Positions 1 through 64,000 of a DNA stretch of 64,000 bases are shown in pieces; positions within the stretch are counted from its first letter, which is position 1, and every line of letters starts with the position of its first letter. The stretch spans positions 62,001 to 126,000 of the forward strand of contig NW_024055431.1 of the NCBI RefSeq assembly GCF_902713615.1. The letters run 5' to 3'. Below the pieces are notes generated by a model that saw only the letters and a program-made list of their open reading frames with translations, was not told the origin of the DNA and searched no databases. This stretch comes from Scyliorhinus canicula (lineage: Eukaryota). The translations under genes were made by a program, and so were the position numbers.

Positions 1-298
1 ATGGGATAGAGTCCCGGAGTGTTGCAAATCTGACTGACAGACGATTTATTCCCGGATAATGTAATTTAATCTGTTTATGTTCATCCCTTTATATTGGAGT
101 GTATAAATAAAGAGACTTCATATATAATGGAATTAGATTTTACTTATAGATGTTCAAATATAAATTTCCATTCGGATGAGGATAGACATTACAATCAATC
201 CATTCAGCCAATCAAATATACCGATACCGATAATGTCTTTTTTTAATTAATAGTCTATAGTAAATCTCTGAGTCCATTCTGTTGGGGGTGTGGAAGGC

Positions 299-385
299 GG
301 GACGTGGATCCAGTCCCCGCCTCCACCAGGGAATCAAAAGGCGGCGCCTGGAAAGCCGCCCCCTTCTGCCGGGTATTTAAATGCC
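299..385 (+). promoter_or_regulatory. Putative VH proximal promoter (GC box, TATA-like)
   Basis: CCCCGCCTCC near 315-324 and TATTTAAA at 374-381, about 80-90 bp upstream of the leader ATG. No exact octamer seen nearby; a one-mismatch TTGCAAAT is at 22-29. Confidence 0.45.
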
Positions 386-460
386 GCTCACTGGGACCCG
401 ACTCCAACAGTCCGAGAGCTGGTTTGTTCACTGAGTTCCTGACACAACCATTTCCCCCAA

Positions 461-518
461 ATGGCCAGAAGGATGAGGTGGGCCATTTCTCTCAGTCTGT
501 TGCTGACTTTCTTATCCC
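461..518 (+). CDS. IGHV: IgH V leader exon (MARR)MRWAISLSLLLTFLS
   Basis: In-frame ATGs at 461 and 473, hydrophobic signal peptide, phase-1 GTGAGT donor at 519. Confidence 0.92.
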
Positions 519-646
519 GTGAGTAGTTTTTATTGTCCAAGTCTCTCACTGTTACTGTCTCAGTGTTAGTCTCTCTCTGGAATGTTCCAGAGTCACCAAT
601 CATTTCACCAGCATTAATCCTCGGGCTTTTTGATATATTTTTACAG

Positions 647-951
647 GTGTCCAGTCGGATGTTGTGTTGACTCAGCCAGAGGCAGAGACCGGGCGTCCCG
701 GAGGCCCCCTGACACTGACCTGTAAAACCAGCGGCTTCAATCTTGGCAGCTACTACATGCACTGGGTCCGGCAGGTTCCCGGGCAGGGGCTGGAGTGGCT
801 GCTTCGGTACTATGATTCATCCAGCAACAACTACGCCCCAGCCATTAAAGATCGATTCACTGCGTCCAAAGACACTTCAAACAACATCTTCTCTTTGGCC
901 ATGAGGAGCCTGAAGACCGAAGACACCGCCATCTATTACTGTGCAGGATAC
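647..951 (+). CDS. IGHV: Germline VH exon (RVQS|DVVLTQ...WVRQ...YYCAG)
   Basis: TTACAG acceptor ends at 646. Canonical Cys-Trp-Cys V-domain framework, open frame, followed directly by an RSS. Confidence 0.97.
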
Positions 952-990
952 CACAGCGAGAGGAACCAGGGCTGGACCCGCACAAGAACA
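952..990 (+). other. VH 3' RSS, 23-bp spacer
   Basis: CACAGCG 952-958, 23 nt, ACAAGAACA 982-990. Confidence 0.93.
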
Positions 991-1360
991 GCTCGAGAGG
1001 GAATTCAGCAACTTACACCTTAACCTAAAGGTCAGCACTTGATCCAAATGTAATATTAATGTCAGTGATCAGAGTCATTGCACACGCTGCTTCTTACATA
1101 ACTCACATAGAGAAAACTAAACAGTGAAACCGAACAAACCAATCAATCTAATAGGATGAGCTTTTGTCTGTTTACATTTACTGTTCACAGTTTCAGCAAT
1201 TAGAGACTTGGCTATAATCCTGGTTTTATTATTTCGGATTCTTGGAGAAAGCGTATGTACATTGGGTTTTATAAACTGCTGTCAAATTGTAAATTAGATC
1301 AGAAGTAAACGTGTATTTGAAGTGAATATTGAGCAGCAGGACTGAACAGAGAGTGAGTGC

Positions 1361-1438
1361 AGTTTTTGTGCGGGTGTCTGTCACTGTGACTACAGTGGGT
1401 CACAGTGCTGTGCACAGCGACATCCTCATACAAAAACC
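1361..1438 (+). other. IGHD: D1 segment (1389-1400, ACTACAGTGGGT) with 12-RSS (5') and 22-RSS (3')
   Basis: AGTTTTTGT-12-CACTGTG | D | CACAGTG-22-ACAAAAACC; three open reading frames (TTVG, LQW, YSG). Confidence 0.95.
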
Positions 1439-1751
1439 TCAGTGATAGAGTTTGTTCAAATTGGTGATCAGGGCCACAGCACGAACGTTAAAGTAAACGA
1501 GTTTTAAATAAAACAACGTTTGGAAGTAATATTAGTTTGCAAAAAGGTATAAAAATCTTCCACTTTATCACTGTTGACCGACTCGCTAAATCTTCCCAGA
1601 GGGTTTAAAAGTGTTCCGATCTTCTTTATAAATTTGATGACACGGACAAGCTGAAATAATTCACCCATTCGCTCTTGGAAGAGAGAGAGTTAGTTTTTTG
1701 GGAAAGCAGTGAAATTAAATCTCTGTATTTTACAGTTAACAAGTCTGCCGC

Positions 1752-1817
1752 AGTATTTGACACGCTGTGTCTCACTGTGACAACTGGGGCACAGCAGTTA
1801 CTGTCAATACAAAAAGC
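1752..1817 (+). other. IGHD: D2 segment (1780-1789, ACAACTGGGG) with 12/12 RSS
   Basis: AGTATTTGA-12-CACTGTG | D | CACAGCA-12-ACAAAAAGC. Confidence 0.92.
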
Positions 1818-2139
1818 CCCTCAGCACTAATTAACTGAGGCTGGCTCAGTGCTCGCTTTTACAATCCAACTTTATTCACAGTGAAGTATTATTTGATTCC
1901 AGCACTGACAAAATAATCAGAATTAATGTGGAAAATTGGTTGTCGTTATTTAGTCACAGTTGGTGTTTTCAATAACATTTCCATGTCTGTGAAATGTAAA
2001 ACATTCGGTCATTTATGAAGAGAGAACGGTATCCACAAATATTAATATAATTTCCTGAAAATTAATCGTGCATTCTCTTTGCCGTTGGTTTGTGAATGTT
2101 TAAAATAATGGTGGATTTCTGTCTATTTTATGCAGGTGC

Positions 2140-2178
2140 GGTTATTGTATGGAGCTGCCCAGGGAATGTGACACTGTG
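2140..2178 (+). other. JH 5' RSS, 23-bp spacer
   Basis: GGTTATTGT 2140-2148, 23 nt, CACTGTG 2172-2178. Confidence 0.93.
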
Positions 2179-2226
2179 ACTACTTCCAATACTGGGGACA
2201 AGGCACCATGGTGACGGTGACTGCAG
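2179..2226 (+). CDS. IGHJ: JH segment (YFQYWGQGTMVTVTA)
   Basis: WGxG motif; GTAAG donor at 2227. Confidence 0.97.
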
Positions 2227-2279
2227 GTAAGAACCATTCCGTCATTTACCAACTGTTTTACTTGAGTATTTGTTTTATA

Positions 2280-3760
2280 TTTTTCTGTATTTTCAAAATC
2301 CATTCGTTCACTGAAATATGTTTTGGTGGATCATGTATTGAGATGTTGTTGGAATGTTTCATTTGATTCTGCTGAAAGGGGAATACAGAATCCCGCGGTT
2401 TCTTGACAGAAAGATGCTGCTGAGGGATTCAGTCCCTGTTTGCTGTGATTTGATGTTTATTTGCTGAGGATACGGTGTGGCCGGGCTACTTTAAATACAA
2501 AACGTCTGTTTTTACGATGTTTAATCTCGGTTCTATCGAATGTCTGCAGCTTGTACCGTCTTCCGCACAAGTGTATGAGATCGATCCCAATATTGACTAA
2601 ATGTGCTAAAGTTTCTGTATTAACTTATTGAACATGTTCTGCTTACTGAAAGTGCTGATGGTATTATTCAAGTTTTCTGTTTAGTTTACCTGTTCATTCA
2701 TTTGATGACATGAGGGTTTGGTGTATTCTAAATTGAGATGTTCTTGCAATGTTACATTTGATTCTTTTGGAAGGTTTGTAGAATTGAGCTGCTTCTCCGT
2801 GATGTTTCATTCCTTCAGTGATGTGATTTGGTGTTTTCCTGCTGAGGAATGTTTTTGGGTGTCTTTGTGTAGGAATGTTTGTGAAATGGTTTGGCGTGTC
2901 TGTATTGTTTCAACTCGGTGACACTGAGCGGTTACACGGTTTGTGATTGAATACAAAGAGTCTGCGTGTTTGAAACTGCTTGTCGCAGGATTATCGGCAG
3001 AGAACAGGGAGGCTGTTAATGCATCGTGAAAAAAGTGAAAATTGCAGATTAAACTAAGCCACGTTTTACCACAAATCCTTTCCGAGCACAAGTGTTGCTG
3101 CAATCAGTTTGCCGTTTGTGCAAAGTTTAATCTCGGTGGCATCTGATGGTTGCAGCTTTTACCATCTCCTGCAAACATTAAAAACATTTAAATATGTTTG
3201 AAAAATGACTCAATATGAAAAAATGTGGTAAATTTTCAATATTTATTTGTTGTTAATATTCCAGCTCCTCGCAATGCTATTGCTGTTATTCCAGATTTCT
3301 ATTTAGTTAAATAATTCATACATTTGGCGAAGAGCTGGTTTGCTGGATATTGATATTTTCTTGCAATGTTAAGTTTGATCCTGTTCGATGTAGAGTTGAG
3401 TTGCTTCTCCATAAACGGGTTTCATTGATGTGATTTAGTGTTTTGTTCTGCTGAGGAGATTGTGTATCTGGGTGACCTTAAATGATTCAGATCTGTCAAT
3501 CGGTTCAGCGTTTCTGCATTTTTTCTGCATTATTTAAACTCGGTGACACTGAGCGGTTACACGTTTTCTGGTTGAATGCAAACAGTCTCCGCATTGGAAA
3601 ATGCTTGAAAGGCGATTGTCGGGAGAAAACAGCCAGGCTTAAGAAAATAATCGAATAAAGATATATTGATGCATTTTGTAATTTTAACTGATGCTTCCAG
3701 ATTAAACGAAATAGTGACTGAAACGCCCATGCAGAACACAGTAACATGTATATAATTCAT
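2280..3760. repeat. Three diverged tandem units 3' of JH
   Basis: Shared cores GAGATGTT(G/C)TTG(G/C)AATGTT..TTTGAT at ~2339, ~2735 and ~3351; AACTCGGTGACACTGAGCGGTTACACG at ~2912 and ~3537. Confidence 0.7.
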
Positions 3761-5699
3761 ACAATTGCAATGCGGTGATACAACTCTATATTAACCAAGG
3801 GTTATTTTAGATTAATATAATTCATCATTAATCACCTTTCACAATCCTGCTGTGTTCTGCACGAGGTTGACATGGCCGGAAAGGTTTCCAGGCTGGAAAT
3901 ACTTTGTAGTTCCAGTTATTCTATAATTTCAGTGCCGCTGCAACCATATTATACCTTCACTGTAATGCGTAGTTGGATAGCGAGGGAATTAACAGTAATC
4001 TGACCTGAAACAGTTTTCTTAGATGTGAAAGTCGCTGTCAATCAAGGAATTGTTCCCATGATTTCATTTGTATTGTAGGAAAGTTGAGATTGCACATGGC
4101 AAGAGATTGAAAAGTAAAAGCTTGAATGTCAAACCGATTTATTTATTTACAAAAGGTTAACAGTACCTCTGCATTTTATAATGACATCCTGTCTCCCACG
4201 GCTGTGCTCTACACACGATAGAATTACAGGAAGAACAGATGATAGGAAAGTAAGAATGATTATATCTTAGTTTTCGGCTTAAATTTTATTAAATGCTAAA
4301 TTCAACAACAAATTCTCCACTCCACTTGCTCATAATGGGTGCGTTTTGCAAATGATTTGAATAAATATTACTGAGCTGTTCTCGTTATATTCATTACTTT
4401 CTGAGAATAGGTGGAGGTTATGATTTATCAATGCGTTCAGAAAGGCGCATATTTTACACATTTGTAGGTCGAATAGAGCAATTTGAGTTTAAAAAATGTG
4501 AATATAGTCAACTAAATGTTAAGATGATTCCATCGAGTAATTTGGAGTTTACTGTTCAATATTATTTGATTGTCAGGTTGTTTTAATTGAATCCCAATTA
4601 TTTCATAAAGCTCTGGGTAAAAACAAATTGGGGATTATTGAATGTTATTTTTATCATGTTTATTATTATAGTACAGATAATCGAATAAAGAATTAGCTGA
4701 CAATTAACAATAACTTACAATACAATATCAGTGAGAATTAATTCAACATAAATGACCTCCTCCAATTGAGTTGTATACTGGCGTGCAATATCTCAAATGT
4801 TTTAGAGAATTTTAATAATATCTGAAATTAATTTAGGAAACCATACATTTCATTATACTGCTGTGTGCAGCTAAAATCTATTTCTGATAACATTATTTTG
4901 CTCTGATTCTTTTTCTGATTACATTTAATTGTGGTTTTAGATCATATCAGTGGGTAATGTGAATATTTCCTGGTTTGTTTAATTATTGCCCTGTCACTGA
5001 GTCTCTGTTCTGCCATTAATCTACCCTGAATCTGTAATATTTAATCTGCTCATTTTCAGCAAAACTATTTTGTGCCCAATTATCGAGTTTTGAGATAGAC
5101 AGAGAGAAATAGTTAAAAATCGAATGCAGTTTTGAAATTAATGTCAGTTTAATTTCAAATAAGTCACTAAATTATTGTTGTCGGAAGTTGACCATTGATA
5201 AATTAGAATCAAACAGTTTCATGAAACTGACAGATTGAACAGATCTATCTGCTGGAACTCGATTGTTGTCATGTGTGTCTGTTCAGTTTCTGTGCGTGCG
5301 GTCACTGTGCTGGGACCAGGAATCTTCCTGATTGGTTGTAAATCTTCTACTTCATTTTCCAGTATTTCAGGGAGTGCAATTTGATCAAGTCCTTCAATAA
5401 AACTTGTATATGTGTGGAATGTGGGAATTATACTCGATGTTTGACTAGGCGACTCAGAACGGGGATTCCAAACCCAGATTGTGACAGTCAGAAATAATTC
5501 AGCAACGCCAGACAGGCTGGAGAAGGAGATTTGGTTGATTTTTAAGCAGTGATATATTAGTCTTGGGAATTTTCGATTCGGCAATGCAGAGAGCGCTTTA
5601 TTGGGTTACATTCCGTGCTATGGCAGTCCCTGATCTATTTACTGGGTCAGTGCAGCGGAGAAATCCCTTTGCATTTTATTTTTAATCCTAACCTAGGAT

Positions 5700-5930
5700 T
5701 CTGGAGGCGCTGGCAAGGCCAGATTTTATTATATATGCCTAAGGGTCCTTGGGAAAGATTTGATGTGAAGCATCCTTGAATAGCTGCAGTCCATGTGGCG
5801 GAGGTATATCTGCAATATTGCTAGGTCCAGAATTTTGACTCGGCGACAGTGAAGGATTGGCAGTATATTTCCAAATCAGGATGGTGAGTGTCTTGGAAGG
5901 GAACTTGCAGGTTTTGGTGCACCCATGCAT
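5700..5930. mobile_element. LINE-derived fragment
   Basis: Shares GGAAxGGAACTTGCAGG and flanks with the repeat fragment at ~50890-51000. Confidence 0.4.
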
Positions 5931-7455
5931 CGATACAAACACATTCACACTCTCACGCTCTCACACACATTCTCTCACAGCCTCACACAAACTAATTCTC
6001 TCACGCACATAATCACAATACATCTTTCAAACATACACACTGTGCCTCACACGCAATCACACACTCACAATCTCACTCTCAGACACACTGTGATGATCTC
6101 TCACTCACACATTCACTCACACGCGCTCTCACTCACACAGGCTCTATCTCACACGCACTCTCTTTCACCAAATCTCTCTGACACACCTTGCCTCTCTCTC
6201 ACACACACTCAAACACAAAGACCGTCTCTCTCCCTCACATACATGCATAATCACTCTTCACACGTAGCATTTTTTCTTTCAGGCTCTCTCTCATACACAT
6301 TCCCTCTGATATACACAAACACAATATCTCAGACGCACACAAACTCGCCAACACATTATTACTCTCTCACTCTCTCGCTCTCGCGCACTCTCACACGCGC
6401 ACCCTGGCACATGCCCTCTCTCTCTCATGGACACTGTCTCATTCTCTCTCTGACACACAATCTGTCTCTTTCAGGCATACAGTATCTCACACCCTCTCTC
6501 ACATTCTCTCTCTCTCTGACACACACACTCTCTCATACGCACATTCTTTCTCTCACACACTCCCTCTCGATCACAGACACACTATCTCAGACACACAGAT
6601 CTCTCTCTCTCTCTCCCACACACAGTCTCACATCCATAATCGCTCTTCGGACAGAATCATTCCTTCTTTCACACACAGAATCTCAAACATACTATCTCTC
6701 TCCCTTTCTCTCACACACACTCCCACAGACACACACGCACCCTGTCACACACATACATTCTCTCACCTGCTGTCTCTCATGCACACTGTGTCTCTCTCAC
6801 ACAAAATCTCTCTCTTTCGCACATGCACACTCTCATACACAAACACACACATACTCACACAAGCACTTATTTCTCTCACACACAAACACTGGTACATACA
6901 TATCTCGTAAACACACTTTCTTTCACTCAAGCACAGACATGTTCTTTGGCACACTCTCACACGTTCTCTCATAAACACACAAACTCGGCCGCACAATCTG
7001 TCCTTCTCAGACACATGGTCTCTCCCTCATACATACACAAACACTCCCACACAAACAGTATCTCGCAAACACATATATTCTCTCACTCAAACTCAGACGT
7101 GTTCTTTGGCATACTCTATCACACGTTCTCAGAAACACACAAACGCGCCCCCACATTCTGTCTCTCTCTAACACACGTGGTCTCTCTCTCACTGTCTGAG
7201 GTACACACTCACACGCTCTCTAATCTCTCACACACACTCAATCATCCACACACTATCTCGAACTCACGCACACAATCTTCCATTTACACGCACTCACACA
7301 CACATTGCCTCTCTCACTCACACACAAAATCTCACACTCACATCCCCACACACACACTCACACATAAACTCTCCCTTGCAAATTATTTTATTCACCCTCT
7401 AACACCTATCTTACATACATACACGTACTCTGTAGGAGTGTGGTCTGTTCAGTTT

Positions 7456-7657
7456 CTGAAAGAATTAAAGCATCTGCCCAGTGATCTACACTGCTGTCTG
7501 ACTGTACACAGGCGGTGTTACTGAAAGTATTAAAGCAGCTGCCCAGTGATCTACACTGCTGTTTGACTGTACACAGCCGGTGTTACTGAAAGTATTAAAG
7601 CAGCTACCCAGTGATCTACACTGCTGTCTGACTGTACACAGCCGATGTTACTGAAAG
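7456..7657. repeat. 3 x 65-bp tandem repeat
   Basis: CTGAAAG(T/A)ATTAAAGCA... restarts at 7456, 7521 and 7586; partial copy at 7651. Confidence 0.9.
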
Positions 7658-7879
7658 CTGATCAATGTGGAGAATCAGGACAGGATCGATGGAGAGGAAG
7701 AGGTGGTGGAGCCCCCAGCTCGGCTGCGGACAAGACAAAAGGAAGCTGAGTCTCAGCGGAAAATCATCCAGAGACACATCGTCATAATGGCTGGGAGTAC
7801 CTGTGAATCATCACTCACCCACGGTCACTCACTCACTCACTCACTCCCACACCCTCACTCACACATCCTCACTCACTCC

Positions 7880-8105
7880 TTTTTAAAAATAAATTTAGAG
7901 TACCCAATCCATTTTTTCTAATTAAGGGGCAATTTAACGTAGACAATCCACCTACCCTGCACATCTTTGGGCTGTGGGGATGAAACCCACGCAAACACGG
8001 GGAGAATGTGCAAACTCCACACGGACAGTGACCCAGAGCCCGGATCGAACCTGGGACCTGGACGCTGTGAGGCAGCAGGGCTACCACTGCACCACCATGC
8101 TGCCC
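7880..8105 (-). mobile_element. HE1/V-SINE-like tRNA-derived SINE
   Basis: GGGCAGCATGGTGG head, GGTTCGATCC B-box and V-SINE-type core; many paralogs in this window. Confidence 0.85.
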
Positions 8106-11100
8106 TTTCACTCACTCCTTCACACACACTTACCCACCGTCACTCACTCACACAGCCTCACTCACTCACACACACATTCTCACACACCCTCACTCACTCA
8201 CACACCCTCACTCACACAGCCTCACTCACCATCACTCACTCACCCACTCACTCACTCACACTCACAGCCTCACTCACTCACACACACCTCCTCACTCACC
8301 CTCACTCACTCACTCACACAGCCTCACTCACTCACATCCACCCTCACTCACATACCCTCACTCACTCGCTAACTCTCACTCACTCACACACACCTCCTCA
8401 CACCCTCACTCACTCATCCACTCTCACTCACTCACACACACATCCTCACACACCCTCATCACTCACACACACATCCTCACACACCCTCACTCACTCACAC
8501 CCACGCTCACTCACACGCCTTCACTCACTCATCCTCACACACTAATGCACACTCTCTCACACACACCTTCACTCACTCACTCACTCTCACTCACACCCAC
8601 CCTCACTCACACACCCTCACTCACTCACTCTCACTCACTCACACCCTCACTCACTCATCCTCACACACTAATGCACACTCCCTCACTCACACGCCTTCAC
8701 TCACTCACTCACCCTCACTCACTCACTCACTCTCACTCACTCACACCCACCCTCACTCACACACCCTCACTCACTCATCCTCACATACTAATGCACACTC
8801 CCTCACTCACACACCTTCACTCACTCACACACCCTGACACACTCACCCACCCCCACTCACACACCCTCATTCACCAACCCTCACTTATCCACCCTCACTC
8901 GCACATCTTCACTCATCCACCCGCACACACACCCTCACTCACATACACTCACTCACCCACCTTCACTTACACGCACTCACCACCCTCCCTGAATCTCCCT
9001 CATTCACCGACTCTCATTTACTCACTCCCACACCCTCACTCACACACCCTCACTCACACGCCCTCACTCACTCCCAGAGCCTCACTCACTCACTTTCACT
9101 CACTCACACCCTCACTCACTCATCCTCACACACTAATGCACACTCCCTCACTCACACGCCTTCACTCACTCACTCACCCTCACTCACTCACTCACTCTCA
9201 CTCACTCACACCCACACTCACTCATCCTCACATACTAATGCACACTCCCTCACTCACACACCTTCATTCACTCACACACCCTGACACACTCACCCACCCC
9301 CACTCACACACCCTCATTCACCAACCCTCACTTATCCACCCTCACTCACACATCTTCACTCATCCACCCTCACACACACCCTCACTCACATACACTCACT
9401 CACCCACCTTCACTCACAGGCACTCACTACCCTCCTTGAATCTCCCTCATTCACCGACTCTCATTTACTCACTCCCACACCCTCACTCACACACCCTCAC
9501 TCACACACCCTCACTCACTCCCACACCCTCACTCACACACCCTCACTCACACGCCCTCACTCACTCACACCCCTCACTGACCCACCCACCCTCACTCATC
9601 CACCCTCACTCACACATCCTCACTCGCACACACTCACTCAGATGCACTCACAACACTTCCTGAATCTCCCTCACTCACCTACTCTCCCTCTCCCACCCTC
9701 ACTCACTCACACAGTCTCACTCACACACCTTCACTCACACACCATCACTCACACACCATCACTCACTCAAACAACCTCACTCACTATAACACCCTCACTC
9801 ACCATCCCTCTCTCACACTCATTGACTCACACTTGCTAGCCCAACCTAAATAGCTCACTCTCATTCACCCACACTGATTCACACACCCTCACTCCCCCTC
9901 ACTCCCCCTCACTCACCCACACTGATTCACTCACCCACCCTCACTCACTCAGCCTCACACACCCACCCTCACGCATCCTCACTAACCCTCTGTCACACAA
10001 CCTCACTCAGTCGCCCTCGCTCATTCACCCTCAGTCACACACGTTCACACTACCCTCATTACTCACCCTCAATCATCTTCACTCACTCACACACCCTCAC
10101 TCATTCTTCCTCGTTCATCCAGCATTATTCACTCACCCACTCTCACTCTCTCAGCCTCATTCACTCACCTACCGACCCTCACTCACCTTCATTCAGTAAC
10201 CCACATACGCACCCAACCTCATTCAGCCTCACACACCCACCCTCAATGATCCTCCTTCAGTCTCTCAGCTCAATCAATCACCCATCCTCACTCACTCACC
10301 CTCACTCACCCACCCACCCTCACTTTCTCACGCTCAGTCACACACCCACCCTCACTCATCCTCATTCAATCACTCAGCTCAATCAATCACCCATCTTCAC
10401 TCACTCACCCTCACTCACCCACCCACCCTCACTTACTCACGCTCAGTCACACACCCTCACATACTCACCCTCATTCACTTACCCTCACTCACTCACCCTC
10501 ACGATCTCAAGCAGTCTCACACCCTCACACACTCACCCTCATTCACTTTCCCTCACCCACCCATGCTCACTCACCCTCACTCACACTGTCCTCACTTACT
10601 CACCCCTTTCATTCACCCACCCACCCTCACTCTCCTTCATTCAGTAACTTACCCTCACTCAGTCACCCACCCTCACTAACACACTCACACACCCACTCTC
10701 CCTCTCCCACTCTCATTCACTCGACCTCACTGACGCCCACAATCACTCACCTCACTCACTCACTTTCTCACTCACACTCACCCACTCACCCACCCTCAGA
10801 AAACTACCCTAACTCAGCCCCACTCACTCAACATCACACCCACCATCACTCCCCCATCCTCTCGCATTCGCCCACCCTGACTCACTGCCCTCTCTCACCC
10901 ACCCTGACTCACTACCCTGACTCACTATCCTGACTCACTACCCTCACTCACACAGACTCACTCACACAGCATCACTCACACAGCCTCACTCACACAGCCT
11001 CACTCACACAGGCTCACACACACAGCCTCACTCACACCGCCTCACTCACAAGGCGTCTCTCACCCCCATTTCCCATGCACGTTCACTCACAATCTCACAC

Positions 11101-11880
11101 ATCCTCATTCACACACCCTCACTCATCCATTTTCCCTCTTACATCCTCACTCAGCCACCCTCACTTACACACACTCATGCACCCACACTTGTTCACCCGC
11201 TCTCAGCCACCGTCACTTACACACACTCACTCACCATCACTCACACACCCTCATTAACTCACTCACCATCACTCACCCAACCTCATTAAATTACCCTCGC
11301 CTCTCACCCTCACTCACTCATGCACCCACTCTCATTCACTCCCTCATTCTTAACCAGCCACTCTTATTCTTTCATTCACCCTCACTCACTCAACCACTAT
11401 CACATACCCTCGCTCACCCACCCACACTGATGCTCCGCCGCTCATACACCCTCACTCACCCAAGTTCACCCACTAATTCTGTTACACACCTCGCTCACAG
11501 CCACACTCATACAGCCTTAACCACCCTCACTCATTCACTCCCACTTATTCATCCTCACTCTTTCACTCTCACTCATTCACCCTCACGCATTGACCTTCAC
11601 TCATTCACCCTCCCCATTCACTCACCCGCAGTCACTAATCCTGCCTCACCCACCCTCACCCACTCACCTTCACCACACAACTTCACTCACAAACTCACCC
11701 TCCAGGCCTCACTCACCCATCCTCACTTATTTTCCACCTCTCACTCACTGTCCCTCACCCATCATGACTCACTCACCCTCAGTGACACACCCTCACCCAA
11801 TTACCCTCACTCAGTCAACCCCCCCATTCTCTTCCACTCATCCACACTCTCATATCCTCAATCACCCAACTCACTCACCC

Positions 11881-12320
11881 ACACTCACTCTCCTACCCTC
11901 ACTCAGTTACTCACTCACCCGCACTCACTCTCCCACCCTCACTCAGTTACTCACTCACCCACACTCACTCTCCCACCCTCACTCAGTTACTCACTCACCC
12001 GCACTCACTCTCCTACCCATACTCAGTTACTCACTCAACCGCACTCACTCTCCTACCCTCACTCAGTTACTCACTCACACGCACTCACTCGCCTACCCTC
12101 ACTCAGTTACTCACTCATCCGCACTCACTCTCCTACCCTCACTCAGTTACTCACTCAACCGCACTCACTCTCCTACCCTCGCTCAGTTACTCACTCACCC
12201 GCACTCACTCTCCTACCCTCACTCAGTGACACACTCACTCGCACTCACTCTCCTACCCTCACTCAGTTACTCAGTTACACACACTCACTCTCCTACCCTC
12301 ACTCAGTTACTCACTCACTC
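11881..12320. repeat. 11 x 40-bp minisatellite
   Basis: Unit (G/A)CACTCACTCTCCTACCCTCACTCAGTTACTCACTCACCC in exact 40-bp register. Confidence 0.93.
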
Positions 12321-12349
12321 TCCTCATTCTCTCTTATTCACGGTCCCTA

Positions 12350-13080
12350 AATCAGCGAGGGAATGTCTGGAACGAGAGAGAAAGAGAGAATTGGGGCGAG
12401 ACATGATCACGAGAGGTTCCCACATGTGTCTGTTGGCCCGGGATTGGGGAGAGCCGGAGGATAGTTCAGAGAGTCGGGAGAAAGCGCCGGAGCCGGGAGA
12501 AAGCGCCGGAGCCGGGAGAAAGAACAAGGAGGCAGGGAAAGGGCAGGAAAGGGGGTGGTGGGGAGGAGGGGGGCAAGCACAGAGATGTGGGAGCCAGGGG
12601 AGAGATTCTGCGGAAAGCTCAGGGAGCCGTCGCAAAGGACAGAGAGCTGGAAGAAAGCGGAGAGAGCAGGGGAAAGGTGCCGAGAGCCGGTGGAAGGTGC
12701 AGAGAGCTGAGAGAATTGCAGTGATCGGGAAGAAACTCAGCAAAGAGTGGGCGATAAGCGGTAAGAGTCCGCGCATAATAATGGCAAAAAACTGAAAGAA
12801 CCGCGGAAAGTACCAGGAACCGGGGCAAACTCCAAAGAACGGGAAAAATGAAGAGCGCATGGACAAAGCAGAACGAGATGGAGGAAAGTGCGGAGAGACA
12901 AAGGAAAAGGCAGAGATGTCGGGGAAAGCCGGAGAGCCGTCTAAAAGAGCAGACAGCTGAAAGAAAGTGAAGGGAGCAGGGGAAAGGTGCAGAGATCCAG
13001 CGGAATGGCAGAGAGATGGGGGAACGAACAGAGAGCGCGGGGCGGGGTGCGGGGGATTGCAGACAGCCCGGTCTCAGTGA
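12350..13080 (+). repeat. Purine/G-rich low-complexity tract
   Basis: GGGAGAAAGCGCCGGAGCC duplicated near 12476-12520; AG(A/G)GAGCAGGGGAAAGGTGC at ~12661 and ~12970. Confidence 0.75.
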
Positions 13081-13096
13081 CAGGCGGAATGCTGTT

Positions 13097-13386
13097 GATT
13101 GTTACGTGCACAGCTCAGTTTGCTGGATTGTGACGTACACAGCTCAGTTAGCTGGATTGTGACGTGCACAGCTCAGTTAGCTGGATTGTGACGTACACAG
13201 CTCAGTTAGCTGGATTGTGACGTACACAGCTCAGTTAGCTGGATTGTGACGTACACAGCTCAGTTAGCTGGATTGTGCCGTACACAGCTCAGTTAGCTGG
13301 ATTGTGACGTACACAGCTCAGTTAGCTGGATTATGACGTACACAGCTCAGTTAGCTGGATTATGACGTCCACAGCTCAGTCAGCTG
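13097..13386. repeat. 10 x 29-bp AGCT-rich tandem array
   Basis: Unit GATTGTGACGTACACAGCTCAGTTAGCTG; 19 AGCT motifs counted; TGACGT in 8 of 10 units. Confidence 0.95.
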
Positions 13387-13470
13387 GACGGCTGGTTCGT
13401 GATGAAGAGCGATCCCAGCAGCGCGGGTTCAATTGCTGCACCGGCTGAGGGTGTTCATAAAGAACCCCAG
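13372..13470 (+). mobile_element. tRNA-derived SINE head (second family) contiguous with the last array unit
   Basis: AGCTCAGTCAGCTGGACGGCTGGTTCGTGATGAAGAGCGA...GGGTTCAATT aligns with the SINE at ~28983-29200. Confidence 0.8.
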
Positions 13471-13817
13471 GACTATGGCGGGGTTTTACATTTTGGAGAA
13501 CATGATGGCTAAAATAATGGGAAAAATCATCCGCTCTTCGCTTTCAATCCAATGAAATTTACATCATTCTGATTACATCAAAATGTTGTTTTTTTGCCAG
13601 GTGATATGGACTGAGAAAAATATGTAAGTTTCCAATGAGGGGCCAAACAGGTGGTGATTCTCAAATGATCGAACTAATAGAAGCTGAAATGTGGATGGAG
13701 CATTTATTGGGAAAATGTTGGAATAAACGCATCATTCTCGTGAATTTTAGAAATGTTTGGTTGCTTAATAAATACAATCCCAGAGTCTAACTTGTTGAAT
13801 GGGCCATTCTCTCCCAG

Positions 13818-14117
13818 CGACACCGTCTCCGCCCACTCTCTACAGCCTGGTCTCCTCCTGTCAGCAACACAACACCGACGGCTCCGTAACCGTTGGCTGT
13901 TTAGCGATGGACTACTCCCCAGAAATCACCAGCCTTACCTGGAAGAAAGATGGGCAGCTGATCACCACTGGAGTTAAGAAATACCCGTCAGTGAGAAACA
14001 AAAAGGGAACCTACACCCTGAGCAGCCAGTTAACCATCACCGAGTCAGAGGGGGAATGCAACAAAATCAGCTGTGAGGTTCGACACAGCGGCTCAGACAA
14101 GAGCATTGAAATTAAAT
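13818..14117 (+). CDS. IGHM: IgM CH1 exon
   Basis: CCCAG acceptor; [14 protein letters not shown]...GCLAMDYSP...WKK...CEV; GTAAG donor at 14118. Confidence 0.96.
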
Positions 14118-14315
14118 GTAAGTGTTGTAGAAACTGTGAGAAACAGACGTTTGATTACTTTATTTAAATCTTTGGTCATAACACATTGATGGTTCTCTGC
14201 ACAGTTCTGATTCCTGCGAGAAATAGTGATCACAGAGAAACTGTTAAAATATAATTAAACATTTTATTCGTCACAACATCTTCTTCAAGAAATGTCTAAC
14301 TTGTGTTTCTTGAAG

Positions 14316-14627
14316 GTCCTCCACCTGACATCCATCCAAATGTTCTCCTCACCGTGAGTTCCAGTGAAGAGATCTCAAGCAAGAAATTTGTAACCATCGT
14401 CTGTTCAATCAACGATTTCAGTCCAAAGTCAATCACGGTGAAATGGCTGAAGAATGGACAACCCATGGATTCAGGAATTATCACCTCTCCCGCCTGTGAA
14501 GTGAACGGGAATTTCTCAGCGAGCAGTCGGCTGACAGTCTCCGCTGGGGAATGGTTCAGCAAAGCGGTCTATACCTGCCAGGTCACTCATCAAGAGGTCA
14601 CCCAAAGTCACAACATCACCGCGTCTG
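14316..14627 (+). CDS. IGHM: IgM CH2 exon
   Basis: TGAAG acceptor; (C)PPPDIHP...[20 protein letters not shown]...YTCQVTH; GTAAG donor at 14628. Confidence 0.96.
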
Positions 14628-15266
14628 GTAAGAGACACAAACAGAGGAAACAGTAAATCATCCTGCATTCTGATGTTAATCAAAATCAGGAATTTACTGG
14701 AGTTAGTACAAAGCACAGAATAACTTCTAATTTACTGCCATGTAGTTTGTGTTTCATTCTGATGTAAGAGCTGCATTAGGATTGCTCACCATTCAGGATT
14801 TGATCAGTATAGAAATAAATGTTTCCCTCTAACTTGAAGTAATTTAGGGAGTCAGATGGATTTGATATCAGCTTTATCCTGAGACAACTGATTAAATTGC
14901 TGAGGCAATGGCTGTCTGGAACCCTTTACTGAAACCAGCTCGGGACGAAGATTTTGGAAAGTTCATCCAACCTATTTATAAATCAGCCTTCGGCATTAGG
15001 TTTCTGAGATCAGGACCGGAATATTTGTATTGGGAATGCTGCAATACTGATTCATTAGAATGGTTTCGAGGCTGACTGTATTTCAAAATGAGAATAGTTT
15101 TCACAAACCAAACTGGTGTTCCATTGTGTATAGAAGATTGAAAGGCGATCATTAGAGGTTCTTATTTCGAAGTTGATTTATTCCCATTGAGTGAGTGAAG
15201 GCTGAATCCTGCTGTCCTGATTCTGAAGATGAAACTTGGGTTGATTTCCATGTTTTTCATTCACAG

Positions 15267-15575
15267 ATCCTTCCGGTTGCTCTTACGCCTCAGTAACAAT
15301 ACTGCCACCACCAATAGAACAGGTCTTACTGGAGGCGACTGTAACCTTAACCTGCGTCATTTCGAATGGTCCTTATGGAGTCAACGTGTCCTGGAGTGAA
15401 GCGAAGAAGCCGCTGAAATCAGAGATTGCCGACCAGCCTGGGGCAGATACTGAGAGCGTGGTCAGCAAATTGAACATCTCGACACAAGCCTGGCTGAGTG
15501 GGGCTGTGTTTGACTGTGTGGCGAGCCATCAGGACCTGCCAACTCCTTTAAGAATTTCAATCCACAAAAAAATAG
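15267..15575 (+). CDS. IGHM: IgM CH3 exon
   Basis: CACAG acceptor; (D)[29 protein letters not shown]...W...[11 protein letters not shown]; GTGAG donor at 15576. Confidence 0.95.
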
Positions 15576-15789
15576 GTGAGCGGTGAGACTGAAGCAATAA
15601 TTGAGCCATTGTGTCTATTTCTAGTGTCAGTGCAGCGGTCAGTATTTAGCATTCAGTGTATTTATGGTCCATTCTGATTGGTAATTCCACTAATTAAATA
15701 CTCTGGGCGTTTAGAGTTTAGGGGGGGGATTGATATGCAGATGAATGAACAATGAATTGAAAACAGCGATATTGGGTTTAGATGGAGCA

Positions 15790-17230
15790 AGACCATAGAC
15801 CACAGGACTTAGGAGCAGATGTAGGCCATTGGGCCCATCAACACTGATCCAGCCTTCAGTGAGATCATGACTGATCTGATGTGATAATCTTCAACTCCTC
15901 TTTCCCGCCTTATCCCCATATCTCTTGAGGCCTTTACTGATTTAAAATATGTCTCTCTCAACATTGAACGTACTGAACAACCCAGAATCTACAGCCCCCG
16001 GGTTAAATAATTCCACAGCTTCACTACCCTCTGAGAGAGGAAATCCCTTCTCATCTCTGTCTTAAATAGGCGGACCCTTACTTTGTGATCATATACTCGG
16101 CTCCGAGATGCTCCCACAAGGGAAAACAACCTCTCAGCATCTATCCTAAGAAGCTCCCTGAGAATGTTTCATGTCTCAATTAGGCCGCCTTCATTCTTCT
16201 AAACTCCAATAAGTACAGCCCAGCCTACTTAACCTCTCCCCATAAGAAAATCCTTCCATACTCGGGATCAACCTCGTGATCCTTCTCTGGACTGCCTTCA
16301 AAACCAATCTGTCTTCCTTAGGTAAAGGCACCAAAACGATTCAAAGTATATCAGGTGTAGACTAACTAATGCCTTGCATAATTTGAGCTAGACGTCAACA
16401 TGCTTATATTCTATTCCATTTGAAATAAATGTCCACATTCAATTTGTCTCCATATTACCAGCAGAACTTGCTTTTTGTGGTTTCTGCACGAGGAACCCCA
16501 ATTCCCCCGTTACTTAAGCTTTCGACAGTCCTTCTACATCTAAAACATATTCCGTTATGTTCTTCCCCCTACCGAAGTTTCAAACCTCACATTTTCCTAC
16601 ATCATATTCCATCTGCTAAGTTTTTACTCGGTAACTTACGCTGTCTCTGTTCCTCTGTGGATTTTCTGTAATCCTCACCACTTGCCTTTCTACCTATTTT
16701 TGTCATCTGCAAACGTGGGAAACGTACATACATTTATTAAACACAGTTTTGAAATTCATGTATATTACATCTACTGGTCCTCCTCTCTCTCGCCTTCTCG
16801 TTATCACCTCAAATAAGGGCACTAAATTTGTCAAGAAATGATTTCCCCTTCACGAAGCCGTGCTGACTCTGTTTGATCATATTGTGTATTTCTAAATGCT
16901 CAGCTATTGGATCCGTAATAATGGACTCGAACCGTTTTCCACTGACAGATGTTAAGGTCCCTGGCCTATAGTTACCTGTTTTTGTCTCCCTCCCTTTAGA
17001 ATAAAGGTGTTACATTGGCAGTTTTCCAATCCTCTTGGGGTAAGGTGGGAGGAGCCTGATGTGGAGCTTAGACACCAGCACAGAACAGTTGGGCCGAATG
17101 GCCTTTTCCCTGCTGTACACTTTCGGAAACTTTCGAATCCAATATCCGTAAATTCTCAGGGAAAAGGATTGTGTCCACCTCTGCTCCGAGCTGGGAAACC
17201 GGACAGATCCCAAAGTGGAAAATGGAAACC
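15790..17230 (-). mobile_element. CR1/HER1-like LINE fragments in the CH3-CH4 intron
   Basis: Antisense CR1-type 3' tail plus an RT remnant (GNYRPGTLTSV-like) near 16940-16980. Confidence 0.7.
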
Positions 17231-17332
17231 TTTATAATCCAACACAAAACACATTTCTCCCACATCTAACCCGCGGTTCCATTGTCTCCAGAATTCCCCA
17301 TTTTATTGACATTTATTGTACATTTTCTGCAG

Positions 17333-17724
17333 ATCCCAATCCGCGGGAACCGTCCGTCTCTGTCCTCCTGCCCTCGGCTGAAGACGTCTCCGCTCAGAGA
17401 TTCGTCTCCCTCAGCTGCTTAGTGAGAGGTTTCTCCCCCCGAGAGATCTTCGTCAAGTGGACCGTCAATGACAAGCCGGTGAATCCCGGGAACTACAAGA
17501 ACACCGAGGTGATGGCGGAGAACGGCAATAGCTCCTTCTTCATGTACAGCCTGTTATCCATTGCAGCGGAGGAGTGGGCCAGCGGCGCTTCTTACTCCTG
17601 TGTGGTGGGGCATGAAGCCATCCCCTTGAAGATCATCAACAGAACGGTTGATAAATCCAGCGGTAAACCCAGTTTTGTGAACATTTCCCTTGCTCTGATG
17701 GACACCGTTAATTCATGTCAATGA
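17333..17724 (+). CDS. IGHM: IgM CH4 exon plus secretory tailpiece ([20 protein letters not shown])
   Basis: TGCAG acceptor; C1-set motifs; internal donor G|GTAAAC at 17663 for TM splicing; penultimate Cys and NIS sequon. Confidence 0.97.
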
Positions 17725-17747
17725 GAATCTATTGCATTTCGAACTCA

Positions 17748-17762
17748 AATAAAAATAATAAA
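17748..17762 (+). terminator. Secretory-form poly(A) signals (two AATAAA)
   Basis: AATAAA at 17748-17753 and 17757-17762. Confidence 0.85.
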
Positions 17763-18165
17763 GGTTCTTTCCTCCAATTGTGATTTAAATGTACAGTCGC
17801 TTAATTAATGGTGCTTCCACTTTGCTGATATTAGATCTGTTCAATGAGACCCGGATTTCTACAGGTCTCAGCCCCAAGTCTGATACAACCAGAGCTCCCA
17901 GCTCAGATACACCCTGGGTTAGAGACAGAGCAAAACTCATTCATTCCAGGATTCAGCAAAATATCTTCATTGACTTTCCTCCCGCTGAGGAGAAATCGGA
18001 CAATTCCCCATTTCAGACAAACAAACCCATCACATTTAGATCTCGGTGTTCCTGCTTCTCTCATTGTCCATCCCTTTAAAATTAATGTCAGCTTTAAGTT
18101 GCTGTAACACACCCACTGGGAACTGAATTGAGGGTCACACAGAAACATGGACCGAAAATCCCCAG

Positions 18166-18960
18166 TGAAAGAGAGGGGAGGGGCTTTAGTTAATCCACTG
18201 TACCCCCACTTCCACAATAGAGAGAGGGGGAGGGGCATTAGTTAATCCACTGTACCCCCACTTCACCAATAGAGAGAGGGGGAGGGGCATTAGTTAATGC
18301 ACTGTAACCCCAATTCCCCAATAGAGAGAGAGGGAGGGGCATTAGTTAATCCACTGTCTCCCCACTTCCCCAACAAAGAGAGGGGAGGGGTTTTAGTTAA
18401 TCCACTGTACCCCCACTTCCACAATTGAGAGAGGGGAGGGGCATTAGTTAATGCACCGTACCCCCACTTCACCAATAGAGAGAGGGGCAGGGGCATTAGT
18501 TATTCCACTGTACCCCCACTTCACCAATAGAGAGAGGGGCAGGGGCATTAGTTAATCCACTGGACCCCACTTCACCAACAGAGAGAGGGGGGGCTTTAGT
18601 TAATCCACTGTACCCCACTTCACCAACAGAGAGGGGGAGGGGCATTAGTTAAACCACTGTCTCCCACTTCCCCAACAAAGAGAGGGGGAGGGGCTTTAGT
18701 TAATCCACCATAACCCAATTCCACAACAAAGAGGGGGAGGGGCATTACTTAATGCACTGTACCCCCACTTCCCCAACAGGGAGAGGGGGAGGGGCTTTAG
18801 TTAACGCACTGTTCCTCCACTTGCCCAACAAAGAATCGGTGGGGGCCTGAGTTAATCCACTGTACACCCGCTTCCAACAATGAGATGGGGATGGGCATTA
18901 TTTAATCCACTGTACCCACACTTCCCCAACAAAGAGAGCAAAGGGGCAATAATAACCCAC
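18166..18960. repeat. About 15-16 x 52-bp minisatellite
   Basis: Unit TAGTTAATCCACTGTACCCCCACTTCACCAATAGAGAGAGGGGGAGGGGCAT, decaying toward the 3' end. Confidence 0.92.
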
Positions 18961-19459
18961 TTTACCTCCACTTTCCCAACCATAAGAGGAGGAAGGTGAT
19001 GAGTGAACTCTCTGTATCTCCACCTCCAGCAGGGAGAACCCAAAGGCAATTTGCTGAGCTGACCAGAGCGAGGGAGATTATTAACTCAATATATTCCCAG
19101 TCCCCAAGCAGGGAGTTTGGAAGTAAACGGTTCTCCAGACTAAGAATTCAGTTACTGACATTACAAGACGGCATGTAGCTTACTGGCTGAAGGGGTTAAA
19201 AGACCATCATGATCAAGATGTATTTTTTAGCACCCCGTTCCTCTTATCCGTCTGCTAAGACCGATTCCCCATAATCCAAATCCAGACTGGTGATTGAATT
19301 CTCCCTGGGTTTTCACTGTTCTCTCCTGAGGCGCCTCCTTGTATTTTTGCATTAGGTCACCTGATGTCAGCTTGCAACTTACACAAAACACATTTATATG
19401 CAGAAAGTTCAACATATTCTACATCGGTATCAATAATACCCATAACTGGCAAAGCTACA

Positions 19460-20100
19460 GGCAGCTGATACAGATACACAGACAGATAAACAGACACAGA
19501 CACTACACACACATGCACACAGACCCACAGACACTACACATGCATGCACATAGACCCACAAACACACACACGCGCACACGTAGGCACAAACACACACATA
19601 GACACACACATAGAAACAGATGCATAAACATACACCCAGGCACAACGAACCACACATATTTTGATACAAAAACACACGCAAACGTGCGCAAAAATTCACA
19701 AGCATGCACATAAACACAAAAAAACACACGTTTATACACACACAGACACACGTTCACATCTACACATACACACACAAATCCACACACACACACGGCTACA
19801 CAAATGTACACAGACACATACAACCACATGTCCACACAGATACACAAACATATAAAACCAGACAAGCAGGCTGACAGAAGAATATGAAACAGAAATGTAA
19901 CCAATTACATGTACACTAGCAGAATTTCACGATGACAGAAATATTTCCATTCAAATAGAGACAATAATCCACATTAACACACTAATGGGCTCACGTAGAC
20001 ACATATTAGCAGACTTGTACACACGCTAACACAAACACATATGAATACACATAGAATCATCAATACACAACAATAGATAGTTATAAACAACCATCAACGC
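19460..20100. repeat. CA-rich low-complexity tract (also ~20440-20820)
   Basis: Direct inspection. Confidence 0.85.
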
Positions 20101-20415
20101 ATAAATAGCACTGCTATCTCACAGCGCCATAACCCCGGGTTCAATTCCAGCCTTGGGTGATTGTGTGGAGTTCCCACGTTCTCTCGTGTCTGTTCCTGTT
20201 TCCTCTGGGTGCTCTGGTTTCCTCCCACAGTCCAAAGATGTGCAGGTTCGGTGGATTGGCCAGGCTATATTACCCCTTAGTGCCCACAACGTTAGGTGGG
20301 GATACGATGTTCTGGGGACAGGGCAGGGGCATGCGTCCAGGTAGGGTGCTCTTTCGGATGGTTGGTGCAGACTCAATGGGCCGAATAGCCTCGTTTGGCA
20401 CAGTCGGGATTATCC
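20100..20415 (+). mobile_element. HE1-like SINE
   Basis: GGTTCAATTCC B-box, GGTTTCCTCCCACAGTCCAAAGATGTGC core, CR1-type tail. Confidence 0.8.
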
Positions 20416-20827
20416 GATGATGATTCTATGATGAAATACACGCATCAACAAACACACACACACACAAACGTACTTATCCAGACACAAACATTAAGACACT
20501 GACATGCATGTTGAATGTATAAAGACACATTAACACTTTTATTACTGGGCAGGGGAGTATAAACTTATACTAACACAGGCATTAATATATAAACATAGAT
20601 TTCACCACACAAACACACACAATAAAACACTCATATATACACATTGACTTAAGATAAATTTACACACAGGCGCTGACACACAAATACACAGATCAATACT
20701 CATTGACACAGGAACACACACAATGACACTTACAAAGACATCGGGACACACAAATGAAGAGTAAAGAAACACGAATTTCGCATCTACACAGACACAAAAG
20801 CGAGAGAACAAACACAGACGTCAGGCA

Positions 20828-21000
20828 AGGGGGGCACGGTGACGCAATGGTTAGCACTGCTGCCTCAGGATCCCGCTCCTGGGTCTCTGTCCCAGTGGAG
20901 TATACCCGTGACCCGTGGGTCTCACCCCGACAACCCAAAGATGTGCAGGCTAGGTGGATTGGCCATGTTAAATTGCCCCTTAATTGGAAGAAAAAAGTTA
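20828..21000 (+). mobile_element. HE1-like SINE (short-tail subfamily)
   Basis: GGGGCACGGTGACGCAATGGTTAGCACTG head and conserved core. Confidence 0.75.
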
Positions 21001-21161
21001 GAGAGATCGATTTCCGAGTGTCATGAACTCAACATTAGATATGCAATGACAAATATATTAAAGAATGAATTAGCAGAGGGAGAAAATGAAACAAGAATAT
21101 TAAAAACAAAACGTGTATTAACAAACAATCTGATTATATTTATTGGGCTGTATCCCCGTAG

Positions 21162-21289
21162 ATACCACAGACCACACCTGGACTGAAGACGATGAGGATG
21201 ATAACGGGAACATCTGGACAACCGCTTCCACATTCATCACCCTGTTCTTCCTGAGCATTTCCTACAGCGCTGCAGTCACTCTGGTGAAG
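21162..21289 (+). CDS. IGHM: IgM TM1 exon
   Basis: CGTAG acceptor; (D)TTDHTWTEDDEDDNGNIWTTASTFITLFFLSISYSAAVTLVK with the conserved antigen-receptor TM motif; GTGAG donor at 21290. Confidence 0.96.
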
Positions 21290-21426
21290 GTGAGAAGATT
21301 CAATCCACTCACACTTCAAACTGACAGGTGTTTAAAAACATCTCTAAATGTTTGATTGATTAAAAACTCTAACATCAATGTCCCAATCATAAACATCTGC
21401 TTCATAATTTTCTCTCTCTTTTACAG

Positions 21427-21435
21427 ATCAAGTGA
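21427..21435 (+). CDS. IGHM: IgM TM2 exon (IK*)
   Basis: Polypyrimidine tract and TTACAG, then ATC AAG TGA. Confidence 0.88.
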   Translation: MK

Positions 21436-21844
21436 TCGGTTGACGTTCGGACGCTGTAGATTTTCCTCAGCTGTTTATTATGATCTGTGTGTGACAGAAA
21501 TACAATATCTCCTCTTGGTGTCTCTAACAGTAAAATTCTCTCAGTTTATTATTCTGCATCTGTAACTGAGACAATCATGGACAGTATTTCTGCTTTTCAG
21601 TTTAAAATGTACGCGATAATTTTGGCTGTAATGTAATTGTAACTAATAATTTCTTTCAATGTCATGTCTAAATAAGTAATTTATCTCGTATCTTGTTCAC
21701 AACAGTTGCCTTCCCTTTATGTTGAGCTCCTGTTCTCTCTCTCTTGTGCCTGTTACAGTTGTACATACATTTGGCAGCTCAGAAGGCATGTGTTCTGTTC
21801 TCACTGTGACCCTCAATCGTTATGTTCCCTTTTGTAAACATCAA

Positions 21845-21885
21845 AATAAAGTTTTGTGTAATATTTTCGCTGAAATTTTAATAAA
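21845..21885 (+). terminator. Membrane-form poly(A) signal candidates
   Basis: AATAAA at 21845-21850 and 21880-21885. Confidence 0.7.
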
Positions 21886-21989
21886 TATTGAATCAAAAAT
21901 GAAAAAATAAGACTAATCTGAACTCCTTTCTCTAAGGTCCATCGGCACTGATCCTTTTCCCCGATTATACAGTTTGCTCCCCTTTCCCA

Positions 21990-22245
21990 GACAGATATTT
22001 CTCACCAGTCCTGTCTGGGATGTGTCTGAACTCAAGGCCCCTCAGTGAAAGAGCCACCAAGCGGCCCATACGACACCTTGATCTTTGCCTTTTTATGGTA
22101 AACACCAGAGATATAATGCCAGCTGAAGAATTCCACAGATTCACTCCCATCTGATGGAAGAATGCTTCCTCGTCTCTGTCCTAAATTTGAGACTCCTTAC
22201 TCTTAGATTATGCCTCTGGCCCTAGACTCTCCCACAAGATGAAAC
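21990..22245 (-). mobile_element. CR1-like LINE 3' fragment
   Basis: Antisense ...GAATCTGTGGAATTC... CR1 RT C-terminal motif. Confidence 0.6.
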
Positions 22246-22256
22246 AAGATGATTTT

Positions 22257-22499
22257 TCAGGCTGTGTGACTGGTTAAAGCTCTTTCCACAGTCAGTTCAC
22301 TGGAACACTCCCACTCAGATGTGTGTGGGCCTCGGGGCTTTTCCAGTCACACTGATGTTTGAAATCTCTTCCCACAGTCCGAACAGACAAGCACATTGAC
22401 AGTTTGTGATATTTAGATCCTAATGAATTGAGTGCCTGTCAGATCTTGATGTTATATTTGGTTCGAGTTTCCCAGCTGCCAAACCTCCCGTTCTAATGC
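22257..22499 (-). pseudogene. C2H2 ZNF relic (5' part of the finger exon)
   Basis: Splice acceptor at 22500-22501; reverse complement matches 27348-27600 (GACTGTGGAAAGAGCTTTAACCAG). Confidence 0.75.
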
Positions 22500-23299
22500 C
22501 TGAAATAGAAGTTTACAAAAATGATCACTGTAAGAATGTGGTAGAAATTCACAACAGATCATTCTAGTTTCTATCGAACCTTCTTTCCCCTCTTGCTTTC
22601 CCCAAGCATGTGGTCCAGTCAAAATAAAAGACCAAAATCAGCTAGAAGTCCCAACAAAAGTGTAGGGAACCTTCCCAACTGAACCAGAATATTGTTCCCA
22701 GTGTCTCTGAAACACTCTGTCCGCTGAGGTATCCACTGGGTGTGGAAGGTGTCAAACATTCCGGTGGATACCACATGCTCCCCCTGCAGGGCCACTGGGA
22801 ATAGACAAGACCACGGAACAGAAGTCAGCAGCCCGAGTAACCACTAACACACCTCCATAATAACAATAATCTTTACTGTCACAAGTAGGCTTATATTAAC
22901 ACTGAAATGAAGTTACTGTGACAAATATTTAGTTAAACACGGACCTGAATAAGGAAACTTTGCAGCCACCTGTGAAGTTTAAGTGTTTCGTTGTGTCAGG
23001 ATGAACCAGCATTTGAGGAGAATGAACTTGAATTGATACAAAGATAAGCACGAGTGAGCATCGTAAACTGCTATTGCATCGGGGTGTTCTGGATCTCAGA
23101 GTTTTAACCCTGTAGTTAATTATCAGGGATGCAGTATAATAAACCCTGCACAAAGCAAATGTGTGTGTGAGAAGCATCTGAAGCACCAGGAACCAGCTGG
23201 ACCAACAGAGCTGAATGTCTCCCAATGCAGCCACAGGACTGAACGTATTCCAGCTTCCAAGCCCACCTCAGACCCAACCTCCTGGCTTTTCATCTACAA

Positions 23300-23730
23300 G
23301 AACGTTTGAGGACTTTGGGTCTGTACTCGTTGGGATTTAGAAGGGTGAGAGGGGATCTTATTGAAACTTACAAGATACTGCGAGGCCTGGATAGAGTGGG
23401 CATGGAGAGGATGTTTCCACTTGCAGCAAAAAATAGAACCAGAGGACACCATCTCATACTAAAGGGACGATCATTTGAAACAGATGAGGAAGAATTTCTT
23501 CAGCCAGAGGGTGGTGAATCTGTGGAACACTTTCCCGCAGAAGGCTGTGGAGGCCAATTCACTGAGTGTCTTTAAGACAGAGATAGATAGGTTCTTTATT
23601 AATAAGGGGATCACGGGTTATGGGGAGAAGGCAGGGGAATGGGGATGAAACAATATAAACCATGATTGAATGGCGGAGCAGACTCGATGAGCCAAATTGC
23701 CTAATTCTGCTCCCATGTCTTATGTCTTAT
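23300..23730 (+). mobile_element. CR1/HER1-like LINE 3' end
   Basis: LGLYSL..RRVRGDLIETYKILRGLDRV motif and CR1 tail. Confidence 0.85.
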
Positions 23731-24289
23731 AAGAAGCTTCAGAAACTCATGAGAATTATTTGTTTTTAAAAACGCTTCACTCCAACGAAAGAATCAGCTC
23801 AATAAGAAGACATCAGACCTGCAGCGATATAAATATTGCAGTCTACATTCCATTTTCATCATCACAGCTTCAACTTGATCTGTATCTAATTTCGGTATAT
23901 GTCAGTGAGTGAAAGAACCGAGAGACTTAGATGCTTAAACATCCAGGGAAAGATTGTGATAATAAATAACCTTTATTCCTTTAAAAATCACCAGTAAGCC
24001 TGCTGCTGAACTGTATTTTAAATAAAGAAATATCATGCTGAGGGTCAGAAAATATCACACAAACATCCTGATAATGGACGGGAAAGGACCACGAAATGTA
24101 ATCAACCGTTGTATAACCCCCTTCAGGTAGCTATATAGAGGCTGCAGCCTCTCACACTGAATGTCTACGTGATCCATAGACACCTCCAGGCTACAAACAT
24201 CAGCTGCAGCCTGGGAGTGGGTGAAAGATCTTAAAAACCTGTTGTCAGAAATATAAACCCGGGCACTAGGACCCGGATGGGAAGAGAAA

Positions 24290-24550
24290 CCTACAGGTCC
24301 CGCCCACCAGCTGTTGCATAACCAAGACGCCAGCGCATGCGCTCTTTTTCCCCGGTGAATCAAGATGGCGGTTGTGAAGCAGGGCCTGGTTCCGGGAGAG
24401 AGCTGACCGGCGGTGATGTGACCTGAGGATCACCACACCTCAGGCAAGGGGCCAGGTTGGGAAGGCGGTGCCTTCAGGAATAACTGGGAAGGTGATGTTT
24501 GGTCAGTTGCTGCAGTCTGTGTAGTGAAGGTGCTGTCACAGTGGTGAGAG
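24290..24550 (+). promoter_or_regulatory. CpG-rich promoter and putative non-coding exon 1 of the 27.7-kb ZNF gene
   Basis: GCGCATGCGC (NRF1) 24333-24342; AAGATGGCGG (YY1) 24362-24371; GAG|GTAAGG donor at 24551. Confidence 0.55.
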
Positions 24551-24749
24551 GTAAGGAAGTACAGGATTATCACCCAGCAATGATGAATTAAGGGGAATGT
24601 AAATCCAGCTCAGGCTGCTTTCAGATTGGAAAGGGAGCTAAGGTGTGTCCTTAGAGCTGGTGAATGTTGTGGCTTTGCCAGTTTCTCTGTAAAGTCCTTC
24701 TCATTCATTCCCTCTCTTTACAGCACAGATAGAGGCCCTTTGGCCCATT

Positions 24750-25035
24750 CATAATAATCTTTAATATTAGTGTCAGAAGTAGGCTTACATTAACACTGCA
24801 ATGAAGTTGCTGTGAAAATCCCCCACTCGCCTGTTCAGGTACGCAGAGGAAGAATTCAAAATGTCCAATTCATCTAACAAACTCATCTTTCCGGACTTGT
24901 TGGAGGAAATCGGAGCACCTGGAGGAAACCCACGCAGACATGGGGAGAACGTGCAGACTCCGAAGCCGGGAATCGACCCCAAGTCCCTGATGCTGTGAAG
25001 CAACAGTGCTAACCACTATGCTACCGTGCTGCCCA
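24750..25035 (-). mobile_element. tRNA-derived SINE (TAA-repeat tail family)
   Basis: Homologous to copies at ~31150-31440 (+) and ~58080-58320 (-). Confidence 0.75.
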
Positions 25036-25149
25036 GAAGATTATTAGATTACTAATTCTGGATGAATTGTGTCCCAGGATGCTGTGGGAGGTGAGGGAGC
25101 GATTGCAGTGGCTCTTACCCAAAGATTTAACCATAAATTCGGCCTGTGA

Positions 25150-25530
25150 TCCGTAGAATTTCGAAGGTTAAGGTGTGATCTGATTGAAGTATTTAAGATA
25201 TTAACAGGGAAAGACAGGGTAGATAAAGATAAACTATTTCCACTGGTTGGAGATTCCAAAAGTAGGGATCATTGTCTAAAAATTAGGGCTTGACCGTTCA
25301 GGAGAGATGTTCGGAAGAACTTCTTCACACACAAGGTGGGAGAGGTTTGAAACTCTTTCCCACAAACAGCAGGTGAAGTTGGATCAGTTGTTAAGTTTAA
25401 ATCTGAGGTAGAGTTTTGTTAAGCAAAGATATTAATGGATATGGAGTTAGATCACAGATCAGCCATGATCTCACTAAATGGCAGGACAGACTCGAGGGGC
25501 TGAATGGCCTACTCCTGTCCCTATGTGTAT
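25150..25530 (+). mobile_element. CR1-like LINE 3' end
   Basis: GTGTGATCTGATTGAAGTATTTAAG...GGGGCTGAATGGCCTACTCCTG tail. Confidence 0.75.
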
Positions 25531-25563
25531 TTCTGTAATTCTGAAATACAGACAATAATATGA

Positions 25564-25800
25564 TAGGGGCAGCACGGTGGCGCAGTGGGGTTAGCCTTGC
25601 AGCCTCACGGCGCCGAGGACCCAGGTTCAATCCCGGCTCAGGGTCACTGTCCGTGTGGAGTTTGCACATTCTCCCCATGTCTGCGTGGGTTTCGGCCCCA
25701 CAACCCAAAAATGTGCAGGCTAGGTGGATTGGCCACACTAAATTGCACCTTAATTGGAAAAAAAATGAATTGGGTACACTAAATTTTAAAAAGATAGTAT
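25564..25800 (+). mobile_element. HE1-like SINE
   Basis: GGGGCAGCACGGTGGCGCAGTGG head. Confidence 0.85.
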
Positions 25801-26620
25801 ACCATGAAAGGGAAAGAGTTCGGATTAGAACCTGAGTTAGTCCGAGCTGCAAACCATCCCTCCAGGTCCTGGCCCTTCATAGATTTAACGAAGGCCAAGG
25901 CGATAGTTGGATTATTGAAAGACTTGATGGATTTGTTGGATACCATTTTTTGGGTCTCAGGATAAAGCCTGACGTAATTCACTCCCCACAGGCTTGAGCT
26001 GCCTTTGAACTTCATCGAAGCCTCGACGCTTCGTTTGTGTTGCTGCCGAAAGTCCTGAATCGTCCCTCTCTCCTGGAGCCAGACGCCACCTCACCGTACC
26101 CTCTCCAGGACATTCTGGCGATCTTTCCAGTTGTGGAAGTGAATGATTACAGGCCTGGGATGAAAACTATCCCTCAGCCTCAAAGACGGGATACGATACA
26201 TCCTTTCTAATTTGAAACACCCAGGCTTCACATCCAGCTTGAGAAAACGTGGCTTCCGGTCCTCGAAGAACTAACAGGGAGCCTTACCATCCACACCTTC
26301 TGACAGGCCATCAACTCGGATGTTCTTTCTCCGAAGCTCGGTTCTCCAAATCCTCCAGGACCTCCGCCAGCCACTCGGCTGGTTTTCAAAGGATTGAATT
26401 CTTACCTCCGTGAAGGAGGCATCTTGCTGAATGTTCAGGTTCTCTCCTCCGGATCATCGAGCCTCTTTCTGGTGTTTTGCAGCTGGGCCTCATGTGCTCA
26501 CAGATATTGAGTCAGCACACTCCGCCTCTGGTTAGTAACACGGATAATGTCGGCAGTCATCATTTTCGCCACCTCTTGAGAGAGCCCCAGAGAGCGCGGG
26601 ATCGTGAGACCTCCTGAGGG
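25800..26620 (-). mobile_element. Degenerate L1-type ORF1 remnant
   Basis: Minus strand gives LEDLENR(fs)RRKNIRVDGLSEGVDGK, the L1 ORF1p coiled-coil/RRM junction motif, with frameshifts. Confidence 0.7.
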
Positions 26621-27698
26621 TCAGGCCGCATTGTTGAAAAGGCGGCTTCATTCCCGCTGAATCCACCTGCCCTGTTTTATCAGCCATTTCTTCACTTTTT
26701 ACAGCATAATCCTTCCAGACCGAACCCTGAAGTCTTCCAGGGACATGATAACAAATATTAATTCAAGGATTAGGTAGATGAGTGCCAGGCAATCAGGATA
26801 AGTGACAGATCATAGGTCAGTGGCACCAGAACCTGCGGAAAACAAGCTAATCCCATTCCGGTGGGAGGGATTTCTTCACTCGAGGATGTGGTGAAGCTTT
26901 GGAATTCTCTACCTCCGAGGATTCTGCAGCTTCAATCGTCAAGTATGTTCAAGACACAGATTGACAAGTTTCTAGATATTGAAGATGTCGAGGGATATGG
27001 GGATAGTGTGGGAAAATGGTGCTGAGGTAGATCGGCTAAGGATCCCATTGAATGGTTCAGCTTCAATGGGCCGAATGGCCGACTGCAACTCATATTTGTT
27101 ATGATCTCCTGGACAGGAAGCTGTGAGCTTGGATCTGTCAATCAACATGAATCAGCACCTTCAGGAGAATTGGGAGGGTGAATATTAGATACAGCAGTGT
27201 GAGAATGGAGGGAGATTGTGTGGGATGGATATGTACAGCTCTCAGGGAATAAGAGAGAGGAAACAATGTGACATAGAAGCTAGCATTGCTGTTCTGAGTT
27301 TCAATCCTGTACTGACAGTGATGAATTTTGTAAATTGTTTCTTCCAGGATATTAGGCAAGGAGGAATTACAGCTAGAAATCTCAAATGTTACGTCCCGAT
27401 CTGACAGCCACTCCCTTCCTTGGAACCTGAATACCATCGGGCTTTCAATCTAGAAGGAGAAATGTTTACCCGAACTGTCAGCTAAACATTTCAACCATTA
27501 GTGCGACTGGAAAAGCACCGAGACCCACACAACACACACCCGAGTGCGAGAATTCCAGTGAACTGACTGTGGAAAGAGCTTTAACCAGTTACACAGCAAG
27601 AAAAACATAACATTCCGAGTGAGGAGAGACCGTACCCGTGTTGTGGATGAGACTTCAACTGATTGTCCAACCTGGAGAGACGTGAGGAGACCCAAAAC

Positions 27699-28517
27699 AT
27701 GGAGAAACCGTGGAAATGTGGGGATTGTGGGAAGGGATACAGAGTCCCATCTCAGCTGGAAATTCATCAACGCAGTCACACCGGGGAGAGGCCATTCACC
27801 TGCTCAAAGTGTGGGAAGGGATTTACTCAGTTCTCCAGTCTGCAGACACATCAGCGAGTTCACACTGGGGAGAGGCCACTCACCTGCTCTCAGTGTGGGA
27901 AGGGATTTACTCGGTTATCCACACTGCAGACACATCAGCGAGTTCACACTGGCGAGAAGCCATTCACCTGCTCCCAGTGTGGGAAGGGATTTACTCAATT
28001 ATATCACCTGCAGAGACACCTGCGAGTTCACACTGGGGAGAGACCGTTCACCTGTCCTCTGTGCGGGAAAGGATTTACTCGAGTATTCAACCTGCAGTCA
28101 CACCAGCGAGTTCACACTGGGGAGAGGCCGTTCACCTGCTCTCAATGTGGGAAAGGATTTGCTGAAGTATCCAACCTGCGGAGACACCAGCGAGTTCACA
28201 CTGGTGAGAGGCCGTTCACCTGCTCTCAGTGTGGGAAAGGATTTACTCAATTATCTCACCTGCGGACACACCAGCGAGTTCAGACTGGGGAGAGGCCATT
28301 CACCTGCTCTCGGTGTGGGAAGGGATTCACTCGGTTATCTCACCTGCAGTCACACCAGCGAGTTCACACTGGGGAGAGGCCATTGATCTGCTCTCAGTGT
28401 GGGAAAGGATTTACTCGTTTATTCACCCTGCGGAGACACCAGCGAGTTCACACTGGGGAGACGCCGTCCACCTCTCCATGTGAGACAGGATTACATGTTT
28501 CATCGCGCCTCCTGTGA
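27699..28517 (+). CDS. C2H2 zinc-finger protein, 9 fingers (finger 7 lacks its last His), no N-terminal effector domain seen
   Basis: [13 protein letters not shown]... with TGERPF linkers; ATG at 27699; acceptor TTCCAG ends at 27347. Confidence 0.85.
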
Positions 28518-28982
28518 CACCAACAATTTCACAATCGATTACAGGGTTGGATTCTGCTGTTATTGTTTCTGCTCTACAACCAGGACTGCATTTTGTTCAT
28601 TCTGACACGTGGTAAGTGGGGATGGTCGGAGGGTTTCTTTCTGCTGGACTAGCCGGTCTCACCACTTTGCCTCCAGTGGGCTGATGCTCTTTGAGCCTTG
28701 TTGCTAATACCTGGCTTCAAATTGCACAAGGATCTCAGAGTGAAAGGGTGTTTGGAAGTTTGAAGATATTTAGTTTCCATTTCTGTTTGGAACCCCCAAA
28801 GCATGCCACGTTGCCATGGAGATGGGCCCTGGTGGTTACATGGTTCTTTTGTATAATTTATATGGGTGTTCCTCACAGAAGAAAACTATCAGGGTATGAG
28901 GGGCAAGTTGTCTGAGGTGGATTGGGAAACTGATTGTTACAGGGAATACCTACTATTTAAGGAATTATTACATATTTATCAG

Positions 28983-29200
28983 GGGGTCGGTTAGCTCAGT
29001 TGGCTGGACGACTGGTTTGTGATGCAGAGCGAGGCCAACAGTGAGGATTCAACTCCCGTACTGGCTGAGTTTATTCATGAAGGCCTGCCCTTCTCAACCA
29101 GGCCCCTCGCTTGAAGTGTGCTGACCCTCGGGTTAAATCACCTCCAGTCAGCTCTCTCTCTGTCAATGGCGAGAGCAGCCTATGGTCCTCTGGGAATTTT
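28983..29200 (+). mobile_element. tRNA-derived SINE (second family)
   Basis: TAGCTCAGTTGGCTGG A-box; related copies at 13372, ~24395-24485 (-) and ~34535. Confidence 0.75.
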
Positions 29201-29239
29201 GCAACATTTATTTCACATATATACAACAAATATAGATTC

Positions 29240-30960
29240 CTTTAAAGAATAAAAATCCAACAGGAAAAGTGATGTAACCGTGGCGAACAAGAAAAGTTAA
29301 AGATTCCATGAGATCCATTAGAATTCAGCAAAGGAGGACCAAGAAACTGACGTGAGCAAACTGGTGAGAAACATAAAAACCGACTGGAAAAGCTTCTACA
29401 GGAATGTGAAAATGAAAAGATTAGCAAAGACCAATGTGGGTCCATTCCAGGCAGAGACAGGAGAGCTTATAATGGGGAGTAAGGAAATGGCAGAGAAACT
29501 GAACAATGTGTGTCTGTCTTTACGGAGGAAGATGCAAAAATTTCCCCCAAACCCTAGAGACCCAAGGGGCTCGTGAGCACAAGGAACAGTAAGAGATGAG
29601 AATTAGTGAAAAAGTAGTACTGGAGAAATTAATGGGGTTGGAAGTGAATAAATACCCAAAAGCTGATGATCTACATCCCAGAGTGTTGAACAAGGTGGCT
29701 TTCCTCATTCTAAATTATCCTGACTCTATCTGTAACGGACAAACGTTTCCTTTTTACGTACCTATAGAAACCTTTACCACCGTCCATTTTTATGTAATTT
29801 GCTGGTTCACATTCAGATTCTATTCTCCCTCGCTTTCTCGGTGTCTTGGTCCTCTGTTCTATTGTAAAATCGTCCCAATCCTCAGGTTTATTCCTATTTC
29901 TGATAATATTATCGGCCTTTTCTTTCAATCTTTTACAAAACTTCACTCCTAGGGGCTGGTTTAGCTCACTGAGCTAATTCGCTGGCTTTTAAAGCAGGCC
30001 AGCAGCACGGTTCGATTTCTGTACCAGTCTCCCCGGACAGGCGCCGGAATGTGGCGACTAGGGGCTTTTCACAGTAACTTCATTGAAGCCTACTCGTGAC
30101 AATAAGCGATTTTCATTTCATTTCCCTCTGGTAGTCACGGTTCTCTGACCTTTTGGGGTTCTTGTGCCTTGAAGGAATGTAAACTGTGTAATAATTATTG
30201 AAAGTCTATCCATTGCCTGTGGACTGTCACACATTTTAATTTACTTACCCCAATCCACCTCAGCTAATTTATCCCTTCTACGTTCATAATTTCCTTCAAA
30301 CTTAATACCCTGGTTTCGGATTGGAATACCTCAGATTCAATATTCTGGTCACTCATCCCTAAAGGTTGTTTTACAGCGCGATTATTAATTAGCCCTTTAT
30401 CATTGCATAATATTAGATCTGCAAAGCCTGTTCTCTAGTCGGTTCCTCAACTTACTGCTCTAGAAAACTGTCCCGAACACACTCCAGAAACGTGTCCTCC
30501 ACAGCATCAGTGCCCATTAGGTTTACCCAGTCTATATGCAGATTGAAGTCACCCATTAATGTTTTACCCATGCTACATGCTTCTCTAATCTCCGATTAAT
30601 ACCATGTCACACACAACCCCTACTGTTTGGTGGCCTATAACAGCTCTTACCAATGTTTCCTGCCCCATGCTGTTTATTGGCTCCATCCAAACATATTCCA
30701 TGTTTTGTATTCCTGATCTGAGATCCACCCTTACTAATGTTCTGATGCCGTCCCTTATTATCTGAGCAACACCACCTCCTTTTCCTTTTTGCCTGCATCA
30801 TTAGCAAACTAAGTGAGCATACCTTTGGTCCCATCATCAAAGTCATTGATATAAATTGTAAAATGTTGAGGCTCCAGCACTGATCCCTGTGACACACCAC
30901 TCATTACACCTTGCCAACCAGAAAATTGCCTATTTATGCCTACTCTCGGTTTTCTGGCAG
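29240..30960. mobile_element. Mosaic of CR1 ORF2 fragments in both orientations with a SINE at ~29951-30125
   Basis: KSFYRNVKMKRLAKTNVGP (+) and GFYRYVKRKRL (-); RT fragment GVPQGSVLEP-like on the - strand. Confidence 0.75.
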
Positions 30961-31599
30961 CTGGCTAATCTTTCACCATGAAAGACAGTTCTGGGATTAA
31001 AGGCTGCCTGACTGTGAAAAGAACGGAAGTAAATCCTCGGGAATGACTCATTAATTAGGACTGGTTCTGAGATAATTCAGTTTCGACTTGCAGGGCAGAG
31101 TAACCATAACTGTACAGTTCGAATTTAGATTGCGTAACTTTAGTACAGTAACACAGTGGTAAGCACTGTTGCTTCACAACGCCAGGGTCCCAGGTTAGAT
31201 TCCCACTTGGGTCACTGTTGTACAGAGTCTGCATGTTCTCCCCGTGTCTGGGTAGGTTTCCTCCGGATGCTCCGGTTTCCTCCCAAAAGATGTGCTTGTT
31301 AGATGAATTTGGCGTCCTGAATTCTCCCTCTGAGTACCCGAACAGGCGCTGGACTGTGGCGACTTAGGGATTTTCACAGTAACATTGCAGTGTTAATGTC
31401 AGCCTACTTGTGAAAATAATTAAGATTATGATTATTAAAAATGAGCAAAGTTCTGTGTGTAGGTTCAAATATCTTCTAGTTTGTTTGAAACATAGACTTT
31501 ACAGTGCAGAAGGAGGCCATTCGGCCCATCGAGTCTGCCCCGGTACTGGCTCTTTGAAAGAGCACGCTACCCAATCCCACCTTCCACCCATAACCCAGT

Positions 31600-31825
31600 A
31601 ACCCAACCCAACACTAAGGGCAATTTTGGACACAAAGGCACATGACCAGTCCACCTAACCTACAGATCTTTGGACTGTGGGAGGAAACAGGAGCACCCGG
31701 AGGAAACCCACGCACACATGGGAGAACGTGCAGACTCCGCACAGACAGTGACCCAGCCGGGAACCGAACCTGGGACCCTGGAGCTGTGAAGCAATTGTGC
31801 TAACCACTGTGCTACCGTCCTGCCC
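31600..31825 (-). mobile_element. HE1-like SINE immediately downstream of the tRNA
   Basis: GGGCAGGACGGTAGCACAGTGGTTAGC head on the - strand. Confidence 0.85.
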
Positions 31826-31841
31826 ATAAAAGTTTGAACAC

Positions 31842-31914
31842 CGAGCCAGCCAGGAATCGAACCTCGAATCTCCTGATTCGTAGTCAGACGCATTATCCAT
31901 TGCGCCACTGGCCC
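31842..31914 (-). tRNA. tRNA-Arg(ACG), variant
   Basis: GGGCCAGTGGCGCAATGGATAATGCGTCTGACTACGAATCAGGAGATTCGAGGTTCGATTCCTGGCTGGCTCG, 73 nt, cloverleaf; TTTT terminator about 11 nt downstream. About 5 differences from the recalled vertebrate Arg-ACG sequence. Confidence 0.88.
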
Positions 31915-32239
31915 ACATGTAACAGTTTGATGCATTAAAAGTCATAAAACATAAAGGCCCGTTGTGTGATTCTTTCATTTGTTGACTGGGAATTCAATTT
32001 CTTTTAAAGAAGGTGCTGACATTTATGGAAGTCCTAATCCACAAAATCTTACTTCGGATTTGAGCATCGGGTACCGTTCTGTTTCTATTGCTCGTGTCAA
32101 AGGCAGCCAGGTGATGGAGCTGAGGGCTGAATTTAGCTGAGAATAAAGGGGCCTGTTCACTAATAGACAGGAAGGTATTGGAGGCCTGACTTGTGAAATT
32201 GACCTCCAACTAATCAGGGGTGGGGTAAGCCTACTTTTT

Positions 32240-32585
32240 TTTTAGAATTAGAACAGTACAGCACAGAACAGGCCCTTCGGCCCTCGATGTTGTGCCGAGC
32301 AATGATCACCCTACTCAAGCCCACGTATCCACCCTATACCAGTAACCCAACAACCCCCATTAACCTTAATTTTTTTTTAGGACACTAAGGGCAATTTAGC
32401 CTGGCCAATCCACCTAACCCGCACATCTTTGGACTGTGGGAGGAAACCGGAGCACCCGGAGGAAACCCACGCACAAACGGGGAGGACGGGCAGACTCCAC
32501 ACAGACAGCGACCCAGCCGGGAATCGAACCTGGGACCCTGGAGCTGTGAAGCATTGATGCTAACCACCATGCTACCGTGCTGCCC
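32240..32585 (-). mobile_element. Young HE1-like SINE
   Basis: Near-identical to copies at ~35148, ~52405 and ~56013. Confidence 0.9.
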
Positions 32586-32599
32586 CGTGCTACTTGTGG

Positions 32600-33700
32600 C
32601 AATAAAGATTATTATTATAAGTGCTTTGCTACAAAATCTTTGGCAATGGATTCTAGACTTTCCCCCACTGCCGATGTCAGGCTTACTGGTCGATAATTCC
32701 CTGTTTTCTCTCTGTATCCCTTTTTTCAATAGTGGAATTACATAAGGCACACTCCAATCTGCAGGAATTGTTCCAGGGTCTGTAGAATCCTGGAAGGTGA
32801 CCACCATCTATTTCTACAGCCACTTCTTTTAAGTACTTTGGGATGCAGATTATCAGACCCTGGGGATTTATCAGCCTTCAATCCCATCAATTTCCCAACA
32901 CCATTTCTCTCCTAATATTGATCTCCTTCAGTTCCCCCCCCTCACTAAATCCTGCTTTCCCCAACATTTCTGGTATCTGATTTGAGCCCTTATTTGTGAA
33001 GACAGAACCAAAGTATGTATTTATTTGCTCAGCCATTTCTTTGTTCCCTATTATACATTCCCCTGTTTCTGACTGTAAGGAACCTACATTTGTCTTCCCC
33101 AATCTTTTTCTCTTCACATACCTATAGAAACTTTTCCAATCAGCCTAATTTCCTGTTTTATGCCATTCCCAACATCACCACTGCAGTTTGGGGGTCTATA
33201 TACGATGCTCACTAATGTTTTTGCCCCTTGGTGTTTCTCAGCTCCACCCATACAGATTCCACATTGTTGGAGCTAATATCCTTCCTCACTATTGCATTAA
33301 TTTCCTCTTTAACCAGCACTGCCACTCCACTGCCTTTCCTTTTTTGTCTGTCCTCCCTAAATACTGAATATATTCAGTTCCCATCCCTGGTCATTCTGCA
33401 GCCACGTATCCATAATCCCGATTATAGTACTGAGTATAGGAGGAACTTCTTCACCCAAAGGGTTGTGAATCTATGGAATTCCTTGCCCAGTGAAGCAGTT
33501 GAGGCTCCTTCATTAAATGTTTTTAAGATAACGATAGATCGTTTTTTGAAGAATAAAGCGATTAACGGTTATGGTGCTCGGGCCGGAAAGTGGAACTGAG
33601 TCCACAAAAGATCAGCCATGATCTCATTGAATGGCGGAGCAGGCTCGAGGGGCCAGATGACCTACTCCTGCTCCTAGTTCTTATGTTCTTATATCACACC
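32600..33700. mobile_element. CR1 fragments (ORF2 on -, 3' end on +)
   Basis: KRKRLGKTNVGSLQSETGECIIGNKEMAE (-); RRNFFTQRVVNLWNSLP (+). Confidence 0.8.
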
Positions 33701-33714
33701 TGTTCATGTATATT

Positions 33715-33853
33715 TGTGCAATTCACTTGGTTATGCCGTCTGCAGTCACACCAGGGAGTTCACACTGGGGAGAGGCCATTCACCTGCCCTCAATGTGTGA
33801 AGAGATTTAGTCATTCATCGCACTTCCTAAGACACCAACAAGTTCACAACTGA
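33715..33853 (+). pseudogene. Truncated ZNF relic (last 1-2 fingers), paralog of the 27.7-kb gene 3' end
   Basis: [30 protein letters not shown]; 3' flank homologous to 28520-29100. Confidence 0.8.
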
Positions 33854-34325
33854 TTACAGGGATTGGATTCTGCTGTTCTTGTTTCTGTTCTCAGTTACAT
33901 CCAGGACTGCATTTTGTTCATTCTGTTGGTCAATGGGGATGGTCAGAGGGTTTCTTTCTACTGGACTGGCCGGTCTCACGGCTTCGTCTCCAGTGGGCTG
34001 ATTCTCTCTGAGCCTTCTTGCGAATACCTCGTTTCACATTTCACAAGGATCAAAGATTGAAAGGGGGTTTGGAGGTTAGAAGATGTTTCATTACCATTTA
34101 TGTTTGGAAACCCCCAAAATCATGCCACATTGCCATGAAGATGGGCTATGGTGGTTACATGGTTCTTTTTAATTTATCTTGATGCTTCTCACAGAATAAA
34201 ACTATCGGAGTATGAGGGGCAAGTTGCCTGAGGTGCACTGGGAATCTACATTGAATAGTATGGTGGGAGACAGGCAATCACTGATATTTGAGGAATCATT
34301 ACAGATTTACACGGGGATCGGTTAG

Positions 34326-34535
34326 GTCAATTTTTTTTTAATGTTATAATTGTAGAGTACCCAATTCATTTTTTCCAATTTACCTACCCTGCACATCTTT
34401 GGGTTGTGGGGACAAAACTCACGCAAACACGGGGAGAATGTGCCAACTCCACACGGACAGTGACGCAGAGCTGGGATCTCGGGACCTCGGCGCCGTGAGG
34501 CAGCAGTGCTACCCACTGTGCCACCGTGCTGCCCT
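34326..34535 (-). mobile_element. HE1-like SINE nested in a second-family SINE head
   Basis: Interrupts GGTTAG|...|GTTAGCTCAG. Confidence 0.8.
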
Positions 34536-35147
34536 TCAGTTAGCTCAGTTGACTGGATGTCTGGTTTGTGTTGAGTGACACCAACAGCACAGGTTAAATT
34601 CCCATACTGGCTGAGGTTAGCCATGGTCTGTGTCAGTATGTATGCTCCACATGATCCTCCACCCACCCCTCTACTTCTCCCCCCCCCCCCCCCCAATCAG
34701 CGTCTCCTTCTATTCCTTTCTCTCTCATGCATGTATCTAGCTTTACGTTCAATGGATTCATGCTGTTCACCTCAACCACTCGCTGTGGTAACGAGTTCCA
34801 CATTCCCACCACTCTCTGGGTAAAGAGGTTCTACTGACCTTCCTATTGGATTATTGAATTCCTTCATAATCTGAAAGACGTCCATCAGGTCACCCATCAG
34901 TCTTCTCTTTTCCAAAAAAAGCAGCCCCAGCCTTTCCCGAGTGTTAAATGCTCTCAGTTCTGCATATCATGAATGTTTGTTGCACCTTCTCCAGTGCCTC
35001 AATTTCCTTTTTCTGAATGGAGATCATCAATGTTGAAAGTGCTCCCAGTGTAGTCTAACCCTGAGCTTATCAATTCTACCCTTTAGAGTGGAAACCTATA
35101 TATGGGACCCACACTTTGGGAAAGATGTGAAGTTCTTTGAGAGGCAG

Positions 35148-35495
35148 CAGGGTAGCATGGTGGTTAGCATAAATGCTTCACAGCTCCAGGGTCCCAGGTT
35201 CGATTCCCGGCTGGGTCACTGTCTGTGTGGAGTCTGCACGTCCTCCCCCTGTGTGCGTGGGTTTCCTCCGGGTGCTCCGGTTTCCTCCCACAGTCCAAAG
35301 ATGTGCGGGTTAGGTGGATTGGCCATGCTAAATTGCCCGTAGTGTCCTAATAAAAGTAAGGTTAAGGGGGGGGGGGTTGTTGGGTTACGGGTATAGGGTG
35401 GATACGTGGGTTTGAGTAGGGTGATCATGGCTCGGCACAACATTGAGGGCCGAAGGGCTTGTTCTGTGCTGTACTGTTCTATGTTCTATGTTCTA
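35148..35495 (+). mobile_element. Young HE1-like SINE
   Basis: Full head, core and (TTCTATG)n tail. Confidence 0.9.
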
Positions 35496-35685
35496 GAGGG
35501 GTAGAGGACATTTACGAGAAAGGCACCAGAGATGAGGGACTCAGTTGAAGTGACTGGAGCAGCTGAATTTCTCTCCTGAGATCACAGCATGTGGAGGGTG
35601 GGGAATGGGGCCATTCAGCCCTTTGGGACCATGTCAGCTCTCTGTTTAGGAAGCCAGTCTGTCCATTGCCTCATTCTGTCCCCGA

Positions 35686-37150
35686 ATCCCTGTGGGTTTA
35701 TTTCTCTGCGTGCCTGTCCAATCCCTGTGGGTTTATTTCTCTGCGTGCCTGTCCAATCGCTGTGGGTTTATTTCTCTGTGTGCCTGTCCAATCCCTGTGG
35801 GTTTATTTCTCTGCGTGCCTGTCCAATCGCTGTGGGTTTATTTCTCTGTGTGCCTGTCCAATCGCTGTGGGTTTATTTCTCTGTGTGCCTGTCCAATCGC
35901 TGTGGGTTTATTTCTCTGCGTGCCTGTCCAATCACTGTGGGTTTATTTCTCTGCGTGCCTGTCCAATCCCTGTGGGTTTATTTCTCTGCGTGCCTGTCCA
36001 ATCGCTGTGGGTTTATTTCTCTGCGTGCCTGTCCAATCCCTGCGGGTTTATTTCTCTGCATGCCCCTCCAATCCCTGTGGGTTTATTTCTCTGCGTGCCT
36101 GTCCAATCGCTGTGGGTTTATTTCTCTGCGTGCCTATCCAATCGCTGTGGGTTTATTTCTCTGCGTGCCTGTCCAATCCCTGTGGGTATATTTCTCTGCG
36201 TGCCTGTCCAATCCCTGTGGGTTTATTTCTCTGCGTGCCTATCCAATCGCTGTGGGTTTATTTCTCTGCGTGCCCTTCCAATCCCTGTGGGTTTATTTCT
36301 CTGTGTGCCCGTCCAATCCCTGTGGGTTCATTTCTCTCAGTGCCCGTCCAATCCCTGTGGGTTTATTTCTCTGTGTGCCCGCCCAATCGCTGTGGGTTTA
36401 TTTCTCTGCGTGCCCGCCCAATCTCTGTGGGTTTATTTCTCTGCGTGCCTGTCCAATCGCTGTGGGTTTATTTCTCTGCGTGCCTGTCCAATCCCTGTGG
36501 GTTTATTTCTCTGCGTGCCTGTCCAATCGCTGTGGGTTTATTTCTCTGTGTGCCTGTCCAATCTCTGTGGGTTTATTTCTCTGCGTGCCTGTCCAATCGC
36601 TGTGGGTTTATTTCTCTGCGTGCCTGTCCAATTGCTGTGGGTTTATTTCTCTGCGTGCCTGTCCAATCCCTGTGGGTTTATTTCTCTGTGTGCCTGTCCA
36701 ATCGCTGTGGGTTTATTTCTCTGCGTGCCTGTCCAATCGCTGTGGGTTTATTTCTCTGCGTGCCTGTCCAATCCCTGTGGGTTTATTTCTCTGCGTGTCC
36801 CTCCAATCCCTGTGGGTTTATTTCTCTGTGTGCCTGTCCAATCGCTGTGGGTTTATTTCTCTGCGTGCCTGTCCAATCGCTGTGGGTTTATTTCTCTCCG
36901 TACCTGTCCAATCGCTGTGGGTTTATTTCTCTGCGTGCCTGTCCAATCGCTGTGGGTTTATTTCTCTGTGTGCCTGTCCAATCGCTGAGGGTTTATTTCT
37001 CTGCGTGCCTGTCCAATCGCTGTGGGTTTATTTCTCTGTGTGCCCGCCCAATCGCTGTGGGTTTATTTCTCTGCGTGCCTGTCCAATCGCTGTGGGTTTA
37101 TTTCTCTGCGTGCCCGCCCAATCGCTGTGGGTTTATTTCTCTCAGTGCCC
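35686..37150. repeat. 42 x 35-bp minisatellite
   Basis: Unit TGTGGGTTTATTTCTCTGCGTGCCTGTCCAATC(C/G)C; first unit at 35691, last at 37126. Confidence 0.97.
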
Positions 37151-37532
37151 GTCAAATTTCGTATTGAAATCCTTCCGTCATTTCTGCATCACCTACGCTC
37201 ATAGGCAGTAGGTTCCAGGTTGTTACCTCTCTCTTTACATGTACACAAGGCTCCTCGAGCACAGAGGAGTCTAATTGGCCTATTTTTCCCGTGCCAGCTC
37301 TGTACAGTGACCCATTTAATCCCAGAGTTCGACTATTTTGGGTTTTTTTCAGAATGCATCAACTTCCCTTTTGGAAGTTACAGTGCAATGAGATTCCAGC
37401 ACCATTTATAGACAGTGCATTCTAAATCACAACAACTCGCTGTGTTTTACAACAAATAATTGTGCATATGGTGTGTCTGGAGTATCTCACAGTATCAAAA
37501 TGGTGTCAACGCCTTGGTTATTACACAATTTA

Positions 37533-40500
37533 AAAAAAAATTATTTTTATTCTCCTTTTTCACTTTCTCCTGAATTTACACGCAACAATAAACAATAATC
37601 AGCAACAGATGGTCAATCCCATAACAATAACAACGATCCCATCCTCCCACCAACCCCCAAACATCAGCCCGCATGTTTACATAAACAAAGGACAAAAAAG
37701 AATTGGGGATTATCCATAGTCATCCTTAATATCCACAGCCCCCCTCCCCCCCCACCCATCCCCCCTCCCCCCCAACTAATGTTCGATGTTATCCAGTTCT
37801 TGAAAGTGCACAATGAATAATGCCCATGACTTGTAGAACCCCTCTGAGCTTCCCCTCAGTTCAAACTTAACCTTCTCAAGGGTCAAGTATTCCAACAGGT
37901 CCCCCCGCCACGCCAAAGCACAGGGTGGAGAGGCTGCTCTGCATCCCAGCAGGATCCACCTTCGGGCGATCAACGAGGCGAAGGCTACGATATCTGCCTC
38001 CGCACCCATTTCCAACCCTGGCTGGTCCGACACCCCGAATATGGCCTCCCGGGGACCCAGGTCCAATTTCACCACCTTGGAAATTACCCTAAAAACCTCC
38101 TTCCAGTACTCCTCCAGCTTTGGACAGGATCAAAACATCTGAATGTGATTAGCCCCCCCCCCCCCCCTCCCCCCTAATACTCACACACATATTCTACTTC
38201 AAAGAATCGGCTCATCTTCGCCCTCGTGAGGTGCGCTCTGTATACCACCTTCAGCTGCATCAGCCCCAACTTCGCACACGAGGTGGAGGCATTCACTCTC
38301 CGGAGCACCTCACACCAGACCCCCTCCTCTATAACCTCTCCCAACTCTTCCTCCCATTTTGCTTTGATCCCTTCCAGTGGTGCCTTATCTTCTTCCAAAA
38401 TAGCTCCGTACACCGCTGACACTACCCCCTTCTCCAGTCCCCTTGTCGTCAGCACCTCCTCCAGCAATGTGGAGGCCGGTTCCTCCGGGAAGCTCTGTAT
38501 CTCCTTCCTGGCAGAATCTCGAACCTGCACGTATCTGAACATTTCTCCCTGCTCCAGCCCATACTTCGCTTCCAGCTCCCTCCTGCAAACCGACCCCAAG
38601 AAACAAATCTTTTAGCGTCTTAATCCCCCTTTCGCATTTCCGAAAACTTGCATCCCACTTCCCTGACTCAAATCTGTGGTTCTCCCGAATCGGCATTTCC
38701 CTTGACCCTGCCCCCAACCCGAAGTGTTGGAGAAACTGCATCCAGATTTTCAATGAAGCTATTATTACCGGACTCCCTGAGTATTTCCCCGGACCAATCG
38801 GGAGCGGCGCTGTTGCTAGTGCTTTTAGTCCCGACCCCGTGCACAAACTCTCCTCCACTCTGACCCAGCTCCGCACCTTCTTCACATTCGCCGCCCAGTA
38901 GTAGTACATCAGATTCGGGAGACCCAAACCCCCTGCCTGCCTTCCCCTCTGCAGCGGCACCTTTCTAACTCTGGCCACCTTCCCTCCCCATATGAACGAG
39001 GTAATCCTTCCCTCAATCTCCCTGAAAAAAGCCTTTGGGAGGCAAATCGGTAGGCATTGAAAAATAAACAGAAATCGCAGCAACACATTCATTTTAACCG
39101 CCTGTACCCGACCCGCCAGTGACAGAGGGAGACCATCCCACCTCGCCAGGTCAGCTTTCACTCTCCCCACCAAACTAGTGATGTTGTACCTGCAAAGCCT
39201 CCCCCACTCCCAGGCAACCTGCACCCCAGATACCCAAAGTGAGTCCCTTCCCTACGGAATTGCAGCCCCCCCACCCCCGGCCGAGACACCACAAAATACT
39301 CACTCTTGTCCAGGTTCAGCTTGTACCCCGAGAAAGACCCAAATACCCGCCAGTACCTTCGCCAATACTTTTGCATCCACATTCAGAAGTGATATGGGCC
39401 TATACGACCCACACTTCATCGGATCCTTATTTTTTTTTAGCAACAGTGAAGTCAATGCCTGCCCCAAGGTTTGTGGCAACACCCCCTTCCCTATCGCCTC
39501 TTCAAACATCCCTACCATCAGGGGTGCCAACTTATCCTTAAATTTTTTATAATATTCCACCGGAAACCCATCCGGCCCTGCCACCTTCCTGCATCTCACG
39601 GTCTCCCTCGGGTGGCTGTGACCTGTGCAACCTCTCATAAAACTCAGAAACCTTGTTAATCAGCTCCGGGGCCACAACCAATTTCCCTGCCCTACCCCTC
39701 ACCTAAAGAATTTCCCTTGCCGCTGCTTCCCTCCAGAGCTGACCTGCTAACAGCCTTATCTCCATGTTCATAAACTGCACCCCTTGCTTGCCTCAGTTGG
39801 CACACCGCCTTCCTGGTGGATAGTCGGTTGAAGCTCGCCTGTAGTTCCTTCCTCTTTTCCAGCTTCGCTGGGTCCCCATCTTCTGCATAACTCCTATCTG
39901 CCTCCAACATCTCATCTATTAGCCTCTGCCACTCCCACCTCTCCTCTTTGTCCACCCTGGCCTTAAACAAAATTACCTCACCCCTCCCCACCGCCTTTAG
40001 AGCCTCCCAGACAACTGCCTTCGGCACCTCACCCGTACAGTTGAAACCTACATATTCCTTAATTACCTTTTAAAATTTCTCACAGAACACTTGGTTCCCC
40101 AAAAGCCCCACATCCAGTTTCCACCCCGGCCTCTGCGCTACCCCCTTCTCCAGTATCATATCCTCCCAATGCTGAGCATGATCTGGCACTGCAATTGCCG
40201 AGTGTTCCGACCCCTTAACCCCAGCCAACAAAGCCTTCCCCACCACGAAAAACTCGATCCGCGAATGTACCTTATGGACTGCTGAGAAAAACGAGTTTTC
40301 CCGTTCCCTCGGGTGCAGAAACGTCCAAGGGTCCACCCCTCCCATTTCCTCCATTAGCCCAGCCAACGCCTTTGCACCCCCTGATGGGACCAGCGAGCGC
40401 GGCCGTGATCTGTCCAACCTTGGCTCCTGCACCAGGTTCCAGTCCCCCCCCCCACAATCAGCTCGTGTGTGTCCAAGTCGGGAATGGCCCCAAACACCTT

Positions 40501-42893
40501 CCTCGCAAATCCCGCATTGTCCCAGTTGGGACCGTATACACTTAACAGCGCCACTAACCTCCCCTCCAGCGCCCCGGCCACAATCACATATCTACCCCCT
40601 GATCTGCCACCACCTTCTCCATCTGGAAGAATACCCTTTTGCTGACCAACACCGCTACCCCTCGAGCCCTTCCATCAAATCCAGAGTGAAACACCTGACT
40701 AATCCAGTCCTTTTTAAGTCTCACCTGAGCCTTCAGACTCAAGTGAGTCTCCTGCAGCATTGCCACATCGGCTTGCAAACTTTTAAGATGCGCAAGCACC
40801 CTTAACCTCTTGACCGGATCTCCTAATCCCCTCATGTTCCACGTGTCTATCCTTACTGGGGGTCTCTCAACGCCCCCCCCCACTTCTTAACCACCATCAC
40901 CATACCACCGGGCCCTGCCCCATGAGCATGACCCGCTCTATCCATTATTAACATCGAATGCCTTCCCCCCGTCCCAAACCCCCCCAACATTTCCTCTCAA
41001 AAAAACATCTCCCAGCATCAATCCCTCCCCTGCTCGCCTCGTAGGCCCATCGAAACCTGCCAACCAGGCTCCAATGTCCGCAGCCCTCCTCTCACCTCCG
41101 TTCACCAGCCGACTTTCGTTAGCTAGCGCGGGGATATATCGTCCCCTCCCACCCAGTCCCAGAGCAAGAAAAAACAAAACCAACGAGCCAACCCATACAA
41201 TTCACTAAAATAAGATCTAACCGTCGCAACACAGAATGCCAAACAACTCAACCAATAACTTGAACTCTGCAACAATGTGAAGAGAAGTAAATTACAATAC
41301 ACTTCAGTGAAATGAAAGTTATAGCATTTATACATTTTCCAGCTCCCCAATCACAGTCCAGTCTCTCTTTCAGCTCCCCTCCTCACATCTGTCCCAAGCC
41401 TTCTACCCTCACGAACGCCTCAGCCGCCTCCGCTGTCTCAAAATAAAAGTCTTTGGCATCATACGTCACCCTCAGCTTCGCCGGGTACACCATACCAAAT
41501 CGCAGCCCCTTGTACAGCGCTGCCTTCACTCGCCTGAACGCCGCTCGTCTTTTTGCCAACTCCACTGTCAAGTCCTGGTAGATCCGAACCGCAGTACAAT
41601 CCCACTGCACCTCGCGCTTCTGCTTCGCCTTCATGCAGTACTTATGGAAGCAGATAATTACTGCTCTTGGCGGCTCATTCCCTTTGGGCTTCAGCCTTAA
41701 TGACCGATGAGCTTGGTCCAGCTCGTACCGGGAGGGGTTCTCACCCTCCCTCATCAACTCCGCCAACCTCTTAGCGAAGTACTCTGTTGGCCTTGGGCCC
41801 TCTGTCCCTTCGGGCAAGCCCACAATTCTCAGTCTGTGCCGTTTCGAGCGGTTCTCCAAGTCCTCGAGCTTTGCTTGGAGTCCTCTGTTGACCTCCACCA
41901 CCCTCCGCAGCTCGTCCCCCATCGAGGTGACCTGGTCGCTGTGCTGCGACAGAGCCTCCTCCACTTCCTTCATCTTCTTGCCCTGCTCTCTCACCTCGGC
42001 CAATGTCTTTGCCACAGCCACCCTCACCGGGGCGATTGCCTCCTCCACCAATGACTTCAACGCCATGTCCTTCCTCAAAGCCTCCATATGCCTCACAAAC
42101 AGCTTTTCCAGCTCCACCGCCATCACCTCGGTCATCTTCTCCACCATAAGTAGTGCGGCCCCACCATAAGTAGTGCGGCCCCACCATAAGTAGTGCGGCC
42201 CCACCATGTGGTCCGGCCTCCGCCATCTTGTCAGCACTTTTGCTCGTCTTCACATTCAACGGTGAGCCACCCTTCCTCAACGCTGCTTTTCGCATCCTTT
42301 AACAGATTATTATTTTTCCTTTTTTTTTTCCACCCTTCTTTCCTTCTTCAATCCTCTTTTCTTTTTTAAATAGAAAAAAACATGAAATTTTTCTTCTTTC
42401 AAAAAAAACAGGGGGAAAAAAACTTTAACCACATTTCTTTAAAACTTTTTTCTCTTCTTTTTTGTTTTCCTCCAGAATTTCCCTGGGACCGGGCTTCAGT
42501 CTTGTTTCCATATTCGAGGCGGGGAGCGATCCGATGTGGGAAATCTCACCTACATCACACCCTGGCTTCGGGCCTGCTGCCTCGGCCCCCCTTTGGCTCC
42601 GCCCCGCTGCTCCTTTCAAATTTACAGGTCTGGTTTTCAGGTTGTCCCATTCCTCCTCCACGTGCAGCTGCTCCGCCGAACCCACCAGGACCAGTCTCTT
42701 CCCCCCTCACCCTTCCAACCCTCCGGCTTCGTCAAACGGAGCTTTGACGCTTGGGCGAGGGAGGCAGGGCCGCCCTGGAGAATTTTAACTTTTTTTTAAA
42801 CAGCGGGAAGCCCCCCGAAAAAGACCGCGATATCGTGGACCGGCAGGAGCTTCTCCTCAACGCAGCCGCTCCGCTCACGAACACCACCGGAAG
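37533..42893 (-). mobile_element. L1/Tx1-clade LINE, 5' end intact, internally deleted and frameshifted
   Basis: ORF1 ~41383-42295; APE start TWNMRGL...LQETHL ~40880; RT N-terminus GPDGFP...YRPISLLNVDAKVLAK; ORF2 C-terminus to ~37776; candidate TSD ACAATTTA at 37525-37532 and 42894-42901. Confidence 0.9.
41383..42295 (-). pseudogene. L1 ORF1p, frameshifted near the N-terminus
   Basis: LEDLENRSKRHRLRIVGLPEG...PRAVII...IYQDLTVELAKRRAAF motifs. Confidence 0.85.
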
Positions 42894-43023
42894 ACAATTT
42901 ATTTGACTTTTAGCCAGAATGTTAGCCTCTGTAAATGGGCTGGAATTGTTATCAGCAGAAAGAGACCCAAATGAACATGGTTCAGTCCCGAATGTGAGGA
43001 ACAGCAAAATCCAATCACGGTGA

Positions 43024-44145
43024 TTACTTGTGGCCTCGTTGGTGTCTCAGCAGGTTGGGTGAAGTGGTGAATCGCTTCCCACACTGTGAGCAGGTGAATG
43101 GCCTCTCCCCAGTGTGAACTCGCTGGTGTGTGAACAGAGCGAATGACTGCGTGAATCCCTTCCCACACTTGGAGCAGGTGAAAGGTCTCTCCCCAGTGTG
43201 AACTCGCTGGTGTGTGGACAGGGCGGATGATTGAGTGAATCCCTTCCCACACTCGGCACAGGTGAATGGCGTCTCCCCAGTGTGAATTCTCTGGTGTGTG
43301 GACAGATTGGATGACTGAGTGAATCCCTTCCCACACTCGGCACAGGTGAATGGCCTCTCCTCAGTGTGAATTCGCTGATGTACAGTGAGGTCACATGATC
43401 GTCTGAATCCAGTCCCGCAGTAAGAGCACCTAAACGGTCTCTCGTCGGTGTGAGCACCCTGATGGTTCATCAGATTCCCAGAACTTTTATAGCGCTTCCC
43501 ACAGTCTGGACATTGAAACGGTCTCTCATCAGTGTGAACTCGCTGGTGACTCAGCAGGTGGGCTGAAATAGTAAATCCCTTCCCACACTCTGAGCAGGTG
43601 AATGGCCTTTCCCCAGTGTGAATTCGCTGGTGATTCCGTAGGGCCGATGAATCACTGAATCCTTTCTCACACTCTGAGCAGGTGAATGGTCTCTCCCCAG
43701 TGTGAACACGCTGGTGTCTGGACACAGCGGATGACTCAGTGAATCCCTTCCCACACTTGGGGCAGGTGAATGGTCTCTCCCCAGTGTGAACTCGCTGGTG
43801 ACTAAGCAGGGCGGATGACTTAATGAATCCCTTCCCACACTTGGAGCAGGTGAATGGCCTCTCCCCAGTGTGAACTCGCTTGTGTATGGACAGAGTGGAT
43901 GACTGAGTAAATCCCTTCCCACACTTGGAGCAGGTGAATGGTCTCTCCCCAGTGTGACTGCGTCGATGAGTTTCCAGCTGGGATGGGGAAGTGAATCCTT
44001 TCCCACAGTCCGCACATTTCCACGGTTTCCCCTCCGTGTGACTGCATTTGTGGCTTGTGAGGCCTGATGATTGACTGAATCCTTGTCCACACGCACAACA
44101 CGTGTACGGTTTCTCCCCACTGTGAACAATGCTTTTTCCTTCCAT
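43024..44145 (-). CDS. C2H2 zinc-finger protein, 13 intact fingers
   Basis: [16 protein letters not shown]...RHQRGHK*; ATG at 44145; acceptor TTTCACAG with exon starting at 44253, frame open from the acceptor. Confidence 0.9.
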
Positions 44146-44554
44146 GTTCAAAGTACAATGATATTCAGGATATGATAAATTGAGGGCTCTGTCAGATCCT
44201 GATGTGATGCTCGGTTTGAGTTTCCGGACTTTGAATCCTCCCCTTCGAACACCCTGTGAAATGGATTCAAAACAGAAAATAGGGAGTGAGAGAGAACCCA
44301 CAAAAACACAAAGGCAGGTTGTGAAATTGAGCGGAATGAATCTGGTCATTTGTGGGGCCGGCACTGGGAAAAAGTGACCATGAAAACTGCTGGATTGTCA
44401 AAAAAACCCAACTGGCCTCTTTGGGAGGAGAGAGAAAGAGGCGAAGAGGGATTTTGTATATCTACAAGTCACAGTAATGAGAATGGATGGCAAAGCAAAT
44501 TCTACCTTGAGCTTCATAAACAGTAATATTGATACCAAAACTATGCTTCTGGCG

Positions 44555-45185
44555 GCAATGATTAGCACTGCTACCTCACAGCGCCAGGGACCTGGGTTCA
44601 ATTCCGGCTTGGGTCACTGTCTGTGTGGAGTCTGCACATCCTCCCCATGTGTGCGTGGGTTTCCTCCGGGTGCTCCGGTTTCCTCCCACAGTCCAAAGAT
44701 GTGTAGGTTAGGTGGATTGGCCATGATAAATTGCCCTTACTGTTTTAAATTGCCCTAAGTGTTGGGTGGGGTTACTGGGTTATGGGGATAGGGTGGAGTT
44801 GTTGACCCTGGGTAGGGTGCTCTTTCCAAGAGCTGGTGCAGACTCGATGGGCTGAATGGCTTCCTTCTGCACTGTAAATTCTATGATTCACAGGCCTTGG
44901 TGACTGTGTGGAGTTTGCACTTTCTCCCCGTGTCTGCGTGGGTTTCCACCCGGTGCTCAGGTTTCCTCCAACAGCCCAAAGAAGGGAAAGTTAGGTGGAT
45001 TGACCTTGATAAATTGCCCCTTAGTGTCCAGGGATGTGCAGGTTAGGTGGGGCTATGGGGTGGCAGGAACAGGGTAGGGGTGTGGGCCGAGGCAGGGTGC
45101 CCTTTCAGAGAATCAGTGCAGACTCGATGGGCTGAATGGCCTCCTTCTGCACTGTAGGAATTCTATGGTTCTAATTCTATTCTAT
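44555..45185 (+). mobile_element. Two tandem HE1-like SINEs
   Basis: Two cores, each with a GGGCTGAATGGC..CTTCTGCACTGTA tail. Confidence 0.8.
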
Positions 45186-45189
45186 GAAT

Positions 45190-46050
45190 CTTTATAAAGC
45201 TCTGGTCACCACTCTTCAGGAAGAATGTGAAGGTTCTTGGAGAAGATGCAGAGGAGATTTACCAGAATGATTCCAGCAAAGGAGGTTGAGGGGAGATTTG
45301 ATTCAGGGACACAAGATTATGCCAGATTTCCATTGGGGTGGACAAAGAAACTCTGTTTCCATTCACTGATCGTACAAGCAGTCGGGACACAGATTTAAAG
45401 TTTTGGGTAAAGCCTGGATTGAACGATACACGATCCTGAGGGGATTTGACAGGGTGGATGTGGAGAGGATGCTTCCTCTTGTGGGAGAATCTACAACAAG
45501 GGCATCACTGTTGGAAAATAAAGAGTCACCCATTTCAGATGGAGATGAGGATTTTTTATTCTCTTGAGGGTTGTAAGACTTTGGAACTCACGTCCTTAAA
45601 AGGCAGCGGAAGCAGAGTCCTTGAATATTTTTAACGCAGAGCTGGATAGATTCTTGATGAGCAAGGGGGTGAAAGGTTATCAGGGGTAGGCAGGAATGTG
45701 GCATTGAAGTTGGAATGCGATCAGCCACAATCCAACTGAATGCTGAGCAGGCTCGAGGGGCCGAGTGGCCTGCTCCTAGTTTGTATGTAAAAGGTACAGG
45801 AGATATGAGGTGATATGAGTTATATGTTTTTACACAGCGAGCGGCAATGACCTGAAACTTGCTGCCGAGGAGGGAGTTTGAAAATTGACACAATGAATCA
45901 TTTGATTTCAAAAGGAAATTGGATAGACATCTGAGGGAAATAAACCTGCGAGGATACAGGGAGCAGGAGAATGGCACTGACTGGATTGCTCCAGAGAGCT
46001 AGCATGGATTCAATGGACCGAATGCCCTTCTCTGTGCCATCATGTCTCTG
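45190..46050 (+). mobile_element. CR1 3' fragments
   Basis: LRGFDRVDVERMLPLVGES motif and CR1 tails. Confidence 0.7.
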
Positions 46051-46204
46051 ACTCGTTTGTGTAATCTATTTTTGTAATTTAACCCCGGGGGGGTTCAGAT
46101 ATCACTCAGGATAATCTGTGCTACATTCCCTCCGAGGCCATTCTATCCTTCCTCAGGTTTGTTGCCCAGAACTGAACACAGTTCTCCAGGTTTGGTATAA
46201 CCAG

Positions 46205-46430
46205 GGTTTGTGAATCTCGGGGCTTTTCCAGTCACACTGAGACCTGAAATCTTCCCTCACAGACAGAACAGACAAACCTTTTACCTTCCACACCCAGATG
46301 CTGCTGAAATTCAGATTCTGACTAATCGAGACTCTGTCAGATTGCGATGTGACGTTTGGTTTGAGTTTCCCGTCTGCTAAACCTCCTCTTCCAGTATCCT
46401 GTAAATTTACAGAAACCTCACTGTCAGTTT
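46205..46430 (-). pseudogene. ZNF 5' exon relic
   Basis: Reverse complement is near-identical to ~62830-63060; FVCSVCEGRFQVSV*LEK. Confidence 0.75.
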
Positions 46431-46849
46431 AGGATAGAAATTCACAACATTCTCTCCTCGCCAACTTTGATTAAATGTATTCCTGGAGGTTTGATCACAT
46501 AACCTGCCCCCATCCTCAAGCCATTAATCGGTCAACACATCCATCCTTGTGACACGCTGCCTTCCTCGGCCAATTGGGAAAAGGACTCATTACCTTACAG
46601 GACAGTTACTGTCCTGATGATTTTCCAGACACCCAGGTATGAATGTCACCAACACAGGGAGCGGAGTTGGTGTGAACTCGGGCAGGAGGAGCTTCGGAAC
46701 GGTAAATATAAATAATGTACCTCGGGAATTCAGGGCCTAGGCAGCAGGGAGAGGAGCTGGCGCAAATCCAGGGAGAAGGAGCTTCGGAACAGTAAATATA
46801 AATAACTTACCTCAGAGTAAAGCTGATTGGCTGGTTGGGAATCTGTTCT

Positions 46850-48250
46850 AAATTTGAGAAACTGGAGTAATTAACTAAGTAGGGAGTAACTCGGAGATCA
46901 GTAACCAGGAAATTGCTGTTAGTATCTATAATCAACGATTTGGATGAGAATGTACAAGGCATAGAACATTACAGCGCAGTACAGGCCCTTCGGCCCTCGA
47001 TGTCCTTGATCAGTAAGTCCTCTGTCCTTCATCAGTAAGTTTGCAGATAACACTAAAATAGGTGATATTGTAGACAGTGAGGAAGGTTATCAAAAATTGC
47101 AGCAGGATCTTGATCAGCTGGGGAAGTGGGCCGAGAAATGGCAAATGGTGTTCAATACAGATCAGTGTGAGGTGTTGCATTTCAGAAAGTCAAATCAAGG
47201 TCCGACTTTCACAGTGAATGGTAGGGCCTTAGAGTGTATCATGGAACAGAGGGATCTTGGAGTTCATGTGCACGGTTCTTTAAAGGTGGAGTCACAGGTA
47301 GATAGGGCAGCACGGTAGCATAGTGGTTAGCACAGTTGCTTCACAGCTTCAGGGTCCCAGGTTCGATTCCCAGCTGGGTCACTGTCTGTGCGGAGTCTGC
47401 ACGTTCTCCCCGTGTCTGCATGTGTTCTCTGGTTTCCTCCCACAGTCTAAAGATGTGCGGGATAGGTGGACTGGCCATGCTAAATTGCCCTTAGTGTCCA
47501 AAAAAAAGGTTAAGTGGGGTTTACTGGGTTACAGGGATAGGGTAGATAAGTGGGCTTGCGTAGGATGCTCTTTCTAAGGGCTATCCAGCTCTGGAAGACT
47601 CGATGGGCTGAATAGCCTCCATCTGCACTGCAAATTCTCTGAAGAAGGCTTTTGGCGTGCTGGCCTTCATCAGTCAGGGCATTGAGTATACAAGTTGGGA
47701 CGTTATGTTGCAGTTGTACAGAATGTTGGTGAGGTCGCACCTGGAGTATGGTGTTCAGTTTTGGCTGCGTTGCTATAGGAAACATGTTATTAAACTGGAG
47801 AGAGCGCAGAAGAGATTTACAAGGATGTTGCCAGGACTGAGTGAAAGGGAGAGATTCGACAGACCAGGACCTTTATCTTTGGAGCGTAGGGGACTGAGGG
47901 GTGATCTTATATAGGTGTATAAGATCATGGGAGGTATGGACAGGGTGAATGCACTCAGTCTTTTTCTCAGGGTTGGGGAATCGAGAACTAAAGGTAAGAC
48001 GGAAAAGAATTAATGGGAATCTGAGGAGCAATGGTTTTACACAGAGGATAGTACGGAATGAGCTGGCGGAGGAAGGAGTTGAGGCAGGGACATTGCCAAC
48101 ACTGAAAAGGCATTTGGACAGATACATGAATAGAAAAGGTTCAGAGGGATAGGGGCCAAATACTGGCCAATGGGATTGGCTTAGATGAGCTTTTTGGTTG
48201 GCATGGACCAGTTTGGGCCGAAGGGCCCGTCTCCATACCATAGATTCTAT
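46850..48250 (+). mobile_element. CR1 RT and 3' end, interrupted by an HE1 SINE (~47305-47640)
   Basis: SKFADNTKIG, LQQDLDQLGKWAEKWQMVFN, LYRMLVRSHLEYGVQFW. Confidence 0.85.
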
Positions 48251-49429
48251 GAACCCCAAGTCTCTTTGGACACCCACTGTACTGAACCTCTTTCCATTCA
48301 GAAAGTGCTCAGTTCGATCCTTTTTCGGTTCTAAACAGATAACCTCACACCTGTTTATAATGCCACAATCTTGCCCATTCACCTCGTCTGTCAATTTCTT
48401 CTTGCAATTTAATGCAATCATCTATGCTGTCTATGATGCCACCAAACTTTGTACCATCAGCAACTCAGAGGGGCTGGTTTAGCACACTGGGCTAAATCGC
48501 TGGCTTTTAAAGCAGACCAAGGCAGGCCAACAGCACGGTTCAATTCCCATACCAGCCTCCCCGAATGTGGGGCTTTTCACAGTAACTTCATTTGAAGCCT
48601 CCTTGTGACAATAAGCGATTTTCATTTCATTCACAGTGCAGAAGAGGCCCTTCGGTCCATCAAATTTGCACCGACACATGATAAACCTGACCCACCTACC
48701 TAATCCCATTTGCCAGCACTTGGCTCATAGCCTTCGATGTTATGACGTGCCAGTCTTCATCCAGGTACTTTTTTAGAGGATGTGAGGCAACCCGTCTCTG
48801 TCACCCTCCAAAGGCAGTTCATTCCAGACCGTCACCACCCTCTGGATAGAAATATTTTTCCTCAGTACCTGTGTCAATAAATCTAATCCCCACTCTCTGC
48901 TGGTTAGCCAATCCTCTATCCAAGTTAATTTATTATCTCTCAACCCCGTGGGATTTTACGTTGATTATTACCTTTTGTGTGACACCTTATCAAACATATT
49001 CTGGGAGTCCAAATACATCTACAGGACCCCATTATCCACTTGGTTTGTTACATCTTCCAAGAACTGCAAGAAATGAATCAAACACAATGTACCCTTCACA
49101 AAACCACGCAGACTCTGATGGATTGCAGTTTGACTTTCCAAATGTCCAGATACTGCTTCCTCAATAATGGATTCCAACAGTTTCCCACAACAGACTTTAA
49201 ACTAACTAGTTTCCTACTTTCTGCCTTTTTGACCTAATCCAGTGACATTGGAGATTTTCTCAGTGACCCTCAGTCACCATCATTGAGATTAACTTTAAAT
49301 TCCAGATTTTATTAATTGAATGGATTGGAGCCGATGTCCCCAGAACATTTTCCTGTCTCTCTGGGTAATTAATGCAGTGACATTGTCACTGGGTCAGTGT
49401 CTCCTTCCTGGTCTCTATGAGGTTGTTTG

Positions 49430-50050
49430 TGGCGAGAAGCCGGAAGTCACTTCGGACAGTGATAGTGGAGAATATTCATTGTTCGGCTCTGGGGCCGCAC
49501 TGGGGATTTGTAAACCCCGCCCCCCAGCACGGACCTCTCACCTGACGCCTCACAATGCCCGAGCAATGATTGACGGCATCGCGCGACCAATAGTGGAGTA
49601 GGCGGGTTCGGTCGAACATGGCGGGAATGACTGGTCCTCCAACCAATCGGAGTGAAACAGGGGCGGGACTGGGCCGAGTGAAGCATGCGCAGTGTGATTA
49701 ATGGCGACGCGGAAAAGGTTCTTTCTCGGAACCATAATCAGTGAAGGTGGGAATGGCGGGTCGGAGGGAGAGCTGGATCATGCAGTTTATTAGGGACGCT
49801 TCGTAAACATGTTATATAAACCGAACATCTGACAAAATAAACCACCGGTACCTGGGGATCTGAGCGGAGGTTGTAGCTTTGTTCGAGAAGAGACTATGCG
49901 GCCGCCATCTTTATTTGGTGCTCGCAACGCTACGCATGCGCCCTCGGCATCATTATTTGGCTCACTCGCGGCAGTGCGCACGCGCACCCACCATCTTTAT
50001 TGGGGCACGAATAGCAGAGCGCAGGCTCAGTCGCCATCATTGTTGGGGGC
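49430..50050. promoter_or_regulatory. CpG-island promoter (ETS, CCAAT, GC box, NRF1, YY1 motifs)
   Basis: CCGGAAGT 49440; CCAAT 49587 and 49643; GGGCGGG 49661; GCATGCGCA 49683; GCCGCCATCTT 49901; CGCATGCGC 49933. Confidence 0.7.
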
Positions 50051-51069
50051 AATATTTTTTAAATGTGTCTTCCTGGCAGACTGTTTCACGCTGAGTTACA
50101 AATTCTTATTTATGGGGCAGAATATATGTCGAGGGCAGTGACCATAATTCGAATTTATATTATGACTTGAGCAGAATACAACTTTTAAGACTTTCAGAGA
50201 AACGTCACAAAATAACAATTGACACTGAGCCACATGAGGAGATATTAGTTTTTAAGGAGAATCTTAATGGAGGAAATTGAGTCAGAGAGTGGGAGAGTTT
50301 TAAGGAGGAAATTCCAGAAATTGAGGCCTTGGCAACTCAGTAACGGTGAAGAGATTAAAATCAGGAATTCTCAAGTGGCTGGAATTAAATGAGTGCAGAG
50401 ATCTCAAAGGGGTGTGTGTGGAAGAGATTACAGAGATCTGGATGATCACTACCATGGAGGAAAAGAAGAATGAGAAATTAAAACTTTTTTGTGCCTTTTA
50501 AAAGGAAGCATTTGCAGATCAGTGGGACAGGGGCTGGTGTGAGTAAGCACATGGGTAGCAGAGTTTGGGATGGGATGGAGGGGGTTGTTTAATGTTGGAG
50601 TCCGGCTGCGAGTGCATTGGAATAATTTGGTTGAGACGTAACAGAAGAATGGATGATGGTTTCTGCAGCAGATGAACAGAGACTAAGGTGCAGAAGAGCT
50701 ATCTTCCTGAGGTGGAAATCGGCAATCTTGGTGATGATGTGGATATGTGGTTAAGAGCTCATCTAGGGGTGAAACATTTGACAGGAATGGAATTGGTAAC
50801 AAGGGAGTGGAGTTTGTAGAGGGGATGAAAGGGAATGGGTTCAGTCTTCTCAATATTTAAATGGAGGAAAGTTCTGCTCATCCAGCACTGGATGTCGGAC
50901 AAGATCAGACTGTGTGTGGCTTGGAAAGGAACTTGCAGGTGGTGATGTTCACATACATCTGCTGTCCTGCTCCATCCAGGTGGTGGAGGTTAAGTGTTTT
51001 GGAGATTCTGTCAAATTGTGATTCAGTTGTTGGTTCATTGCTTCCTGTTACCCTCACTCCGTTCTCTCT

Positions 51070-51430
51070 CCCTTTCTGCACCTGCGAGTTCACACTGGGG
51101 AAAGGCCTTTCACCTGCCCCGATGGTGGGAAGGGATACACTCATTCATCCCAACTGCTGACACATCAGCAGATTCACAATGATGAGCGACCTTTTAAATG
51201 CGGGAAGTGCTTTAAAAGTTCTCGGGATCAGGTGTCCCATCAAAGAGTTCACACTGACGAGAAACCATTCAGCTGCTCCGACTGTGGGACTGGGTTCAGA
51301 CGATCGTCTCCACTCACTCTACACCAGCGGATTCACACTGGGGAGAGGCCATTCACCTGCTCCCAGTGTGGAAAGGGATTCATTCACTCAGGCAACCTGC
51401 TGAGACACCAGTGGATTCACACTGGGGAAA
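51070..51430 (+). pseudogene. ZNF pseudogene fragment
   Basis: Frameshifted fingers; [16 protein letters not shown]...HTGERPFC, then truncated. Confidence 0.8.
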
Positions 51431-51709
51431 GGCCTTTCTGCCGGGAATGGTTCAAGCTGGCAGTTGGTACTCAGATTCCCCAGTACAGACACCCTTCACT
51501 TTAAAAATTACATTTCATTCAGACATAAGAGAAACCATCACTGGTTCCCCCACTGCCGCCCCCCCCTGCCCCCCCCCCCCCCCCCCACCACCACCACCAC
51601 CACCACCACCACCACACATACACACAAATACCCCGCAGGCCCAGAGGGACAGTGAGAGTCCAAAACATTGTTGTACAGTCTGATTGATATTTCATATGAG
51701 TCTTTTTCT

Positions 51710-51985
51710 GTCCCATAGAATCCCTTCAGTGCAGAACGAGGCCATTTGGCCCATCAATGCTGCATCAACTCTCCAATACGGCACCCCACTCCTCAACCCT
51801 ATACCCTGAGGCCCACCTAACCTTTGGACACTCAGAGGAAATCTTTTTAAATGGCCAATCCACCTCACCTGCGCTAACCACAGTCTTTGGACTGTGGGAG
51901 GAAACCGGGGCACCCGGAAGGAACCCACGCAGACACGGGGAGGAAGTGCAAACTCTACACAGTCACCCAAGGCCGGAATCAAAAC
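51710..51985 (-). mobile_element. HE1-like SINE
   Basis: Core and CR1-type tail on the - strand. Confidence 0.75.
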
Positions 51986-52404
51986 CCCTCCCTCTGATCT
52001 CCAGTTAGCCCTGTTTGAATGAAAAGAGCCCCAGTTTCTCTCATCCCTCCATGTAACTAAAGCCTCTCTTCCCCGGGATCATCTCAGTGAATCTCTTCCA
52101 CACCCTCTCCATGACCTTGACATCCTTCCTGGTGTAAGATCCTCAAAACCTGATCTAATATTCCAACTGCAGCCTAATCAATGATTTGTCCAGGTTTACA
52201 TGACATCTGTCATTTTGTACTCCACACTTAGAATTATAAAACCTTGGATCCCATGTGTTTTTGAAACACTTTATCAACTTGTCCTCCCACGTTTAAATAT
52301 TTGTGTATCTGAACTACTTTTTGGGTTTGGGAGATATTAACATAACATGGCTGAAATTCATTGACATCCAATGTCTGATATAATGTGTATAAGGTATAAT
52401 GGGG

Positions 52405-52725
52405 GCCTCACGGTAGCATGGTGGTTAGCATCAATGCTTCACAGCTCCAGGGTCCCAGGTTCGATTCCCGGCTGGGTCACTGTCTGTGTGGAGTCTGCAC
52501 GTCCTCCCCGTGTGTGCGTGGGTTTCCTCCGGGTGCTCCGGTTTCCTCCCACAGTCCAAAGATGTGCGGGTTAGGTGGATTGGCCATGCTAAATTGCCCG
52601 TCGTGTAAGGTTAATTGGGGGATTGTTGGGATACGGGTTACGTGGGTTTAAGTAGGGTGATCATTGCTCGGCACAACATCGAGGGCCGAAGGGCCTGTTC
52701 TGTGCTGTACTGTTCTATGTTCTAT
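52405..52725 (+). mobile_element. Young HE1-like SINE
   Basis: Near-identical to the copy at 35148. Confidence 0.9.
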
Positions 52726-53099
52726 GTGTGTTATGGGGAGAGAAGTTTAGTCTGAGTTAGAAACTCAAGCAGGAGCTTCACTGCAGACAGGTCACCGTGG
52801 AAACGCTGATAAGACATTCCATTCCACAGAATCGACTCATTGGAAACTTTTATTGGATCGGGGAGAGGACAGAGTTTGTCTGTTATTAACCTCAACATAA
52901 ACTTAAACCAGAGTGAATAATAGAACAGATTAAATTCTAACCTGTGATATTTTCGCTACAGTAGTGGAATTATCAGAAATAATAGAATTAACAGGCAGGG
53001 TAGTTCAGGGAAAATGAGGAAATTACTGCAGAAACTTAACTGCTGGGAACCAAGAATGTGCCCTTGTAAATCACAGATTAGATAAATTCCTGCTGTCTT

Positions 53100-53430
53100 T
53101 TCCTCACTTGCTGCATGAACTGTGTTCCGTACTGGCCACCAAACCTCAGGAAAGATACATTGCACTCGGTAACGGTCCAGTACAGATTGACCATGATGAA
53201 GTGAGGCTGATGAACTGAGTGAGTCCCTTCCCATACACGGAGAACATTAATGGTCGCTCCTCAGTGTGAACAGGTCGATGAATCTCCAGGTCTGATTAAA
53301 TCTATTCCACAGTCCCCAGATTTCCAAGGTTTCTTCCTGCGTGACTACATATCGTTCGAAAGGTCAGACCATCGGCTAAAACGTCATCCACATTCCGAAC
53401 ATGGGAGCTGTTTCTCCCACACTGAACAGG
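53100..53430 (-). pseudogene. Degenerate ZNF relic
   Basis: EKQLPCSECG*RFSRWSDL...KKPWKSGDCGIDL...HTEERPLMFSVYGKGLTQFISL with stops. Confidence 0.7.
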
Positions 53431-53439
53431 GTCTTTGAA

Positions 53440-54990
53440 CAACGAACAATACAGCACAGGAACAGGCCATTCGGCCCTCCAAACCTGTACCGGTCATGAT
53501 ACCAACATTTGCCAAAACCCTCAGCACTTCCTTGTGCCGTATCCCTCTATACCCATCCTATCCATGTGTTTGTCAAGATGCCTTTTGAACGCCGTTAACG
53601 TATCTGCTTCCATAACCTCCCCTGGCAATGCATTCCAGGCACTCACCACCCTCTGCATAAAAAAAACCTGCCTCGCACATCTCCTCTAAACTTTACCCCA
53701 GGGACCTTAAATCTATGCCCCCGGGTGACTGACCCCACCCCCACTCTATCCATGCCCCTCATAATCTTGTCGACCTCTATCAGGTCATCCCTCAACCTCT
53801 GTCTTTCTCATGAAAACAATCCGAGTCTATTCAGCCTCTCTACATACCTAACACAATCCAGACTAGGCAACATCCTGGTAAACCTCCTCTGCACCCTCTC
53901 CAAATCCTCCACATCCTTCTGGTACTGTGGCGACCAGAATTGTGCTTAATATTCCAAGTGTGGCCTTAACAAGGTTCTACACAACTATTGCCTGACTTGG
54001 CAGTTTTTATACTTGATGCCCCGTCCAATGAAGGGAAGCATTCCATCTGCTTTCTTGACTATCTTGTTCATTTGTGATGCCAACTTGAAAGATTTGTGCA
54101 CATGCACACACAGATCTCTCTGACTTTCTATATTCCTGGGAGTTTTGCCATTAACGGTATATTTCCCCTCATAATATAATAATATTCTCCTTAACCAGTA
54201 ATGCTACTCACTCACCCCTTTTACATCCCTCTCTATCTCTCCTGAAGCATCTCTATCCTCCAACATTCAGCTGCCAATCCTGCCCTTCCTTTAAACATGT
54301 TTCTGTGATAGCCACAACATTGTAATTCCAAGTACTAATAAGTGCTCTAAGTTCATCTGCCTCCCCGGTATACTTCTGGAGTTGAAACAAATACTCTTCA
54401 AACCACTGTGTTTGAGCAGACAGGGTGATGTGATTCTCTTATTTTTGTTCTCCAATTCACCTTCAGTTATTACACCTTCTGGCTCCCACCCTCCTGCCAT
54501 ACTTGTTTAAATCCTCCCGAGTGACTACATCAAACCTCTCAGCCAGGATATTGGTGCCCCTCCAGTTTAGATGCAACATGTCCTTCTTGTACAGGTCACA
54601 CCTGCCCCGGAAGAGATCCCAGTGGTTGTTCACCCTCCCCCTTCAGGATGTCCCGTGTTCGTTCAGAGACAGACTGGATCCTGGCATCAGAGAGGCAACA
54701 TACCATTCTGGAGTCTCTTTCCCGTCCACAGAAGCGCCTATCTGGACTCCTTCATATAGAGGCCCCTATAACTATCACTCTCCCGCAGTTTGCCCTCCCC
54801 TGCTGAACAACAGAGCCAGTTGTGGTGCCACTGTTCAGGCTGTTGTTGTTTTCACCACTGGGCTACCCCCCCCCCCTCCCCCCCCCCCCCCAACAGTATC
54901 CAAAATGGTATACATGTTAGAGAGGGGGACAGCCATAGGAGATTCCTGCATTGCCTGCCTGCCCATTCTAGTGGTCACCCATCTGTCTGA
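53440..54990 (-). mobile_element. CR1 LINE with 3' end, APE start and ORF1 remnant (internally deleted)
   Basis: LKSICFNSRSI APE motif ~54400; esterase-like RMVCCL ~54700; tail at ~53440. Confidence 0.75.
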
Positions 54991-54994
54991 TCCA

Positions 54995-55825
54995 GTGAAC
55001 AGACTGTGGAAATAACTTTAACCAGTTACACAGCTTGGAAAAAACATCACACCATTCACAGCAGGGAGACACCGTGCATGTGTTCTGTGTGGACGAGGCT
55101 TCAACTGATCATCCAACCTGGAGAGACACAAGGACACTGGCACCATGGAGAAAGTGTGGAAATGTGAGGACTGTGCGAAACGGTTCAAATGTTCATCACA
55201 GCTGGAAAATCATCGATGCAATCACACTGGGGAGAAGCCAATCATCTGTTCTGTGTGGGGGAAGGGATTCAGTATGTCAGCCAGCCTCATGTCACACCAG
55301 CAAATTCACACTGAGGAGAGGCCATTCAGCTGCACTCACTGTGAAAAGAGGTTTGGGCGGTTATCTAACCTCAATGTGTACCAGCATGTTCAGACTGGGG
55401 AAAGACTATTCACTTGCTCTGTGTGTTGGAAGGGATTCATTCATTCAACCAGCTTTCTGATGCACAAGCAAATACACACCGAGGAGAATCCACTGACTTG
55501 TACTCAGTGGGGAAGAATTTCAGGCAGTCATCCACTCTGATTGCACACAAACATATTCACACTGGGGAAAGACCGTTCATCCCCTCTGTATCTGGGAAGA
55601 GATACTCTCAGTCCGGCAGCCTACTGTTTATTACACACTTGCACTTACAGAGGGGAAAGACTGTTCATCTCCTCTGTCTCTGGGAAGAGATATTCTCAGT
55701 CCAGCAGCCTGCTGTTTGTTGCACACACGTACGCACACAGAGGAGAAGCCGTTCATCTGCTCTGTGTGTGGAAGGGATTCACTCAGTCATTTAACCTCTT
55801 GACACATCAACAGCTACATGAGTGA
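54995..55825 (+). pseudogene. ZNF pseudogene (ATG 55145; damaged fingers, frameshift ~55520)
   Basis: MEKVWKCEDC...; C-to-W and H-to-Y/Q substitutions; stop at 55540. Confidence 0.82.
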
Positions 55826-56012
55826 CTGAAGAGACTGGATTCTGCTGTTATTGCTGCTGTTAATCACATACAAGATCGATAGTCTTACAATATATGTTTA
55901 TTTTTGCTGATGTCAACAACCCCTATAACTGGCTGCAGTTTAATATTCTGGATTTGTCACTGATTTTGGGGGCTGCAGTGTCTCTTTTTAAAACCATCTT
56001 TCCTCTTTATTA

Positions 56013-56358
56013 GGGGCAGCACGGTAGCATGGTGGTTAGCATAAATGCTTCACAGCTCCAGGGTCCCAGGTTCGATTCCTGGCTGGGCCACTGTCTGTGC
56101 GGAGTCTGCACGTCCTCCCCGTGTGTGCGTGGGTTTCCTCCGGGTGCTCCGGTTTCCTCCCACAGTCCAAAGATGTGCGGGTTAGGTGGATTAGCCATGC
56201 TAAATTGCCTGTAGTGTCCTAATAGTAAGGTTAAGGGGGGGAGTTGTTGGGTTGCGGGTATAGGGTGGATACGTGGGTTTGAGTAGGGTGATCATTGCTC
56301 GGCACAACATCGAGGGCCGAAGGGCCTGTTCTGTGCTGTACTGATCTATGTTCTATGT
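56013..56358 (+). mobile_element. Young HE1-like SINE
   Basis: Near-identical to the copy at 35148. Confidence 0.9.
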
Positions 56359-57059
56359 TCAAGATCTCTCCCAGGAATAACAATCCTGATTCTTTTGCTG
56401 CCAGTCTGGGCTCAATAAAATTTGAGATGGATTTGCAGGTATTGTTTATTTTAACCAGTTGGCTGAGTGACTCACTCTATTGGGAGAGCAGGACACCACC
56501 AGTCTCCTGCCTCTTCAACAGCCAGAGAGCCGAGGGAACAAAACATCTCATTTCATATACATTCAAGTTGCATCAAGTTTCACATACATACAACCAAATA
56601 AGGCAACGGTACAAATGCAAAGCTCCCATAGGCTTTCCCCACATTCCTTAACATGGCCTGAGGCCCCCTTTCCCAGTATCCCTGGCAACAAAGAAATGGT
56701 CCTAGTGGCTGCCCATCCCCCTCTTCCTGCCTTGAATCCCAGTTGATGTTTAAAAGTCCACTAACCTAACTCCTTATTCTACTGCAGTAAAATTTTACTC
56801 CTAACTTGGCCTACTACCCATTATGCCTTTCTGTTCATTTCCTCAGGAACACACTTGCTATAGTGTGATACACTTTTACTTTAATCCTAAATAGTTTTTG
56901 GTGCAAAATCTATAATTCAGTTTCTGAAACATTCTACTGATCTCCGATTGGAAAATGCTGATTAATCCTTGCTGGCAATTCTTTCTGATTTACACATTTT
57001 TCACTGTGACACCACCATTATGAAATTAAATTATCAACATGAAATAAAACCGTAAAATA

Positions 57060-57390
57060 TTTCACCACCTCATGAATAGAAACTTAATCAACATTATTAT
57101 TGATGAAGTTTGGAAGTCGCTGAGTTGAATCATTTCTGACACAGCAGCCGTAACATTTAGTAAAGGTGGAACCCACAACAAAAACTGGTTTGAGAGCCAC
57201 TCAGCAGAGATGACATCTGTCGTTGAAGCAAAAAGCAATGCCGACCCGAGGCCCAACATAAACCCAAAAGCCAGAACAGTGCATCACTTGGGACTTGAAC
57301 ATTGCCAAGACCATTTTGTAAAAGATGGAGATGCTGTGCAAATAAATACTGGTGCAGCCTACGTCAAGGAATCTGAAATGCATTTGATTG
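57060..57390 (+). mobile_element. Probable RTE-clade LINE remnant
   Basis: KNWFESHSAEMTSVVEAK resembles the RTE ORF2 DWFDEND.EI...L.EK motif. Confidence 0.45.
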
Positions 57391-57399
57391 TGGATTATT

Positions 57400-57620
57400 G
57401 TTTTTGAATTTAGAGTACCCAATTCATTTTTTCCAATTAAGGGCAATTTAGCAGAGCCAATCCACCTACCTTGCACATTTTTGGGTTGTGGGAGCGAAAC
57501 CCATGCAAACACGGGGAGAATGTGCAAACTCCACATGGAGATTGACCCAGAGCCAGGATCGAACCAGGGACCACGGCACCGTGAGACAGCAGTGCTAACC
57601 ACTACGCCACCGTGCCGCCC
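57400..57620 (-). mobile_element. HE1-like SINE
   Basis: Head at ~57620 on the - strand. Confidence 0.85.
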
Positions 57621-59199
57621 TGATTATGGATTATGATGAAGTTCTCACCCGCAGATGTAAATATGTCCCGCTGGGTTGAACACGACTGTGAGCTGTACTC
57701 CTGTGAGATGGACACCTCCCGGTCTCTCTTTGACTCTCCTGCAGCTTCCTGTCATGGTTGAGTTGGACAAGGAACCCTCATCACTTGAACTGGGAAAGGC
57801 CATTGATTGCTGAGAAAGCAGAAAGGTGCCCGGCAAGGATGGAATTCCAGCTGATCATCTCAAACACAGAAAGTCCCATTGACTGTCACACCTTCATGAC
57901 CTGCTCCTCCTCTGTTGTTAGGTTTTCAGCTGTTCCTCATTTCGACGATGACATCTACTAAGAGTAATGTGTTTCTCTTGTGGTCTTTCTGCGATTTGAG
58001 AAGGTGTTTCTTGACCCACAGATCTTTGGCAGAGATCCCTCTCTGCCTCTTCATTGAGGCGTTGGAATTCAAATGTAATAATAATAATAATCTTTATTGC
58101 TGTCACAAGTAGGCTTACATTATCACTAATGAAGTTACTGTGAATAACCCCTAGTCGCCACACTCCGGCGCCTGTTCGGGTGAATTCAGAATGAGAAATT
58201 CACCTAACAAGCAAGTCTTTCAGGGAGAATGTGCAGACTCTGCACAGACAGTAACCCAGGCGGGAATCAAAACTGGCGCTGTGAAGCAACAGTGCTAACA
58301 ACTATACTACCATGCCATCCTAATGATGCAGTTTGATGGACACGTTGTCACGATAGTGACTGATTGGCAGCAAACTCTTGCCAGTCATTACAGTCAATGC
58401 TTATTACATTAGTGGGGAGTGAACAGGAGTGGAGTAAATTCAGAGACAGACAAGGCAGCACCCAGTTATTAGCCTTGACCAGAACATCAGCTTTCTCAGC
58501 ATTGTTTCTCTAGAGTTATTAAAGCTCTCGATTATGTCACAGGAAAGAAACACAGGTTCAGGTGCTGATGGAGATCCTGGTGCATCCTCAGCCATCGAGG
58601 ACTTGAACTATGTGAAGATATGATCGACAAGTTTGCAGATAAGTTTGCAAATGGAAAATTGTTGGTGTGGTAACTAGCGAGGACAAAAGCCTTAAATTAC
58701 GGATTGATACAGATGGGCTGGTCATGTGGGAAGAACAGTGGCATATGGAATTTAACCAGGAAAAGTGGTAACTCCTGTCCTGAGTTAGTGCAGACATGAT
58801 GTGCAGAGTGAATTTCATCTGTGCTGGATCATTCTAGAAAACACTGAACATTCATTATCACGAGCAAGAGGGAAGAAGGTGGAGGAATGACTGATTATGG
58901 GATTGAACCCAGCATGAGTTTGCGTCTTCTCGGGAGGAGAGAGGAAGGACCCATTGGGGAAAAATCACTGGAGAAAAACACTGAAAAAAACACCTTAAAT
59001 TCTGCACTGTTCCACGGGAGAGCAGCATTGAATCATTTTGAGAAATAGAGAATAGCAGAATACCCATTGAAAATAATTTGCTTGATTATTTTTATGAATT
59101 GGTAACCAAGTTATTTTGTATTTACTGTTTGCCGTTTCAATGGTGCGGCTACTACCCACCATTCCATGCGGCTGTGAATGTGCCCTATTCATTCCACAG

Positions 59200-59520
59200 G
59201 AGCCCAGTGCGCAGACGCAATGCTGGGCTGTGTCTGGAGCATGCGCAGTCTCGGAGGTCTGCGAGTGCGGGAGCGGCTGTTTGGGGCGGTGAGAGTCGGT
59301 GAGGCGGAGGGAGGAATGGAGCCGGGAGCTGGAGTCAGGAGGGAGCGAAGGCTTCAAAAACACCCCCTGCTGGTCACAAGGCCGGAATAAGACCCTGCAA
59401 ATCCCGCGTTTGCAGCTGCGGAGCTTTTATCCGGTATCAGGCCCAGATACACGGCCGCCATCTTTGTTTAGCGGCGCGGCTGAGGAGCCATCTTGATGAC
59501 GTAACAGAGGCGATGCTTCA
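59200..59520. promoter_or_regulatory. CpG-rich promoter-like element
   Basis: GCATGCGCA 59239-59247; GCCGCCATCTT 59454-59464; TGACGTAA near 59497. Confidence 0.6.
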
Positions 59521-59629
59521 GGCTCCCGTTACCAGGAGAGAAAATCATTGTGTCGATGATTGACAGGCCCCTCCAGTCCAGAGGGGAAAGGTGCTGCTGC
59601 CATGTATGGCAATCCGAAGAACAGAAGAA

Positions 59630-60290
59630 TAATCACATCAGAATTAGTAGGAGCAGGGACTGGCCATGCGGCCTATTGACCCTACTCTGCCATTCAATAA
59701 AGGCATGGCTGATCCAAATGGGCCCTTAATTACATTTTCCTGCCTTCCCCCAGAAACCTTTTTTGACTCCCCAGTCGATAAAAAAAGACTAACTCAGCTT
59801 TGCGCATATTCAGTGACCCAGCGCCATTACTCTCAAGGAAAGGGAATTCCACAAACTCAGCTTTGAAAGAGTCATCCAGACTCAAAACATTAGCTCCCTT
59901 TTCTCCCCACAGATACTGTCAGACCTGCTGAGATTGTCCAGTATTTTCTGTTTTTGTTCCAGATTCCAGCATCCACAGTAATTTGCTTTTATCCACAGAC
60001 TGATGACCCTCTGAAAGAAGACATTTCTCCTTATCTCAGTGTCAAATTGGAGAACTCTTATCTTTAAATTGTCCCCCTTAGTTCTGGAATCCCCATGTGG
60101 AAAAATATTCTTTCACCAAAACCCCTCAGGATCTTAGATGTTTCAATAAGATCAACTCTCATTTTTTTAAAAACTCCAGCGGGTACAGACTAAAGAGTCT
60201 CAATATCTTCCTCCATAAAACAAACTCTCCTATCCCAGGAATCAGACTAGTGAAACTTCACTGAACTGCTTCCAAAGCAAGAATAACCCG
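59630..60290 (-). mobile_element. CR1 3' end
   Basis: Antisense CR1 tail and RT C-terminal motifs. Confidence 0.7.
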
Positions 60291-61229
60291 CATTAAATAA
60301 TCCTGGGACTGGCAACAAGGGAAGAGAATGTTTGGAACTTCTATCCTGGACTTGAAGAATGATGGATTTTGGAAACCCCTTTTGCCGAGGGTTAGAAGGG
60401 GAGGATTAACACCCAGCAAACTCAAACCAAGATCAATGTTTGTCTTAATTTCTAACCTCGACTAACATTTCTGACCATTGTAATTTCCTTTTACAGCTGC
60501 TTCCAAGGTTTCTGATATCTTTCCAGCCAAAGGTTGCATCAGGAGATTGTAAACTTGAAAACACCAAAATTGTGACACAGGTATTATTATTATTAATTAT
60601 AAATTTCAAGTCCCCAATTATTTGTTTCCAATTAAGGGGCAATTTAGCATGGCCAGTCCGAAGCTGGCACTCCCAGTGCAGACTTTGGTGTTGTGAGGAT
60701 GTTGCTGTGGTGAAGAGTGGCTGCTGGTGTTGCTGCTGCTCTCTTTCTCGCTCTCGCTCTGCTGCTGTTGCTCAGTTTGCTGCCTGTTTCCAGTGCTGGT
60801 TGCTGCTCAGCTGCCTGGAGGAAGGAGAGGGGAGAGAGGGACGGAGAGAGGAGAGGAGGACAACAACAAGGAGGCAACTTCAGAAAGAAGGTGGGAGCAA
60901 AGCCCTTTGGACTGCTTGTTTGCTGGGCCGAGGGCCCGGCCCAGTCTTCCCAGCTGATAACATCTGCCTTCAGCAAGGACAAAACCTTCCTTATTCGATC
61001 CCCATTCACCTTGTATTGTAGCTCTCTTGAAATGAATGCGAACATTGCATTTGCCTGTCGAACTGCCAACTTTCCTTTATTTGTTCTTGGGATGTGGGTG
61101 TTACCTTGGCCCAATGTTACTAATCGTAATCAGTTCGCAAAGCAAAATTTAAATCAAAAATATCCATTTCAATGGCGGGTTTATTACCCAACATGTGTAG
61201 TAGCTGAGAATGTGCTCTAACCACATGAC

Positions 61230-61560
61230 AGGAGCTCCTCGCAGATGCGCAGAGTCCGGCTGTGACTGGAGCATGCGCCGTTCGGGCTGTGACCAGCGCA
61301 TGCGCGGTTCAGATTGTTGCTGACGGTGCAAGGAGCGGGAAAGAAACAAGCGAGCGACTTTCAGGATTGGAGCCGGTGGGTGGCCGGGGAGCAATATGAA
61401 GCAGCGGAGTGAGCCGGGAGGCTTTATAAATACCCAGTGGAGGCTTCAACTCCCGAGGAAAATGTTAACAGTCCCGTCTTAATAAGCACCGAATAGAGTG
61501 AGAGCTGAGACCGGTGACAGGCCCGGGTTACCGGCTGCCATCTTTACAGAGGACAATGCA
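61230..61560. promoter_or_regulatory. CpG-rich promoter-like element, paralog of the 59.2-kb element
   Basis: GGCTGTG.CTGGAGCATGCGC shared; GCGCATGCGC 61296-61305; GCCATCTT 61537-61544. Confidence 0.6.
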
Positions 61561-62424
61561 CCGCAGGAAAGGGGCTGGTTTAGCACAGTGGGCTAAGACA
61601 GCTGGCTTGTAATGCAGAACAAGACCAGCAGTGCGGGTTCAATTCCCGTTCCAGCCTCCCCGAACAGGCACCGGAATGTGGGGACTAGGGGCTATTCACA
61701 GTAACTTCATTGAAGCCTACTTGTGACAATACGTGATTATTATTATGCACTGTGAGCCTGGACCGGATGCTAACTCTCCCGGATTGACTGACTGGAGTCT
61801 CCAGGATTTTATTTTAATCATTTGTGGGAGTCACTGGCTGGGCCAACATTCATTGTCCATCCCTAATTTCCCTTAAACCGAGCTGCTTGCTCGGCCATCT
61901 CAGAGGGCATTTAAAGAGTCAACCACATTGCTGTGGTTTGGAATCGTGTCGGCCAGACCAGGTAAGGATGGCAGATTTTCTTTTCTATTCATTCACGGGA
62001 TGTGGGTGTCGCTGGCTGGGCCAGCATTCACTGCCCAGCCCTAATTGCCCTTGAACTGAGTGCATCTCAGAGAGCATTTTAAGAGCCAACCAGCTAACTG
62101 TAGATCTGGAGTCACATGTAGGCCAGACCACGTAAGGATAGAAGATTTCCTTCACTGAAGGACAGGAGTGAACCAGATGGGTCTTTGCAACAATCGACAA
62201 TGGTTTCATGGTCATCAGTAAACTTTCAATGAATTCAAATTTTACCTTCTGCCTTGGTGAGATTGATACTTGGGTGTCTGGAAAATCATTGGGACAGTCA
62301 AAAATATTTTTGTGACTGGAAAATCATTAGGACAGTAAAAAAGATTTTTGAACATTTCTCTTCAGCGGATATAAAAATATTGAAAATGGGATGAAGGTTG
62401 TTTGGCTGACAGTCAATCACTGTA

Positions 62425-62645
62425 CTTTTTAAAAATAAATTTAGAGTGCCCAATTCATTTTTTCCAATTCAGGGACAATTTAGCGTGGCCAATCCACCTA
62501 ACCAGCACATCTTTGGGTTGTTGGGGTGAAACCCACACAAACACGGGGAGAATGTGCAAACTCCACACGAACAGTGACCCGGGGCCGGGATCGGGATCGA
62601 ACCATGAGACAGCAGTGCAACTCACTGTGCCACCGTGCTGCCCTC
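62425..62645 (-). mobile_element. HE1-like SINE
   Basis: GGGCAGCACGGTGGCACAGTG head on the - strand. Confidence 0.85.
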
Positions 62646-62829
62646 GTCAAACACTGTCCTGTGAGGTAATGAGTCCTTTTGCTTCCCAATTGGCTGAGGA
62701 AGGCAGTGTGTCACAAGGACGGATGTGTTGACCAATTAATGGCTGGAGGATGGGGGCAGGTCATGTGATCAAACCTCCAGGAATACATTTAATCAAAGTT
62801 GGCGAGGAGAGAATGTTGTGAATTTCTAT

Positions 62830-63060
62830 CCTAAACTGACAGTGAGGTTTCTGTAAATTTACAGGATACTGGAAGTGGAGGTTTAACAGGCGGGAAACGC
62901 AAACCAAACTTCACATCGCGATCTGACAGAGTCACTCGATTCATCAGAACCTGAATATCAGCAGCATCTGGGTGTGGAAGGTAAAAGGTTTGTCTGTTCT
63001 GTCTGTGAGGGAAGATTTCAGGTCTCAGTGTGACTGGAAAAGCCCGAGATTCACAAACCC
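62830..63060 (+). pseudogene. ZNF 5' exon relic
   Basis: TTTACAG acceptor; FVCSVCEGRFQVSV*LEK; truncated by repeats. Confidence 0.75.
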
Positions 63061-63221
63061 TGGTTAGACCAAACCTGGAGAACTGTGTTCAGTTCTGGAC
63101 AACAAACCAGAGGATGGATAGAATGGCCTCGGAGGGAGTATAGCACAGCTTTACCTGAATGATATCTGAACTCTCCAGGGTTAAATTTTAAAGCGAGATT
63201 AGACAGAAATGTCAGAGTCAG

Positions 63222-63445
63222 CTGTCAGCACGGTGGCGCAGTGAGTAACACTGCTGCCTCACAGAGCCGAGGTCGCAGGTTCAATCCCGGCTCTGGGTCA
63301 CTGTCCATGTGCAGTTTGCACATTCTCCCCGTGTTTGCTTGTGTTTTGCCCCCACAACCCAAAGATGTGCAGGCTAGGTGGATTGACTGCACTGAATTGC
63401 CCCTTGATTGGAAAAAAATGAATTGGGTACTTTAAATTTATTTTT
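63222..63445 (+). mobile_element. HE1-like SINE
   Basis: CAGCACGGTGGCGCAGTGAGTAAC head. Confidence 0.8.
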
Positions 63446-63449
63446 AAAA

Positions 63450-64000
63450 AATAGAAAAAGGGCAGAGAAGGGCATTCGGTCCATTGAGTCCATGCTAGCT
63501 CTAATCAGCATGGTTAGCACTGTTGCTTCATAGCGCCAGGGAAGGATAGAATGGCCTTGGAGGGAGTGTAGCACAGATTTACCTGAGTGATATCTGAACC
63601 CTCCGAGGTTAAATTACAAAACTAGATTACACAAAACAGTCAGAGACATGATGGCACAGAGAATGGCATTCGGCCCATTGAATCCATGCTAGCTCTCTGG
63701 AGCAATCCAGTCAGTGCCATTCTCCTGCTTCCTGTATCCTCGCAGGTTTATTTCCCTCAGATGTCTATCCAATTTCCTTTTGAAATCAAATGATTCATTG
63801 TGTCTATTTTCAAACTCCCTCACAGGCAGCAAGTTTCAGGTCATTGCCGCTCGCTGTGTAAAAACATATCTCTTATCCCATCATATCTCCTGTACCTTTT
63901 ACATACAAACTAGGAACAGGCCACTCGGCCCCTCGAGCCTGCTCAGCATTCAATTTGATTGTGGCTGATCTCATTCTCACCTCAACTCCACATTCCTGCC
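63450..64000 (-). mobile_element. CR1 3' fragments
   Basis: Inverted near-identical copy of ~45700-46150. Confidence 0.75.

What the first reader, a model, noticed from the sequence alone, without database searches (positions are those of the whole stretch)
13097..13470. AGCT-dense array built from a tRNA-SINE A-box, 430 bp upstream of Cmu1: candidate proto-switch region or enhancer
Seen: 10 x 29 bp containing 19 AGCT palindromes (about 1 per 15 bp versus about 1 per 256 at random) and TGACGT in 8 units. The last unit runs directly into a SINE body matching the SINE at ~28983, so each unit is 5' flank plus the SINE A-box (AGCTCAGTTAGCTGG). Established: AGCT is the overlapping AID hotspot that marks tetrapod switch regions, including the AT-rich Xenopus S-mu; sharks lack canonical S regions, though switching between IgH clusters has been reported in nurse shark. 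Inference: a retroposon junction was amplified into an AID-target array or CREB/ATF site cluster at the position where S-mu lies in tetrapods.
Basis: partly seen in the sequence, partly recalled or inferred. Interest (0 to 1): 0.85.

Follow-up and report, generated by a model that had tools for sequence, protein, structure and literature searches.

The report
SINE-head minisatellite before shark Cmu1
A real 29-base repeat, copied ten times from the front end of a jumping element, sits just before the first constant exon of a shark IgM gene; it looks like a small antibody class-switch region, but is most likely an ordinary minisatellite whose look-alike motifs came with its parent sequence.

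Summary
At 13097-13388 there is a 29-bp x 10.1 tandem array, 96% matches, with 19 AGCT and 8 TGACGT. It runs into a 5'-truncated tRNA-derived SINE and ends 429 bp before Cmu1, at the 3' end of an 11.6-kb JH-Cmu1 intron.

The AGCT density is inherited. One AGCT per unit is the SINE's A-box. The other is a single G-to-A change that was amplified with the unit.

The array is not private to this cluster:
- The scan noted the same array before, on at least twelve other pieces of this genome, always 0.4-0.9 kb before Cmu1. I did not read those stretches.
- Contig depth in two DNA runs is more than 100 times single copy.

The listed paralogous array contigs diverge about as much as the one listed paralogous flank contig. 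The array is ten times shorter than the shortest known switch region, is not G-rich, and lies about 11 kb from JH.

My reading is a neutral SINE-derived minisatellite carried along as the IgM clusters duplicated (0.6). A minor role as an AID target (0.13) or in regulation (0.15) is not excluded. RNA contigs from one study hint at an unspliced transcript running from the array's 3' edge into Cmu1. Function was not testable here.

The parts
13097..13388 (+). 29-bp x 10.1 tandem array. Each unit is 13 nt of non-SINE sequence (TTGTGACGTACAC) plus 16 nt of SINE head with the A-box (AGCTCAGTTAGCTGGA). It holds 19 AGCT and 8 TGACGT.
   Evidence: TRF, motif counts, and units in register with 9 variant positions, the two edge units being the most diverged.
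13373..13462 (+). 5'-truncated, diverged copy of a tRNA-derived SINE (A-box, B-box-like GGTTCAATTGC). Its first 16 nt are also the SINE part of the last array unit.
   Evidence: 70/90 ungapped identity to the full copy at 28993-29082. Bin depth is 18,111 against about 9 for single copy, and SINE-head loose ends sit at 13373.
12400..13096 (+). G/A-rich tract directly before the array. It is a degenerate repeat of about 20 bp of the type GGGGAAAGGTGCAGAGAGC. Counted over 12340-13096 it has GGGG x19, GAGC x14 and AGCT x4.
   Evidence: GC skew +0.44 in 12501-13000. Autocorrelation is 0.417 at lag 20 against 0.31 expected. TRF rows at 12471-12522 and 12661-12707.
2179..2226 (+). JH segment, with RSS heptamer at 2172-2178 and splice donor at 2227. 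It marks the start of the 11,591-bp JH-Cmu1 intron.
   Evidence: WGQGTMVTV motif and heptamer. The JH end is seen spliced to Cmu1 in RNA contigs (table 7, X14 at 13815).
13818..14117 (+). Cmu1 (CH1) exon of an IgM cluster.
   Evidence: Translation. The ORF matches C1-set domain proteins of Scyliorhinus torazame (92%) and Mustelus asterias (76%). RNA contig depth is about 25,000 in X14.
28982..29215 (+). Full-length copy of the same SINE family, used as the reference for the head and body.
   Evidence: Sequence, alignment, and a weak sub-threshold tRNA match at 28985-29067 (13.6 bits).

Best explanation
This is a SINE-derived minisatellite.

- A tRNA-derived SINE inserted, 5'-truncated, about 0.4 kb upstream of Cmu1 in an ancestral IgM cluster.
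- Replication slippage or unequal exchange then duplicated a 29-bp block in tandem. The block is 13 nt of flank plus the first 16 nt of the SINE.
- The array was carried into many IgM clusters as the cluster family expanded, and its copy number drifts between clusters.
- Its AGCT and TGACGT density is a by-product of which 29-mer happened to be amplified. No dedicated function needs to be assumed.

Shown here: the anatomy, the SINE origin, the multi-copy state, and transcription as part of the IgM primary transcript. Inferred: the slippage mechanism, inheritance by cluster duplication, and neutrality.
For: - Perfect 29-bp register, 96% identity, and edge units most diverged. This is the usual pattern of slippage or unequal-exchange homogenisation.
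- The SINE boundary lies exactly at 13373, defined by loose ends from hundreds of other SINE copies.
- One AGCT per unit is the canonical tRNA A-box. The second is one G-to-A change.
- Tandem arrays are very common in this window: 81 TRF rows.
- Array bins reach summed contig depth 1012-1580 in X1, against 9.3 for a single-copy flank contig and 213-485 for Cmu1. A second organism label shows 57-314 against about 3.5. This is a rough measure.
- The listed paralogous array contigs differ from the window by 7-12% (records 2-5). The one listed paralogous flank contig (record 6, 9%) differs about as much; a second contig on the same flank stretch (record 7) is identical. So there is no extra conservation (table 8).
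- Tandem repeats born from parts of SINEs are a described phenomenon (PMC10702118).
- The scan's first readers noted the same array 0.4-0.9 kb upstream of Cmu1 on at least 12 other pieces, 174-812 bp long. These are leads that I checked only indirectly.
Against: - The array sits at the tetrapod S-mu position and directly follows a G-rich GAGC/GGGG repeat tract.
- Its local AGCT density equals that of real S regions.
- It seems to be kept in many clusters. Summed array depth is higher relative to the flanking intron (41-118) than simple co-inheritance predicts. That could mean wider retention, or simply longer arrays elsewhere.
- All 10 units keep their CpG.
- RNA contigs from one study start at the array's 3' edge and run unspliced into Cmu1. 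This hints at local promoter activity.
- Neutrality is an inference from a few listed contigs, not from a full comparison of paralogues.
Confidence: 0.6

Rival explanations
1. Proto-switch element. The array, together with the adjoining G-rich 20-bp repeat tract, forms an AID-hotspot patch of about 1 kb that raises the chance of double-strand breaks in the JH-Cmu intron. That would feed the inter-cluster isotype switching reported in nurse shark, in the way the AT-rich, AGCT-rich Xenopus S-mu works.
For: - 65 AGCT/kb, against 3.4/kb in the window.
- Position 429 bp upstream of Cmu1, inside the transcribed intron. Array contigs are present in an IgM-rich RNA run (X14).
- G-rich non-template tract directly upstream.
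- AGCT-rich sequence without R-loops can support CSR: Xenopus S-mu in place of mouse S-gamma1 gave about one quarter of the activity (PMC2442634).
- The array is multi-copy across clusters. Scan notes also report 3-5 kb G-rich, AGCT-bearing arrays upstream of CH1 in other IgM and IgW clusters (unverified).
Against: - It is only 292 bp. S regions are 1-10 kb, and CSR frequency scales with length (PMC2442634).
- The motif density is explained by its origin.
- It lies about 11.2 kb from JH with no demonstrated upstream intronic promoter. SHM-type AID activity reaches 1-2 kb (PMC2212980 abstract).
- Reviews state that shark loci lack switch regions and that switching accompanies SHM (PMC4279169, PMC4588147, PMC8201067).
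- The two AGCTs of a unit pair with each other in a 5-bp hairpin in single-stranded DNA. That would partly hide them.
- There is no extra conservation compared with the flanks.
Confidence: 0.13
2. Cis-regulatory element. The 8-9 CRE half-sites (TGACG), or the SINE's A/B boxes, act as a promoter or enhancer for an intron-initiated sterile Cmu transcript, comparable to germline I-promoters in tetrapods.
For: - In RNA run X15 a 473-nt contig (depth 19, 3 differences) runs unspliced from 13372 into Cmu1. The unique intron at 12556-13067 has depth 0, and the Cmu1 exon has only 49. So about 40% of Cmu1 RNA is unspliced, against about 0.1% in the IgM-rich run X14.
- Four samples of the same study hold 0.26-0.29 of an intron-only query. 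That is the share expected for 13372-13810 alone.
- TGACGT occurs 8 times in 292 bp, against 6 in the rest of the window.
Against: - There is no full CRE (TGACGTCA), no octamer and no TATA near the array.
- Contigs break at repeats, and the tool warns that a hole proves nothing. So the 5' end is not mapped, and the contig may come from a near-identical paralogue with a different upstream sequence.
- All of this rests on one study.
- Pol III cannot explain the contig, because T-runs at 13484-13595 would terminate it.
Confidence: 0.15
3. Assembly artefact, or a copy number wrongly resolved in this assembly.
For: Short tandem arrays are often collapsed or expanded in assemblies. No listed contig spans the whole array.
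Against: Array-bearing contigs are present in independent DNA runs of two organism labels and in RNA runs. Contigs cross the array-to-SINE junction (X1 record 5, 13312-13433; X14 record 20, 13351-13450).
Confidence: 0.04

Closest known systems
SINE-derived tandem repeats or satellites (sSats of squamate reptiles, PMC10702118)
   Same: The tandem unit is built from a portion of a SINE and arose next to, or from, a SINE copy. Amplification is modest rather than satellite-scale. It occurs at several loci.
   Different: The unit here is a chimera of 16 nt of SINE head plus 13 nt of non-SINE flank. All known copies appear tied to one gene family, the IgM clusters, and spread by gene-cluster duplication rather than to subtelomeric regions. 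The host is a shark.
Xenopus S-mu (AT-rich, AGCT-rich switch region)
   Same: It lies in the intron upstream of Cmu1, is tandemly repetitive, has a high density of the AGCT palindrome, and lacks the strong G-skew or R-loop potential of mammalian S regions.
   Different: Xenopus S-mu is kilobases long, lies in a translocon locus with downstream acceptor S regions and an I-promoter, and has been shown to support CSR (PMC2442634). This array is 292 bp, has no shown germline transcript through it, and no shown recombination.
Mammalian S-mu ((GAGCT)nGGGGT repeats)
   Same: The position upstream of Cmu1 and the AGCT density match. The adjoining tract at 12400-13096 is G-rich on the non-template strand, with GAGC and GGGG motifs.
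   Different: The array itself has no GAGCT (0 in the array) and a unit GC skew of only +0.14. It is more than 10-fold shorter. Upstream of the G-rich tract, the preceding 6.3 kb of intron is strongly G-poor on the non-template strand, the opposite of an S region.
ATF/CRE site clusters in germline I-promoters
   Same: Repeated TGACG half-sites lie just upstream of a CH1 exon, with a hint of a transcript starting nearby.
   Different: There is no palindromic CRE, no binding or activity data, and the sites are copies of one amplified 29-mer.

Membership tests
Immunoglobulin switch (S) region | Lies in the intron 5' of the CH1 exon of a constant-region gene | tested here: met
   The array ends 429 bp before Cmu1 (13818), inside the 11,591-bp JH-Cmu1 intron.
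Immunoglobulin switch (S) region | Long tandemly repetitive tract, 1-10 kb | tested here: not met
   The array is 292 bp. Adding the degenerate G-rich tract brings it only to about 1 kb. The length criterion is from PMC2442634.
Immunoglobulin switch (S) region | High density of AGCT/WGCW AID hotspots | tested here: met
   19 AGCT in 292 bp and 22 WGCW, 19-fold over the window average.
Immunoglobulin switch (S) region | G-rich non-template strand or R-loop potential (mammalian type only; absent in Xenopus) | tested here: not met
   The unit has 8 G and 6 C. G-richness is confined to the neighbouring tract at 12400-13096.
Immunoglobulin switch (S) region | Germline transcription through the tract from an upstream I-promoter | tested here: inconclusive
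   The array is present in RNA contigs of an IgM-rich run at pre-mRNA level (X14). Another study shows a contig that starts at the array's 3' edge, not upstream of it (X15). 5' ends cannot be mapped from contigs.
Immunoglobulin switch (S) region | Site of AID-dependent breaks and recombination junctions in B cells | not testable with these tools
   This needs B-cell DNA reads. Only contigs could be laid, and only once.
SINE-derived tandem repeat (minisatellite or sSat) | The repeat unit contains a segment of a SINE | tested here: met
   16 of 29 nt equal the SINE head with 1 mismatch. The family boundary at 13373 comes from loose ends.
SINE-derived tandem repeat (minisatellite or sSat) | Head-to-tail copies in register, contiguous with the parent SINE copy | tested here: met
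   TRF gives 10.1 copies with 0% indels. The last unit continues into the SINE body.
SINE-derived tandem repeat (minisatellite or sSat) | Present at more than one locus | tested here: inconclusive
   Summed contig depth is more than 100 times single copy, and diverged array contigs exist. At least 12 scan notes report it on other pieces. I could not read those loci myself.
CRE/ATF-dependent enhancer or promoter | Consensus CRE (TGACGTCA) or functional half-sites bound by CREB/ATF | tested here: inconclusive
   There is no full CRE in the array, one 7/8 match at 13363, and TGACG half-sites in 9 of the 10 units (8 as TGACGT plus TTACGT... no; 8 TGACGT units and none further with TGACG), so 8 units carry the half-site. 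Binding is not testable.

The most novel reading that the evidence does not exclude
The IgM clusters of this shark carry a compact amphibian-type switch patch just upstream of Cmu1. It consists of a SINE-head array with two AGCT per 29 bp, next to a G-rich GAGC/GGGG repeat. The patch would be kept across the cluster family because it concentrates AID-induced breaks for inter-cluster isotype switching. If so, switch-region-like targeting sequence predates the tetrapod translocon locus and was recruited from a retroposon.
Probability: 0.12. Interest if true: 0.8.

Novelty: new member of a known kind. Interest (0 to 1): 0.38.

Why it matters
Reviews state that cartilaginous fish have no switch regions, although VDJ exons can be joined to constant regions of other clusters (PMC4279169, PMC4588147, PMC8201067).

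If this genome's IgM clusters regularly carry AGCT-dense or G-rich repeats right before Cmu1, a concrete test follows: do somatic mutations and inter-cluster junctions fall there? This particular array is probably the weakest candidate among them. It is short, and its motifs are inherited from a SINE head.

It does show how a retroposon A-box can seed an AID-hotspot array by accident. That is a plausible raw material for switch-region evolution, even if this copy is neutral.

Tried and rejected
- **Whole unit derived from the SINE.** I tested whether the whole 29-mer comes from the SINE by an 8-bp internal deletion, based on a TTGTGA match. The match is not better than shuffles (1584 of 5000), so I rejected this. 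The 13 nt are treated as flank.
- **DNA of other shark IgM clusters.** I tried to fetch it through protein hits (Mustelus asterias, Scyliorhinus torazame). The look-up of encoding contigs listed the genes but returned no DNA because the files are too large.
- **Exact-pattern scans.** Scans of metagenome and prokaryote genome collections for the unit gave 0 hits. No eukaryote genome collection was searchable, so cross-species conservation could not be tested. The second organism label in the runs is 99-100% identical in the unique intron, too close to be informative.
- **Rfam.** Nothing is above threshold in or near the array. The MIR860, mir-5365 and snoRNA rows are far below gathering scores and reflect hairpins between repeated palindromes.
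- **ORFs.** No ORF of 60 aa or more crosses the array.
- **Promoter motifs.** There is no octamer in the first 22 kb, no TATA between 12300 and 13900, and no full CRE.
- **Long inverted repeats.** None involve the array.
- **Primary papers on shark switching.** Zhu et al. 2012 and Zhang et al. 2013 are not held. What they say about intron repeats could not be checked.
- **Somatic AID footprints.** These cannot be seen in contigs.

Full report
**Observation.** Tandem Repeats Finder reports one clean array at 13097-13388: period 29, 10.1 copies, 96% matches, no indels, consensus GATTGTGACGTACACAGCTCAGTTAGCTG.
- In register, six units are identical to the consensus. The nine variant positions fall mostly in the two edge units, three each.
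- The array holds 19 AGCT (65/kb) and 8 TGACGT. The window averages 3.4 AGCT/kb, and nine other tandem arrays of the window have 0-10/kb.
- The counts are therefore right and far above background. Statistically they are one 29-mer with two AGCT, copied ten times.

**Gene context.**
- A VH exon lies at about 634-960. D1 and D2 with their RSS lie at about 1389 and 1780. JH is at 2179-2226, with its heptamer at 2172-2178.
- Cmu1 is at 13818-14117, followed by Cmu2-Cmu4.
- An RNA run with very high Cmu1 coverage shows JH spliced onto Cmu1 (table 7, X14).
- The Cmu1 ORF is closest to Scyliorhinus torazame (92%) and Mustelus asterias (76%) proteins. This is therefore an IgM cluster of a carcharhiniform shark.
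- The array lies in the last 0.7 kb of an 11,591-bp JH-Cmu1 intron, 429 bp before Cmu1.
- The intron is strongly G-poor on the sense strand from about 6000 to 12300 (GC skew -0.6 to -0.9). It then flips to a G/A-rich tract at 12400-13096 (skew +0.44) with a degenerate 20-bp periodicity, GGGG x19, GAGC x14 and AGCT x4. The array follows directly.

**Origin.**
- The last unit continues into a SINE body. Positions 13373-13462 match the full copy at 28993-29082 at 70/90, ungapped. That full copy gives a weak, sub-threshold tRNA match.
- When contigs of four runs were laid on the region, the SINE body bin reached depth 18,111, against about 9 for single-copy flank.
- Contigs of other SINE copies lose similarity exactly at 13373, where they read GGGGGCTGGTTT.
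- So the copy here lacks about 11 nt of the SINE's 5' end. Of each 29-bp unit, 16 nt (AGCTCAGTTAGCTGGA) are SINE head with the A-box, and 13 nt (TTGTGACGTACAC) are not SINE.
- I tested whether these 13 nt could come from the SINE body by an internal deletion. The match is no better than shuffles.
- One AGCT per unit is the tRNA A-box itself. The other arises from one G-to-A change relative to the SINE (GGCTGG to AGCTGG), present in 9 of 10 units.

**Distribution.**
- In DNA run X1 a single-copy flank contig has depth 9.3, Cmu1 bins sum to 213-485, and array bins to 1012-1580.
- In a run with another organism label (X13) the flank is about 3.5 and the array 57-314.
- The tool warns that summed contig depth is not a copy number, and some contigs fit two places. 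Qualitatively, though, the array sequence is present many times over.
- The X13 flank contigs are 99-100% identical to the window, so that organism is too close to test conservation.
- Listed paralogous array contigs differ from the window by 7-12% (records 2-5). The one listed paralogous flank contig (record 6) differs by 9%, and a second contig on the same flank stretch (record 7) is identical to the window. So the array shows no extra conservation in this small sample (table 8).
- The scan's first readers independently noted the same 29-bp SINE-head array 0.4-0.9 kb upstream of Cmu1 on at least twelve other pieces of this genome, 174-812 bp long. They also noted much longer (3-5 kb) G-rich, AGCT-bearing 39-bp arrays upstream of CH1 in other IgM and IgW clusters. 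I could not read those loci. The notes agree with the depth data but remain unverified.

**Expression.**
- In X14 (Cmu1 depth about 25,000) the unique intron on both sides of the array sits at about 10. This is consistent with pre-mRNA, and it shows the array is transcribed within the primary transcript.
- In X15 (Cmu1 depth 49) a 473-nt contig of depth 19 runs unspliced from 13372 into Cmu1, while 12556-13067 has no coverage.
- Four samples of that study hold 0.26-0.29 of an intron-only query, the share expected for 13372-13810 alone.
- This suggests a transcript starting at or near the array-SINE junction. However, contigs break at repeats, holes prove nothing, and a near-identical paralogue with a different upstream sequence is possible.
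- No octamer, TATA or full CRE lies nearby. T-runs downstream argue against a Pol III read-through.

**Interpretation.** The best-supported reading is a SINE-derived minisatellite inherited across the IgM cluster family. Its switch-like motif content is a by-product of the amplified unit. Tandem repeats born from SINE parts are known (PMC10702118).

Points against a dedicated switch role:
- It is 292 bp, against the 1-10 kb of S regions, where efficiency depends on length (PMC2442634).
- It has no G-skew, and its divergence is like that of its flank.
- It lies about 11 kb from JH, whereas SHM reaches 1-2 kb (PMC2212980 abstract).
- Reviews agree that sharks lack S regions and that switching accompanies SHM (PMC4279169, PMC4588147, PMC8201067).
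- In single-stranded DNA the two AGCT of each unit pair in a 5-bp hairpin (z = -3.5).

Points for a switch or regulatory role:
- It sits at the S-mu position next to a G-rich GAGC/GGGG tract.
- AGCT-rich, non-R-loop sequence is known to support CSR (Xenopus S-mu, PMC2442634).
- It recurs across clusters.
- There is a hint of a transcript starting at its edge.

I put the neutral reading at 0.6, a contribution as an AID target at 0.13, a regulatory role at 0.15, and an assembly artefact at 0.04.

**Novelty.** This is a new example of a known kind (a SINE-derived tandem repeat) in an interesting place. Its value is as one component of a testable question, whether shark J-C introns carry switch-like sequence. 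It is not a demonstrated proto-switch region.

Noticed in passing
window 13372-13844: In RNA run X15 a 473-nt contig (depth 19) runs unspliced from the SINE head into Cmu1. The unique intron upstream (12556-13067) has no coverage, and the exon has only depth 49. Three more samples of the same study hold the same share of an intron-only query. This may be an intron-initiated sterile Cmu transcript. An ATG at 13799 is in frame with Cmu1.
   Followed up: partly
window 5925-13096: The JH-Cmu1 intron has about 6.3 kb of TCAC-type, G-poor low-complexity repeats on the sense strand (GC skew down to -0.92). It flips abruptly to a G/A-rich tract of about 700 bp with 20-bp periodicity and GAGC/GGGG motifs. 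The scan already noted this as s1-286493.
   Followed up: partly
protein P0001: A 132-aa 'hypothetical protein' filed under Salmonella enterica, on a 480-bp contig, is 87% identical to this shark Cmu1 exon. This looks like shark DNA contaminating a bacterial assembly.
   Followed up: no
window 31842-31914 (-): A tRNA gene scores above the Rfam gathering threshold (47.6 bits). It is the only Rfam hit in the window.
   Followed up: no
window 35685-37157: A large homogeneous tandem array, 35 bp x 42 copies at 93% matches, with no AGCT. It shows how common young minisatellites are in this region.
   Followed up: no
window 27776-28492 and 43067-43957: Repeats of 84-bp period on opposite strands encode C2H2 zinc-finger arrays (the TGEKPF-type linker is visible in the consensus). 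ZNF genes therefore flank the IgM cluster.
   Followed up: no
window 12300-14200, run X13: Contigs of a run labelled as a different organism are 99-100% identical to the window in unique intron sequence. It is either a very close sister species or a labelling issue.
   Followed up: no
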